Under the pieces are notes generated by a model that was not told the DNA's origin, ran no database searches, and worked only from the letters and a program-made list of their open reading frames with translations. The position numbers were made by a program, and so were the translations under genes. Of a stretch of 64,000 nt of DNA, positions 1 through 64,000 are shown piece after piece. This stretch comes from Gekko japonicus (lineage: Eukaryota), in NCBI RefSeq assembly GCF_001447785.1, contig NW_015164189.1, positions 1,022,332 through 1,086,331 on the forward strand, given 5' to 3'. Position 1 is the stretch's first letter, and each line of letters opens with the position of its first letter.

Positions 1-833
1 GCTGTAAATTCAAGGCATTGAGCACCAGCTCAAACGCCGTTGGTTACAGAAGCACTAGAAAACCACGATAATGTCTGATCCGGCCTTTATTTCCAAGTAG
101 ATTTGGGGCACGTGTGTGTGTTGTAAGGTTGCAGGATGCTGGTGCAGAGACTGGTGTGTGATAAAAAAAAATGGCTCAAGGCAGCCTGTTTCGCAAAAGC
201 TGCAATTTTCAAGCAATCCTCCAGAGCTGACAGTGACAAAATAGATGTCGGTAACTGCACCCCCCCTCCCAGCTCAAAATGTATTTATTGTTTAATTGCC
301 TTGGCTATTGAATCTACTCATTGCCTAACCTGGGGAACTGGCAATTGAATTCATGCTGGAGATAAACAATTGCCAATTTGCTGTATGACAGAGGAAATTA
401 TATTGACTTGTACCAGATATCACAAACAGGGATTTCTTATGGTTAATGTTTTTTCAACATAGCTGTTGAGATGGCTTCTTTATTGTAGATTATTTAACAC
501 TGGCCTTGCCAAGAAAACTGAAGTGCATTTAAAAATAGATGTTTCCTGCTTTCTTTGGAGAGGAATCCAAAGGGAATGATGTTACAAAGACACTGTCCTT
601 CCTCCGTTTTGGTTTACCTCATAATTTTTGCTGAATTATTTATCAGAGTAAGGCTTTTTCTTCATTAGCTGGAAGGATGAAAACTATTGTTTCAGAAGAC
701 AGTGGTTTAAGGAAGGAAAAAGAAATTCTGAAAGAACAGATCCCACAGTGGTCCTATAATCTGAAACAGGGGCCCCCAACCCTCGCTGAGGCACATTAGG
801 AATTTTGAGAAAAATATGGGGGGGGGGGAGAAC

Positions 834-1985
834 TATTTATTTATTTAGTTTATTTAATTTTATTTATACCCCGCCCTCCCCGCATTGCGGGCTCAGGGCG
901 GCTTACAACAGTATGGCACTCAGTGCGATAAAACAACAATAAAACAATTTAAAACACTAATACATGGGCCACGCCCAAGGATCCCGCGTAACTCAAACCC
1001 TCTCTCCCTATTGCACAACGTCAGGGGAGGTTACTGTGGCCTCCTGATGTTATTGCCACATTGGCTTCCGGCGGTGCTGTAAACAGGCCCCATTGGTGGT
1101 AGTGGTGGTGGCGGCGGCTCCTATTCGAAAGCCTGGCGGAAGAGCTCCGTCTTGCAGGCCCTGCGGAACTGCAGCAGGTCCCGCAGGGCCCTGATCTCCT
1201 CTGGGAGCTCATTCCACCAGATAGGAGCCGCCACCGAAAAGGACCTAGCCCTAGTGGCCACAAGCCTGGCCTCTTTCGGGCCCGGGATCGCGAGACGGTG
1301 TAGCGACCCCGACCGAAGTGCTCTCTGGGGTCTATGTGGGGCAAGGCGGTCCCTTAGGTATGCTGGACCCTGGCCATGTAGGGCTTTAAAGGTAAGCACC
1401 AGCACTTTGAAGCGGATCCGGTATGCTATAGGCAGCCAGTGCAGCGCTTTGAGCACAGGCTGGATGTGATCCCATTTTGAGACAACAGCAACCAGCCTGG
1501 CCGCCGCATTCTGCACTAGCTGCAGCCTCCGAATCAGCGACAAAGGCAGCCCCATGTAGAGAGCGTTGCAGTAGTCTAGCCTCGAGGTGACCGTCGCGTG
1601 GATCACTGTGGCTAGGTCTTCGCGGCTGAGAAAGGGAACCAACTGCCGCACCAGCCGAAGATGGTAAAAGGCCGCTTTGGCAGTGGCTGCAACCTGGGCC
1701 TCCATCGATAAGGTTCAGCTTCAACCAGCTCAGCCTGAGCCATCCAGACACGGCCTGCAACGCCTGGTGCAGATCTTCTGGAGCGGAATCCGACTGGCCA
1801 CCCAACTTCAGATAGAGGTGGGTGTCATCAGCATATTGATGACACCCAAGCCCATACCTCCGGACTATCTGGGCGAGGGGGCGCATATAGATATTAAATA
1901 GCATCGGGGAGAGAACCGCCCCCTGAGGCACACCGCATTCGAGCGGGTCATTGAAGAGCGAGCCCCTGAATCCCCACGTCGGCAA
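834..1985 (-). mobile_element. L2 LINE, 5'-truncated (RT C-terminal half plus 3' UTR)
   Basis: GVPQGAVLSPMLFNIY and HQYADD motifs; SRLDYCNALYMGLP...LQLVQNAAARLV...LHWLP motifs typical of L2; (TAAA)n-like tail at 834-866. Confidence 0.9.
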
Positions 1986-2290
1986 GGCGGCGGGCCAGCA
2001 ACTATCTTTCCAACCACCCTTCCATCATCTATCTCCCTCCTGATCTGGGTAGCCCAGGCTAGGCTGAACTTGTTAGATCTTGGGAACTTTGCTAAATCCT
2101 ATGTCAGTATTAGAAACGATGCTGGCTTAAGTCCAATTTACCATAAATATCTGGACATTTGATATTGTCCCTTGTGTTCAGTTTTCAGTCCTCAGAGGAA
2201 ACAGAGCCTCCAGGAGGTTGGGTAGGGGTTAAGGACTCCTCTAGACTCTTGTAAGTGCAAGGAACTCTGCACATGCACTGAGGAACCTGC

Positions 2291-2630
2291 TATTTATTTA
2301 TTTTCATTACATTTATACCCTGTACTTCCTGCGAATGGACTCAGGGCGGCTTACATGAGCACGAAGTGAATATATATAATTACAAGACATAAAATGAATA
2401 AAAACAATTTAAGCGATTTAAGAGATGAGATCAGCCTACATTACAGGCCCTGCGGAACTGCAAAATGTCCCACAGGGCCCTGATCTCCTCCAGGAGCTTG
2501 TTCCACCAGATAGGAGCCGCCACTGAAAAGGACCTGGCCCTTGTTGCAGCAAGCTTGGCCTCCTTAGGGCCCGGGGTCACCAGCCGGTGTTGTGACCCCA
2601 ACTGAAGTGCTCTTTGGGGAATATGTGGTA
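2291..2630 (-). mobile_element. L2 3' fragment
   Basis: Similar to 1150-1340 plus the TTTA-rich tail. Confidence 0.8.
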
Positions 2631-2949
2631 ATGTGTGTTTAGCTTAGTTAGTTCAACTGCATTGCTTGTAGCCAGCCAATCAGTTTAATGACAAGTGGGG
2701 ATTTCAACCTGGATCTTCCAGTCCTGGTACAGCACTGCAATCCAACATTGAGTTACTCTGGCTAAGCACATTTGATCTCAGTGGGTTTATGGTGCAATCC
2801 TAAACAGGTCTACTCAGACTCCTACTCAGGTCTATTCCTACCATTTGTTGGGCATTTTGCTAAGTCCTCAGCAACTGAAGACATATTACTTGAATGTCTC
2901 TCATCAAAGCAAGGTATGGATTATCCAAAGTACATTATTGGCAAGGGTA

Positions 2950-3620
2950 AGAAAGTATGAAGACCAGGTCTCAGTTTATTTTTCTTTTTGGTTCTTAACT
3001 TATTAGTTTTAAGCAGATTACTAAAACATAGAAAAAGCTAGACACCATTTGAATGGCTGTGAAAATCTATCACAGATGCATACAATTTCACAGCTAAAAG
3101 AGTGATAGGTCTGCTATTATCTTCTAATAAAAGAGGGTAATGTCTCCATATGATCTATATCTTGGAGCAAAGGAAGAATAAAAAGGTTTCTAGGCTCAGA
3201 AAAATAATCGCATTCAAAGGTCACGTGATCTTGGGTGTCTACACTACCTGTACTACAGTCGCATACTTTCTCAGAGTATAGATTCAGGTGGGGAGCCATG
3301 TTGGTCTGAAGCAACAGAACAAAACTTTGAGCCCAGCAGCACCTTTAAGATCAACAAAGTTTAATTCTGGGTATAAGCTTCAGTCAATCCGAGTATGGTA
3401 TGTTAAGATACCTCCTTAGATGGTCAGGCATTAAGGTGCGCCAACAGTCAATCTGAGTATGGTATGTTAAGATACCTCCTTTGTAAAACTCTAGATGGTC
3501 AGGCATTAAGGTGCGCCAACAGTGAGGAAGTCAAATATGAACAGTACTCAAGAGCTCTCCAGGTGGAAGAATATCAGCAAACTGAGTAGAGCAAACCTGT
3601 TGTGCTGTACAGATTGTACC
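2950..3620 (-). mobile_element. Degenerate non-LTR retrotransposon 3' end (CCHC knuckle; clade uncertain, RTE-X-like)
   Basis: Minus-strand peptides ...LAHLNA*PSRVLQRRYLNIPYSD... and CDCSTGSVDTQDHVTFECDYFSEPRNLFILPLL. Interrupted by a Penelope-LTR-like fragment at about 3260-3380. Confidence 0.55.
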
Positions 3621-4284
3621 GTTATAATCATACTTAAAGAGGCGTTTCTGAATCATTCTTATGGCTTCCTGTCCAGTAATTCAATAAAGGGAGTCTGAGG
3701 AAAGACTGAAGAGCTGTAGTCATTGATTGAGGAGCTGTAGTCATTGTAAAAGAAGAAGGGGATAGCAAAGGATGAGATGGTTAGACAGTGTTATCGATGC
3801 AACAAACATGAAATTAAGCAAACTCCGGAGGACAACGAAAGACAGGGGGGCCTAGTGTGATGTGGTCCATGGCGTTGCGAAGAGTCGGACTTGACGGTGC
3901 GAATGAACACCAACAAGTTATTGCTCGACAAGTTCATCTCAGTGGGATACATAAGAGTCCTCTCTGACTGCTCTGAGATAGCTCTCTTGGATGTCAGAAT
4001 GTAGAATTCTAACTTCAGCCAAGCCCAAGCTTCAAGAGATTCTAATTTTAGCACGACAACTGAGCCCCAGGCCGTGTGAAGTGACGATGAAGAAAAGGCA
4101 ACTCTGCGCTTGGGCAGAGCACTTTCTCCTGGACACGAGTCACCCGTTTCCCAGGCTGCAGAATTAAAGAGGAGATCCAGGGAGAGTAGCATGGATTCTC
4201 CTGCTGGGCTGAAGGCCCTGACCCTTCTTTCAGAAATAAGATGGAGAGTTTTTTCCTTTTCCTATCTTAACAAAGCCCTGATTT

Positions 4285-4712
4285 AGATGGTCCGGGGAAG
4301 CCCAATCTCATCAGCTCTTGCAAGGTCAGCCCTGGTTAGTCCTTGGATGGGGGACCACCAAGCAGTGTTCTCTCTCAAGCTGAGTTAGTGTGAGTTACCT
4401 CACAGTTTTTTAGCCTCCAGCTCACATTTTTTGAGACACTTTTGTCTTAGCTCAGGAAGGAGGGCTCCAGAGCAAACTAATTTATGCAGTAGCCAAACCA
4501 CTTGCTCACAATTTTAATGCCAGTAGCCCAGAAAGTAGAATTTTTGCTCACAAGACTCCACAGCTTAGAGAGCATTGCCACCAAGGAAATCCAGGGCTTC
4601 TGTGCAGAGGCAGGCAATGGCAACCCACCTCTGTTCATCTCTTGCCCTGAAAGCCCCAAGAGTGGTTGCCATAAATCAGCTACGACATGATGGCGCTTTC
4701 CACTACCACCAC
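4285..4712 (+). mobile_element. 5S rRNA-derived SINE (5S-Sauria-like), split by a hAT MITE
   Basis: 5S-like head (GGTCAGCCCTGGTTAGTCCTTGGATGGGGGACC) and an RTE/Sauria-like tail; same family as 8520-8700. Confidence 0.7.
4363..4577. mobile_element. hAT-type MITE
   Basis: 8-bp TSD CCACCAAG (4355-4362 and 4578-4585); imperfect TIRs CAGTGTTCTCTCT...AGAGAGCATTG. Confidence 0.85.
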
Positions 4713-5974
4713 ATCAAAAGATGCTTCGTGAGAGACTGCAAAAGCTTTTGCACAAAACGATGAAGCAGAAGTTTTGTCTTGAATGCACAAAAACCCAGAT
4801 CAAGGGCACATTTTTCTGATAATTTTGCACAGCGCATGTATGAGTTTACACACTCAGTTCTGTGACTTGAAACTGAAGAGCAGATGCCCATTCATTCGAA
4901 AAGAACCGCTACACGATTGGTTAAACAGATCTCCTCCCTGCAACCAAGTAGGGGAGGCCCCTTTCAGAATCTTGGGAAGAAGAACCTAGAGAGAAGCAGC
5001 TGATAACCGAAGAATGAAAGAAGGATGACAGTTGAAGAAATAACAGTTGAGGCTCTGGCTGCATACGGAGAGGTCCATGTGAAAGGAACCCACTGGAAGC
5101 AGAAAAAGAATCAGAGGTAGGTGGCAGGGCAGGGGGGTCAACGGAGTTCCGCCCCCGGACCTAAGACCTAGGCAGAAAAGACGAGAGCAGAGTTTGGTGC
5201 TGCTATCCTGTTTCACCAACAGCTGGATACAGTAGGAGAGTGATGGGGCCTGCGAACTGGGGGTACAGGCAGCCTCCACAGAGAATCAAGCCAGCAACAA
5301 CAGCAAATTAAAAAAAATTATTTGATTTAAAACATTTGTTAGCCGCCTTTCTTCCTTGAGGAGCTCAAGGTGGCCTGTGCGTGTACAAATGACTCACGGT
5401 GACCCCAGCAAGGGGCTCTCAAGGCAAGTGAGAAGCAGAGGTGGTTTGTTGCTGCCTTCCTCGAGTCTTCCTGGGGGGGGGGGGGTCTCCCTTCCACCTG
5501 ACCCTGCTTAGATTGGGCTATATCATGCTGCCTTCCCTCCCCAAGGTGGCTTGCAGTATAAAAAATACATAAAGTACATAAAAATACATGAAACCAAATT
5601 TTTTAAAATTATAATTCTTAAGGGGTTGATCATTCAGCCTAACATGTCCCTCAGGGATGATAGGAAGTGGAAGATGCATTGAAGAAACCCCATCCAGGAT
5701 GCTGGGCTCTCTTGGAGGAAAGGCAGTCTGTGACGAATTCAATCATGTTAAGACTCCCAAAAGGAGTTTACAGGCTATGACCAGACCCCAACAAAGTCTA
5801 TGGTATCTTCTGGTGATTGTAGATCTTGTCTCATTTTTCTTTAAGTTATTCAAACCAAAGTTTTTTTAAAAAGCATTGCTGAAGATTTGCGGAAACAGCA
5901 GGAGTCAACCAAACATCAGGCAGGTCAGTAACTTAGTAAAGATTTTTTTGTACCTGAGTCCCCCACAATGTGAA

Positions 5975-6512
5975 CTAATGCCGTGTTGGCCCGAAGCAGC
6001 AGAACAAAGTTTAAGACCAACAAAGTTTTATTCAAGGTATAAGCGTTGGTGTGCATGCGAAAGTGCACATGTGTCCAAAAGCTTATACCCAGAATATTTA
6101 TTTATTTAGGCATTTTTACCCCGCCCTCCCCGCGAGCAGGCTCAGGGCGGCTTACAAGGGGCATAAGCCCATACATAAAACCAGATAAAACAATAAAATC
6201 ATGAATAATAACAATAATAAAGTGCTTTCTGCAAACAAGATGGTCTTTGAGTGGTATTGATGGCATCAGTCATTTCCTTAAATCCTTCCCTTGGGGTGAT
6301 ACTGTCCAGTAGATAGTTCAAGCCAATCCCACAATGTCAGTACCATACAATTCATGGCGGAACTTCCAAGGGCGGTTCCTAATCCCGATGTTATCGCCAC
6401 CATTGGTGGTGGTGGTGGCGGCCCCTATGTGAAAGCCTGGCGGAGCTTGCAGGCCCTGCACATAAAACTTTGTTGATCTTAAATGGTGCAAACCGGACTC
6501 AAATTTTGGTCT
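5975..6512. mobile_element. Palindromic Penelope-LTR-derived element interrupted by an L2 3' fragment (about 6097-6460)
   Basis: TTTAAGACCAACAAAGTTTTAT and ATAAAACTTTGTTGATCTTAAA inverted arms; the insert matches the L2 3' end at 834-1170. Confidence 0.55.
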
Positions 6513-6999
6513 GACGTTTTAATAATTTATTTATTTTATTTATGTATTCCTTCGATTTATATACCGCTCACCCCCTAAGGGCGATGAGCGGTTTACATTA
6601 TACAATTCCTACCTAAGGGCCACACATACAATGGACTAACCTAACAGGCACCCTATAGCGAAGTCTTGTTGTTATAGTCTCTCTGCGGGAGGTCTTTTCC
6701 AATCCGGTGATGGGGTCTTCCTGGCGCAGGTCTTCCTTCGGTCGCGCCATTCCTCGGGCTTGGGCCAAGGGCACATCAGCAAGTGCTCCTGCTGCGGCCT
6801 TCTGATAAGGCGATTAGGTGCTCCAAGAACCAGTGGCTTTTTAAATTTAAAATGTTATTTTTACTTCCCTCTGAGCAGGGGTTCAGTGATCCCATTCTTT
6901 TAGATGGGGGAGCTTTATGTTCAGCTTCGTTAAAACGCTTGACTTTCGCTGGGTGGCATCCCTGCCTCCTCCGAAGAAACTGTTTTTGCTTGCTGGCAG

Positions 7000-8200
7000 T
7001 TTACCTCTGCAGGGAACGTGGAGCGGGCAGGAGGAAGGGTGTTGGGGCTTTTCGACGGACTTGGCCGTGCGGACTTAGGCGCGGAGGGGGGGACGGGGAC
7101 GCTCACTAAACGTCCTCCCTCCTCCCCGCCCTCACCTGGCCGGGTTCTGCGGCAGTTTGGCGGGCTCGCGTGACGTCAGGCCAGGCCACGCCCCCGCACA
7201 CCTTCCCCACCCTCCTCCGCCTTCTGCCACCCTCCCCCGCCCATGTGACTGCGACATCCGGGTCACCTGTGGGCGGGGCTAGGCAGCCCCCCCACCTCCC
7301 GCTCCGGGAGGGAAGGGCGGAGTCACGTGTTGGTGGCGGGACCGGGTTGGGCGGGCCGGCGAGGGCGTGTGTGTGTGCGCGCGCGCGCGCCAGGGATTCG
7401 GGCGCGCGCGCCGGAGAGCGGGCTGAGGCGTCGGTCGGGATGGGGGACCGTTAACGCCTNNNNNNNNNNNNNNNNNNNNNNNNNNNNNNNNNNNNNNNNN
7501 NNNNNNNNNNNNNNNNNNNNNNNNNNNNNNNNNNNNNNNNNNNNNNNNNNNNNNNNNNNNNNNNNNNNNNNNNNNNNNNNNNNNNNNNNNNNNNNNNNNN
7601 NNNNNNNNNNNNNNNNNNNNNNNNNNNNNNNNNNNNNNNNNNNNNNNNNNNNNNNNNNNNNNNNNNNNNNNNNNNNNNNNNNNNNNNNNNNNNNNNNNNN
7701 NNNNNNNNNNNNNNNNNNNNNNNNNNNNNNNNNNNNNNNNNNNNNNNNNNNNNNNNNNNNNNNNNNNNNNNNNNNNNNNNNNNNNNNNNNNNNNNNNNNN
7801 NNNNNNNNNNNNNNNNNNNNNNNNNNNNNNNNNNNNNNNNNNNNNNNNNNNNNNNNNNNNNNNNNNNNNNNNNNNNNNNNNNNNNNNNNNNNNNNNNNNN
7901 NNNNNNNNNNNNNNNNNNNNNNNNNNNNNNNNNNNNNGGGGGGGGCGAACGACGACGGGACCGGGTTTCCTCGCGGCCGGGGCTGTGTTCCTGGGGACGA
8001 GCCCGGGCCAGGAGGGAGGCGGGGGTCCTCCCCTGCATTTTTAACCTTCTGCCTGTCCGCAGAGGGCCGTCAAGCTGGGCCGCCTTATAAATCCCGGCGG
8101 CAGCAGCCCCCTCGTGGGGTTTCCACGGCGGGAGGAGTCGAGAGGCGGTTTGCCGTCGCCTGTCTCTGCGTAGCAACCCTGGACTTCCCTGTTGGTCTCC
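7000..8200 (+). promoter_or_regulatory. CpG island, likely GALNT1 promoter and non-coding exon 1 (partly in the N gap 7460-7937)
   Basis: Very GC- and CpG-rich non-repeat stretch. Contains a full CRE TGACGTCA (7171-7178), KLF/SP boxes (GGCCACGCCCCC near 7184, GGGCGGGG near 7271) and GTCACGTG (7322-7329). It lies upstream of a coding exon that begins with a splice acceptor. Confidence 0.75.
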
Positions 8201-8274
8201 CGTCCAAGGACTGACCCTTCTGAGATCTGGCCACCCACGTCGGGGGGTTATTATATAGGCCATCATGTCTGTTA

Positions 8275-8505
8275 GGTATTACCTTTGCTTACACTCTGCC
8301 TTTCTCTTCAGCGGGAACCCGGGGCAGGTTGTGTTGGTTTCCTTTTCTTCCTTCTCTCCTCACAACAATCCTGGGAGGTATGGTATGTAAGGTGGAGAGT
8401 GTGTGACTGGTCCAGGGTCACCCAGCAAGCTTCTGTGTTACTGGGTGGGTGGGTTCGGACATGGGTCCCACTTGGACGTTGTAACCAGTCAACCACACTG
8501 GCTCA
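8275..8505 (-). mobile_element. tRNA-derived SINE (Squam3-like), degenerate
   Basis: Similar to the 28630-28905 SINE. Confidence 0.55.
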
Positions 8506-8519
8506 TGTAGGTACATAAT

Positions 8520-8700
8520 AACCTGGATGGTCCAATCTTGTTCGATCTCAGCAGCTAAGTAGGGTCGGGCCTGCTTAGTACTTGGATGGGAGACCACCAA
8601 GGAAGTCCAGGGTCGCCACGCAGAGGCACCTATGAACATCTCTTGCCTTGAAAACCCCATGATGGTCATCATAAATTGGCTGCCACTTGATGGCAAGAAA
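8520..8700 (+). mobile_element. 5S rRNA-derived SINE (5S-Sauria-like)
   Basis: GATCTCAGCAGCTAAGTAGGGTCGGGCCTGCTTAGTACTTGGATGGGAGACC closely resembles the 5S rRNA A/IE/C box region; tail is CTTGCCTTGAAAACCCC. Other copies near 2040, 5380-5510 (-), 8130-8230 (-) and 35595-35785 (-). Confidence 0.8.
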
Positions 8701-8880
8701 GGGCAGTGTAGTGGTTAGGCTGGGAGACACAGGTTTTGAATCTCCAATCAGTCATTGAAAGTTGCTGGTTGACCTTAGGCTCATGCTCTCAACCTCACCT
8801 ACCTCACAGGATTGTTGTGGTGAGATTAGGAGAGAGGAGACGTCGTGTTGTGTGCTTTGGGAAGAAAACCCAGGGTATCA
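8701..8880 (+). mobile_element. tRNA-derived SINE (Squam3-like)
   Basis: GTGTAGTGGTTAG A box; CCTACCTCACAGGATTGTTGTGG body. Further copies at about 11560-11755 and 43125-43360. Confidence 0.6.
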
Positions 8881-11184
8881 ACAAAGCACCTCGTACACAG
8901 ACCAACTAAGTTGTGTCCTGTATGTATTTCCTTGAAAGGAAGATTCATTATGTTCAGTGAGGCTTACTCCAGAATAAATGTACGTTAGTGCTGCAAAGTA
9001 TCTGAGCCAACCTGTGCCCACAAGTTACTTCAGTGCTGAATTTCTGAACTTCTCGTTTTTTATCAGCTCTCTTAAAAAATTTCCTCTAGCATATAAGTGT
9101 TCTTCCCCTTCTTCTCCTTTTTCTTTGTATGACTGTAATGGTGTAGGCTAAGCAAATAGTCTGTTGTGCATTGTGTGCCTTTCCCCTCTGCTTTTTGATG
9201 ACTGGAAATTTGTATTTCCTTCAATCTACCCTGTGGGCTTTCTGTGTCAGTATTGGAAGGGTGCTGGGGATTACTTTTAATTGGGCAGTTTAATACCTAG
9301 CGTCAGCAGGATGTAACATATAAATATACTGGATGACATCCATCACCGAAGTTGTAACTGATTACCTAGCCATTGTTAAAGTGTAATTAGTTTTTTTTAA
9401 GTTTATTTACAGTCCACCTTTCTGAGACTCAAGGCAGATTACTAAATATAAAACACACCTAGATCAGACAGCACAAGACAGCAATAATGCAGCAGATCTA
9501 GGATTACAAAATTTAGGATACAATGCAAACAGAAAACTCTGTAAAGCATTACAACAGTAAACAATGCTGAAAGTGGAGTGCAGAGTTACAAGACAGTGCA
9601 GTAGAAGTAAGATGAAACCTACAGTGAACATTGTGACAGGCTATACCCTTGTAAAAGCACATTCCTGGGCAGTTCCATTGTATTGCAATTCTGATCCCTT
9701 TATGAAAATGCATTTTAGTTATGCACATCCTGCCAAATGATAGAAGTGTGGCAGCTTTAGTGGAGAATACATGGCAGGGTCGTTCCACAAGGTGGGAGCC
9801 ATAGTGGAGAATGCATGGATATGGGGAGTTGATAAGGTCTGTTCACATGGATAAAGTATTTTACTTAGTACTGAGACAGCCTTAAGAACAAGTTTTTGCT
9901 TTTGACAGAGGGCCTTGAACTCTTTAAACTGTGCGTGAATTGCAGTGACCCCTTAGAATGTTGTGTTTGTGAGGTTTTTTGTGAATGCAGAATTTTTTCT
10001 TTTCTCAAAAGAGTGTCTTGTAAATGTGGCCGGATTTTCCAGCTTGCAGGGTCTAATTACTTTTGGCAGTGTTTGAAACTAGAAGGCATGAGAACGTCAG
10101 ATAAAGGCGGGCTGCTCATACACTAACTGCTGTACCGAATGATTTTTGAGGCAGTGAAAAGGTGACCCAGAAAAGCTTGTCCTCTCAAGTGTGCTGGGTC
10201 TCGGTATGAATTTTAAACGCACAGTTATGCAAACTGTGTTATTTAGTTAAATATATATCATTTCATGTAATTGTTTTTCCAGTGGCAGCACAACGTAATG
10301 TCTTTTGCTTATGGCAGAAGAAAACAATTCTGGAGATGTTGGGATACAGCAATTTTGGTAATAGGACTTGGCAGTCTTAAAGTATAAGTGCCTTAGGAAG
10401 CGTTCCTAAGCATGTCTGCTCAGAAGTCCCGGGTTACTCAATTGGGAATACTTGCAGAAAGCATCCTTGCACTCCTGGGGAGTAGTCCTGAGCAGGCCCA
10501 TTCATTTTGTTCAGTAGGGCTTACTCCCAGGAAAATGATGGTGGTGTGTCATTCTAAGTGGGCCTACTCAAAATTAAGTTCCATTTTAGTCAGTGGGGCT
10601 TACTCCCGGGAAAGTGTTCCTGGAATGCAGCCTTAGTTTTCTGTAAGCTGTTCTAGTTTAGCATGTCTTCGTTTTTTCCATCTGAGAGGCAGGAAAAAAA
10701 ATACAAGTTGAAAATAGAATACACAAATCTTGTTGTAAATATCCCCCCTCCCCATTTTACATAGTCGCAATGTGACTGGCTACGTATTTGGGTATCAAGC
10801 TGAACTTTATAATGCTGAAAACACTGAACTCTTAAAAAAATGTGTTACACTTATTACACTTATTACACAAATTAACTAGCAACAAAATTAGTTATCTTTA
10901 GATCACTGAAAGTATGTCTGTATACAAGAACCAACCATTATCTAATGCCATTTGTTTTCTGTTCAACATTTCATACACTCCAAAAGAGAATTCATGAGTT
11001 TTTTCTGTGTTCCCCAAAATGTCCAGATTTCCACGGCGGGGGGGGGGGGGATCTATTTATGAAAATCCTTTTTCCTGGGCTTTCACTTCTCCTATTCAGA
11101 TAATGTCACCACCCTCAGATAGTCTTTTAATCTAACAGTGCTATAATTTTGTGAAATTTCTGGAGTGCGAAGGAGAACAAACTG

Positions 11185-11322
11185 TTAGCAGCTCTCCAGG
11201 GTCTGAGACTGAGGTCTTTCACATAATCTGTGACCTGATCCTTACTGGAAATGCCGGGGATCAAACTGGGACCTTCTGCATGCAAAGGAGATACTCTACC
11301 ACTGAGCCACAGTCCCTCCTCA
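11185..11322 (-). mobile_element. tRNA-Cys-like SINE head (Sauria/Squam-type)
   Basis: Minus strand reads GGCTCAGTGGTAGAG...TTGCATGCAGAAGGTCCCAGTTTGATCCCCGGCATTTCCA (A and B boxes), followed by a non-tRNA body. Confidence 0.65.
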
Positions 11323-12689
11323 CAAATTCTTATGTTCATTGCTGTTATTTTTTTCATAGCTTTCAGCACTGCTATGCATAATTTATAACTGACTGAGGTC
11401 TGCAAGGCATGGATGTGCATAATTATAATATGTATAACTAACTTGAGTGTATTAGCGAGGGGTCCACTTGGATGACCATGGTTCTGTATGTACATTTACT
11501 TCTCTCATTCCAAGGTCGGCACTGTGAGTGAAGGAAATTCCCATAAGGATGGTGGTACAGCTGCTGTGGTGTGAGAGTCCTGGGCTAGAATCCTGGAGAT
11601 CCCAGTTTGACTCCCCGCTCTGCCATGCTAGTCACACTCACTCAACCTAACCTGCCTCACAGAGTTGTTGTGAGGATAAAACGGAGAGCAAAACAATGCT
11701 AAGCTGCTTTGGATCTCCAGTGGGAGAAATGTGGGACATAGATGAAGTTTATAAATAGTATAGTCATAAAAAACTTGAGCCTGGCAACACACTGTGAGCT
11801 ATTCTACCATTTCAAAGTTGTTTGCGGATTTGTAGATGGTGGGGAAATTACTTAAGAGCTAATTGTATTTCAGTCTGCATTATTAAATGAGGCAATTAAT
11901 TAATCTTCAGGGGGAAAAATCAGTCGACTGACTTTTGTCTGAAAACAGCAAGATAGAAAAATTGGAGTTCAAAGATTGGATTATATGCCTTATAAAATTT
12001 TGGATAGCTTTATAGTGATTTTTTTTGTCAAGTTATAATTTAATGTCTAGTATTTGATTAGGAAGTAATTTGTCTTTGCAGGCTGGGATAGTTCAAGCAT
12101 TAGTATAGCAGTCTTTACGGGGCTCCTCCATGATGTTTCTCTGTGCAACATCAAGAGTTCACATTGCAGCAATCACTAGCTGTTGTGACGTTACTAGGTA
12201 TCCTTTTAAAACAAGCAGTCTGAACCAACAAGGTCTCTTTGTTGTGACCTCCTAAGTTCAGTGAGACTCTTTTTGGAGTAGTACGCTTACCATGGAACAT
12301 TAACTGCTTATGATCTGATCCACAAATGGGTGATTATATGCTCACGGGGTGGGGGAAATTTGGTTTCCACAATTCTATTTCTTAATAACTAACAGTTGAT
12401 GACTACATATTGTAGTTCAGTATTTCAGTAATATTTTAACAAATGAACATCGGTGGGAATAGAATAGCATCTGCTTAGTCATGATCTCAGATCATGACCT
12501 TGGGACTCCTGTATCCCATTCTCTTTATGTGTGAAGACATTGATCCAGTATCAGTTTATCTTCTTGTTTGTATGTACTGTAGTAAGGTTGTAAATGGAAG
12601 GGTGTTCAAATTATTCAGCATCTTAGGTTTCCTTTAGAACCCATACAGAGTTTGATGATTAAGGGGGAATGACTCATAAAACAACTTTT

Positions 12690-13560
12690 GCAGTATTTAT
12701 TTATTTACTTTTGTATTAAAAATACTACTACTCGATTATACAACAAATACCATAGCCATATGTTAACAAAACTTAACAATCGGGGAAAACCAAAATACAA
12801 ATGTATGAGAAGAAAAATGAAAAGTGTTTACAATTGTTATACATTTTACAGTTTTAATAAGGTGCTTTTGTAGCTTTATTGACTGTAACTGCAATATTTA
12901 TTAAATCACATCTTTCTGTAGACTCCTAGTATTGAATGGAATGAAGAGTTGAAAGAAGTAAATGAATTCCAAAAAGCATAAGTATTCACTCTCACTTGAT
13001 TTTTTAGTAATGTAATCTGATGTGTTAATTTTTTTCCATCAAAGCTATATTCCACAATCTCAACTGTGATTTTTGTTCTGGGTTTCCAGTTTTAAAATAT
13101 GATGGGTCTTACTATCAGTAAAAAGTTTTTAGAGAAGATATAAGAAATTGGTACATAAACTGTTATTAACAACACCACTTTTCAAGCAGGTGTTAAATTT
13201 AATTTCAAAGTTTGTTAATCTGGTATGTTAATTTACAAAAATATTTATTTTTTTTACAAATCTACCATATATGGAAGTGTGTACCTATATTATCATGGTA
13301 TCGCTAACATTACAAACAAAATGTTTTATATACTGAAGTTTTACTGATATAAAGTACCAAGGAATTTTTTCTTAACCTGACCAAAATTGATTTTAAGGGG
13401 GCCTTGCCCCCAAGACTTCCTAAAATTCTATTTCTTATCTCAAATCCATTTCCCTTTTTATAGTTTTAGTGAAATTCATAAATACTTCAAACCACCCTCT
13501 TTGAATTAGACTGGATCAAAAATTCAAAAGAAAAATTGCAAGTTCAGGTAGAGTTGCAAA
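12690..13560 (-). mobile_element. Ancient L1 ORF2 3' fragment
   Basis: AT-rich. Minus-strand remnant C..C....GTHFHIW*IC resembles the L1 C-terminal CCHC motif (compare 24180-24240). A short CR1 3' piece follows at about 13570-13705. Confidence 0.45.
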
Positions 13561-15066
13561 CTGCTGCACCCTATACTGCCATAGCACATAGCCACTGCTT
13601 AAAGACTGCCAGGGAGGGGGAGCTCACCACCTCTCTAGGCAGCTGATTTCACTGTTGCACGACTCTTACTGTAAAAATGTTTTTCCCGCCCTTAATTTAA
13701 ACCCAAAATTATTTACATTTAAACAAAGAAATTCTTTAAAACATTGTATGTATGCATTATATGTACTAATTATAATCTAATTCTGTAGATTGTTTTATAT
13801 AAAACACTATGTTTTTGAGTAAAATATTGTCTTTCATTTCACCCATTCTAAAAGAAGGGGGAATCATAGAAGTTTTTCATTGTTCCACAAAGATTTCAAA
13901 TTTTTGCATTGGAAGAATTGAAAAAAGCCTCAGACTTTTCTGCTATGCATTTTGAGTGAGAAAAAACCTTTAAAGGATTTCGTCCATTCTAAAAGAGAAT
14001 ATTTCATGGTTTTTAAAGCGTTCTCCCAACTTTTCCAGTTCCCCCCCCCAATTATAAAAGTTTAAAAGTCCCTGGAAAAAAGTGGGAGGTTTCCCCTCTG
14101 TATCTCCCCCTTCACTGTTTGAGTCCAGTTTTATCTTTATATTTTGTAGCTTCTTTTGAATATGGGTGTCTGACAGAGGCTTATCAGAAGAAAAAAGATC
14201 TACAAATCTATACAAGACACAGGATTCCCAGTTTTGGTATACTTATTTGGGTTCCAGTAGTTCAGTAATTACTCTTTTGTAAGTATAGTGCCCTGTATGT
14301 ACTTAGTGAATTTTTCTTTGCACTGAGCAATAAATCTGAAACCCTGATGTAACTGTTCATATGCTGCCTCAAAATTACTTCAGAATATCTGCCAGTGTCA
14401 GTCATGTTTCTTAACCTCAAAGGTTACATGCTTTTTTGTTGCATATATGCCAAACATGGGCACAGCTTGTGTAGAATTTTTCCTTAGTAAGGGTCAAATA
14501 ATCTAGTGCATTAGGAATTTTCAGCAAAGCATTCTACTACAATAAGTGACTCAATAGCAGTTGTTTGTACTTTCATAAAGGAAGTGTCAATTCCTGATTT
14601 CTCATCACTTTGTCTGTGGGGATTTGGAAAGTCAGTGTTTACTTCCCTGTGGCATAAAGCAGATAGTAGTTTCAATTTTCTTTAATACTTTTCAGCATAA
14701 ACAGGCTTTTACCAGTTAGCCACTAGGTTGGAGCCACAAACACACACAATGCCACCCACACCAGCCTGCCCTTTCCCAGGGTCTGCTCATTTCCCAGTGA
14801 CCCAAGGTCTGCTCATTGCCAGACACAGGCCAAACAATACTACCAGGCAGAGCTACCCTTCACTCTGCTCTTTTACTAAGCCAGACCTGAGCTCTCACTG
14901 CTCTCTTGCTGAGGCAGATCTGAACTCAACTCTTGCTTTGTTTCCCTCAAATTTTCCACCACCCCCCCTTCTCAAAGGTTATTGGATGCTGGAGCAGCAT
15001 TCCCATAGGCTCAAGCAAGTGACTGTTTTCCCCATCAGGGGCCGGGACAGCTTTCTGTCTGTCACA

Positions 15067-16270
15067 GCTCCTCCTGGACCTCTCTGCAGTCTTTGACACA
15101 GTACATCATGCAGTCTTATCCCGCATGTTATTCAAACTCTGTGTAAAGCCTTTAGGAGAAATTATTCAAAGTTCTTGAATTGGATGTTATCAATATCTGG
15201 ATGACACCCAGCTTTGCTTCTCTCTGTTTAAATCTTCTGGTGTTGCAGTAGAAGTCTTGAGCTGCTGCCTGACTGTTGTGGTCAAATGGCTGAAAGAAAA
15301 TAAATTGAAACTGAACTAAGACCAAGAGGGAAGTGGTGCTGGTTAGGAAGGCAGATGCTTTGAAGGACAGCATGCTTCTCACTTTTGATGTGGTCCAGGT
15401 GACTCTTGCTGACTCAGTTAAGAGCCTTGGGGTTATGCTGGATACAACTTTAAACCTGGAGGAGCAAGTAAATGCAGCTGCAAGAAACACTTTCTTCCAA
15501 TTCATTCTGGCCTGCAAGATGGCCCCCCCCTCCCTTGACTTGGCCAACCTAGTGACCTGAATCCACGCCATGGTAACGTTGAGACGGGTCTGCTGTTAAC
15601 ACACTCTACATCGGTCTCCTCTTGGTTGATTAGGAGATTCCAGTTAGTACAGAACACCATGCTAGATTATTATTGGGAGCTGGGTGGAGCAAGCATATCA
15701 GTCCCATTCTGCAGTTACTCCACTGACTGCCCATTGGTTACTGGCCTCCATTCAAGGTATTGATTATCACATAGAAAGGCCTTCCTGGCCTTGGCCCCTC
15801 ATATCTGCAGGACTGCCTCCCTGTGCTCTGCCATGACAGCTTCACTTATCTCGGGAGGGCCTTCTGCAGGCACCGCCCTGCAAATGGGCGAAATCCATAA
15901 CCCCACTCCTGGCTTTCCTCGACCTGTGGAAGATGGAATCATTCAAGAGGGCTTTTTTGCACAGCTAATAGAACTGTACTGTAATGTAATAGTTCAGAAT
16001 GTTGCATTAGTAAAGGAATAGGGTCTGTTATCTGCATTGCTGCCTTTCATTGTAAGTGTGCTCCAACTATGTAGTTTCTGCACTATTTAATGTGTCATGT
16101 TTAAATGCCTATGCTTTGTTTCAGCTCTTTTTTAGATTTCTAATTGTTTTCAGATTTCAGTAGTCCAAATATTATTGCCCTATTCATTGGATGTCCCATC
16201 CTGTTGATTGTATTTGGTTGTACTATGTAATCCACCTTGAGTCTTACTGAAAAGCGTGGATTATAAATAA
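15067..16270 (+). mobile_element. Older L2 LINE fragment
   Basis: LLLDLSAVFDTV, ...DDTQL and VKSLGVMLDTTLNLEEQVNAAARNTFF remnants; ends in a TAAATAA tail. Confidence 0.8.
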
Positions 16271-18663
16271 CCGAAATAAGAGTTTGGGGCAATCCTCTGT
16301 GTGTTTACTCAAATGTACATCCTTCCGTGGTCCATAGGACCAGGTGAACATGCATCTTTGTGTGTTATACAGACAGCATGACTGTTGCCGCAAAACGAGT
16401 ATTGCTTATACATAAGGTTGCTGTAATGTTTGAGAGGCTCACGGTGTGGGTTTGCCATATCATATGAAATATATGAAGTGAGTCGAATGTAATCTTATTG
16501 GCCATATCAAAATCTACTCAAATAAAGACAATATAATATGATACATCTTTGATATGTGATATGTCTACAATAATGTTCTTATTCCATTTATAATACAAGC
16601 TAATGTATTAATGATAATAAGATAGATTTTGAAATGTTAATATATTAATGAAATATTAAATTCATTCACTTTATTAATTTCTGTCTATTCATAAATACTT
16701 TTATATTCTCTCCCTCACATATTATGCTTGCTCTGTATGTTGGTCTTAAGACCATAATGATAAAATTAAACTAAACTTTTATATCAGTGAAATGAACACA
16801 AGTTCATATATAGTGCAAAAAAGCTCACAGTCGCACTGGGTCAACAAGAAGAAATCTATTTGATATGTGACTATTTTGTTCCTTTGTAGGGTCCAGCCTC
16901 AACTGTGTCACATAGAAACAGACTGAGGGGCATCTGGATATGTCCGCGTTCCTGAAAATTTCTTCTTGTTGACCCAGTAGGACTGTGAGCCTTTTTGCTC
17001 TAATGTCCCCCTGGCCACTGGGCATCCTTTAAGCCCTTTCCAGCTATTCTGGCAATACCAAAGATGCTGAGGAAACCAAGACAAGAAAAATCTTGATCTG
17101 CATAGCCTTCAATTGGCTGTTCAGACTCTGTTTTTCAGCATTAGTGGAGTTATCAATAGAAAATCCTTGGCAGATTCCAATAACAGCTTCCTTGAGCAAT
17201 CTAGCTTTATTCTCCTCCCTTGAGCTATTTATTTTCCTTCCTTGAGCTATCTAGCTTTATTTTCTTCCATATATAGTCCTGGATTTAATGAACTGGGTGG
17301 AATTCCATGCCTCTGTGTTTTTCTTCTCATTACAATCCTGTTAAATACATGCTGCTGAGTAAAGATATAAAGTTGAGGGGGGGGGAAATAATGGGAATGG
17401 TTTGTCCATGCCCCCCCAAAGCTTTTTCAATAGAAAATGGAAATTTTGAGGGGTACTGGAAAAAAAGTATTTGAAACAGTTTCTCTTTTCTGCCTTTCAT
17501 CTTCTTTCCTCTCTCTGCCTCCTTCTACCTACTATTCCACCATTTTGATCTATTTGTCTTTTGTACCTTGCTCCATTCTAGCTTTTCTTCCTGCCACTAT
17601 CTTTCTCCTTCCTTTTTCCTGACTGCCTCCCCTTGAGGTTCTAAATGAAACTATGGTAGCTATTTTGGATTACATTGGTGACCCCAGACTTGCCTCTGCT
17701 TACCTAGGCAATCCAAAATGGCTGCCACAGTCTGATAGGTAGTCCCCTGAGATGATCTTGTTTGTAAATATTGTTTTATATCTTCCTTTTTAATTTAAGA
17801 TTTTTTGGTAAACCAGAATTTCCCCCAGGTTTGTAGGGACACATCTGTATCTGTACTTTCTGTATCTGAGTCCACAGCTTTCTGTATCTGACTCCATTGT
17901 GCAGATGTTTTGATATGCACATTGGGGCCAGGTTCAGAATCACATCTCTAGAGAAGTTGGGGACCTGCAGGCTTTTTGGGGGGGCAATCCCATCTGACCC
18001 ACCTTTAGCTTGTTTCTTCTTTGCCCATGGTTGCTGACTTTCTCTCCACTCCCTGGTCACGGCATTCTCCCTTTTACCACACTCTCCCCTGTAGACCCCA
18101 GTTTTCTCCCTTGTCTTCTTCATTCTGCTGCCACTTTCTCTTTCCACAGCTCTCCTATAGGCCAGGCACCCAGTCAGCTGGTTGGCGGGAGGGCAGCTTT
18201 CTGCTCCCAGGCTGCTGTGTGCCAGCCTGCTGATGGGGGTGGTGGTGGTAGAGGGGAAAGCATAATGAGTGGTGGGTGGCTCCAAACAAGCATTGCTGCT
18301 GCCCCCTTCCCTTCCAGCCTTTTTCACCTCCTGGCTGTCATCGAACTACTTTCTCCTCCATGCTTTTGTTAATTGTCTGTTGTCATGCCGACCATGATCT
18401 TGCAGTTGCAGACCTTGCTTCTTTGGTCTTGGGGCTTCAAACTCCCAGCTTTTAAAAATGTAATTTTTGTGCAACTTTTAGCGTTCTTCTGGGATTGTCA
18501 AAAAATTATCTGTCTGAACACGGCCCCATTTTACAGATTTTTTTTTAAAAAAATTGCATTCTGGCCATTATAGGACATTCTTCTGAATACTGTAGACCTG
18601 TAGAATGTGTTTTCAAGGATATGATTTGTTGTATAACCAATATACTGTAATATGTTTATAATA

Positions 18664-18800
18664 CCCTGTTTCCCCAAAAATAAGACCTACCCAAAAAATA
18701 AGCCCTAGCAGGATTTCTATGCATTTGTGGTATAAGCCCTAGTGTGTCTTCTTGAGAAAAAATAAATATAAGACAGTGTCTTATTTTCGGGGAAACACGG
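18664..18800. mobile_element. Tc1/mariner-type (pogo/Tigger-like) MITE, copy 1
   Basis: TA TSDs; TIRs CCCTGTTTCCCCAAAAATAAGAC and GTCTTATTTTCGGGGAAACACGG; near-identical copy at 41622-41759. Confidence 0.9.
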
Positions 18801-20283
18801 TAGTGAACCCTTAAGTATAGTGTATTATCAAGTAGTATGCAGATATGCTTCTAGGTTTGTTGTGATTGTATGAGATTATTTCTGTTGTTTTGTACTCTGC
18901 AAAGTTTCGTGCTTTCTATTTTTCCTACCTCTTAGGTGGCCCGAAGGCATATATACTGCATTAAGATAACAAAGCGATACTGATGTTCGTAGCTCCCTGT
19001 CTAGGATTTGGAATTTTTCTTGTAGAAAATTAAGGTGTTTATACTTTTTAATGCCATAAATATGCCAAATAGTACAATTTTATATGCTAATGAAGGTATA
19101 AATAATGCTTTTTATAGTGGCAGTAAAATGTTAAGGGTTGATAGGAAAGTGTGTATATGTCAGTTTTTCCAGAAGCTCCTTCCCCCATTTTTTTTACACT
19201 TCTAGTTTTGAGGACCCTGTATAATGGAGTGGTTGTGACCCCAAGGTCTGCAGAAGGAAGGGGCAAATCAGTCAAAATCTGGGACCCTGCTGAGCTTCCG
19301 GTCGGGGGAAAATGGCGAATTGACGCAACCTGTGAATGAGCGGAGTGGGCGACGGCTCCTTCTGACAGTTTGGGCCTATTCCAGCCCAACGTAGCAGCCC
19401 CCAGGCAGGGGGTCTGTCAAGCAAGCAGCGGTGCCCAAGGGGGAGTTGAGATCGACGTGATCAAGACTCGGAAGAGGCTTGTGTCATGCTTTGATCTCCT
19501 TCCACGAAGCGGGCGTATACGAATCAGCACTTCAGGAGCCGATCGAGCTGGAATACCAGCATAAATCCGTTGTTACCCGATCTCTTGAAATCAAGGAACG
19601 ATAAGAACTTTAAAGAAGCAATGCGAAACCCGCGATAAACATGCAAGCTAACAAAGTTGTATAGCTTACCGGAATCAAGTTGTGACGAGTTCTGAAGCAA
19701 GCGGTTGAGCTTATAAAAACTTTTTAAATCTCTTTGACCCATTTGCAAAAGATAGAACTTTCTTTAAACGCTTTAAAAACGGGAAAAATAACTTTGTTTA
19801 ACATTCCTGCGGCCAGAAAGAGATAAATGGTGGTCTAAGATCTCGAAACAGCTGTGAAAGATGGCGAGAGGGAGGAGGAAGGTGTTGCATTAAAGAAGTC
19901 CCGGCTGGCATCGTGCACTGGAGAGGCTAGAGAGGTATCGAAAGGTTCCTGAAGACCGGAAGGTAATCGGTAGGGAAAAAGGCTTACATCGGAAGTTTGA
20001 ATAAGCGGTTGCACAGGAAGAAGCAAGGTAAAGAATGTGCCTACTCTAGCCAAAATTCCATAGAGAAATTGTGCCCAACATTTTGAGGAGGACTAAAAAG
20101 TTTAATTTCATTTTTAAGCGCATAACTAAAGTTAAGAAGTGCAAAAGTAAGGCGATTTGACTAAGCACATAGAAAGGACTTGGCCATTATAAAAATTTAC
20201 TTTTGCAGCAAATTTTTTGAGAGAAAATTTTCAAAACGGATCTAAGGCAGAGGCAAAGGGCTGCGTCTACATCTAGCCCCAAG

Positions 20284-21092
20284 ATGTTGGGAAAAGACAA
20301 AAAAGAATGGCAGGCGGCAATGGAAGCAATGGAGAAGAGAATGACAGAAGCGATCCAAGCATTGGGAAAACACATGGAACAGCAAATTGTACACCTGGAA
20401 GAAGTACAAGAAAAGAACATGGCAGCAATTAAAGAATTAGTTACATCTGAAGTAACAGAGGTTAAGAAAGAATTGGTTGAGGTAAAGAAAGAAGTTCAAG
20501 GTCTGGCAACAGTGACATCAGAATTGGAGCAAAAAGTGCAACATATTGACAAGAAACAAGAATTATCAGCACAAGAAAATCAAAGGGTGGAGACTATGAT
20601 GGAGTACAGAGGAATGCAAAACCATCTGAGACTAAGAGGAATTGAAGAAAAGCTGGAAGAGGATATAAGAGAAGTGGTGAAAACCGCATTAACAGAGTAC
20701 TTGGGAGGTGAAGACGGAGAGATGGAATTTGGATTTGATTTAATTTACAGAGTTAACTCAAGATATGCAGAGAAGAAAAATCTACCTAGAGATGTGATTG
20801 TGCAACTGGTCACGAAGAAAATAAAAGAAGATATTTTAAAAAACAATTTACAAAACCACTGGAGATTGATGGCAAACAGATAATAATGAGAGAACTTCCA
20901 AGGGTGATTTTGCAGGAAAGAAGGAAATATAAGAAACTGGCAGATAAATTAAAACAACTTGAAATTAGGTTCAGATGGGAAATACCACAAGGTCTGTCCT
21001 TTACCTATCAAGGATCAAGATATGTTATTAAAAATGTGGAAGAAATGTATAGGTTTAAGGCGGACAATATTGAAGAATTTGGAGAGATATAA
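20284..21092 (+). pseudogene. L1 ORF1p (coiled coil, RRM, CTD), one frameshift near 20850
   Basis: Heptad-rich N-terminus, LRLRGIEE, LPRDVIVQ, RFRWEIPQGLSF. Confidence 0.88.
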
Positions 21093-21103
21093 AACAAGAC
21101 ACT

Positions 21104-24100
21104 ATGGATTACAAATTTTTATCTTGGAATGTAAATGGACTCAATTCGCCTAACAAAAGAAAAGTAGTTAAACATTGGTTAGAAAAACAAAAATGTAACA
21201 TAATTTGTCTGCAGGAAACACATATCAAAAAGCAGGACAAAAAATTAGGAGAGGGATTTTTTTCGTTGGCTTCCAAAAAGAAGAAAGGAACTGTGATCTA
21301 TGTTAATAAAGACTTGCAACCAAAAGAAATACTTAAAGACACTGAGGGAAGATACATTGGAGTGGAAATTTTCATGCACCAAAAGAAGACATTAATAATC
21401 AACATATATGCACCTAACAGTGCGAAAGAGAGCTTTTTTAAGGACTTGGCAAGGCAGCTTGAACAACTGACATATGAACAGGTAATATTGGCGGGAGACT
21501 TCAATGGCACAGTAAACAACAAGTTGGATCGACAATCAAAAAAAGGAGATGAGAAAATTGGAAAATTGCCGAAAACTTTCTTTGATTTGGTAGAACAAGA
21601 AAAATTGGAAGATGTTTGGAGAAAATTGAATATTAATATTAAAGACTTATTTTTTTATTCCAACAGACATTGTTTTTCCCCCAGAATTGACATGATTTGG
21701 ATGTTGGGTGAATTGGCGTTGAAAACACAGAAGGTAGAAATACTACCAAGGTGTAATTCAGACCACAACCCAATGATTTGGATGTCAAAAGAGAAATTTA
21801 AACAATTTTAATGGAGAATTAACGAGGACTTAGACAAGATGCAGATCATAGAGAAATTACGCAAAGAAACTCTGATTTTTTACCAGACGAATGTAAAAGA
21901 GAAAAAAGAAAAAATGAGCAGGCAGATGGAAGTATTAGAGAAAATCCAACAGAAAGAGAGTTAAAGAAAAAGCCTGGAAAAAAGAAGATAATCAAAGAAC
22001 TACGTGAACAATTAAATGAGATCTCAAATCAGGAAATGTATTGGAATTTAAAGAAATTGCAACAGAAATCTTTTGAAGGAGCAAATAAACCTGGAAAGTT
22101 TTTGACAAGGCAACTGAAAAATTGAAAAGAGAGAAGGTTGATTAATAAAATAGTAGATGATAACAACGAAATTGTAGATTCTAATGGGCTTAAAAGAGTA
22201 TTTTATAAATATTATGCAAAACTGTTTCAAAAAAGGAATGTAGATCCGGAAAAAATTAAAAAATATTTGCAAGAAGTGCAGTTGCCAAAGATCCTGGAAA
22301 ATAGTAAAGAAGTATTGAATGGTGTAAGTCAACAAGAGAAAATAATTAAGGCGATAGAGGATACAAAGTTGGGGAAAGCTCCGGGACCAGACGGATTTAC
22401 TGCAAAGTTTTATAAGAAATTAAAAGAGGAGCTAACACCAATTTTTGGACTTCTATCTAACGAGATGAGGGAAACTAAAACAATACCAGAAACGTGGAAA
22501 GAAGCCAATATATCACTAATACCAAAAGAAGGCCAAGACCTAACAAATGTGAAAAACTACAGACCGATCTCTCTCCTTAACAATGACTACAAGGTATTTG
22601 CTAAAATAATTTCTGAAAGAGTAAAGAAATATTTAAAAGATGCTATTGCAGAAGAGCAAGCGGGTTTTTTGCCGAATAGACAAATCAGAGATAATTTAAG
22701 AATGGTGATCGATGCAGTAGAATATTACGACAAGCATCCCGAAAAAGAAGTTGCTTTTTTATTTGTAGATGCTGAAAAAGCCTTCAATAATTTAAATTGG
22801 GATTTTATGTTTCAAGTATTAGAAAAAATGGACATTGGTCAACCCTTTATAAATATTATTAAGGCAATATATTCGGATCAAAAAGCCGCATTGAATGTGA
22901 ATAAAGAACTTCTTATTTTAAAGTACAAAAGGGAACAAAGCAGGGTTGTCCGTTATCCCCATTATTGTTTATATGGATTTTGGAAGTACTGTTGGGGAAG
23001 ATAAGAGAAGATAAAGATATAAAAGGTTTGAATATCAAAGGCTATTCGTACAAATACTGAGCGTTTGCAGATGATGTGATGTTTTTAATAGAAAACCCAA
23101 ATGACGATCTACCGCTATTGATACAAAGAATAAAGGACTTTGGAGATTTGGCGGGATTTTGTGTCAACAAGAGTAAGACAAAAGTGTTATGTAAGAATCT
23201 GACAAAAGAGAGGCAAGCTGAATTCCAAGAACAATTACAATGTGAAGTAGTCAAGAAGGTGAAGTATCTGGGAATCGATTTGACAATGAAAAATATAGAT
23301 CTCTATAAGAATAATTATGAGAAACTTTGGACAAAAATCCAACAAGACTTGAAAAAATGGGACACTATGAATTTGTCGTTGTTGGGAAGAATATCGGTGG
23401 TTAAGATGAACGTTTTACCTCGTTTGATGTTTTTATTTCAAACCATTCCGGTATTGAAGGAAATAAAAGTGTTAAATCAGTGGCAAAAAGAGATTTCGAA
23501 GTTTGTTTGGGCAGGAAGAAAACTGAGGATCAAAATGAAAATTCTTTGTGACGCAAAAGAAAGAGGAGGTTTCCAGTTACCGAACATTAGACTTTATTAT
23601 TTTCAATTTTTCAAGCATCACTTTATAAGAAGAGCATTATTTGAGACTTGGTTTTGATATAGAAGATTTTTCTATGAAGCAAGACCACTTTGGATTGTAC
23701 CTGCAGAGGTAATTACACCATATTCAAGACATAAAGGTGAAGATTGGCTACCATATAGAGACATTTTGAAAATAGAAGGGAAAGACTTTGTGATGAGAAA
23801 AAGAGAGGAATCTAGACTTTGAGTATGATTGGCTAAATTATGTACAGATTGTAGATTTATTCAGATCTGATAAAAAAGGTATGGCTTTAGGGAAGAAAGA
23901 AATGAAATAGAATCTGTATGGGAGGTAAAAGGGAAAAAATGATATCAAATCTTTATAAGGTTTTGTTAAAATGGTTTACAGAGGATGAATCAGTAAAAGA
24001 ACAAATGATTAAATGGGCAGTAAATATGAATAAGGAGGTGACTATGTCATCTTGGGAATACTTATGGAAAAATTCAGTTAAGATATCAACATGTACTAAT

Positions 24101-24615
24101 GTTAAATAAAATTGTTATAAAATGATGTATAGGTGGTATATGACTCCAAAAAAAATAGCAGTTATGAATGAAAATATGTCTAGCAAATGTTGGAAATGTA
24201 AAAAAAAAAAAGCTCTTTTTATCATATGTGGTGGACTTGTGATAAAGCTATGACTTTTTGGACAGATGTTCATGATGAGATGCAAAAAATTTTGAAATGT
24301 ACTTTTAAAAAAGAACCGGAGATACTACTTCTAGGTCTAAAGATGGAAGAAGTAAATGTAGCAAAAAAGACTTTGTTGTGGTACTTAATTACCACAGCGA
24401 GAATGACTTATGCACAATCTTGGAAGCACGACAGAATGCCTGACAAATGGGAATGGATACAGAAAGTCCTATTTATGGCAGAAATGGACAAACTAACAAA
24501 GAAATTGAATAATAAAGAAAACAAAGATTTTTTTGAAGAATGGAAAGATTTTAAAGAATATTTAGAAAATAACTGGGACGTTAAAAATACTTTACTTTGT
24601 TTGGATAATTATTAA
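21104..24615 (+). pseudogene. L1 ORF2p (APE endonuclease, RT, CCHC) with several stops and frameshifts
   Basis: SWNVNGLN, LQETH, GDFN and SDH (endonuclease); KAPGPDGF, YRPISLLN and AFADD (RT); CWKC...HMWWTC. Confidence 0.92.
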
Positions 24616-24662
24616 GCGTTGAAAAATAGAAAGGTCTGAAATGTATAAAGTAAGATTGTTAC

Positions 24663-25419
24663 TGTGACGACCTCTTATTTGGGGAGGTCTGGTTTTACTT
24701 TAAAATGTTCTTATGTTTTTGCTCTCAGGGTAATCTCGCCGCCACCAGGAAAATTTAATGCTTTCCACACCTTTATACTAATACATTTCTTCTTCTGGTT
24801 TGGTATTGTGGCACGGGGTCTAGGCCTTTCGAGGAACTATGTGTTTCCTGGGAAGAATTTCGTTCAGAACTTGTATCTTAAATAAAAGTAGATTTATTTG
24901 ATGTTCATACACTCTTCCCTCTTATTGACAGGGATCAGGGCATGTCACTTTGTCACAATATTTTCCTTAGGCCATATATGGTTACTGTTTCTTTATGCTT
25001 TAACCTTTCATAACACACACAAGACTGAGTCTCCTTCAACTCAGAGACAGAACTGACTAACTGCTTAACACAGAGACTTTTACTTTTATATTCCACACAG
25101 GAACCTCTCACACAGAGAACCCAGGATAAAACTCATATTAACTCTTTTTACACAGCACACACTGCTCTGACTAACTGTTTAACTCCACAGTCATCTCACT
25201 AACTCTCTCTCAACTGTCATCATAAACTGTCTAAACTCTAACAGTCACTCCTGATAGACATTCAAATCATCCACACAGCATCCATTCCAAAAACCTCTCC
25301 CCCTCTCTGTCACTCACCAATCACACAACTTGCCTGTTTCAGCATTCTAGATTGTCCCACACAGCAATATAAACCAAACTTTTAAAGACATACACACACA
25401 AAAACATGAAATCGTTACA
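24663..25419 (-). mobile_element. Solo LTR (757 bp) inserted in the L1 3' UTR
   Basis: Termini TGTGACGA...TCGTTACA (imperfect TIR); 5-bp TSD GTTAC (24658-24662 and 25420-25424). Orientation is inferred from minus-strand TATAAAA (about 25085) and AATAAA (about 24895). Confidence 0.88.
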
Positions 25420-25813
25420 GTTACCTTGAAACGTAAAATGAAAATGGGAAAGAAAATGGAATTATATAAGGAGAGGGGGGGGAGGAGCATTGCGGGAAGC
25501 CACCAAAAAGGGGGGGGGGAGGAGATAAAAGAAATGGATATGGAATTAAAGAAATGTAATGTAATGTTGAATATGTTATATCCAAAATACTGGTTCAAGG
25601 TCACCCTGCTGGTTCAAGGTCACTTTTGGATCTCAGGCATAAGTAGATGTGGCATGGTTTTGGGTACACCATAGTTTAGTTTATGCGACTCAGGTGTGTA
25701 TTTTTCCACTACAGGTTGATCTTGCTTCAGGACAGTAAATGAACTAGATGACTTTTGCAGCCTTTTAGATTTGAGCTTTTTGAGGAGCTGCTAATGCCTC
25801 ATGGGCAACATGA

Positions 25814-25886
25814 TGATACTTCTGTTGCAGAAGCCATGGCTGCTGCTGCTGATACTTCTGTTGCAGAAGCCATGGCTGCTGCTGCT
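25814..25886. repeat. Perfect 36-bp tandem duplication
   Basis: TGATACTTCTGTTGCAGAAGCCATGGCTGCTGCTGC occurs twice. Confidence 0.9.
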
Positions 25887-27104
25887 TGGACGGCAGTCAC
25901 TTGGTTTTGCCAGCTTTCTTTAAAATCTGTATGTTGGCAAATACATTCATTTCTGAGAGATAAGCATAGCTCATACTTTGGGTGCTGCCTAGGCATTTAA
26001 AGACAGGGTATATTGGTAATTCCTAAAAGGGATTCTTTCAGTTGGAATATTGAGAAAATATAGATCTAACTTTAGAGGATGTATGTGTAGTATTGCCAGA
26101 GGATGTGCTATTTTGGAGTTCACATACCTGAGTATTGACTGGTGATCTGATGTCTGAATTTCAACAACTTCATGCTCATGGGAATACTTTTAATAATAAA
26201 GCCAAGAACTGATTCCCATCCCTGCATTGCATAACTATACATTCTTAGTGAAGGAAGTAGGTCTCTTTTCCACATTCTACCCTTGAATTTTTTACAAGAA
26301 AGTTCAAACAAAATACAACCGCCTCCATCAGGAAACCTTATATCGTTTCCATTTGAGATTAAAATGCAAAACAGCCTGTCTAACTACAGCCACCTTTTCA
26401 GAACTAGCACAGTAGGCTAAATTGAGTACAGATAGAACTGTATTTTAAGGCCATGGGTTGGGCTGGCAGTGCATTTGAGTGTGTCTCTAAATGAAACCAC
26501 CTGTATGCCACAATTTTATTTTATCTTCTTTCTGAGTTCTGGGTGGTGTACAGCAGGCATTGGCAATTCTGGGTGCGCTGTCATAATTACAACCTGAAGC
26601 TGACTCCTCAGTGGCTCTTTTGTTACGAGGGCCAGATCTGACATAAATGTCACTCTGTCTGGCCAGGCCATGTGTGCCATAAAATGCAGTGCTAGATACT
26701 GGAGATACAGCCTTTATAAAGGACACTGGCAAACCCAGTTAATGATGATATTTTTACTCAAAATACAAACATGCTTAAAACATTGATCCTCTTACAGTTA
26801 TTTCCTTTATTTAATGTTCTGTGATAACTTACACCTCTTGTTCTGAATTACTGTATTAAAAAATGGAGCCTTTTTACACATTTGCTCAGGGGAATGCACT
26901 GCTGGCCAAGGGAAAGGCACTCTGCACCACCCTGGTTTCTGCCCATCAGAGAAAGAAGGGCAGGGGGCAAGCCACCCAACAGCACTGCAGCCATACCCCC
27001 CATTTATGACCCTCTCTCCTGGAAAAAGGACCCCCCTTTCTGGTGAAGTTGGATTATAGCCACATGAATGCACAGAACAACCATAGAACACAGAATAACT
27101 ATTA

Positions 27105-27992
27105 TTATAGAATCATAGAATCACAGAGTTGGAAGGGGCCATACACGCCATCTAGTCGAACCCCCTGCTTAATGCAGAATCAGCCTAGAGCATCCCTGAC
27201 AAGTGTTTGTCCAGCTGCTGCTTATAGATTGCCAGTGCGGGGGAGCTCACCACCTCCCTACGCAGCAGATTCCACTGTTGAACAACTCTTACTGTCAAAA
27301 TGTTTTCCCTAATATTCAGCCGGTACCTCCTTGCCCTTAATTTAAACCCATTATTGTGAGTCCTACCCTCTGCTGCCATCAAGAACAGCTGCCTGCCCTC
27401 CGCTTAAGTGACAGCCCTTCAAATACTTAAAGAGAGCAATCATATTCCCCTTCAACCTCCTCTTCTCCATACTGAACCATTCCCAAGTCCCTCACTCTTT
27501 CTTCATAGGGCTTGGTCCCTAGGCCCCCGATCATCCTCATTGCTGTCCTCTGCACCCGCTCCATTCTGTCCACATCCTTTTTGAAGTGAGGCCTCCAGAA
27601 CTGCACAGAGTACTCCAGGTGTGGCCTGACCAATGCAGTGTACAGCGGGACTACGACATTTTTCGATTTGGATGTTATGCCTCTGTTGATACACCCCAAG
27701 ATTGCATTAGCCTTTTTTGTCGCTGCATCACACTGGCTGCTCATATTTAACTTACAGTCCACCCATACCCCAAGATCTTGTTCACACACACACTGCCACC
27801 AAAAAGTGTACTCCCCATCCGGTGTGTGTGTTCCTCATTTTTGTTACCCAGATGAAGAACTTGGCATTTATCCTTGTTAAATTGCATCTTGTTCATATCT
27901 GTCCATTTTTCCAGTGTGTTCAGATCTTGTTGAATTCTGTATCTTCTGGTGTGTTCACTGCTCCTCCAAATTGGGTGTCATCTGCAGATTTA
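27105..27992 (-). mobile_element. CR1 LINE 3' portion
   Basis: [30 protein letters not shown]...LVRPHLEYSVQFW motifs; (ATTCTATG)n-type 3' microsatellite at about 27105-27125. Confidence 0.92.
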
Positions 27993-28625
27993 AGACCAAC
28001 TAAGTTTCACATAACAAAGGGCAAAAACGTTTGAGTTCTCCACGATTCTCAAGGCAGACGTTACCCCACCTCCAAAATGGGGGGTGGGGGGAGAAAGATG
28101 CTGGCTGGGATGTGATGCAGAGCCCTGGTGTATGTGCCATGCTAGGTGTTAGAGATACATGCTGGGGTGTGTGCATTTTTTTCTTTTTTCTTTTTTAAAC
28201 AATTGCATTGGAGAATGCAGGTGTCAGGGCAAGGTAGTTTGCACTCCCCCAGGGGCATTGCCTCCTCTCCCCTGGGCAATGGGGCAGGCTCATCCAGACC
28301 AGGGCTGAAAGGGGGGGAGTTGAAGGGGGGAAGAGTGATGGGCCCCAGGAGAAATTGCAACAACAGTTGGCCAGTTAAGTCAGCCACCACCAAAGAGCAG
28401 CTTGGCTCTGGCCAACCAAGAGCTATGCCTGGAACTCATCTCCCCCACCGTAGAGGAAGAAAGTGAGAGGGAGAGAGGCACTCGCAAAGAGGTGCTTGTC
28501 GGCAGAGACCAGCGCAAGGCAGCTTCTGCCCAGCCAACTGAGGGCAGCGTCTGGCTCAGGCTTAGCAGAGGAAGAAAGATGGAGAGAGGCACCCACCAGT
28601 AAGGTGCATGTCGGCTGGGAGCATT

Positions 28626-28905
28626 GAAGAAGAAGAAGAGAAGAGATTGGATTTATACCCCGCCCTTCACTCAGAGTCTCAGAGCAGCTTACAATCTCCT
28701 TTCCCTTCCCCTCCCCACAACAGACACCCTGTGGGGTAGGTGGGGCTGAGAGAGCTCTTGGAGAACTGCCCTTGAGAGAACAGCTCAGAGAGAACTTGTG
28801 AATGACCCAAGGTCACACCAGCAGCTGCATGTGGAGGAGTGGGGAATCAAACCCAGTTCTCCCAGATTAGAGCCCGCGCTCCTAACCACGACACCAAACT
28901 GGAAC
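28626..28905 (-). mobile_element. Squam3-like tRNA SINE
   Basis: Minus strand TGGTGTCGTGGTTAG (A box) and GGGTTTGATTCCCCAC (B box); L2-like 3' end GGGCGGGGTATAAAT; (CTT)n tail. Confidence 0.8.
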
Positions 28906-30718
28906 TGGACCTGGCCTCCAGCCAGCTAAGAGCAGTGCCTGGCTCTCGCGGATCTTATGCAGTTTTGCTGGGCTTGTAAAGCAGAGATGTTCCGTCAGGC
29001 CTTTGGTTGAAGACAGCAAGGGGCACCATCCTGGCTGGCACTGCCTTCTCCCTTCTTTTTCCAACTATGCTCCCACCCACCTGTCAGTCAGGGCCACAGT
29101 CTCGAATTCAATGTATTAACGCTATCTGAATAATGCTATTTATGGATTGTTTTTAATTCGTTTATTTAAATTGTTGGACTTGTTTTAATATGATGTTGTA
29201 TCTTTGTTGTTCATTGCTCCATGCCCTGAGTACTCAGGGATTGAGCGATTTATAAATCTAACTTATAAATAAACAAACAAAATATAAGTTGTCTTTGCAG
29301 CAGCTCACACCACAGTGCAAGGATCTTTACTGCATTACCATGTTTATGCAAGAAAATATTTTTAAAAGGCATTTTGTTAAACATAGCTTTCACCTGAAGT
29401 GCTGAAGAACTATACTTAACCTCACTTGCTGACATTCTATAGTAGGCTCCGCCTACTGTGCCATGTGTTTTGTACCCACCACTCTGTGTCAGAATTCCAA
29501 AGGATGCCTGCAAACTTGAAAAGGCTGGGGATTCCTGTCCTAAAATGTCCCTGTCCTTCTTCAGATACATTGAAACACAAGTCACCAACCATTACATGTA
29601 GGTAGAGGATGAGGAGGCCATTGCCAGGAAGGTCCAATTAGAGTCAAGATGTATAAGTAACTGAGCAGTAAATAGAACTAAGACTGGATGAAGGTAAGAC
29701 CTGTGAGTAGCAGCAAATTAGCATACAGCATAATAAAGGAGTTTACAAACAGATGGGAGAACTGAATGACCTTAGCATGTGCAGTGAGATAAGTAACCAA
29801 TCTCTCTGTTAGCGGGGTGGGGGTGGGGGAGGGTGTTCCATTGTCCTGAGTGGTGTAATAACTTGTAACTCAGCAGTCTCCTGTTCTAGTCTGTTTCTGA
29901 AGTTTCTTTGCAATAAAACAGCTAGTTTGAGGTCCCCCATTGAATGTCCTGGAAGGTTGAAGTGTTCTCCTACATGTTTCTCAGTTTTGTGACTCTTGAT
30001 GACAGATTTGTGCCTTTTATTCTTTGGCATAGGGTTTGACCTGTTTGCCCTATGTAGAGAACTGAAGGGCATTGTTGACATTTAATGGCATATACAGTGT
30101 TAGAAGATGAGCAAGTGAATGTGCCTGAGATAGTGTAATTGATGTTGCTAGTTCCAGTTATTGTGTTGTCTGGGTGTACGTGGCAGCAAAGTTGGCATCT
30201 GGGTTATTGCAAGCTCTGGTACCAGTGTCCATGTTCAAATTAGATATTGTTTCATTTTGGGTGAGGAGCTGTTTAAGATTGGGGGGCCATCTGTGTGCAA
30301 GAAAAGGTTTGTCCCCCAGTACTTGTGAAAGAACTGTCATCCAGTAGAGGTTGTAAGTCACAGATGATGCGTTGAACTGTTTTGAGTTTGAGCGCTGTAT
30401 GTGACCACTAGTAGTGTTCTGTTATTGTCTCTTTTGGGCCTGTCTTGCAAACAGGTCTTCTCTGAGTACCATTCTAGCTTTGTTAATATGTTTCTTGACT
30501 TCACCAGGTGGATATTTTAGTTGTAAAAAGGATTTGTTGTAGATCCTTGTCTGCAGGATTGGAACAGATGCAGTTGTAGTGTAGAACCTGGCTGTATACA
30601 ATGGATTGCTTGGTATGTTTAGGAGGTAGCCAGAGCCATGTAGATATGTTTTTCAGTCAGTAGGTTTCCAGTATAAGGTGGTGTCTGTGCGTCCATCGTG
30701 TATTTGTACAGTAGTGTC

Positions 30719-31911
30719 TGTCCAGACCACCAGTCATTCGAATAAATCCACGTTTGGGTTAGCAAAGTAGCATTTATTGAAAAGCGTTGATGAATCAACC
30801 GATCTGAGCACCGTCTCCCTAATTTCTGGGTTCAGTCCAACTCAGTACATTTCGACAAGGACATGGTCTGACCAATTCGGCAACTTGGCTGCTTGGTTCT
30901 GGAACTCAGCTGAGTATTCTCTCACCGTCTGGCGTCCTTGTTTAAACGTGCGCAGGAAAGCCTTCGCTCGTTGGCCGGCATTCACATCTTCGAACCGCGT
31001 TCTTAGGGCCCACATGAATGCACGTAAATTCTGCAACTCCGGGCCTCGGCTGTTGTGCAGCACCACATACCAGGTTGCCGCCGCTCCTTTCAGCCGGGAA
31101 GCGATCACATCGATCTTGTTACTATCGGTCGGGAACAGATGCCCATGCTGTGTTACGAATTTCTGCACCCTTACGGTGAAAAACGCCAGCTCTTCCGGAT
31201 TCCCGTCAAATGTTGCTTGCAGAAGGTCTTTCGGCCGTGGTCTCCCTTGGACCGGTTGAAGTGGTGGCGGCACGCCGGGAGCCCCTGGTGCCGGCAATGC
31301 CGGGCCGGCAGGTGCTGCCGGTTGTGCCAGTTGTGCCGGGACGGGTGGCTGTTGCGCCGCTTGTCGGGCCATGACCGTTTTGACCAATCGTTCCATCATC
31401 TCTGGGAGAGCATCAAACACCTCTCTCACCATTTGCATTAGCTGCTGCAGTGTTTTGTCGATGTCGTCCACTCTATCTTCCAATCCTCCGCGGTCTTCTT
31501 CAAGACCAGGATGTCTCTGTTTCTCCTTGGGTCGATCCGACACCCAAGGATCATCTCCGACCGCATACTGGTCGCCCAGGAGACCCAAGCTTTTCCCCGG
31601 GTACATCCCCTGCTCAAACAGGCTATCCCGCAACCCGCTACCGCGGTGCGAAAAAGTCTCTCTGGTGCCTCGTTCATTGAACAGTAAGTTTCATTCTTAA
31701 CAAAATGTCCAGACCACCAGTCATTCGAATAAATCCACGTTTGGGTTAGCAAAGTAGCATTTATTGAAAAGCGTTGATGAATCAGGAACAACAGGATTGT
31801 TAAGAATGAAACTTACTACAAGGTTACAACATAATAAACACACTTAAAGATGCCCCTACCCAATGGGACCAATTCCCGTGTGCGGGAAATCTAGGTTCTT
31901 TGCCGCCTAAC
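30719..31911 (-). mobile_element. Ty3/Gypsy (Tf1/sushi-like) LTR retrotransposon, internally deleted: 5' LTR, PBS, gag, then 79 bp of the 3' LTR
   Basis: 30719-30797 is identical to 31706-31784. The LTR ends ...TCTGGACA on the minus strand, and a gag-like ORF lies between the LTRs. It interrupts the Penelope RT frame exactly. Confidence 0.9.
30798..31633 (-). pseudogene. Retrotransposon Gag (coiled coil, Pro/Ala linker, capsid domain; sushi/PEG10-like)
   Basis: TFDGNPEELAFF, SRLKGAAATW and the MHR-like FKQGRQTVREYSAEFQ. In-frame stop at 30842-30844, after which it reads VGLNPEIRETVL up to the deletion point. Confidence 0.85.
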
Positions 31912-34084
31912 CAGAAACTGTATTTCTCGCATAGGTTGGTTCATTGTCAGATTGAAGGTCGGATGAAAGTCATTGAATGCCTGGTGGGATTTGTCCAGGG
32001 CTTCTTTACCATGTGTCCAGACAATAAAGATGTCATCAGTGTATCACAGGTATAAAAGAGGTGTGAGTGGGTGGGAGTTTAGGCAGAGTTGCTCCAAGTT
32101 GGCCATGAAGATGTTAGCATACTGAGGTGCCATGCAGGTGCCCATGGCTGTACCATTGATCTGAAGGAATGAGTTGTCACCAAATTTGAATTGGTTATGG
32201 GCAAGAACAAATCGGCAAAGTTTGGTGGCAAAGTCAGCCGTGATATCAGAAATCATGTTCCTTTTATGGCTTGTAATCCATCTTTGTATGGGATGTTGGT
32301 ATACAGAGATTCCACCTCCATGGTGGCTAAAATAGTATTCTCTGGAAGGCTGTTCAAAGATTGTATTTTCCTCAGACAATCTGTGGTGTCGTATACATAA
32401 CTAAGACTGTGGATGACAGGTCTTAAAACAGAGTCCATGTATCCTGATATTGCCATGGTGATAGTGCCTATGCCTGAGACAGTGGGGGCATCCTGGGTTT
32501 CTAGGTTTGTGTATTTCAGGTAGAAGATAAAAGGTACCTGGTCAAGGTTCCTGTGGTGTGTTTGAGATGATCTGTTCCTGGATGGGTAGGGGTAATTCCT
32601 TTATACTCTTGCTTAGTTCCTTTTTTGTATTTCTGTGTGACATCTGAGGACAGTTGTTTGTAAAAATGAAAAAAAAAAAAGGTTAAGGCTTGAATTGTTA
32701 AGCATATAGAAAAACAAGTATTCTGACTACGGCTTCTCCAGAAAGGAAGTATTGTACCTCCAACTTATTAGGGATTCTTTGAGAGTGTTAGTAACTAAGT
32801 GCAGTCTAGTCGTAGCTCTTCAGTATTTTAATCTAAAAAGGTGCCACCCATAGGACAGCAGGTATATTTGGTAGCAAGATAAACTTTATAACATTGAAAA
32901 CTACAAATTTATCAAATACATTATAGCATATTAATTATTGCCAAAATTATTCTGCTGGTCGTTGACCGTAATAATCAATATTCATGTTTTTAAAACGTAT
33001 CCTATATGTCTGTAGTATACATAGGAATCATCATTGTCTGACGCTGTGCATTTTGACTGAATAAAACCTTGTCTTTAAAATATTTCATGGATTCCAAAAG
33101 TGCTGCTCCAGATTTCCCTGTGTTTCTAATGGAAGAATTGAAAAAGGGTCCTCAAGGGAAGAAGGCTTCCTCCTATTTTTTTCTTCCAGGGTTCACACGT
33201 CTACATGGGACTGCCCATGAAGATTATTCAGAAATTTAAATGAGCACAAAATGTCATGGCCAGTGTCTTTACAGTGGCACATTAGGGAAATCTGTTTCTG
33301 GGCTTTATGGTGTTGTTTTTGATCGTTACAGCCCGAAACATTTCAGACTCGGAAGTATCTGATGGGCTGCTCCTCCTGTATCATCTTAAGATCTGAAAGC
33401 AGAAGTAGTGGGACCTGAGATCCATGCATGTTGTTTTCCTCTATGAAACCAGCCTTATCCGAGGTTAGGTTGCCCAGGACCCAGAGGAAAGGACTTTTCA
33501 AGCCTCCTTCCTCACATGATGTTATGGTAGCATCTCTGGAGGCCACCCAGATTAAGTTGAAGACTTTTCTTTTCTGGAAGGCGTTTGAATGACATTGATA
33601 TGTGTGGTGTCTGCCATTGAAGCTGATGTTGCTAGTATTGTATGCTTTAAACAGTGTTTTATAGTATTTTATGTGGTTTTATTATTTGCATCTTATGTTC
33701 TAATTTGTGTTGATCAAAAGATATTCTAAAAGTATGCTAAATACTTAAAAATAAACTAAATTTGAATTTAACCTTGCTGGACAGTTGGATGAACAAGAAC
33801 GTTTTAGAGCTATGTGCTATTTGGCTTCTGCATGGTTTAGATTAGATACCTATTTACTTTTGGATGTAGAAATGAGGAAATGCGAACTCATGTGATTCTT
33901 TATTTGTAGAACTGGGTGTATAGCTGCAGTTTAGAGAGCTGTGCAATGGGAGCTCTTTTCTCTTTCTGTTAGCCCCACATGACAAAATGCCCCTAAAGCG
34001 TAAGGGAACTTTAAAAAAAACAACAACTGCATGTACTTCAAGTAGTCGCTATTAGGAGAGTAATAAGATGCAGTAAGTACATAC

Positions 34085-34441
34085 CAGGGCTTCTTTTGTA
34101 GAAAAAGCCCAGAAGGAACGTATTAGCATAATAGGCCACACCCAACAATAGAAATTCATTAGCATATTAGGCCACACCCATGACAGTACAGCTCCTTAGC
34201 ATATTAGACCACACCCCATGCCTTCCCTTGGCTTGCCGGGCAAGCCCCCCCTTGAAGGGAAGGGAAGACAGTTTAACACACACCCCCGGCCCACCTGCCT
34301 TGGAGTTGCCAGGGAGGGGGTTGCTCTCCAGGCCTTCCCTCTGTAGCCACAAACGCAGAGGTTTGGGCTGTAGTGGGCATGCCCAACTCTGAAGCCAGCC
34401 GGAACTCCGTTCCTGTGCGTTCCTGCCCAAAAATAGCGCTA
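34085..34441. mobile_element. Probable hAT-like MITE
   Basis: Imperfect inverted termini CAGGGCTTCTTTTG...GGAAC and GTTCCTGCCCAAAAATAGCGCT; internal repeats of ATTAGCATATTAGGCCACACCC; no clear TSD. Confidence 0.55.
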
Positions 34442-35904
34442 ACCCATGCATGTGGAAGATAGTTGGAGTGAGATATAAGAAAATATGAAGTGTTGATGTA
34501 ATTTTGCCATTATCTTTTGGCTGTAATGTTTACATTTGTGTGTTCTCAATGTTTGGTAATCAGAGAGCTCACAAAAGTTCCTTTTTGGTAGAATCAAAAA
34601 TGCTATCAACAATTTGGATAGTTAATTTTTTTGTTTGTCAAACAACACAGCCAGGAAATACATACTGGAGGTGGTTGCTTGAGGGGCTTGATGTACTTTA
34701 AGCTGTAAGTCTCTGTCTTTCTCACCCCAGGGGCTTGATGTACTTTAAGCTGTAAGTTTTATCCGTGGAGTCTCTGTCTTTCTCACCTCTTAAAGCTGCA
34801 GTTCTTCAGTAAGAGTCTTGGGGGTGGGGCGGGGAGAGTGCTTGCTTGTTAACCTCATTTGTGCTATTTATAGTTTCCCATGCAAAGCTTTCCCATACAA
34901 AGAATTGCCACAATATGAAATTAGAGAAAATGTCTTAGTAGTTTCTCTCTTCAGTTTTCAGACTCAGCTGTCTAGCTGTCAAGGTGGGCATTGCAAGATC
35001 TGTATTCAGAGAAAGGCAATGATAGTAGTTCCAGTAAAAAGAGCAAAAGGGGGGGGGAGTTGTAAAGCAACATTCCCCCCCCCCATTTAGGAAAGTATTG
35101 TGTTTTTGTACAAACAATGTCCATCAAACATTAATCCAAAGTTCTGATAGCACCATTCTTTTTGTTCAGTCTATACACATATAAGGTTGTCTGTTATCAG
35201 TAAGTCTGCTCAGCTAAAGGTGGTGAGGTCTGTGAGGCATGGCATGTCCCACCAACACAAGAGGCTCCAACATGGATAGAATGAACCAGCAATGGAAACA
35301 GAGCGTATTAGCTCACCCATTGCTTCATCCCAAAAACTACTGGCAGTGTGGTGAACTGGCACCCAGTTGCCATTGTCACTGAAGGGTGTAAGCAGAGTGG
35401 CTGCTGAGGCTCTGGCAGAGTTGCTAGAGTTTAGTTATTCTTGTTTCTTGCCACCAGTGGCCCTTTTGGGCAGTGGCTCACCGGGAAATTTCCCCATTAC
35501 ATTAAATGGCCAGTCCACGTCTGCTATACAGTAGTTATTGGATTTTGAATATTATTACCTTAAAGTTGTTTTGCCTTTTTTGGGTGTTTGTGTGTGTCAA
35601 ATCACAGCCAACTTATGGCAACCCTGTAGGATTTATAAGGCAAGGGACTTTCAGAGATGGTTTGCCATTGCCTACCTCTGCATAGCGACTCTGGACTTCC
35701 CCAGTGGTCTCCTAGCTGAATATTACTAACCAGCTCTGACCCTGCTTAGCTTTCAAGAGCTGATGAGATCTGGCTATCCAGGTCAGTACACCTGTTGTTT
35801 ACAGTGCATTAATATTATATTGACTTACTTGCCATGCATCTAATATGTAGAGACCTTTTAATGGAAGAATGATCAAGTCCATAAAGTGCCACTCAAATCT
35901 ATTT

Positions 35905-36280
35905 AATTCAATTTATTTATTTATTTGATTTTTACCCCGCCCTACCCCACCGAGGCAGGCTCAGGTCGGCTTACAAATAAGACAACAATATAAAATCAAT
36001 ATAAAATACACAATAAAGTTATTAAAACCATTAGTGTGATGATGGCATCACAACTAATAAAATGCACACACAGCAGTACCTCCAGTATTGACTGGCTCAA
36101 ACTGGAAAAAAAATTGGCACAGGGCAATGGAGGATGATGGAGCACAGCTCCTTACCTAAATGTCTGACGGAAGAGCTCCGTTTTCATGGCCCTGTGGAAC
36201 TGTGAGAGGTCCCACAGGGCCCTATGTCATCCAGAAGCTCATTCCGGTAAGTTGGAGCTGCCACCGGAAAAGCCCTGGAC
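35905..36280 (-). mobile_element. L2 3' fragment
   Basis: TTTA tail plus GAGCTCCGTTTT...GGCCCTGTGGAACTG, matching the other L2 copies. Confidence 0.7.
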
Positions 36281-37814
36281 TTTCAAGCATTCTGAATTTT
36301 TGTGGAAACAAAGTCACCTGTGATATCAAATCAGGGCCATTTGTACTTGGGAATAAGTTTATTATGGAAGTGGTTTTCCTTTAGTTGAGTTTCTCATTGG
36401 CTGGGTTGCAGTATGCATCTCTTACAAACTCCATTGTTTATCTGAGGGACTTGGGTTGATGCTTACATCTTGGCTTTGTGGTGTAAGTAGCCCACCCTAA
36501 GATATACTGAAGTTCAAAAGACTACAGGAGATTTAGCTGGGTATCCAGCCTTGTTGAGCCTGTGGGTGCTTTTGGAATTTTGAGAACAAGCAGTGGGTTC
36601 CACAACAAAACAGCTGCTATGGGGAGGTGAGACCAGTCTGGAAATGGTTGCCATGGGGCTCAGTCCAATTACAAAGTGTTAGGACATTCCAAACCAAGTG
36701 TCCTCCAATGATGGAGGCAGCTATTTCCAAATGTGCGCTTTCTGCAGGTACAAAGGTGATGTCTCCTGTACTCTTCCAGAATGTATCTTACTAAGTGAGG
36801 TGGAAGAAAGCTAGGATTAGCTGTTTTTCTGTGAGGAACAGAAGCTTTGAGGAAGAAGGAAGTGGATGCCAGGGAACATACTGTTGGATCACATTGGAGA
36901 TTGCCAAATTAGACAGACAAAGGGCTGCAATGATTCAGTATAAAAATCTTGAATTGAGAGGTATTGAAAAACAATCTCTGCCTTATCTTGGGGTTAGGTG
37001 AACATGTAAAGAATAGCATGGTTATAACTGATAGATACTACAGGTCTCTGAAAGGACCCGTCATAATAATCATTAGGCTTTTAACAGATCTTCAGAAATC
37101 TTTAACAACATGAACAGAACTCAAGTGATATATGTCAGCCTTGCCTGCTTACATTGCGTAGGGGATTTGGTGAAAGCTGCTTTGTATTTTACAATCAGCA
37201 TGCACATTAGAATGTATTCTTAAAACTGAATTGCACATGCTTGATGTTCCTTGTCTTCCGTCTCTTTTCTCTCAGGTGCTGAGTTTTCTTACTTAGCCTC
37301 AGAATTTTCTTCATGTGATCAATTCTTCTAATAATAAATAATGAGTGCCCTGTTTCCTAGACTGTCAATAAGGCAGCGACATAGGGCCACCCGCAGACAA
37401 AGCAGAGGTGTGTGTGTATTTGGGGGCCTCCACAGGTATACCAAAAATACTAATTTATGAATTTAAAAAATGGACACAAACCCCAGCAAAATAACCTTGA
37501 CATGGACTGAGCATGCTTATTGCCCTTTAGAAGCCAAGGCATGTTGAAGGCAAGTGATTTATCAGTTGAAGAGGGGAAAATAGTAGATGGCATTCTTCCA
37601 AATCCTGATGAATTAAAGCAAGTGTCCCCAACCTTGTTGACTCTGGGGGCATTTTTGAAATTTTGAGAGAGGGTGTTGGGCAACACCAGAAAATGGCTGC
37701 CATGTTGGTGAGATTGTCTCTTTACTTTGCACAGAAGAGATGCTGTTTTGTTTCTGCCTCAAAATAAAGGGGAGAATTTGTTCCCTGTGGGCATGTGGTG
37801 GTTGTTTCCAAGCC

Positions 37815-39180
37815 CAGTGGGACTAGGACATCTTGCGATGTGGATGTTATGCCTCTGTTGATACACCCCAAGATTGCATTAGCCTTTTTTGTTGCCGCAT
37901 CACACTGGCTGCACATATTTAACTTTTGGTCAACCTGTACCCCAAGATCTTGTTCACATACATACTGCTACTCAGAAGTGTATTCCCCATCCAGTATGCG
38001 TGTTTCTCATTTTTGTTACCCAGATGTAGAGTTCTATCTGCTGTTGGGCGGCCAGTCTGACTCTAGTCTGGAAGATCTGGGTTTGGCGTTGTGGGCCGTG
38101 GCTGGTTGGCTTAGACTGAGCCGACTGAAATTGAATCCAAAGTCGGGGTGGCCCAGGGTTAGGGATCCCACTCCCATCCTTCGATGGGGCACCATTGGTG
38201 CCAGTGTCAGAGGTTAGGAGTTTGGGAGTACTCCTGGACATCTCCCTAATGATGGAGGCCCAGGTAGCAGCCACTGCTGTCAGCCTTTTATCATTTTTGG
38301 CTGATTAGGCAGTTGGTTCCCTTCCTCGAAAGCAATGACTTGGCAACTGTGATCCATGCGATGGTCACATCAAGATTAGAGTACTATAATGCTCTCTACA
38401 TCGGGCTGCCCTTCACCCAAATCTAGAAGCTTCAGCTGGCACAGAACGTGGTGGCCAGGCTGTTCTTGGGTCTCCCCATGTGGGAGCACATCCACCCTGC
38501 GCTAAAACCACTGCACTGGCGAACCGAATTTGCTTCAAGGTGCCCTTTATGGTCAGGGACCTACTTACCTGAGGGACCGCCTTTCTTCACACGTTACCCA
38601 GAGAGCACTACGGTCAGGGTCTCAAAAGGATGCCAGGCTGGCATTGACCAGGGCCTTTTCAGTGGCGGCTCCTACCTGGTGGAGGGAGCTCCCAGAAGAG
38701 ATCAGGGCCCTGCGGGACCTTTTACAATTCCACAGGGCCTGTAAAACGGAGCTCTTCCACCAGGCCTTCAGGTAAGGAGCTGCATGGCCCGCACTTAACA
38801 ACTGAAGACCCTGTGCCCAACACCACCATCCAGCCTGCGCTTGCTGATAAAAAAATCATCTGCTGATGTTAAATTATTATGTTTACTGCTACTATTGCAC
38901 TGCCACCGCCATACAAATTGCTTTTGGTAATTATGTTTTATGTTGATATTTACAGGGCGGGGCACAAATCAAATCAATCAATAAATTGCGTCTTGGTCAT
39001 ATCCGCCCACTTTCCCAGTGTGTTCAGGTCTCGTTGAATTCTCTATCTTCTGGTGTGCTTGCTGCTCCTCCCAATTTGGTGTCATCTACAAATTTAATGA
39101 GTAGCCCCTGCACACCCTCATCCAGATCATTTATAAAACTATTGAAAAGTACTGGGCCCAGAACCAAGCCCTGTGGCAGA
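37815..39180 (-). mobile_element. CR1 fragment interrupted by an L2 (+) at about 38030-38985
   Basis: 37815-38030 and 38985-39180 are collinear with the CR1 at 27645-27990. The insert has L2 motifs (MEAQVAAT, RDLLQFHRACKTELF) and a 3' CAAAT/CAAT tail. Confidence 0.85.
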
Positions 39181-41163
39181 TGAAATGCCATCGACAACTA
39201 CTCCTTCAGTGTGGTTCGCCAACCTTTCTTTAAGCTGGTAGTTGAGTGATTGCTTCCAACACAAGACAGTTATGAAGGCAAAAGCATTTCATTGGTTGAC
39301 AGCTCTCATTTAGTATTATTTGGCTTTTATCTTTTTGTGAAAGCTTGTTTCACTGTAGGCTATTTCCCAGTGGTAAAAATTTCACATGAAAATTGAGGTT
39401 AGAAATGACATTTTACTCCTGAAGAGAGTTTTTAATGTTCCGTGAAAGCATTCCCAGGCTTGGTCTGACCTGACACTGTATTAAACGTTAACAGAAGGAA
39501 TAAAAAATGCATTAACCTTGCACACAACCCTTTACATATGCAAAAAAAAAATTGTTTTGTTCATCCTTAGAGTTTATCATTCAAGCTACAGCTATCTGCA
39601 TATTACGTGTGTTTAAGGTCCAGTGGCTTCAGTTTGGGTCTACACTTTGTGCAGGACTGCAGTGTAAATTATTTAGTAAAAATACTTCCTTGAGAAAAAG
39701 AACACGTGCAGGTAGAGTATTTAAGCCAAGAAAAACTAATTAATATGATTAAGAAATCAGGCAGTTCTGAACAGGTTCCCATCTTGGTAAATATGGTTTT
39801 AAAGGCAACAACAAAATTGTTCGGAACTGAAAGAAACTCCAGTCAGAAGTTAATAGGGAAAATTCAATTCTGATGGTCAAGAATTTTTTTAAAGGGTTAA
39901 TTGTGTTTAGAGAAACAATAAATGTGTTAATTATTACCAGGTGCATTGTGTCTAGTTTGTTATTATAATTAGCTCATTTGTTGTGGAACAGTGACATTAG
40001 TTTTTTAAGAAAACTTTTATTTATTGTGGAACACAAGGGTCAGTCAGCAGTTGCTTTGCTTTTTTATTTTAAAAGCAGTTTTTGTGTAACATGGGTGGAT
40101 GTTCCTAGTGCAAGCAAGATTCATCCATAGGTGGTCTTAACTAGTCACGTCTGCTGTTGATGACCATTTGTTTTCCTGTTGGGAGATGCCCACATCAGAT
40201 GACAATCCACGCAACACCTCTTATTAGGACCAGCGGTAGCATGTGAGGTTTTAATTTCACTAGAACTTGTCATCAGGCTGACTGTAAAGCATTTTTTTTA
40301 ATTTTTGAGAGTCCTGTTCATGCTGTTTCGGGTTTTGCCTAGTACTTTGGGGCAAGAGGCAGTAAAACCATTCAACTCCACAACTGTTTCTAATTACGCT
40401 CTAATCCAGCAAGATTTATAATCCCTTTTGGAGAGCAGGAAACATTTGGCAATCTTTGTCTTAACTCTGGAGATAAATTAAAGATCATGTGTGAGGAATA
40501 GTCAACCAGGCCAAATTCTGTGGTTGAAGTTTTTTAATGCTTATTGAGTTTGCTTTATTGCCGCTTTCTCCAAAGAGTTGGGTGTAACTTGGAGGCAGCA
40601 CCAGTAGGAGTCACCATCACCTCCTGAGGAATGTCCCTTTCTCTTTTTAAACATTTTTGTAACATCCAGCCCGATGAAGAGTTCTATCGAACTCAAAAGC
40701 TCACACAGTGTTGTGTGTCCTTTGGCTGGCTCTAACAATGTGGATTACTGCAAGGATTGTGTTTTGATTTTTTTAAATTTTTACTGAGACTTTGGGAAGA
40801 GGATAAATAATCTGGGCATTAAAGGTCAGACTTCCGCCATTACGTGGGCACAGCCTATTTTGCTTTAAGGAGCTATGGGCATGGGAAAATGGTACTGATA
40901 CTTTCAATAAGATCTATCTCACTAGTTGCCCCGTACTTGAAACAGTTTACATGGTATAAGCAATTATCTTTTAAAGCATGCATATTTGGGTTAACTTAGT
41001 TTCTTCATCATCTAACACAAAATGTAATTTCATTCTTCACGTCCTTTGTAACATGTTACGTTTGCTTTTCTCAGCAGATACAGAACATGATCTTCGGAAA
41101 CAGGTTGAAGGCCAACTCATTGACTTCAATGTACACCTATTTTTGTATTTGACTTAAAGTGCC

Positions 41164-41302
41164 ATGAGAAAGTTTGCATATTGCAAGGTGGTCCTTGCCA
41201 CCTCGCTGGTTTGGGTCCTTTTGGATATGTTTTTGCTGCTTTACTTCAGCGAATGCAACAAATGTGATGAGAAAAAAGAACGAGGCCTACCTCCTGGGGA
41301 GG
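41164..41302 (+). CDS. GALNT1: Polypeptide N-acetylgalactosaminyltransferase 1, first coding exon (cytoplasmic tail, TM anchor, start of stem)
   Basis: GCCATG start. Translates [46 protein letters not shown], which I recognise as the vertebrate GALNT1 N-terminus. 139 nt, ending at a phase-1 GTGAG donor at 41303. The exon acceptor is at 41074 or 41077 after a pyrimidine tract. Confidence 0.97.
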
Positions 41303-41621
41303 GTGAGTTGGATGTTTTCTTAATATATTAATACCACAACTTCTGCTTAGCAGAAAAAAACCTTGATTATGCAATGACTGTTACTGGAATTAAATTGACT
41401 CGGCTGTCAAAATAAATAAAATATTAACTTTGTAGAAAAACACATTTGCTTGTTTTCTTCAAATTTCATAGGGCAGGATCAGATAGGTTTTTGTTTTTTA
41501 AAGAATTCTTTTCTTTTGAACAGAATATATACTTTGGAGTCTTGCTCAGTTTCAAAAGTTTAACATGAAATGGAGGACTTCCGTGGGAGAAACAAGTGCA
41601 AAACTTAGGCACACGGAACTA

Positions 41622-41759
41622 CCCTGTTTCCCCGAAAATAAGACCTACCCCCAAAATAAGCCCTAGCAGGATTTCTATGCATTTGTGGTATAAGCCCTAT
41701 TGTGTCTTCTTGAGAAAAAAATAAATATAAGACAGTGTCTTATTTTCGGGAAAACACGG
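41622..41759. mobile_element. Tc1/mariner-type MITE, copy 2
   Basis: TA TSDs, same TIRs, only a few differences from copy 1. Confidence 0.9.
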
Positions 41760-41969
41760 TATTACCTTGGAATGCTTTCTGTAGCTCATAACAGCTGAAA
41801 GGCCGTACTTTCTGCTGCAGAGGACCTCTTATGAGGGGCAATGGTAAAGCTATATAAAAAGTGGGCTGTGGTAAACAGAGGCAAAATAAGCTCTGAAGAG
41901 ACAAGCTGCGTCTTGTATTTGCGAGTATTTACTGTCAACAGTCAGAATACGTATTGTTTGCACAAGAAT

Positions 41970-42880
41970 TCAGGAAGTGCACTCCTGGATCCGACTGAAG
42001 GTCCAGCATTCTGTTTCTCACTATCCTGAAACAAGCAGGGTGTGGAAACCGAGGGATCCACCTTGCTTCCAGGCAGCTGGCGTTCAGAGATATTCTGCCT
42101 CTGAACATAACTTAGCAAGTAACTGTTGATGGACTTCTCTAATCCCTTTTAATGGCATTCACTGTCATTTTGTGGCAGGAAATTCCGTAGTTTGTGTTGT
42201 TAGAAGAAGCACTTTCTTTTGTGTCTCCTTAATTAACTGCCCATCAACTTCACTGGATGCCCTGGGTTGTAGTATAAAAAAGGGGGGGGGGATGTGTAAT
42301 ATTATAAACCTCTGTCACATCCCTCCCAGTAGGTTCTATCTAACCTGGAAAGTCCCCAGATTTTTCACCTTTACTCATGAGGAATACACTACCCATTTAA
42401 GATTTTGCTTGCCCTTTTCTGCACACCGTCTAGCCCTGAAATATACCCTTTTTTGAGAAGTGGTGATGCAAATTGCAACAAGCACACTTGTTGTTAGCTC
42501 TACAACTTAACCTCTGTTTGACTCAGTTCTTCATGCTTCCTCTGCACAAGCAGTGTTTCAGAATGGTTAACTGTCTGACGTCTTCTACAGCAAAGACTGA
42601 TGCAAAGAATTCATTCAGCTTCTCTGCAATTTCCCTGCCCGCCTTAAACAGGCCTTTTAGAACATTCTTGTCTGCTTGTTCAACTGTGTTTCTCATGTGT
42701 TTCTGGGTGCTGGATGCATTTAGAGAGGGTTTTGTCTCGGCCCCCCCCCCCCATATGCTTTGCAAATGCTCTCTTCTTATGCCTTATCAAATAACATCTG
42801 TTTTGTCAGACACTGTGTAGCTCCTTACTTGTCTCATTTGGGCAAGAATCTGCTGTTTAAAGAAAGCATGATTGCTTTTT
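41970..42880 (-). mobile_element. Old CR1 remnants
   Basis: AEKLNEFFASVFAVED motif in the minus-strand ORF 42523-42765. Confidence 0.55.
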
Positions 42881-42904
42881 ACTGTTTTGACTTTTCTTGT
42901 GAAC

Positions 42905-43110
42905 AGTGTAGGTATTTATAGTTTGCATACGTTGTTTAACAAACTGATTGGCCTATAATTAGAAGGATCCTCCTTTTTGCCCTTTCTATAAAAGGGAACT
43001 ACTATGGCTGTACCCAAAGACTTGGGAATACAGCCTGAATTGTCAAAATATGTGAAAAGGGGAGTTAAAAATGAGGCCCACCAGTCCTTATTCTCTTTCA
43101 GGAGTGTATT
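42905..43110 (-). mobile_element. Non-LTR RT fragment
   Basis: AIVVPFYRKGKKEDPSNYRPISLLNNVCKL. Confidence 0.75.
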
Positions 43111-43679
43111 TATATTGATGATATGCATCTGGGAGGTACAGGTTTGAATCTCCACTCTGCTGTGGAAGCTTGCTGGGTGACCTTGGGTTAGTCACTCTCT
43201 CAGTTTAACCTACCTCACAGGGGTGGTTCTTGTAAGATACAATGGAGGAGGAGGGGAATGATTTTGTAAGCTGCTGATATAATGGAGGAGGAGGAGAATG
43301 AGGTCGTAAGCTGCTTTGGGTCCCCATTAGGAAGAAAATCAGGGTACTTAAGTAAATAAACAAGCTTCCGTTTGCATAAATGCTGACTAGCACTGTGGTC
43401 ATTGTTTCAAACTGTTTCAACAATGCTTATATTTAGTACAGGTCCTGAGTGTAACTTAGTAGTAAGTCAAGGGGCATCTTCTCTTTAGTTGATACCATGA
43501 CTGACTGCGTGAATTCCAGATGCAGCTGCCCTACCTGTGTTATTAATGGTAATGATATATTAATGGAAAGCTGCCCTGAGGACTAGGCAGACAACAGGAC
43601 TAAAACTTTGCATTTCAGTGGTGACCATACTGTTATTTGGGGGAGCCAATATAAGGGGAAAGGCTCAGCATTGCCTTTC

Positions 43680-45513
43680 TTTCTTTCTTTTTTTTTGAGT
43701 CCCCGGAGGGGATTTTTTATTATTTTTAATATCACTACAAAAACTACAACAGAAGAAAAAGGAAGGGAAACTACATTTATGGGACAAAGTAAAAAATCCA
43801 CTACTAACTAAAAACCCAAGAGAGTTTTTACTCCTACTAGCTTAGTTACATCAAGTCTTCCCATCATTGATCCCATTACAAACTGAGTCAAACATTTAAA
43901 GTACTTTTCCTTTAAAGCTTAAAATTTAACTGTCTAAACACAGTACCCCCGATCATCTCATTTCAAAGTTCTCAAAGGCACAATTCAGAGTCCTTCAGCC
44001 TTTACTTCTCCTTTCCCCTTCTCTTCCGTAACTTGTAAGGACTTTTCGGGGCCGCTGCCCCTTGCTCTGCAGAGAGTCCTCTCCGGAAGAACCCAAGTCT
44101 AGCTCGCCACTGGACTTGCTGTCCTCTTCTTTTTTGCCGTCCTCTGACTTTCCCAACTGGACCCTTAGACATTCTTGAGCTTTCATAACACAGTCAATCT
44201 TTTCTTTTTTATCTTTAATCTTGAAGGTGACGCCTTCTGGAAATAACCATTTATATCTAATTGAATTTGTCTGAAGAAAAAGCACAAGTTCTTTATACTT
44301 CTTTCTCCGTTGTCTTACTTCAAATCGAATGTCCTTTAATACTCTGATAGTATTCTCTCCCACTTTCAGGGGTATTCCAGAAACCACTTTCAGGATTGCA
44401 TCCCTCACATGCCTCTTCGAGAATCTTACAACAATTTCCCCAGGCAGATTGTTTTTCTTTATATAGCCTGAATATGATCTATAGACCACATCCATATCTC
44501 TCAGCAACGATTCCACCTTCATCTCTGTCACTGGGACTAATAATTTGCTCATCACTTCTTTAAGATTCTCCCCTTTATTCTCTGGCATGCCCTGGAAGCG
44601 AAGGATCATGTTGGCCTTTTCCATTTGCAGTTGCAGCAGCTGATCTTCCGTGGAGCTTTGTTTCCTTTCCAGCTTTTGCACTTTTTTCTTCACCTTTTGA
44701 GTAACTGCAACCACCTCGTTTACCTTCTCAGTATTTTGTTTCATCATTTGCAATGTCTCATTTATCTGGGTTTGTTGAGAGGAAATACATTGAGTCATTG
44801 TTGACATCTGTTCCTTGAAGTTAGTCAGCTGTTCCAGCAGAGGGCGCATGTACTCCACTATAGACCTTGCCACCTCACTGGTAGCTTCCGGTTTCGGGCT
44901 CTCAGTCCCTTTTGATTTCAAAAGGTTTTCTTTGTCCTTCTTCCCCGCCATCTTTATCGTTTGTTTACTTTCACAATTTTTAAAAAAGTCTTTGAATATG
45001 CGCTTGAATGCTTGAACTCGCTCTGGTAAGTACTTCTAGACAGTTTCTTTCGCGTTTTCTTCCGCTCCCCCCCTCAGATGTTCAAAAGTTAATGCGAATG
45101 GGAGGCGTCCCTCCCCCGCTCGCCTTTTTCCCGTTCAGTGGGGTGGGGTGGGGAGCTATCCTTTTTTCTTTTAAATCGCTTTATAACTGACTCACGTTCA
45201 TAGTTGGTCTTTCAACCTCGCTTTCAGCTTCATTTCTGATGCTCGATCTCCTGCACTTGCCCCGGTCAGCGTCACTTAAGTCCATTTGGTCTCACAGCAC
45301 GTAGGACCGTCAGAACGAAGAGGTGCCTCAATTCTCCGGCATTCCGCCATCGAAGAGGTCACCACTTTGAAGTTCTATGGCCAGGGTCCCTTCGCCGGGC
45401 CCCTGGGGGGGGTTAGCGAGCCTGCGCACCCCCTCCTTCGGCTGGAGCACAGCTTCACCCCCGGGAGGTCTGGGAGGTGAGTCTGCTAGTGCCGCCATAA
45501 ACCGGAAGTCCCA
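43680..45513 (-). mobile_element. ORF1-only L1 derivative (HAL1-like), full length, about 1.83 kb
   Basis: 11-bp TSD CATTGCCTTTC (43669-43679 and 45514-45524); 5' end GGGACTTCCGG; CpG-rich 5' UTR; a single ORF; about 300-nt 3' UTR with AATAAA and an A-rich tail; no ORF2. Confidence 0.9.
43995..44951 (-). CDS. Intact L1 ORF1p-like protein (318 aa) of the HAL1-like element
   Basis: AAGATGG start, coiled coil, ILRFQGMPE, NLPGEIVVRF and IRYKWLFPEGVTF, all aligning with the L1 ORF1 at 20284-21092; no stops or frameshifts. Confidence 0.88.
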   Translation of the reverse strand: MAGKKDKENLLKSKGTESPKPEATSEVARSIVEYMRPLLEQLTNFKEQMSTMTQCISSQQTQINETLQMMKQNTEKVNEVVAVTQKVKKKVQKLERKQSSTEDQLLQLQMEKANMILRFQGMPENKGENLKEVMSKLLVPVTEMKVESLLRDMDVVYRSYSGYIKKNNLPGEIVVRFSKRHVRDAILKVVSGIPLKVGENTIRVLKDIRFEVRQRRKKYKELVLFLQTNSIRYKWLFPEGVTFKIKDKKEKIDCVMKAQECLRVQLGKSEDGKKEEDSKSSGELDLGSSGEDSLQSKGQRPRKVLTSYGREGERRSKG

Positions 45514-47589
45514 CATTGCCTTTCAAGTACAATTGGCATCATGCACAAACCTGTTTCTTCTTGCTGCCATTTCCGATGGAAGCTTAAATAAAATTCAGCA
45601 AGTCTACCAGGTAATGTTATAATATATTCTGGATGACTTTTGCCAATGATTAAACTAGCAGCCTTTATTACTGCTTTAGCTATGCTTACACACTAAATTG
45701 AAATTTTGAAAGGCTTGCTATTAGAAATGCCTCCTTGCTTGCTGGAATGAATAATATATTCTTCATGAGCATCCCACTGACTGTAACCATCATGTCAGGT
45801 AGGAGAACCTGCCACACTTTGGTGTGCTTGCCCTGATGTTCACGATAACGGGCACCAGATGCAAAAGACCTGACATGGCACCTTTCCACAGTGCAGATTG
45901 TTCTGTGCTACCGCTGACAGTCTTTGAACTTTTCAGTTATTATATAAGGATGATATACTTTGCTACCATTGTTCAGTTTGACAGAAAACAATTTATTGCA
46001 TCAGGTAAATGTTGCAAAATGGAGCAATAGGCTTTATATAAAAGAAAATGGGGTATGTCTTTTCTACTATGGAAGTAGATTTCAGTTAACACCACTCAGT
46101 TAAATATTCACATAGCATTAAAAGAAATTTTTGACTTGTGTAATTTCTATAGCAGGGCACAACCTCAGTAGAAACTTAGTTTAATCTTAGCTTAGTTGAC
46201 AGACTGGTAAGCAATGTGGGATGCTGGTTTTTGTGCCAATCACTTCAGTTCTGCTTTCTTTCCAGATATTTGGTAGTGCCTTGCTTAGATTGTGAAACTT
46301 CCTTTTTTCCATTTCACATTGTTGAATATATTTGCCTAATGGGTTGTTATATTGTGTGGGCATGCAGTTGCTTTTACAAAAGGAAAGCAAGCAATTCAGA
46401 GCTAGACTTTCTTGCTTGAGAATACATTTCTGTATGCGTTTATTGTAATTGCTATCTCTTCCTGTTTCAAAATGGTGCTGTCCAGATAATTACTGAAGTT
46501 TCTTAAGCTGGTGCAATATAAAGTACTAGCTTTCTTCTGACCTATAGTAGTCATCTAAAATCTGTTATCACAATTTGGCAACTTCTTCTCTTATAGTTTC
46601 AGAGTTTCAGCAGAGGTCAGATTACATCTGCTCAATAGAACAAATACTTGCTACAGCTTTAGTAGTACAAGACAATGCCACATTTGCTCATACTTTATTT
46701 CTCCTGGCCTAGTTTTGCTACCCCAACCAGTGTTCAGGCTTCTTGATAAAAAAAAAATCCTGATTCCTGACTTTGTACAGTGAATTCTTTTGTTTTTCAT
46801 CCTGGTGACAATTCCAACTTCCTTATAGTTCTTGATCTTGTGCATGGAAGCAACAGAACTACTGGAGCTGATATTTCTCACTTAACTGCAGAGAGACTGT
46901 TTTATTTAAGAAATTTTCATACTGCTTTCCTAGAACTGCTTGAGGCAGCTCACAAGTGTATAACAGAACTAATCTGTTTTATTGTCTGTTTGGGTAGGTG
47001 GATGAAGGAGAGTGGTAGACATCAACACTATGTACCTTTAAAAATGAAACTAATTTAAGATAGTTTGTGATGTTTTATGGCACTGCAGTGGGTTGAGTCC
47101 CTAGAGCATTTCTGTGTTGGCAAAGTGAAGAGAGACCGACCATTGGACACTTACCGTGAAGGGTCCTTCTCCTCTGAGGACAGGAGGACATCTCCATGGG
47201 TTATTCCCACCGTGCCTTTAGGGAGGCAGGAAATAGTTTTTTCCCCTTCCTGTTGGCGCCTCCAGAATAGCCCATCTCCAGTTCTGGGACTCCGAAAGCA
47301 GTGCCTGTAGCCTGAAATAACTGGCCTTGCTCTATAAAATATAACTTTGAACATTAACCTCAACATGTAACAACCCAACTCTGCAGGATAGAGAAACCCC
47401 AGAGTAAGAGTAATAACGTGAGAGAGAAGAAATCAGCACAGAGAAATAAAAGCAGAGAAAGATGACAGTGGGATGGCCGAGATGTCCTCCTGTCCTCAGA
47501 GGAGAAGGACCCTTCACGGTAAGTGTCCAATGGTCGTTCTCCCTCTGAGGTGGAGGACATCTCCATGGGACCTCCCCGAGCAGTGTCCC

Positions 47590-48801
47590 TCATTTGGGTG
47601 GGTCGTCATATTCCTCCAATGCGACGGTGTGCTGAAGAACTCTTCTCCCGAAAGCTGCATCTGCGGATGCCACAGTGTGAATCTTGTAGTGTCTTGTAAA
47701 GGTAGAGATGGAGGACCACGTCGCAGCTCTACAGATTTCCTCCACTGATGCCCTGTTAGACAATGCTGCGTTGGTTGCTGCACTTCTCAGAGAATGTGCC
47801 ATGATGCCACTGAGGGGATCATGTCCTGAAGCCCGGTAAGCCTCCACGATGCAGGACTTCAGAACTGAGCTGATAGTTGATCTAGACATCTTTTCCCCTT
47901 TGCATGGAGGGGAAATACCTATGAAGAGAGATTCAGTCTTTCTCCAAGACTCTGTCCTTGCAATGTAAATTTTGAGAGCTCTTTTAATGTCTAAGGTATG
48001 CCAGAGATGTTCCTTAGGGTGTTTGGGGTGAGGACAGAAGGTGGGTAGACATATTTCTTGTGACCGGTGAAATCTGGAATCAATCTTGGGTCGGAATGTA
48101 GGATCTGTAAGAAGCACCACCTTGTCCTTGTGGAACATGCAGCAGGATGACTTTACTGACAATGCTCCGAGTTCAGAAACTCTCCTTGCCGACGTGATGG
48201 CAATGAGAAACAAGGTCTTCATTCTCAGCCATTTCAGACCGACCTCCATGAGAGGTTCAAATGGCACTTTCATGAGAGTGTCAAGCACAATGTTCAATCT
48301 CCACGTAGGAAAACGATGCGTTTGTGGAGGAGATTTGGCCACAGCTCCCTGCAAAAATAAACGAATATTGGGGTGCTTGGTAATCTTGAAACCCCCCAAA
48401 GAAGGTAGGACCGTTGACAGGGCTGCTAGTTGTCTACGGAGAGTGGAAGCTTGGAGACCTGCATGAAATCCGTCCTGCAAGAACGACAGGAGCGAAGCTA
48501 CAGATGGAGATAGCGGAGGTACCTTTTTGCGCCTGCACCATCTGACGAAGGCCTTCCAGGTGGTGGTGTATATACGAGCCGTGGATTTCCGTCTGGAAGC
48601 CATGATGGTGTCCATAACCTGGGTAGAGAATCCCAACTCTGCTAAGCTGTGCCGTTCAATCTCCACGCGGTCAGACATAATCAGGCCGGATCCGGATGCC
48701 ACACTGGCTCCTGGGAGAGCATGTCCAGAGACACCGGTAGGACCAACAGTGGAAGGATCGACATCTTCTGCAGTGCCAAAAACCATGGACGTCTTGCCCA
48801 C
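47590..48801 (-). CDS. DIRS tyrosine recombinase (open frame, overlapping the MT ORF; true start uncertain)
   Basis: ITSARRVSEL (catalytic R), AHSLRSAA (HxxR), AATWSS and FTRHY (catalytic Y); no internal stop. Confidence 0.85.
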   Translation of the reverse strand: MGKTSMVFGTAEDVDPSTVGPTGVSGHALPGASVASGSGLIMSDRVEIERHSLAELGFSTQVMDTIMASRRKSTARIYTTTWKAFVRWCRRKKVPPLSPSVASLLSFLQDGFHAGLQASTLRRQLAALSTVLPSLGGFKITKHPNIRLFLQGAVAKSPPQTHRFPTWRLNIVLDTLMKVPFEPLMEVGLKWLRMKTLFLIAITSARRVSELGALSVKSSCCMFHKDKVVLLTDPTFRPKIDSRFHRSQEICLPTFCPHPKHPKEHLWHTLDIKRALKIYIARTESWRKTESLFIGISPPCKGEKMSRSTISSVLKSCIVEAYRASGHDPLSGIMAHSLRSAATNAALSNRASVEEICRAATWSSISTFTRHYKIHTVASADAAFGRRVLQHTVALEEYDDPPK

Positions 48802-50470
48802 CTCGGAGCCACCAAGATGACCTCCGCCTCAAGTTCTCTGATTCTGCGGAGAGTCCTGGATATCAGGATGAATGGTGGGAATGCGTACAGCAAGCCTTGA
48901 GGCCACCTCGTTGTGAGGGCATCCGTTGCCTCTGCGTCCTGCTGGAAGTACCTGGTAAAAAATCTCGGCAGCTTGTGGTTCTTTGGTGACGCAAACAAGT
49001 CCAGTATTGGTTGCCCGAATTGGATCACTAACCTGTCGAAGAGGCTTGGATGGAGAGCCCATTCTCCCTCCTGTAATGTCTCCCTGCTGAGCCAGTCTGC
49101 CTGGACATTCTCGATCCCTCTTATGTGTTCTGCCCTCAAGGACACAACACTCCTCTCCGCCCAGATGAGAATCTTCATTGCCTCCTTGTGCAGTTGGCAG
49201 GATCGCGAGCCTCCCTGCTTGTTGAGATGAGCTTTGGCAGAAATGTTGTCTGTTTTCACCAAAACGTGTTGTCCCCGCAGCCGGGAAGCGAAGTGGACCA
49301 GAGCNNNNNNNNNNNNNNNNNNNNNNNNNNNNNNNNNNNTCTCAGTTGGCGACCAGATCCCTTGGACCGGAACACTCTAGCGTCGCCCCCCAGCCCTAGA
49401 GACTGGCGTCAGTGAACAGCTCCATGGTGTGACAGACATAGTAGTTCTTCCTGGTGGTAAGGTTGTTCATGTCTGTCCACAAACGCAGGCTTTCCTTGAC
49501 CTTGAGGGAGACCTGCAGGTTGATAGTCCTCTTTTGTATGGTGTCTAGCTGACGGGGATGAAGAAACATTTGCAATGGTCTGGCATGCATACGGCCCCAT
49601 TGAATCATGTCGATGCTGGCAATCGTGAGGCCCAGAAGACTGTCCAACTCCATCAAGGCTGAAGATGTGCGGCGGTAAACCCGCGTAGCGAGGGCCTTGA
49701 TCTTCTGTGCCTTAGATCTTGGCAAAAACAGGGCGGTACGCGTGGTGTCGATCACTGCTCCCAGATGATCTACTCACTGACACGGAGTTAGAGAGTTCTA
49801 CTCTAGATTGATTAGAAATCTGTGACTGCGCAGACACTGTAGGGTCTTTTCGGTACTTTGTATGGACTCCGACCGTGTGCTGGCCCGGACCAACAAACTG
49901 TCCAAGTACGAATGTACATTAATCCTCTGGCTCCTGAGATGACTTACAGGATTGCTAATCAGTTTGGTGAACAGCCTGGGCGCTGAGGGAAGACCGAAGG
50001 GGAGAGCTCTGTACTGGAAGTGCTGACTGTAGATGCAAAAGTGGAGATACCATTTGTGAGCCGAGTGGATTGGCACATAAGGAGTCCGCTACCACTCTCA
50101 GAGTTTCCATGCGGAAATGGCACAGATGAATGAATCTGTTTAAGAACTTGAGATCCAGAATTGCCCTCCAGTCCCCGTTCTTTTTGGGGACCATGAACAA
50201 TATAGAGTAGACTCCCCGGCGTCTCTCGCAATCTGGAACTGGTTCGATGGCTCTGATGCTCAGAAGATGCTGTATGGCCTTGTCGACAATGGCTCTCTTG
50301 CCCACAGATTTGCTTGCAGGTGATTGCAGGAATCTCTCTGGAGGCTGACAAAGAAATTCTATTGGGTATCCCTGGGACACAACTTCCACTGCCCAGGCAT
50401 CCGCCTGTGCCTCTGACCAAGTCTTGGCAAAATGGAGAAGTCGTGCCCCTACCGGCAGCATGGCATAGTC
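48681..50470 (-). pseudogene. DIRS RT, RNase H and methyltransferase-like ORF (frameshifted, one N gap)
   Basis: VPKKNGDWRAILDLKFLN, YRALPFGLPSAPRLFTK, YLDS (a degenerate YLDD), FTDASL, TDNISAKAHLNKQGGSRS, HIRGIENVQADWLSR, DLFAS...YAFPPF. Confidence 0.9.
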
Positions 50471-51468
50471 AATTCTGTCTCTATCGTTCCTTTTGAACTG
50501 GGTCCTGTGGAATCGAGGACTGAATGAGCCACGCTTGCTGGACTGTTTGTTCGAATCCCATGAAGGTTTCTTGGTGTCCTGACAAAAACGCAGCAAGGAG
50601 TGATGGGAACAAAAGGACTGAGGATTGTGTCTGTCCGTGCATCTCAGGGCTCTAGGCATGGCTTTTTTCTTATTCCCTGGTTTCCACCAAAATGTTGTCT
50701 AGTGCCTCACTAGACAGATGATCCCCGTGGAAGGGATAGGTGGTAACGATGGATTTGGAGAGTGCATCCGCCTGGCAAGCACGCAGCCAAAGAATCCTCC
50801 TGGCTACAGCCCTAGAAGCCAGGCCCCTGGAAGCAAAGGAAATAATGTCTAAGGTAGTGTCAGCCGTGAAGGAATCAGACTTGAGAGTGCGGGAAATTCC
50901 TTCCAGTAATGTGCTGTTGTTTTCTGGGATGAGCTGAACAAGTTTCCTCAGCCAGACTATGGATGCCCTGGCAGCGATGGAAGCTGTAGATGCCGCTCTG
51001 ACCATCATGGCAATGGACTCGTGAATTCTTCGAAGAGTTGCTTCAAGCTTTTTATCAGTTGCTTCCTTGAGGTTGCCTAGTCCATCCTCAGAGATTAAGC
51101 CAACAGTCTGGTGCAGCCACAAGAGCATCCACAGGCGAAACCTGTAACAACTCATCAGCATAATTAGGCATAGCAGACAATTTTTTGGTGAAAGGGGGAA
51201 ACTGCTTGTTAACCACAGGCTTGTCCCAACCAGATCTTAATTGGCGTTCGAAATACTCTGGAAAGGGGAATACCTTCTCCGTGCACTCCTCAGGAGGAAA
51301 GAACTCCCAGTTGCCACCTGATTTGGATTTAAACTTAGCTCTGGCCACCTTCTGATATTCAGAAGCAGGTACATCATGCAGCTCTAGAGCCTGAACCGTC
51401 TTAGATAAGAGGTATTGATAGTCCTCAGATTTAAAAAATCTACTGGACTGTTCAGGAAGCTTCAGATC
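50460..51468 (-). pseudogene. DIRS gag C-terminal part (outer element)
   Basis: FPFPEYFERQLRSGWDKP, DKKLEATLRRIH, ARRILWLRACQAD and YPFHGDHL motifs typical of vertebrate DIRS ORF1. Confidence 0.7.
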
Positions 51469-54400
51469 TTCTTCGTGGTTTCTGTGCTTCACACCAATGG
51501 GATCTAGTGCGCCTGCGCTGGATCTGCCGGTGCCATAGCAAGCTCTCTTAAAAGGATTTTCGTGCCTGGCCCAACTGAGCATGCTCAGGAGCCCCAGTGG
51601 GCATGCCCAGAAGGGCAGGCACGGACATCCCGCCAGTTCTTTCCTTACCGCCACGCTGAGCAGACCTGTCTTCGAGAGGTCTGGCCGGATCGCTGTTTTT
51701 CGTCACTTTTAGTGATCAGCTCTCAATTTTTTCTCTCAGTTTCTCTTCTATTTATCTTTTTTTTTCCTTTTTTTTTTCGTTTTTTTTTTTTTTTTAAAGG
51801 AGAGTTTCTTTTTTCGTCGTCTGAGGTAGAATTACCTCAGGCCTTCGGGCCGCCGCCCCCCCCCGAAACACTTCTCGTCGTTTGGACTTTTTCCTCCTCA
51901 GTCTATGGAGAAAAAGACAAAAAAGTTGAAGAAGTGGAGATTTTTTCAATCATTGTCGTACTTGTGGAAGTAAATTGGCTCCTCCAGACAGTCATAAGTA
52001 CTGTATTTTCTGTCTTGGGGAGACCCACAATCCAGACTCCTGTGAACATTGTGCGCAATTTTCAAACCAAACTCGGAAGAACAGAGCGGCTCGCGTGCGC
52101 GGTTTCCTCTTGGAGAAAGCGCTTCAACCGATGGCTGACCCGCCGGTCACTTCATCCGTCGCTATGTCTTCCGCTACCGACGCATCGGCTTCGAAACCGT
52201 CGACGTCGAAGGCTAAGTCTGTTTCCGATACCGAGAGGTCAAAACCGAAACCTAAGGTACCAAACGTTCCTTCCACAGCGTCCACCCCTGCTAAGAAGGC
52301 CAAGAAGTCCAACCCTGCAGTGGCGACGCAAAAGGTGGTCAAGGCTAAGAAGGACTCTGTGCCAGCAGCTCCAGCCCTTCCGCCACCATCGCCGCTCAAG
52401 ATCCAGTGCGGAGTGTCGGCCTCCCCGTTTGTCGCCTGAGTCTGTCGATATCGACGCCTTTGACTGAAGAAAGGGGCACGTATGCTCTTCCGTCAAGGTT
52501 CTCCCCACGTCGTCCAAGGTCGAGGAGCTGTTCCCCGAGGTCGTGCATGCCGCCTCCGATGTCTTGGGATGAAAGGCAGTTCCGTTACCTGTACGGTCCT
52601 TACCATCCTCCTTTGCCTTGGCTCGGCCATACGGGATACACTGACTGGAACAGATTCTCTTGTCGATCTTCCCACAGGTCTCGTTCTCCGAGGCGATCTA
52701 GACCATCTGCTACGGTCTCTCGTCCTCCCCAACCGGACAATGTTCCACCGTCGGGAACATCTACCGTCCAACCTCTTCCTCAGAAGCATTTGGAGCACAA
52801 ACCGGCTGCACCAATCCAGCCGCCTGCTCCATCTCCTCGTCAACCTGCCCCGGCTGGGGAACCCGAGTCTTCAGAGCCTTCGGAATCTGGTTCCGATACC
52901 GAGCCTTCTGAAGCCCCAACGTCACCAGATAATTCGTCTCCCAATACCGACGTGTTTCAGAACCTCCCAATATCCCCGTCGGATAACTTGTCGTCATACA
53001 CTGACCTCATAAAACGTATGGCCCACGCATTGGGATTGTCAATTGTTCAAACAGATCCTCAATCTATGGATTCTCTCTATGAAATCGTCCAACTGGACAC
53101 GTCCTCAGTCGTCGAGCTTCCAATGTNNNNNNNNNNNNNNNNNNNNNNNNNNNNNNNNNNNNNNNNNNNNNNNNNNNNNNNNNNNNNNNNNNNGCTCGAC
53201 AAAAGCCGAAAAAACCCCTTGGCCCAAACCGTCGTCCGCCCCGTCTCTACAAAACAGTTAGACCATATGTACCGCATTCAGCGAACTGCAGCAGAGTTCC
53301 TCCTCTCCCATCCACAACCAAACTCCTTAGTCGTCACCTCGTCGTCCAAGTCGGAAAGATAACATTCCACTCCTTCCGATAGGGAGGGCAAGGAGTTGGA
53401 TGTCTTTGGCCATCGCTTCTATTCAACGGGAGCGTTGGCCGTGTAGGCGTCGAACTATCTCGCCTGTATGAGTCAATATCAGTACACCTTGTGGGAACAG
53501 ATGTCCGAACTCTTGGTGCATCTCCCTGAGGACAAGCTGTATGCTGCAAAACTGCTCCAGAAAGAAGGCATGGTGGTCGCTAAAACAGCAGTTGTCGATG
53601 ACCACGCATGTCCTGGAAGCCTCCTCAAAGACCATGGCATCAGCAGTGGCGCTTAGACGACATTCGTGGCTGAGAACGACTTCTCTCCCCTTCGACGTTC
53701 GCTCGTTGGTCTAGGATATGCCTTTTGAAGGCTTGGGCCTCTTCCATGCCAATACGGATTCCTCGTTGCAGGATCTCGACAAGAGTATTATGGCCTCCCG
53801 GTCTCTAGGGATCTCCTCTACATCCCGGCATTCNNNNNNNNNNNNNNNNNNNNNNNNNNNNNNNNNNNNNNNNNNNNNNNNNNNNNNNNNNNNNNNNNNN
53901 NNNNNNNNNNNNNNNNNNNNNNNNNNNNNNNNNNNNNNNNNNNNNNNNNNNNNNNNNNNNNNNNNNNNNNNNNNNNNNNNNNNNNNNNNNNNNNNNNNNN
54001 NNNNNNNNNNNNNNNNNNNNNNNNNNNNNNNNNNNNNNNNNNNNNNNNNNNNNNNNNNNNNNNNNNNNNNNNNNNNNNNNNNNNNNNNNNNNNNNNNNNN
54101 NNNNNNNNNNNNNNNNNNNNNNNNNNNNNNNNNNNNNNNNNNNNNNNNNNNNNNNNNNNNNNNNNNNNNNNNNNNNNNNNNNNNNNNNNNNNNNNNNNNN
54201 NNNNNNNNNNNNNNNNNNNNNNNNNNNNNNNNNNNNNNNNNNNNNNNNNNNNNNNNNNNNNNNNNNNNNNNNNNNNNNNNNNNNNNNNNNNNNNNNNNNN
54301 NNNNNNNNNNNNNNNNNNNNNNNNNNNNNNNNNNNNNNNNNNNNNNNNNNNNNNNNNNNNNNNNNNNNNNNNNNNNNNNNNNNNNNNNNNNNNNNNNNNN

Positions 54401-55256
54401 NNNNNNNNNNNNNNNNNNNNNNNNNNNNNNNNNNNNNGCAGCCTTCCTGCGTTTGAGAGGAATATCTGTATACCCGTACATAGACGACTGGTTGCTAGTG
54501 GCATCTTCCCGACAGACACTGTTAGCCAACGTCGAGGAAGCGCTGTCCCTTTTGAGCACTCTTGGACTCATGGTCAATCATCCGAAGTCCCAATTGTGTC
54601 CAATGCAACGGATTCGGTACAATGCAACTAGATTCCACCTCCTGCATGGCGTACCTCCCTCAGGACAGGGATATCATCACTTTGGCCAACCTGGTACGTG
54701 CCCAACTGTCAGCTACGGCGTTCCAGGTTCAGCGGTTGCTTGGTCTGATGGCTTCCACAATGTCGGTGCTGGTCTTTGCAAAGCTCAAGATGCGCCTGCT
54801 CCAGCTGTGGTTCCTCCGCAACTTCAACTTGGCGATGAATCCACACAAGGTCGTGCTCTTCCCATCCCCGGTGGTGCTGCAATCCCTGGAATGGTGGACC
54901 CAGCCATCCAATCTTTTGCAAGGGGCCCCCTTCCACCCTCCGTCTTCAGAGGTTACGGTCACCACAGACGCTTCCTTGCAGGGATGGGGAGCTCACTCCA
55001 TGAACATCTCCATAGGAGACATGTGGGATGAACACACCGCTCGTCGCCACATCAACTACCTAGAGCTGATGGCTATACGACACGCTGTTGCCAGTTTCCG
55101 CCCATTCATCGCCGGCAAAAGTGTCACTGTTCATGACGGACAATATGACTGCCCTGTCATACGTCAACAGGCAGGGATGCACCATGTCACTGCGCCTCTG
55201 CAACCTCGCCATCACCCTGTGGGACTTCTGCATCGCCCACAACATATTCCTCATCG
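51469..55256 (+). mobile_element. Second DIRS element (different family), nested in opposite orientation and 3'-truncated
   Basis: ITR-like start TTCTTCGTGGTTTCTGTGCTTCACAC. Gag has a Cys/His finger (DSHKYCIFCLGETHNPDSCEHC) and RRHSWLR...DMPFEGLGLF. RT has YPYIDDWLL; RNase H has VTTDASLQGWGAH, HINYLELMAI and TDNMTALSYVNRQG. It stops abruptly at about 55256. Confidence 0.88.
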
Positions 55257-55496
55257 AGGAAAAGAGGAAGGAGAGAAGTAGAGGAAGAAAATGCAAAGGC
55301 TTTGAAAAAAGAGGAAAATTAAGATAGGTTCTTTAAGGTACAGCTAGGACTAGCTAGACTGTGCTGCTTCTCCCTAGTGAAGCAGGAACAGAACTGGATA
55401 TGGGCTATTCCAGAGGCGCCAACAGGAAGGGGAAAAAACTATTTCCTGCTTCCCTAAAGGCACGGTGGGAATAATCCTTTAAGATGTCCTCCACCT

Positions 55497-57069
55497 GACT
55501 TCCGGTCTACGGAACAGCGATGGCGGATGCCCTCCTCACAACGGAGGAGGGCAAATCGCACACCAGTGGCCTGGAGGGGTGCCATCTCAAATGACACCCC
55601 TGCGGAGCCTTTGCGATAGGCTCCAGGCCAGGGGGCTTTTGAGGGGTAGCCTCTTCGATGGCGTAATGCCGGAGAATTGAGGCTCCCCTCCGCCCCGACA
55701 GTCCAGTCGCTGAGTGGCCTTCGGGCATAAGCTGGACTGACCGGGACAAGCGCCGGAGATTGAGCGGAATGGCTTAAAACCGAGCGTGGTCAGTTAAACT
55801 GGCCAACAATGAACGTGAGTTCTGAATAAAAACGAAGTAGTTTGAAAAGCGACCCCCCCCCCCCCCGCGATTGGAAACAGAGATTGCAAAGAGGGACGCC
55901 TCTTTTGCAAAAGAACGGTTAAGACACGAAGGGGGAGAGGGGAGAAAGTAAACCAAAAGTGTTTTGAGAGAGTTATCTGAATTGCGAAGTCGTTCGGCGA
56001 GTTTTCCGAGTTGTGGGGAAGCGGCAGAAACTGTAAACAAAACGGGAAAGATGGNNNNNNNNNNNNNNNNNNNNNNNNNNNNNNNNNNNNNNNNNNNNNN
56101 NNNNNNNNNNNNNNNNNNNNNNNNNNNNNNNNNNNNNNNNNNNNNNNNNNNNNNNNNNNNNNNNNNNNNNNNNNNNNNNNNNNNNNNNNNNNNNNNNNNN
56201 NNNNNNNNNNNNNNNNNNNNNNNNNNNNNNNNNNNNNNNNNNNNNNNNNNNNNNNNNNNNNNNNNNNNNNNNNNNNNNNNNNNNNNNNNNNNNNNNNNNN
56301 NNNNNNNNNNACTCCAACTATATTAAAAAAAATAGCCTACCTGGAGAAATAGTGGTCAAGTTTTCAAGAAGACAAACCAGAGTTGCCATTTTAAAAGCAA
56401 CATCAGCAACTCCACTGAAAATGGGAAATGTAACCATTAAAACTTTAAAGGACATTCCATTTGAAATTAGACAAAAGAGGAAAAATTAATGGAATCAAAC
56501 TAATGGAATATCGTACAGATGGGCAGTTCCGTAAGGTGTCATCTTTAAGATCAACGATAGAAGGGAGAAGATAGACTCCACTTTTAAAGCTAAAGAATTT
56601 TTGAAACGTCAGCTGGGGACAGATGATGAGTCTAAAGAGGGAGAATCGAAGTTGAGTGACTCTGCTACCTCGGGAACGGAAGAGGATTCTGCGGCAGAAA
56701 AGGGTGCAGGACCTGCCAGAGTGGTATACGATTTTAGAGACAGAAAACCAAAGTAAAGGCAGAAGGACTTTGAAAATGGCCTTTTGAAGCGAAGAACAAG
56801 AAGATGATCAGACACTTCTCTCATAACAACTAAACAAAATAACATACAAGATGCAAATTGTTATAAGCAAGAACTCAACAAGTATATTGTGATAATAAAA
56901 CTAATGGTACTAACATATTTACTAACAGTGAAAAGATCTCCTTCTCTTGGGGTTTTAGTCTAGTGTGGTTTGCTTTTCTTTATCCCTAGTTGTAGTCCCT
57001 CCCCTATATTTCTTTGTAGTTTGTAGTATATGCAAAATAAAAAATATCCCTACAGGGATTTTAAAAAAA
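55497..57069 (+). mobile_element. Second ORF1-only L1 derivative (HAL1-like), inserted in the DIRS 5' ITR
   Basis: 16-bp TSD AAGATGTCCTCCACCT (55481-55496 and 57070-57085); 5' end GACTTCCGG; degenerate ORF1 at 56051-56756 (LPGEIVVKF, LKDIPFEIRQKRK); AATAAA and poly(A); homologous to 43680-45513. Confidence 0.9.
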
Positions 57070-58546
57070 AAGATGTCCTCCACCTCAGAGGGAGAATGAA
57101 GGTTTCCTTGACTCTGGCAGCAAATTTTAAAGATGGTGGATGAATACCAAGTTCTTCTGCCCTAACATTGCTTTATTACCTTAATGAGTAGAGGCACTAG
57201 CTTCTATCACAGACACTTTGGGCTGGATCCAAACTAAGTTTTCTAGGAGGAGAACAGAAGTTTCCTGCCTTTCCCCTTTGGCTGCAGCCGTCTGGTCTCC
57301 ATGAAATGCTGCGCCTGGAGCTTAAGTGTCCATGCGGAATTATTGGAGTGGTGTCTGCAAGTAGGAAGTTGGAATCAGTGGAAATAGCCCATTTAGTAGT
57401 CTTGATCCACCCCTTCCTTCTGCCAGCAGCAGAAAATAACTGGTCAGTCACATAAGCTGTTTTATGATTTGGTTAGGTTCAAAATAAAGTTAATGTATTT
57501 GGAAAGCATGATGGCTGGATTGTAGACACATAGCATGGCTATGATTTCTTCATGGTTTAGCAAGCTTATTCTCTCTTGTGGGAACTGTGTTGCTGTAGGA
57601 ATGTTGAATATTGTCTTTCTGTTGCTTGGTGGTTAGTTGCAGTGTCTATGAAATGTTGCTCTGTCTCCGAGAAGATTGAGTCTACATGAGACAGCGTCTG
57701 TCATAAAATTGCTTAGACTTAGTCTAAGTCTTTCGTAAGTGGACTGATAATTAGTAATGTAGTGGATGTTTCACTTAACTAAGCAACTTCACCCTAAGAC
57801 ACTTCTATTTGTAAAATGAGTTTGTCAGGATTAAATTACTTGGCTGCCTAAAGAGACCACCTCAAGTAAGTTCTGTACCTGACTCTGGTTTTAAGGTATT
57901 ATCACTGTAGATGTGTTTACTGTTGGAAATATCAAATAGGCTCCTCTATCCACGTCTGTTAATCTGCCAAAAAGGGCAAAGTGGGAGTTTGATGCGTTTT
58001 CTCACTATTTAAACATTGGGTGGGTTACTGGTATTTCAAAACATTTTAATCACTGATTTAAGTACTGCATTTTATATAACCTCCAGTATGTCTGTCTTCA
58101 AGTAAATATCATGACTGCATTTGGACAGACAATTCTTTGAGTAGTTGGTAAGAAGAACCAATAGTACCAGAAAGAAAAAAAGTTGAGGTATATGTATGAA
58201 AAACTAATTTACTGTTATACATCTAGCATATTCTAAATGAAATAAAAACCCTTTAATGAATAAACACATATCACAAAATAATCATAACATGTAAAACTCT
58301 CTTATCAATGGTAAGTTAAAATTCCAACTGGGTTTTGGCAAGATGTCTTCATCGATGGTATCAATGCACAGTTCCTCCAACAGAGAATGCAATTGACTGA
58401 AAAGTAGTAGCTTTGGAGAAGGTTGAAGGCTGAAGATGTTACCATTGCTTTGATGGAAGGTACCTTTATCCCCTGAGTTAAATGGCAATAGAGACCCAGC
58501 AACTTCTGTGCTGGGATGATACCAGTGATCTGACAGAACAAAGCAG

Positions 58547-61407
58547 TTCTCCCTTTGAGGCGGAGGACATCTTATTTGCTTTGGTGTTTTCCACCATCCA
58601 TTCAGGGGGGGACATCTTATTTGCTTTGGTGTTTTCCATTCAGGGAGCCAGGACTGATCTTCTCACTTCCTGTCTCCTGAGATCCACCCTTTTCCTCCAG
58701 TTCTTTTCCTCCCTTACAGGGAGAGCAACTTAAAATAGGCTCTGACTGTATCTATTCCTCTATTTCTGTTTTCTATTTCCCTGTTTAGCTGAACCTCTAC
58801 TTCCTAACCCTCCTTACACCTCTTATTATGTTGTCTTTAATCCTGTCTTCCTCCTCTTCTTTATTCCAACTAGAAGCTCAGTTTGAGGCTAGCTGTTACC
58901 TCAACGGCAAGTACTTCAGCCCCAGTGGGGGAAGACCCCTAGCACAGACAAATGATGGCCAACAACTCAGGTGGTTTTCTTTTGGAGGAGGAGCCCTCTG
59001 CCCTCCAGAATATTGTAGCCATCTCAGATCTGTGGAGCTGACATGACCCTTGAAGGGCTTGATCTGGCGGCCGCTAGCAGCTCCCTCCAGTGTGTCTACA
59101 AAAAGCACCAAAATGGAGAGTGGCCAACACTCTTGAGTCAACAGCCAAGGCACAGCAGCAGAAGGCGGGCTCAGCTGAAGATTGACCTTTGTGCAACCTG
59201 TGGGCAAACTGCTTAACGCTAAGAGCCACACCACCATGGGGAAATCCAATCCCTCTGCAGTTCAGGCTCACCCAGAGCAGGTCAGAGCTAACTTTTTTAC
59301 TGTTCCTTCGGCTGTCGTCATGTCATAAAGATATGGTTAGAAAAGTGATACACTATCTCAGCAGATGGAGGAAATAGTCATTCTAGCTCCAGACTCACGT
59401 GAAGAGGTTCTTCACCAACTACTTCCACCCACGAGCTGAGAACACCAATGCTCTGATGTCCCCTTGGCCGCAGGGTGTGATGTGCGCCTTCCCGCCTTTT
59501 CTAGTGATTCTGAAACTGTTGAGAAGAATCAGAATCTTCCAGACAGACGTCATCCTAGTGGTGCCGCATTAACTGAGTCACCCCTGGTTTTCTGACCTAC
59601 AGGACATGTCCATTGTCCTTCCTTTAGCTCTTCCTCCTTTGCCAGACATGCTTCACCAAGGTCCGATCTGGCACCCACAGCCAGAACCTCTCCACATGAC
59701 CGTGTGGAGATTGAGAAGGGCAAATTCGTAAAGCAAGGTTATTCCTCAGATGTCACCAACACATTACTGGCATTGTGGAGGAGTTCCACGGTCATAATTT
59801 TTAATATCACATGGAAGGACTTCGTCCACTGGTGCAGGAGGAAATGCATCAACCACCTCAAGCTCTTTCTCACCGCCATTCTGGACTTCTTCCAGAATGG
59901 GTCTTTGAGCACCCTGGAGGCTCCCACTCTTTGCCATCAGGCGGCAGCATCAACTGTCCCCCCTAAGTTCCAAGGTGGGACTCTTGCCCAACACCCACAC
60001 GTCAAGTTGTTTCTCAAGGACACCTCTACCAGAGACCCTCCTGCCATGTACAGGTTCCCTACCTGGAAGTTTAATATGATCTTATCTGTGCTCCCCAGGC
60101 CTCCATTCGAGCTGATCAAATACATCCTAAGGGGCTGTGAATGAAAGCATTGTTTCTTACAGCTGTTACCTTGGCCAGAAGGGTTTCCGAGTTGGGAACA
60201 GTCTTAAGGACTGATTGGACCTTTAGACCGAAGGTTTCATCTACTTTCCACAGATCTCAAGAGTTGAACGTACCTTCCTTTTGCCCCAATCAAACTCATT
60301 CACAAGAAAAGGTTTGGCACACCTTAGACGTCTGTTCAAGTGTGACTGGCTATTTGTTAACACACACCCCACACACACTCAGGCAAAGAGAAGTCGAGGT
60401 GTTCTATAAGTAGGACCATATGATCCTGAATTGAAGAGGCATACAGATCCACCAGCTTGCCCATCCCTCCCGAAATTATGGCTCGCTCACTCAGAAGCGC
60501 CTTTAGTAATGTGGCTTTCACCAGAAATGCCTCAGTAGGGGAGATAAATAGAGTCACTACATGGTCATTGGTTTCTACACCCATTAGGCACTTTAGCTTT
60601 GCTGAAGCATCCTTTGGACAGAGGGTACTTCAACACATCCTGGATGATGATGACTCCCTGTCGAAGTCATAGAGACACTGCTTTCGGAGGTCCCAAGCAA
60701 GATGTCCGCTGCTTCAGAGGGTGAATGGCCACTGGCCATTTACCATGAAGGGCCCTTCTCCTCTGAGGACAGGAGGACATCTTGGCCCTCCCTGAGCCAT
60801 CATCCCATCTTTGAGGTTAGGTTCTTTATCCGTTCTACTGTTACTTGTGCTACTTCCTGTTGTTTTCCTGTTATTTACCAAGTCAGTGATATCTAGCATA
60901 GTTATGGAGAAATTACTGCAGTTTGAGTATTGGAACTTGAGGAAAGGGGTGGATCCCACTCAGGAGACAGAGAGTGAGAAGATTTGCCCTGCCTCCCTAA
61001 ATGGATGGTAGGAAGCAAGTAAGATTTATTTATTTATAGTCAAATTTATACCTTGCCCTCCTTGCAAAGCAGGCCCAGGGCGGCTTCCAACAACAATACA
61101 ACAATACAGAATAAAAACATAAATAATACCGAATTAAAACACAGCATTTAAATAGTACATTACAAAATATCAGAGTACTGGTGGCAGTTAAAATCAAATG
61201 AATAAAGTGCTTTCAAACAGAGTGCTTCGATGTTATTCCACATAAAGTGTTTAGATGTTATTCTGCTCGTTCTTGAGGCAGCTGCTCGATGTTAACATTA
61301 CGGGCCATGCACTAGGGCGGAGGTGGCGGCAGCCCCTAATTGTATGCCTGGTGGTCCCGCAGGGCCCTGAAAAGGGCCCTTCATGTTAAGTGGCAAATGA
61401 TCGTTCT
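58547..61407 (+). mobile_element. Third DIRS element, older and heavily deleted, with an L2 3' fragment (about 61023-61370, -) in its right ITR
   Basis: Starts TTCTCCCTTTGAGGCGGAGGACATCT like the outer DIRS. MT remnant CAFPPF; YR remnants LARRVSELG and ARSLRSA; ICR at about 60700-60783 is complementary to 58547-58575 and 61371-61400; GTTCT at both ends. Confidence 0.85.
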
Positions 61408-63143
61408 GTGGGGTACAGGTGAAGAGAAGGGTAGAATGTGGGGAGGATCAAATCTTAAGGTGAAATGCTGACTCTACCTTTGGTGGAAAAGAACCGTCTG
61501 ACCTAAGGACTAACTTATTCTGATGAAAATGAATAAACTGAGTGCCTGATCACAGGGCTGCGAGTTCATATTTCCTTTTAGCAGAGTATAGAATTTAGTA
61601 GAACTGCATCTTTAAAACATATTAGACAGATTACAGGTGGCCACAAATTGTGTGAGTGTATGAGTGTCCCATGGTTGATTGGACTGGAAAACAGAGCCAA
61701 AGAAGGCCTTAGAAGAACTATATCAGTCTTGGTTGAGACCTGAGGGCCAGTAAGTCCTTAGTCTCTTGTCTTCCACAGACTGCTAGTGGAATTATTGAGA
61801 CATCCCAAGAAAAAATAAATAAATAAAAGGAGTAAAATTTATTTTAAAAATTGTCCTTTCAAGTGTATCTATCCCGGTGGTACTCACTCCATGGGTCATG
61901 GTTAATTAAATTTGTAATTACCATCAACTAGAGATGTAAAATTTCTGGAAATTTTGAAGCCACAGGGAGGGGGAAATTTTGGGAAAAAATGAATTATATG
62001 CAATACTTACTGTCCTGTCAGACCTAAATTAACTTTTTACTGCTTTATCAACATAGAACACATCATTTATAATTTATTTAGCATATAAAATTGCAATAGT
62101 TGCCATATTTATGGAATGTAAAAGTTATAAATACCTTAGTTTCTACAAGCAAAACTGCTAATATACCAAGTACTTGAGAGAAAACTGCAAGCTGATGCAC
62201 CCTGTGCTATATTAGCACATGTACCTTCATTTTTGCTATCTGGTTAGAGAGAGCTCAGTTCTCAATGAAATGTTCAGAGTTTTCCTCTGAGGATTTGGTG
62301 CAGTTTCTGCCCTCTGATCTCTTGCCCCGCCCAGCAAGGCAGGGCAATATGCGATTTGTTACCCAGTGTGTGGCTATATGTCTCACAATGATTAGAGGGA
62401 GAAATAAAAGGTCAATTACAAGTCAGTGCAAAAGAACCAAAATGTCTCCTCCCCCCCTGATTTGTTTTCCCCTGGGCCTTCACATCAACCCAAAGAACCA
62501 CCGACTGACTACAAGTCCCATCAGGCAATGGCCTTCCCACTTCCCTGAATCATTGGTTGGGTGCCATAATGGGGATAAGTGCTCAGAAAGAGCCAGAACT
62601 GGCATGTCAGAGAATCACATGTAGCTCCTGAGCCACTGAGTTTCGTATCACTGATCTAGCCTATTTCGGTTTTGTGTCCTTTTTTGGCACTCTGGGCGGC
62701 TGCACTGTAATTTCCTTCATCATCTTCTCCTATTGACATAGTTGTTACAATCAATACATCAGACTTGCCTGTATGTAAAGTTAGAATCTGACTGATCCAT
62801 GAAATGGTTTTCTGTGTGTATCTCTTTACTGAAGGTGGTATCATGAATGATAAACTGATTCTATTAGGGGGGAAAATCTAAATAAAAAAAAATGAGAATG
62901 TGGCATTAATTCTTAGTAAACGTTTGTTCCAGTAAATTAATGCTTGAAATTTTTACTGAATGTGTTTTATTCCTTTTTTCAGTTCTGTAGATTTTCTGAG
63001 ACCTGCTTTTTCCCAGTGTGAACTTTGATGATACTAAATTCATTATCTTCAGAGGAACTGTTGTTGCACTTTTGCAGACCAGAGGTCTTCAGTGCTTTTC
63101 AACTGAATTTATTAATGCCAGGTTTGTTTGGTTTTTTTTGTAG

Positions 63144-63318
63144 TTCCAGAACTGGTACAAAAGCCACATGAAGGCCCAGGAGAAATGGGGAAACCTGTTG
63201 TCATTCCTAAAGAGGACCAAGAAAAAATGAAGGATATGTTTAAAATAAATCAGTTTAATTTAATGGCAAGTGAAATGATTGCACTCAACAGATCCTTACC
63301 TGATGTCAGATTGGAAGG
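63144..63318 (+). CDS. GALNT1: GALNT1 second coding exon (stem region)
   Basis: TTTTTTTGTAG acceptor; 175 nt; GTAAG donor at 63319. Joined in phase 1 to the previous exon it reads [59 protein letters not shown], matching GALNT1. Confidence 0.97.
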
Positions 63319-63735
63319 GTAAGTGCATTTACTGTGATTTTGAAAATGTGCTTAGTTTTTAAATGAATATTGCTTGAATTATCATGCATATCAGTGCTCC
63401 ATCTGTTGACATGGAATATGCAAGGTACACCTTTCAGGTGTTGAAGCATTCTGTACTTTATTGGTTGTTAATCTGTGTTAAATGCGCTTTTAATGTGTCA
63501 TTTAACACTGGAATTTAGATATTGAGTTTTCAAACAAACTGAATTGTTTTGGATTTTTGGCCTCATGTTTGGCTTCATGGACCATTATAAAAGATTAGGC
63601 ATATGTTTTCTTACCTCTTTGCTGTGTAAATACTGTTAAAACAGGAATATTTAATTGACTATTTATGAAGCAGCAGCTTAATTTGTATCCTGCCCTTTTT
63701 TAGTGAGTTCAATATGTAAGATTCCCCATTTTCTG

Positions 63736-64000
63736 TTCTCTCTCTCACTTGGAGGACATCTTGGTGAGTGATTCCCACCCTCCTATCAGGGAGGTAGGAG
63801 CATCTTCTCCCTTCCTGTCTCCTTGGTGGGAGCCACCCATTCCCTCAGTTCTTTTCCTGCCTCTACAGGGCGAGCAGCATAGAATAGTCTGTGCCTAATC
63901 TATTCGTCCTATTTTCATTCCTTTGCCTTTTTTCTAACACCAATTCTTAACTCCTTTTCTCTCAATTCATTCTGACTTCTCTATTCTCCTCTGTCTCAAG
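63736..64000 (+). mobile_element. 5' ITR of a fourth DIRS-family element, running off the window
   Basis: TTCTCTCTC...GGAGGACATCTT...TCCCACC...AGGGAGGTAGGA...CAGTTCTTTT, paralleling the ITRs at 47185-47285 and 58547-58730. Confidence 0.65.

What the first reader, a model, noticed from the sequence alone, without database searches (positions are those of the whole stretch)
31683..31850. Self-priming LTR retrotransposon: the PBS is a perfect 21-nt complement of its own LTR
Seen in sequence: on the element (minus) strand, 2 nt after the 5' LTR end (31706), the PBS slot reads TTGTTAAGAATGAAACTTACT (31703-31683). It does not begin TGG, so it cannot pair with a tRNA CCA end. Its exact complement AGTAAGTTTCATTCTTAACAA lies inside the same LTR (31817-31797). 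A TATA-like TTTAAG sits about 26-31 nt upstream of 31817, and AATAAA (31765-31760) lies downstream. Established: S. pombe Tf1 primes reverse transcription with the first 11 nt of its own RNA after RNase H cleavage, and self-priming has been proposed for the vertebrate Tf1/sushi group. Inference: transcription starts near 31817 and the RNA 5' end folds back on the PBS. This would be a tRNA-independent priming system in a lizard, with a duplex about twice the length of Tf1's.
Basis: partly seen in the sequence, partly recalled or inferred. Interest (0 to 1): 0.8.

Follow-up and report, generated by a model that had tools for sequence, protein, structure and literature searches.

The report
Self-priming signature in broken lizard retrotransposon
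A 1.2-kb broken remnant of a sushi/PEG10-like LTR retrotransposon has, at the primer-binding position, a perfect 21-nt complement of its own LTR, which fits the tRNA-independent "self-priming" already proposed for this group in fungi and vertebrates, so it is real but ordinary.

Summary
On the minus strand, 31817-31797 and 31703-31683 are perfect 21-nt complements. The second arm starts exactly 2 nt (TT) after the LTR end ...GGACA (31706), which is the canonical primer-binding slot. It starts TTG, not TGG.

The element is a defective 1.19-kb remnant (31910-30719) inserted in a high-copy RT-bearing repeat. It has a non-canonical 5' end, at most 1 nt of target duplication, a gag ORF with one in-frame stop, no pol, and only the last 79 nt of the 3' LTR. 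Its gag is Ty3/gypsy-type. A profile of its relatives matches PEG10 capsid best, so it is sushi-like.

Self-priming is the best explanation (about 0.7). It has already been described for the Tf1/sushi group from fungi to vertebrates (PMC4600332, PMC6317226). The scan also holds 39 unchecked notes of the same signature elsewhere in this genome.

Two things stay untested. RNA reads gave no molecule starts, so the transcript start at 31817 is unknown; it is also not required. DNA reads from other copies listed nine variant sites nearby and none in either arm.

Verdict: new member of a known kind, low interest.

The parts
31706..31910 (-). 5' LTR as preserved (205 nt). The 3' end ...GGACA is firm. 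The 5' end is non-canonical (no TG) and probably truncated.
   Evidence: Empty-site junction taken from loose ends of reads of intact copies of the host repeat.
31843..31848 (-). TATA-like TTTAAG, 26-31 nt upstream of the 5' arm. Its promoter role is inferred only.
   Evidence: no start-site data.
31797..31817 (-). Candidate self-primer arm AGTAAGTTTCATTCTTAACAA inside the LTR.
31760..31765 (-). AATAAA poly(A) signal. It lies between the arms, inside the predicted inner hairpin.
31704..31705 (-). TT dinucleotide between the LTR's CA and the PBS, the usual position of the 2 nt trimmed by integrase.
   Evidence: Established retroviral end structure (own knowledge).
31683..31703 (-). Primer-binding site, a perfect complement of 31817-31797. 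It begins TTG, not TGG.
30842..31633 (-). gag ORF (263 codons by the mechanical ORF call), ending at an in-frame TGA (30844-30842). The gag frame runs on for 15 more codons to the deletion junction at 30798/30797.
   Evidence: Pfam Retrotrans_gag 2e-11, DUF4939 and Ty3_capsid. 890 relatives.
30719..30797 (-). Last 79 nt of the 3' LTR, 100% identical to 31784-31706. Everything between gag and this point (rest of gag, pol, PPT, 5' part of the LTR) is missing.
31911..32456 (-). Upstream half of the interrupted host repeat. It is decayed and RT-bearing, and Penelope-like by motif recall only.
   Evidence: DNA depth about 100 against 1-3 inside the insert. RVT_1-type clusters in the ESM Atlas. No Pfam hit.
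29809..30718 (-). Downstream half of the same interrupted host repeat.

Best explanation
This is the 5' end of a young, defective Ty3/gypsy LTR retrotransposon with a sushi/PEG10-like gag. Its minus-strand primer is most likely a piece of its own RNA, not a tRNA. The proposed steps are as follows. The transcript contains the LTR arm 31817-31797. It folds back over the 93-nt R/U5 loop onto the PBS 31703-31683, forming a 21-bp duplex. The element's RNase H cuts at the 3' end of the arm, after 31797. The freed 3'-OH is extended from 31704 through U5 and R, giving a strong-stop DNA of about 93 nt that transfers to the 3' R. The plus strand later copies the retained RNA primer to regenerate the PBS complement. 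The linear DNA end ...ACATT is trimmed by integrase to ...ACA. Shown here: the duplex, its exact position, the absence of a CCA-type PBS, the fold and the gag family. Inferred: the RNA start, the cleavage, the priming and every later step. This particular copy cannot move, because it has no pol or PPT and both LTRs are incomplete.
For: The 21/21 complement is unique in the window. The PBS arm starts exactly 2 nt after the LTR's terminal CA, and that end is fixed independently by the 3' LTR remnant and flank junction. The fold has z = -5.8 and the arms alone give -26.9 kcal/mol. There is no TGG in the first ~100 nt after the LTR, no tRNA gene in the window and no Rfam family on either arm. The gag matches Retrotrans_gag, DUF4939 and Ty3_capsid; its relatives are squamate gag and gag-pol proteins, and their profile hits PEG10 capsid 7lga best, at 5.9e-11. 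PEG10 is a sushi-ichi-related gene (PMC4340606 abstract). Self-priming is reported as shared by Tf1/sushi elements of yeast and vertebrates (PMC6317226; PMC4600332). DNA reads from a few other copies (LTR depth about 8-10, PBS region about 5, at roughly 1x sampling) list nine variant sites in 31683-31850, none inside either arm.
Against: Only one copy was read and it is defective. No other copy could be fetched, so there is no co-variation test. The read-based conservation is weak: 0 of 9 sites in 25% of the span gives p about 0.075, and 57 further differences were not shown. The transcript start is unknown, and RNA reads on the LTR were few and came from diverged copies. The 5' LTR boundary is non-canonical. 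The host's tRNAs and small RNAs were not available. No biochemical evidence exists for any vertebrate element in what I could read.
Confidence: 0.7

Rival explanations
1. The 21-bp stem is a real, conserved RNA structure of the leader but not the primer. It could serve packaging or dimerisation, or hide or regulate the 5' poly(A) signal, like retroviral U5-leader and poly(A) hairpins. Priming would then use something else.
For: AAUAAA lies inside the structure enclosed by the stem. Retroviruses have long-range U5-leader pairings flanking the PBS (own knowledge).
Against: In those cases a tRNA-type PBS sits between or beside the stems. Here the 3' arm itself fills the PBS slot at CA+2, and no TGG-type site follows for about 100 nt.
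Confidence: 0.15
2. The inverted repeat is a private rearrangement of this damaged copy, such as an inverted duplication or a repair or template-switch artefact made when the remnant was formed, and is not a family feature.
For: The copy is clearly rearranged: it has an internal deletion, at most 1 nt of target duplication and a non-canonical 5' end.
Against: DNA reads at 90% identity or more cover both arm regions at several times single-copy depth with no listed differences. The arm begins exactly at CA+2. First-reader notes report the same design in other elements of this genome (unchecked).
Confidence: 0.08
3. The PBS binds a host RNA that does not end in CCA, such as an internal tRNA fragment as in copia-type half-tRNA priming, or another small RNA. 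The match to the LTR would then be secondary.
For: Half-tRNA priming exists in Ty1/copia lineages (PMC6317226). Host tRNAs could not be compared here.
Against: A perfect 21-nt partner lies 93 nt away in cis. The sequence is AT-rich and unlike cytoplasmic tRNA. Rfam gave nothing.
Confidence: 0.04

Closest known systems
Tf1 (and Tf2, Tj1) of fission yeasts: experimentally shown or active self-primed LTR retrotransposons
   Same: The PBS lies directly after the 5' LTR and is complementary to the element's own upstream RNA. There is no tRNA-type PBS. A structured U5 loop sits between the arms. Both are Ty3/gypsy superfamily.
   Different: The Tf1 duplex is 11 nt and lies at the mapped 5' end of the mRNA, with RNase H cleavage demonstrated. 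Here the duplex is 21 nt (23 with two G-U pairs), the RNA start is unknown and nothing has been tested biochemically. The host is a lizard. This copy has no pol, so RT/IN kinship with Tf1 is untested.
Vertebrate Tf1/sushi group (V-clade chromoviruses: sushi-ichi, Amn-ichi/ni/san)
   Same: Vertebrate host (the V-clade is recorded in sauropsids; PMC2774666). The gag is sushi/PEG10-like. Self-priming has been proposed for the group (Butler et al. 2001, as cited in PMC6317226 and PMC4600332).
   Different: Membership rests on gag alone. The chromodomain and the RT/IN phylogeny cannot be examined in this copy. I could not read Butler et al., so I do not know how a 21-nt duplex compares with published vertebrate examples.
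tRNA-primed LTR elements and retroviruses (for example MLV: ...CA TT TGGGGG...)
   Same: The same layout at the U5 end: CA, then 2 nt, then the PBS. A primer-length duplex (18 nt there, 21 nt here).
   Different: The PBS does not start TGG, and its partner is in cis in the LTR rather than a tRNA 3' end.

Membership tests
Self-primed (Tf1-type) LTR retrotransposons | The sequence at the PBS position, next to the 5' LTR, is complementary to the element's own upstream LTR/R sequence. | tested here: met
   21/21 nt, arms 31817-31797 and 31703-31683, with the PBS at CA+2.
Self-primed (Tf1-type) LTR retrotransposons | No PBS complementary to a tRNA 3' CCA end. | tested here: met
   The PBS begins TTG, and there is no TGG within about 100 nt after the LTR. 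Matches to tRNA fragments could not be tested because no host tRNA set was available.
Self-primed (Tf1-type) LTR retrotransposons | The primer arm lies at, or at least within, the 5' end of the transcript. | not testable with these tools
   RNA reads were few, came from diverged copies, and reported no places where molecules begin.
Self-primed (Tf1-type) LTR retrotransposons | RNase H cleavage of the duplex and extension of the self-primer. | not testable with these tools
   This needs biochemistry.
Self-primed (Tf1-type) LTR retrotransposons | The complementarity is kept, or co-varies, across family copies. | tested here: inconclusive
Reads listed no variants in the arms against nine nearby.
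Tf1/sushi group (V-clade chromoviruses) of Ty3/gypsy | Ty3/gypsy-type gag of the sushi/PEG10 kind. | tested here: met
   Retrotrans_gag 2e-11, DUF4939 29.6 bits (cut-off 29), Ty3_capsid. The family profile matches PEG10 capsid 7lga at 5.9e-11.
Tf1/sushi group (V-clade chromoviruses) of Ty3/gypsy | RT/RNase H/IN phylogeny places the element within the group. | not testable with these tools
   This copy has no pol. Relatives with 39-44% gag identity carry PR-RT-RNaseH-IN and a Tf2-1-like SH3 domain, but no reference tree was built.
Tf1/sushi group (V-clade chromoviruses) of Ty3/gypsy | Chromodomain at the integrase C-terminus. | tested here: inconclusive
   It is absent from this copy because pol is deleted. 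Two Anolis relatives with IN showed no Chromo hit, but their gene models stop just after the SH3 domain.
Intact LTR retrotransposon insertion | TG...CA LTRs, two full LTRs and a 4-6 bp target-site duplication. | tested here: not met
   The CA end is present. There is no TG start, only 79 nt of the 3' LTR, and at most 1 nt duplicated at the empty site reconstructed from reads.

The most novel reading that the evidence does not exclude
Long perfect duplexes (21 nt here; 28 bp is reported in an unchecked note elsewhere in this genome) could mark a squamate variant of self-priming. In that variant the arm would be internal to the RNA rather than at its 5' end. The hairpin, of small-RNA length, would be cut out by a host or element nuclease, so the primer could act in trans or also feed small-RNA silencing of the family.
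Probability: 0.05. Interest if true: 0.6.

Novelty: new member of a known kind. Interest (0 to 1): 0.25.

Why it matters
This adds a squamate example, with an unusually long and perfect duplex, to the set of LTR elements inferred to prime reverse transcription with their own RNA. If the many similar notes in this genome hold, lizards would be a good place to test by co-variation whether vertebrate sushi-like elements really self-prime, which has never been shown biochemically outside fission yeast. This single broken copy changes nothing by itself.

Tried and rejected
- The word-based homologue search with gag found nothing at E <= 1e-5. The exhaustive HMMER search then found 890 relatives.
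- The search for related loci failed on metagenome contigs because no alignment block was conserved enough, failed the same way on viral contigs with the first alignment, and with the second alignment found no relative there.
- The exact 21-mer scan of metagenome contigs gave one hit, L001. It is an unrelated AT-rich contig with only one arm, so I rejected it as chance.
- The single-sequence PDB search gave nothing.
- Rfam gave only sub-threshold miRNA-hairpin noise.
- Pfam does not recognise the short pieces of the host repeat, so calling it Penelope-like rests on motif recall plus RVT_1-type Atlas clusters.
- TGGTGGTCTGGACA at the LTR end as a tRNA-type PBS: rejected, because it is part of the 3' LTR copy that abuts the flank.
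- A MITE-type hairpin origin for the arms: rejected, because the loop is true LTR sequence, duplicated at the 3' end.
- Levin 1995 and Lin & Levin 1997 are not held in the library, and Butler 2001 is not open access.

Full report
**Observation**

On the minus strand the sequence reads ...TCTGGACA (LTR end, 31706), then TT, then TTGTTAAGAATGAAACTTACT (31703-31683). Its exact reverse complement, AGTAAGTTTCATTCTTAACAA, lies at 31817-31797. A pattern search allowing up to 3 mismatches finds only these two sites in the 64 kb, against 0.01 expected.

A 79-nt segment at 31784-31706 recurs 100% identical at 30797-30719, and that copy ends on the same CA directly against the flanking repeat. TTTAAG (31848-31843) and AATAAA (31765-31760) are as stated.

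As RNA, 31830-31670 folds into the 21-bp stem enclosing a structured R/U5 loop that contains AAUAAA. The energy is -48 kcal/mol and z = -5.8. The two arms alone give -26.9 kcal/mol.

As a control, I listed every perfect inverted repeat of 14 nt or more with a loop of 300 nt or less. There are four, and three have stems of 21 nt or more. The other two long ones are terminal-inverted-repeat-type hairpins at 16811-17002 and 47129-47544. A 21-nt hairpin alone is therefore not unique in this DNA. What is special is that one arm sits exactly at the primer-binding position.

**What the element is**

The insert runs from 31910/31911 to 30719 on the minus strand, about 1.19 kb. It interrupts a decayed, high-copy, RT-bearing repeat. 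DNA depth is about 100 on that repeat against 1-3 inside the insert, at roughly 1x sampling. Calling the host repeat Penelope-like rests on my recall of its motifs. Pfam did not recognise the short pieces, and the ESM Atlas placed one piece near RVT_1-type clusters.

Reads from uninterrupted copies of the host repeat give the empty site: base 30718 is followed directly by 31912 (loose ends). At most 1 nt is duplicated, and the left end of the insert does not begin TG. The right end is a clean CA. The 5' end is therefore non-canonical, most simply a truncated 5' LTR or a one-sided aberrant integration (inference).

Downstream of the PBS is a 263-codon gag ORF, 31633-30842, matching:
- Retrotrans_gag at 2e-11
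- DUF4939 at 29.6 bits (cut-off 29)
- Ty3_capsid

The ORF ends at an in-frame TGA. The frame continues for 15 codons to 30798, where it is joined directly to the last 79 nt of the LTR. The rest of gag, all of pol, the PPT and the 5' part of the 3' LTR are missing. The 79/79 identity of the LTR pieces suggests a young copy.

**Relatives**

The word search found nothing. The exhaustive HMMER search found 890 relatives at E <= 0.001. The best were Gekko kuhli (52% identity), a Sceloporus gag-PR-RT-RNaseH protein (44%), and Anolis proteins that NCBI names PEG10.

A profile of these gag sequences matches PEG10 capsid (7lga) best among solved structures, at 5.9e-11, ahead of Ty3. PEG10 belongs to the sushi-ichi-related genes (PMC4340606). 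By gag, then, the element is sushi-like.

Pol-based membership in the Tf1/sushi group, and the chromodomain, cannot be tested on this copy. Two Anolis relatives with integrase show a Tf2-1-like SH3 domain but no Chromo hit, and their gene models stop just after the SH3 domain.

**Mechanism**

The arrangement CA + 2 nt + PBS is the same as in tRNA-primed elements. The first base copied is the one just upstream of the PBS, and integrase trims the two extra bases (established knowledge, from memory).

Here the only plausible partner for the PBS is in cis. The PBS does not begin TGG, no TGG follows for about 100 nt, no tRNA gene is in the window, and Rfam finds nothing.

The best reading is Tf1-type self-priming: fold-back, RNase H cut after 31797, extension through U5-R (about 93 nt), then transfer to the 3' R. 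Only the pairing, its position and the fold are shown. The rest is inference.

Any start at or upstream of 31817 leaves the arm in the RNA, and only a start downstream would refute the model.

RNA reads (3 runs) gave a handful of reads on the LTR, all from diverged copies, none on gag, and no start sites.

**Conservation**

I could not fetch other copies:
- Viral contigs held none.
- The metagenome scan returned one chance AT-rich hit.

The only indirect evidence comes from the DNA reads of a few other copies (LTR depth about 8-10, PBS about 5). They list nine variant positions between 31683 and 31850, and none falls in either arm. Similarity to other copies also falls off upstream of about 31825, near the arm's 5' edge. 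With 42 of 168 positions in the arms, zero of nine gives p of about 0.075, and 57 further differences were not displayed. This is suggestive only.

**Comparison with what is known**

Self-priming was demonstrated for Tf1 and is stated to be implicated in LTR retrotransposons from fungi to vertebrates (PMC4600332). It is described as likely common to Tf1/sushi elements (PMC6317226). V-clade chromoviruses are recorded in sauropsids (PMC2774666).

The scan's own index holds 39 unchecked first-reader notes of self-priming signatures elsewhere in this genome. They include 11-nt and 28-bp duplexes and a claimed compensatory change. I did not test these. They suggest the design is common here and that this scan has seen it before on other DNA.

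**Verdict**

The copy is a dead remnant. The kind is already known, and the 21-nt length is a quantitative variant. I rate it a new member of a known kind, interest about 0.25.

Noticed in passing
window 16811-17002: A hairpin-type repeat with 45-nt arms (91% complementary, 21-nt perfect core) and a 102-nt loop, in AT-rich DNA with no ORF. It looks like a small MITE-like DNA-transposon remnant. It served as the background control for 21-nt inverted repeats.
   Followed up: partly
window 47129-47194 and 47479-47544 (also 60700-60801 and 55389-55492): Inverted repeat with a 58-nt perfect stem (66 nt at 97%) and a 284-nt loop. Related copies lie elsewhere in the window, so this is another repeat family with terminal inverted structure.
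   Followed up: no
window 27643-27993 versus 37815-39097: Two direct-repeat blocks (216 nt at 88%, 116 nt at 86%) lie 10-11 kb apart and bracket the region that holds the finding. They could be LTRs of an older, larger element or two copies of an interspersed repeat.
   Followed up: no
window 31041-31093: A ~50-nt piece inside gag has DNA read depth of about 22, against 1-3 around it, with loose ends on both sides. This short stretch is shared with a more abundant repeat in the genome.
   Followed up: no
window 29809-30718 and 31911-32456: The interrupted host repeat (RT-bearing, Penelope-like by motifs) is high-copy (DNA depth about 100 at ~1x sampling). It is covered by RNA reads on both strands in two RNA runs (up to about 60 in X14).
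   Followed up: partly
proteins P0152, P0047, P0011 (relatives found): Sushi-like gag/capsid domains occur fused to host-type domains in lizard gene models: RING + B-box (TRIM-like) in Anolis P0152, a tyrosine/serine-threonine kinase domain in P0047, and a 'formin-1-like' model in Eublepharis. These could be domestications or annotation chimeras.
   Followed up: no
L001 2918-2938: The 21-mer occurs once by chance in an unrelated AT-rich metagenome contig. This shows that exact 21-mers of this AT-rich composition can recur by chance in very large collections.
   Followed up: yes
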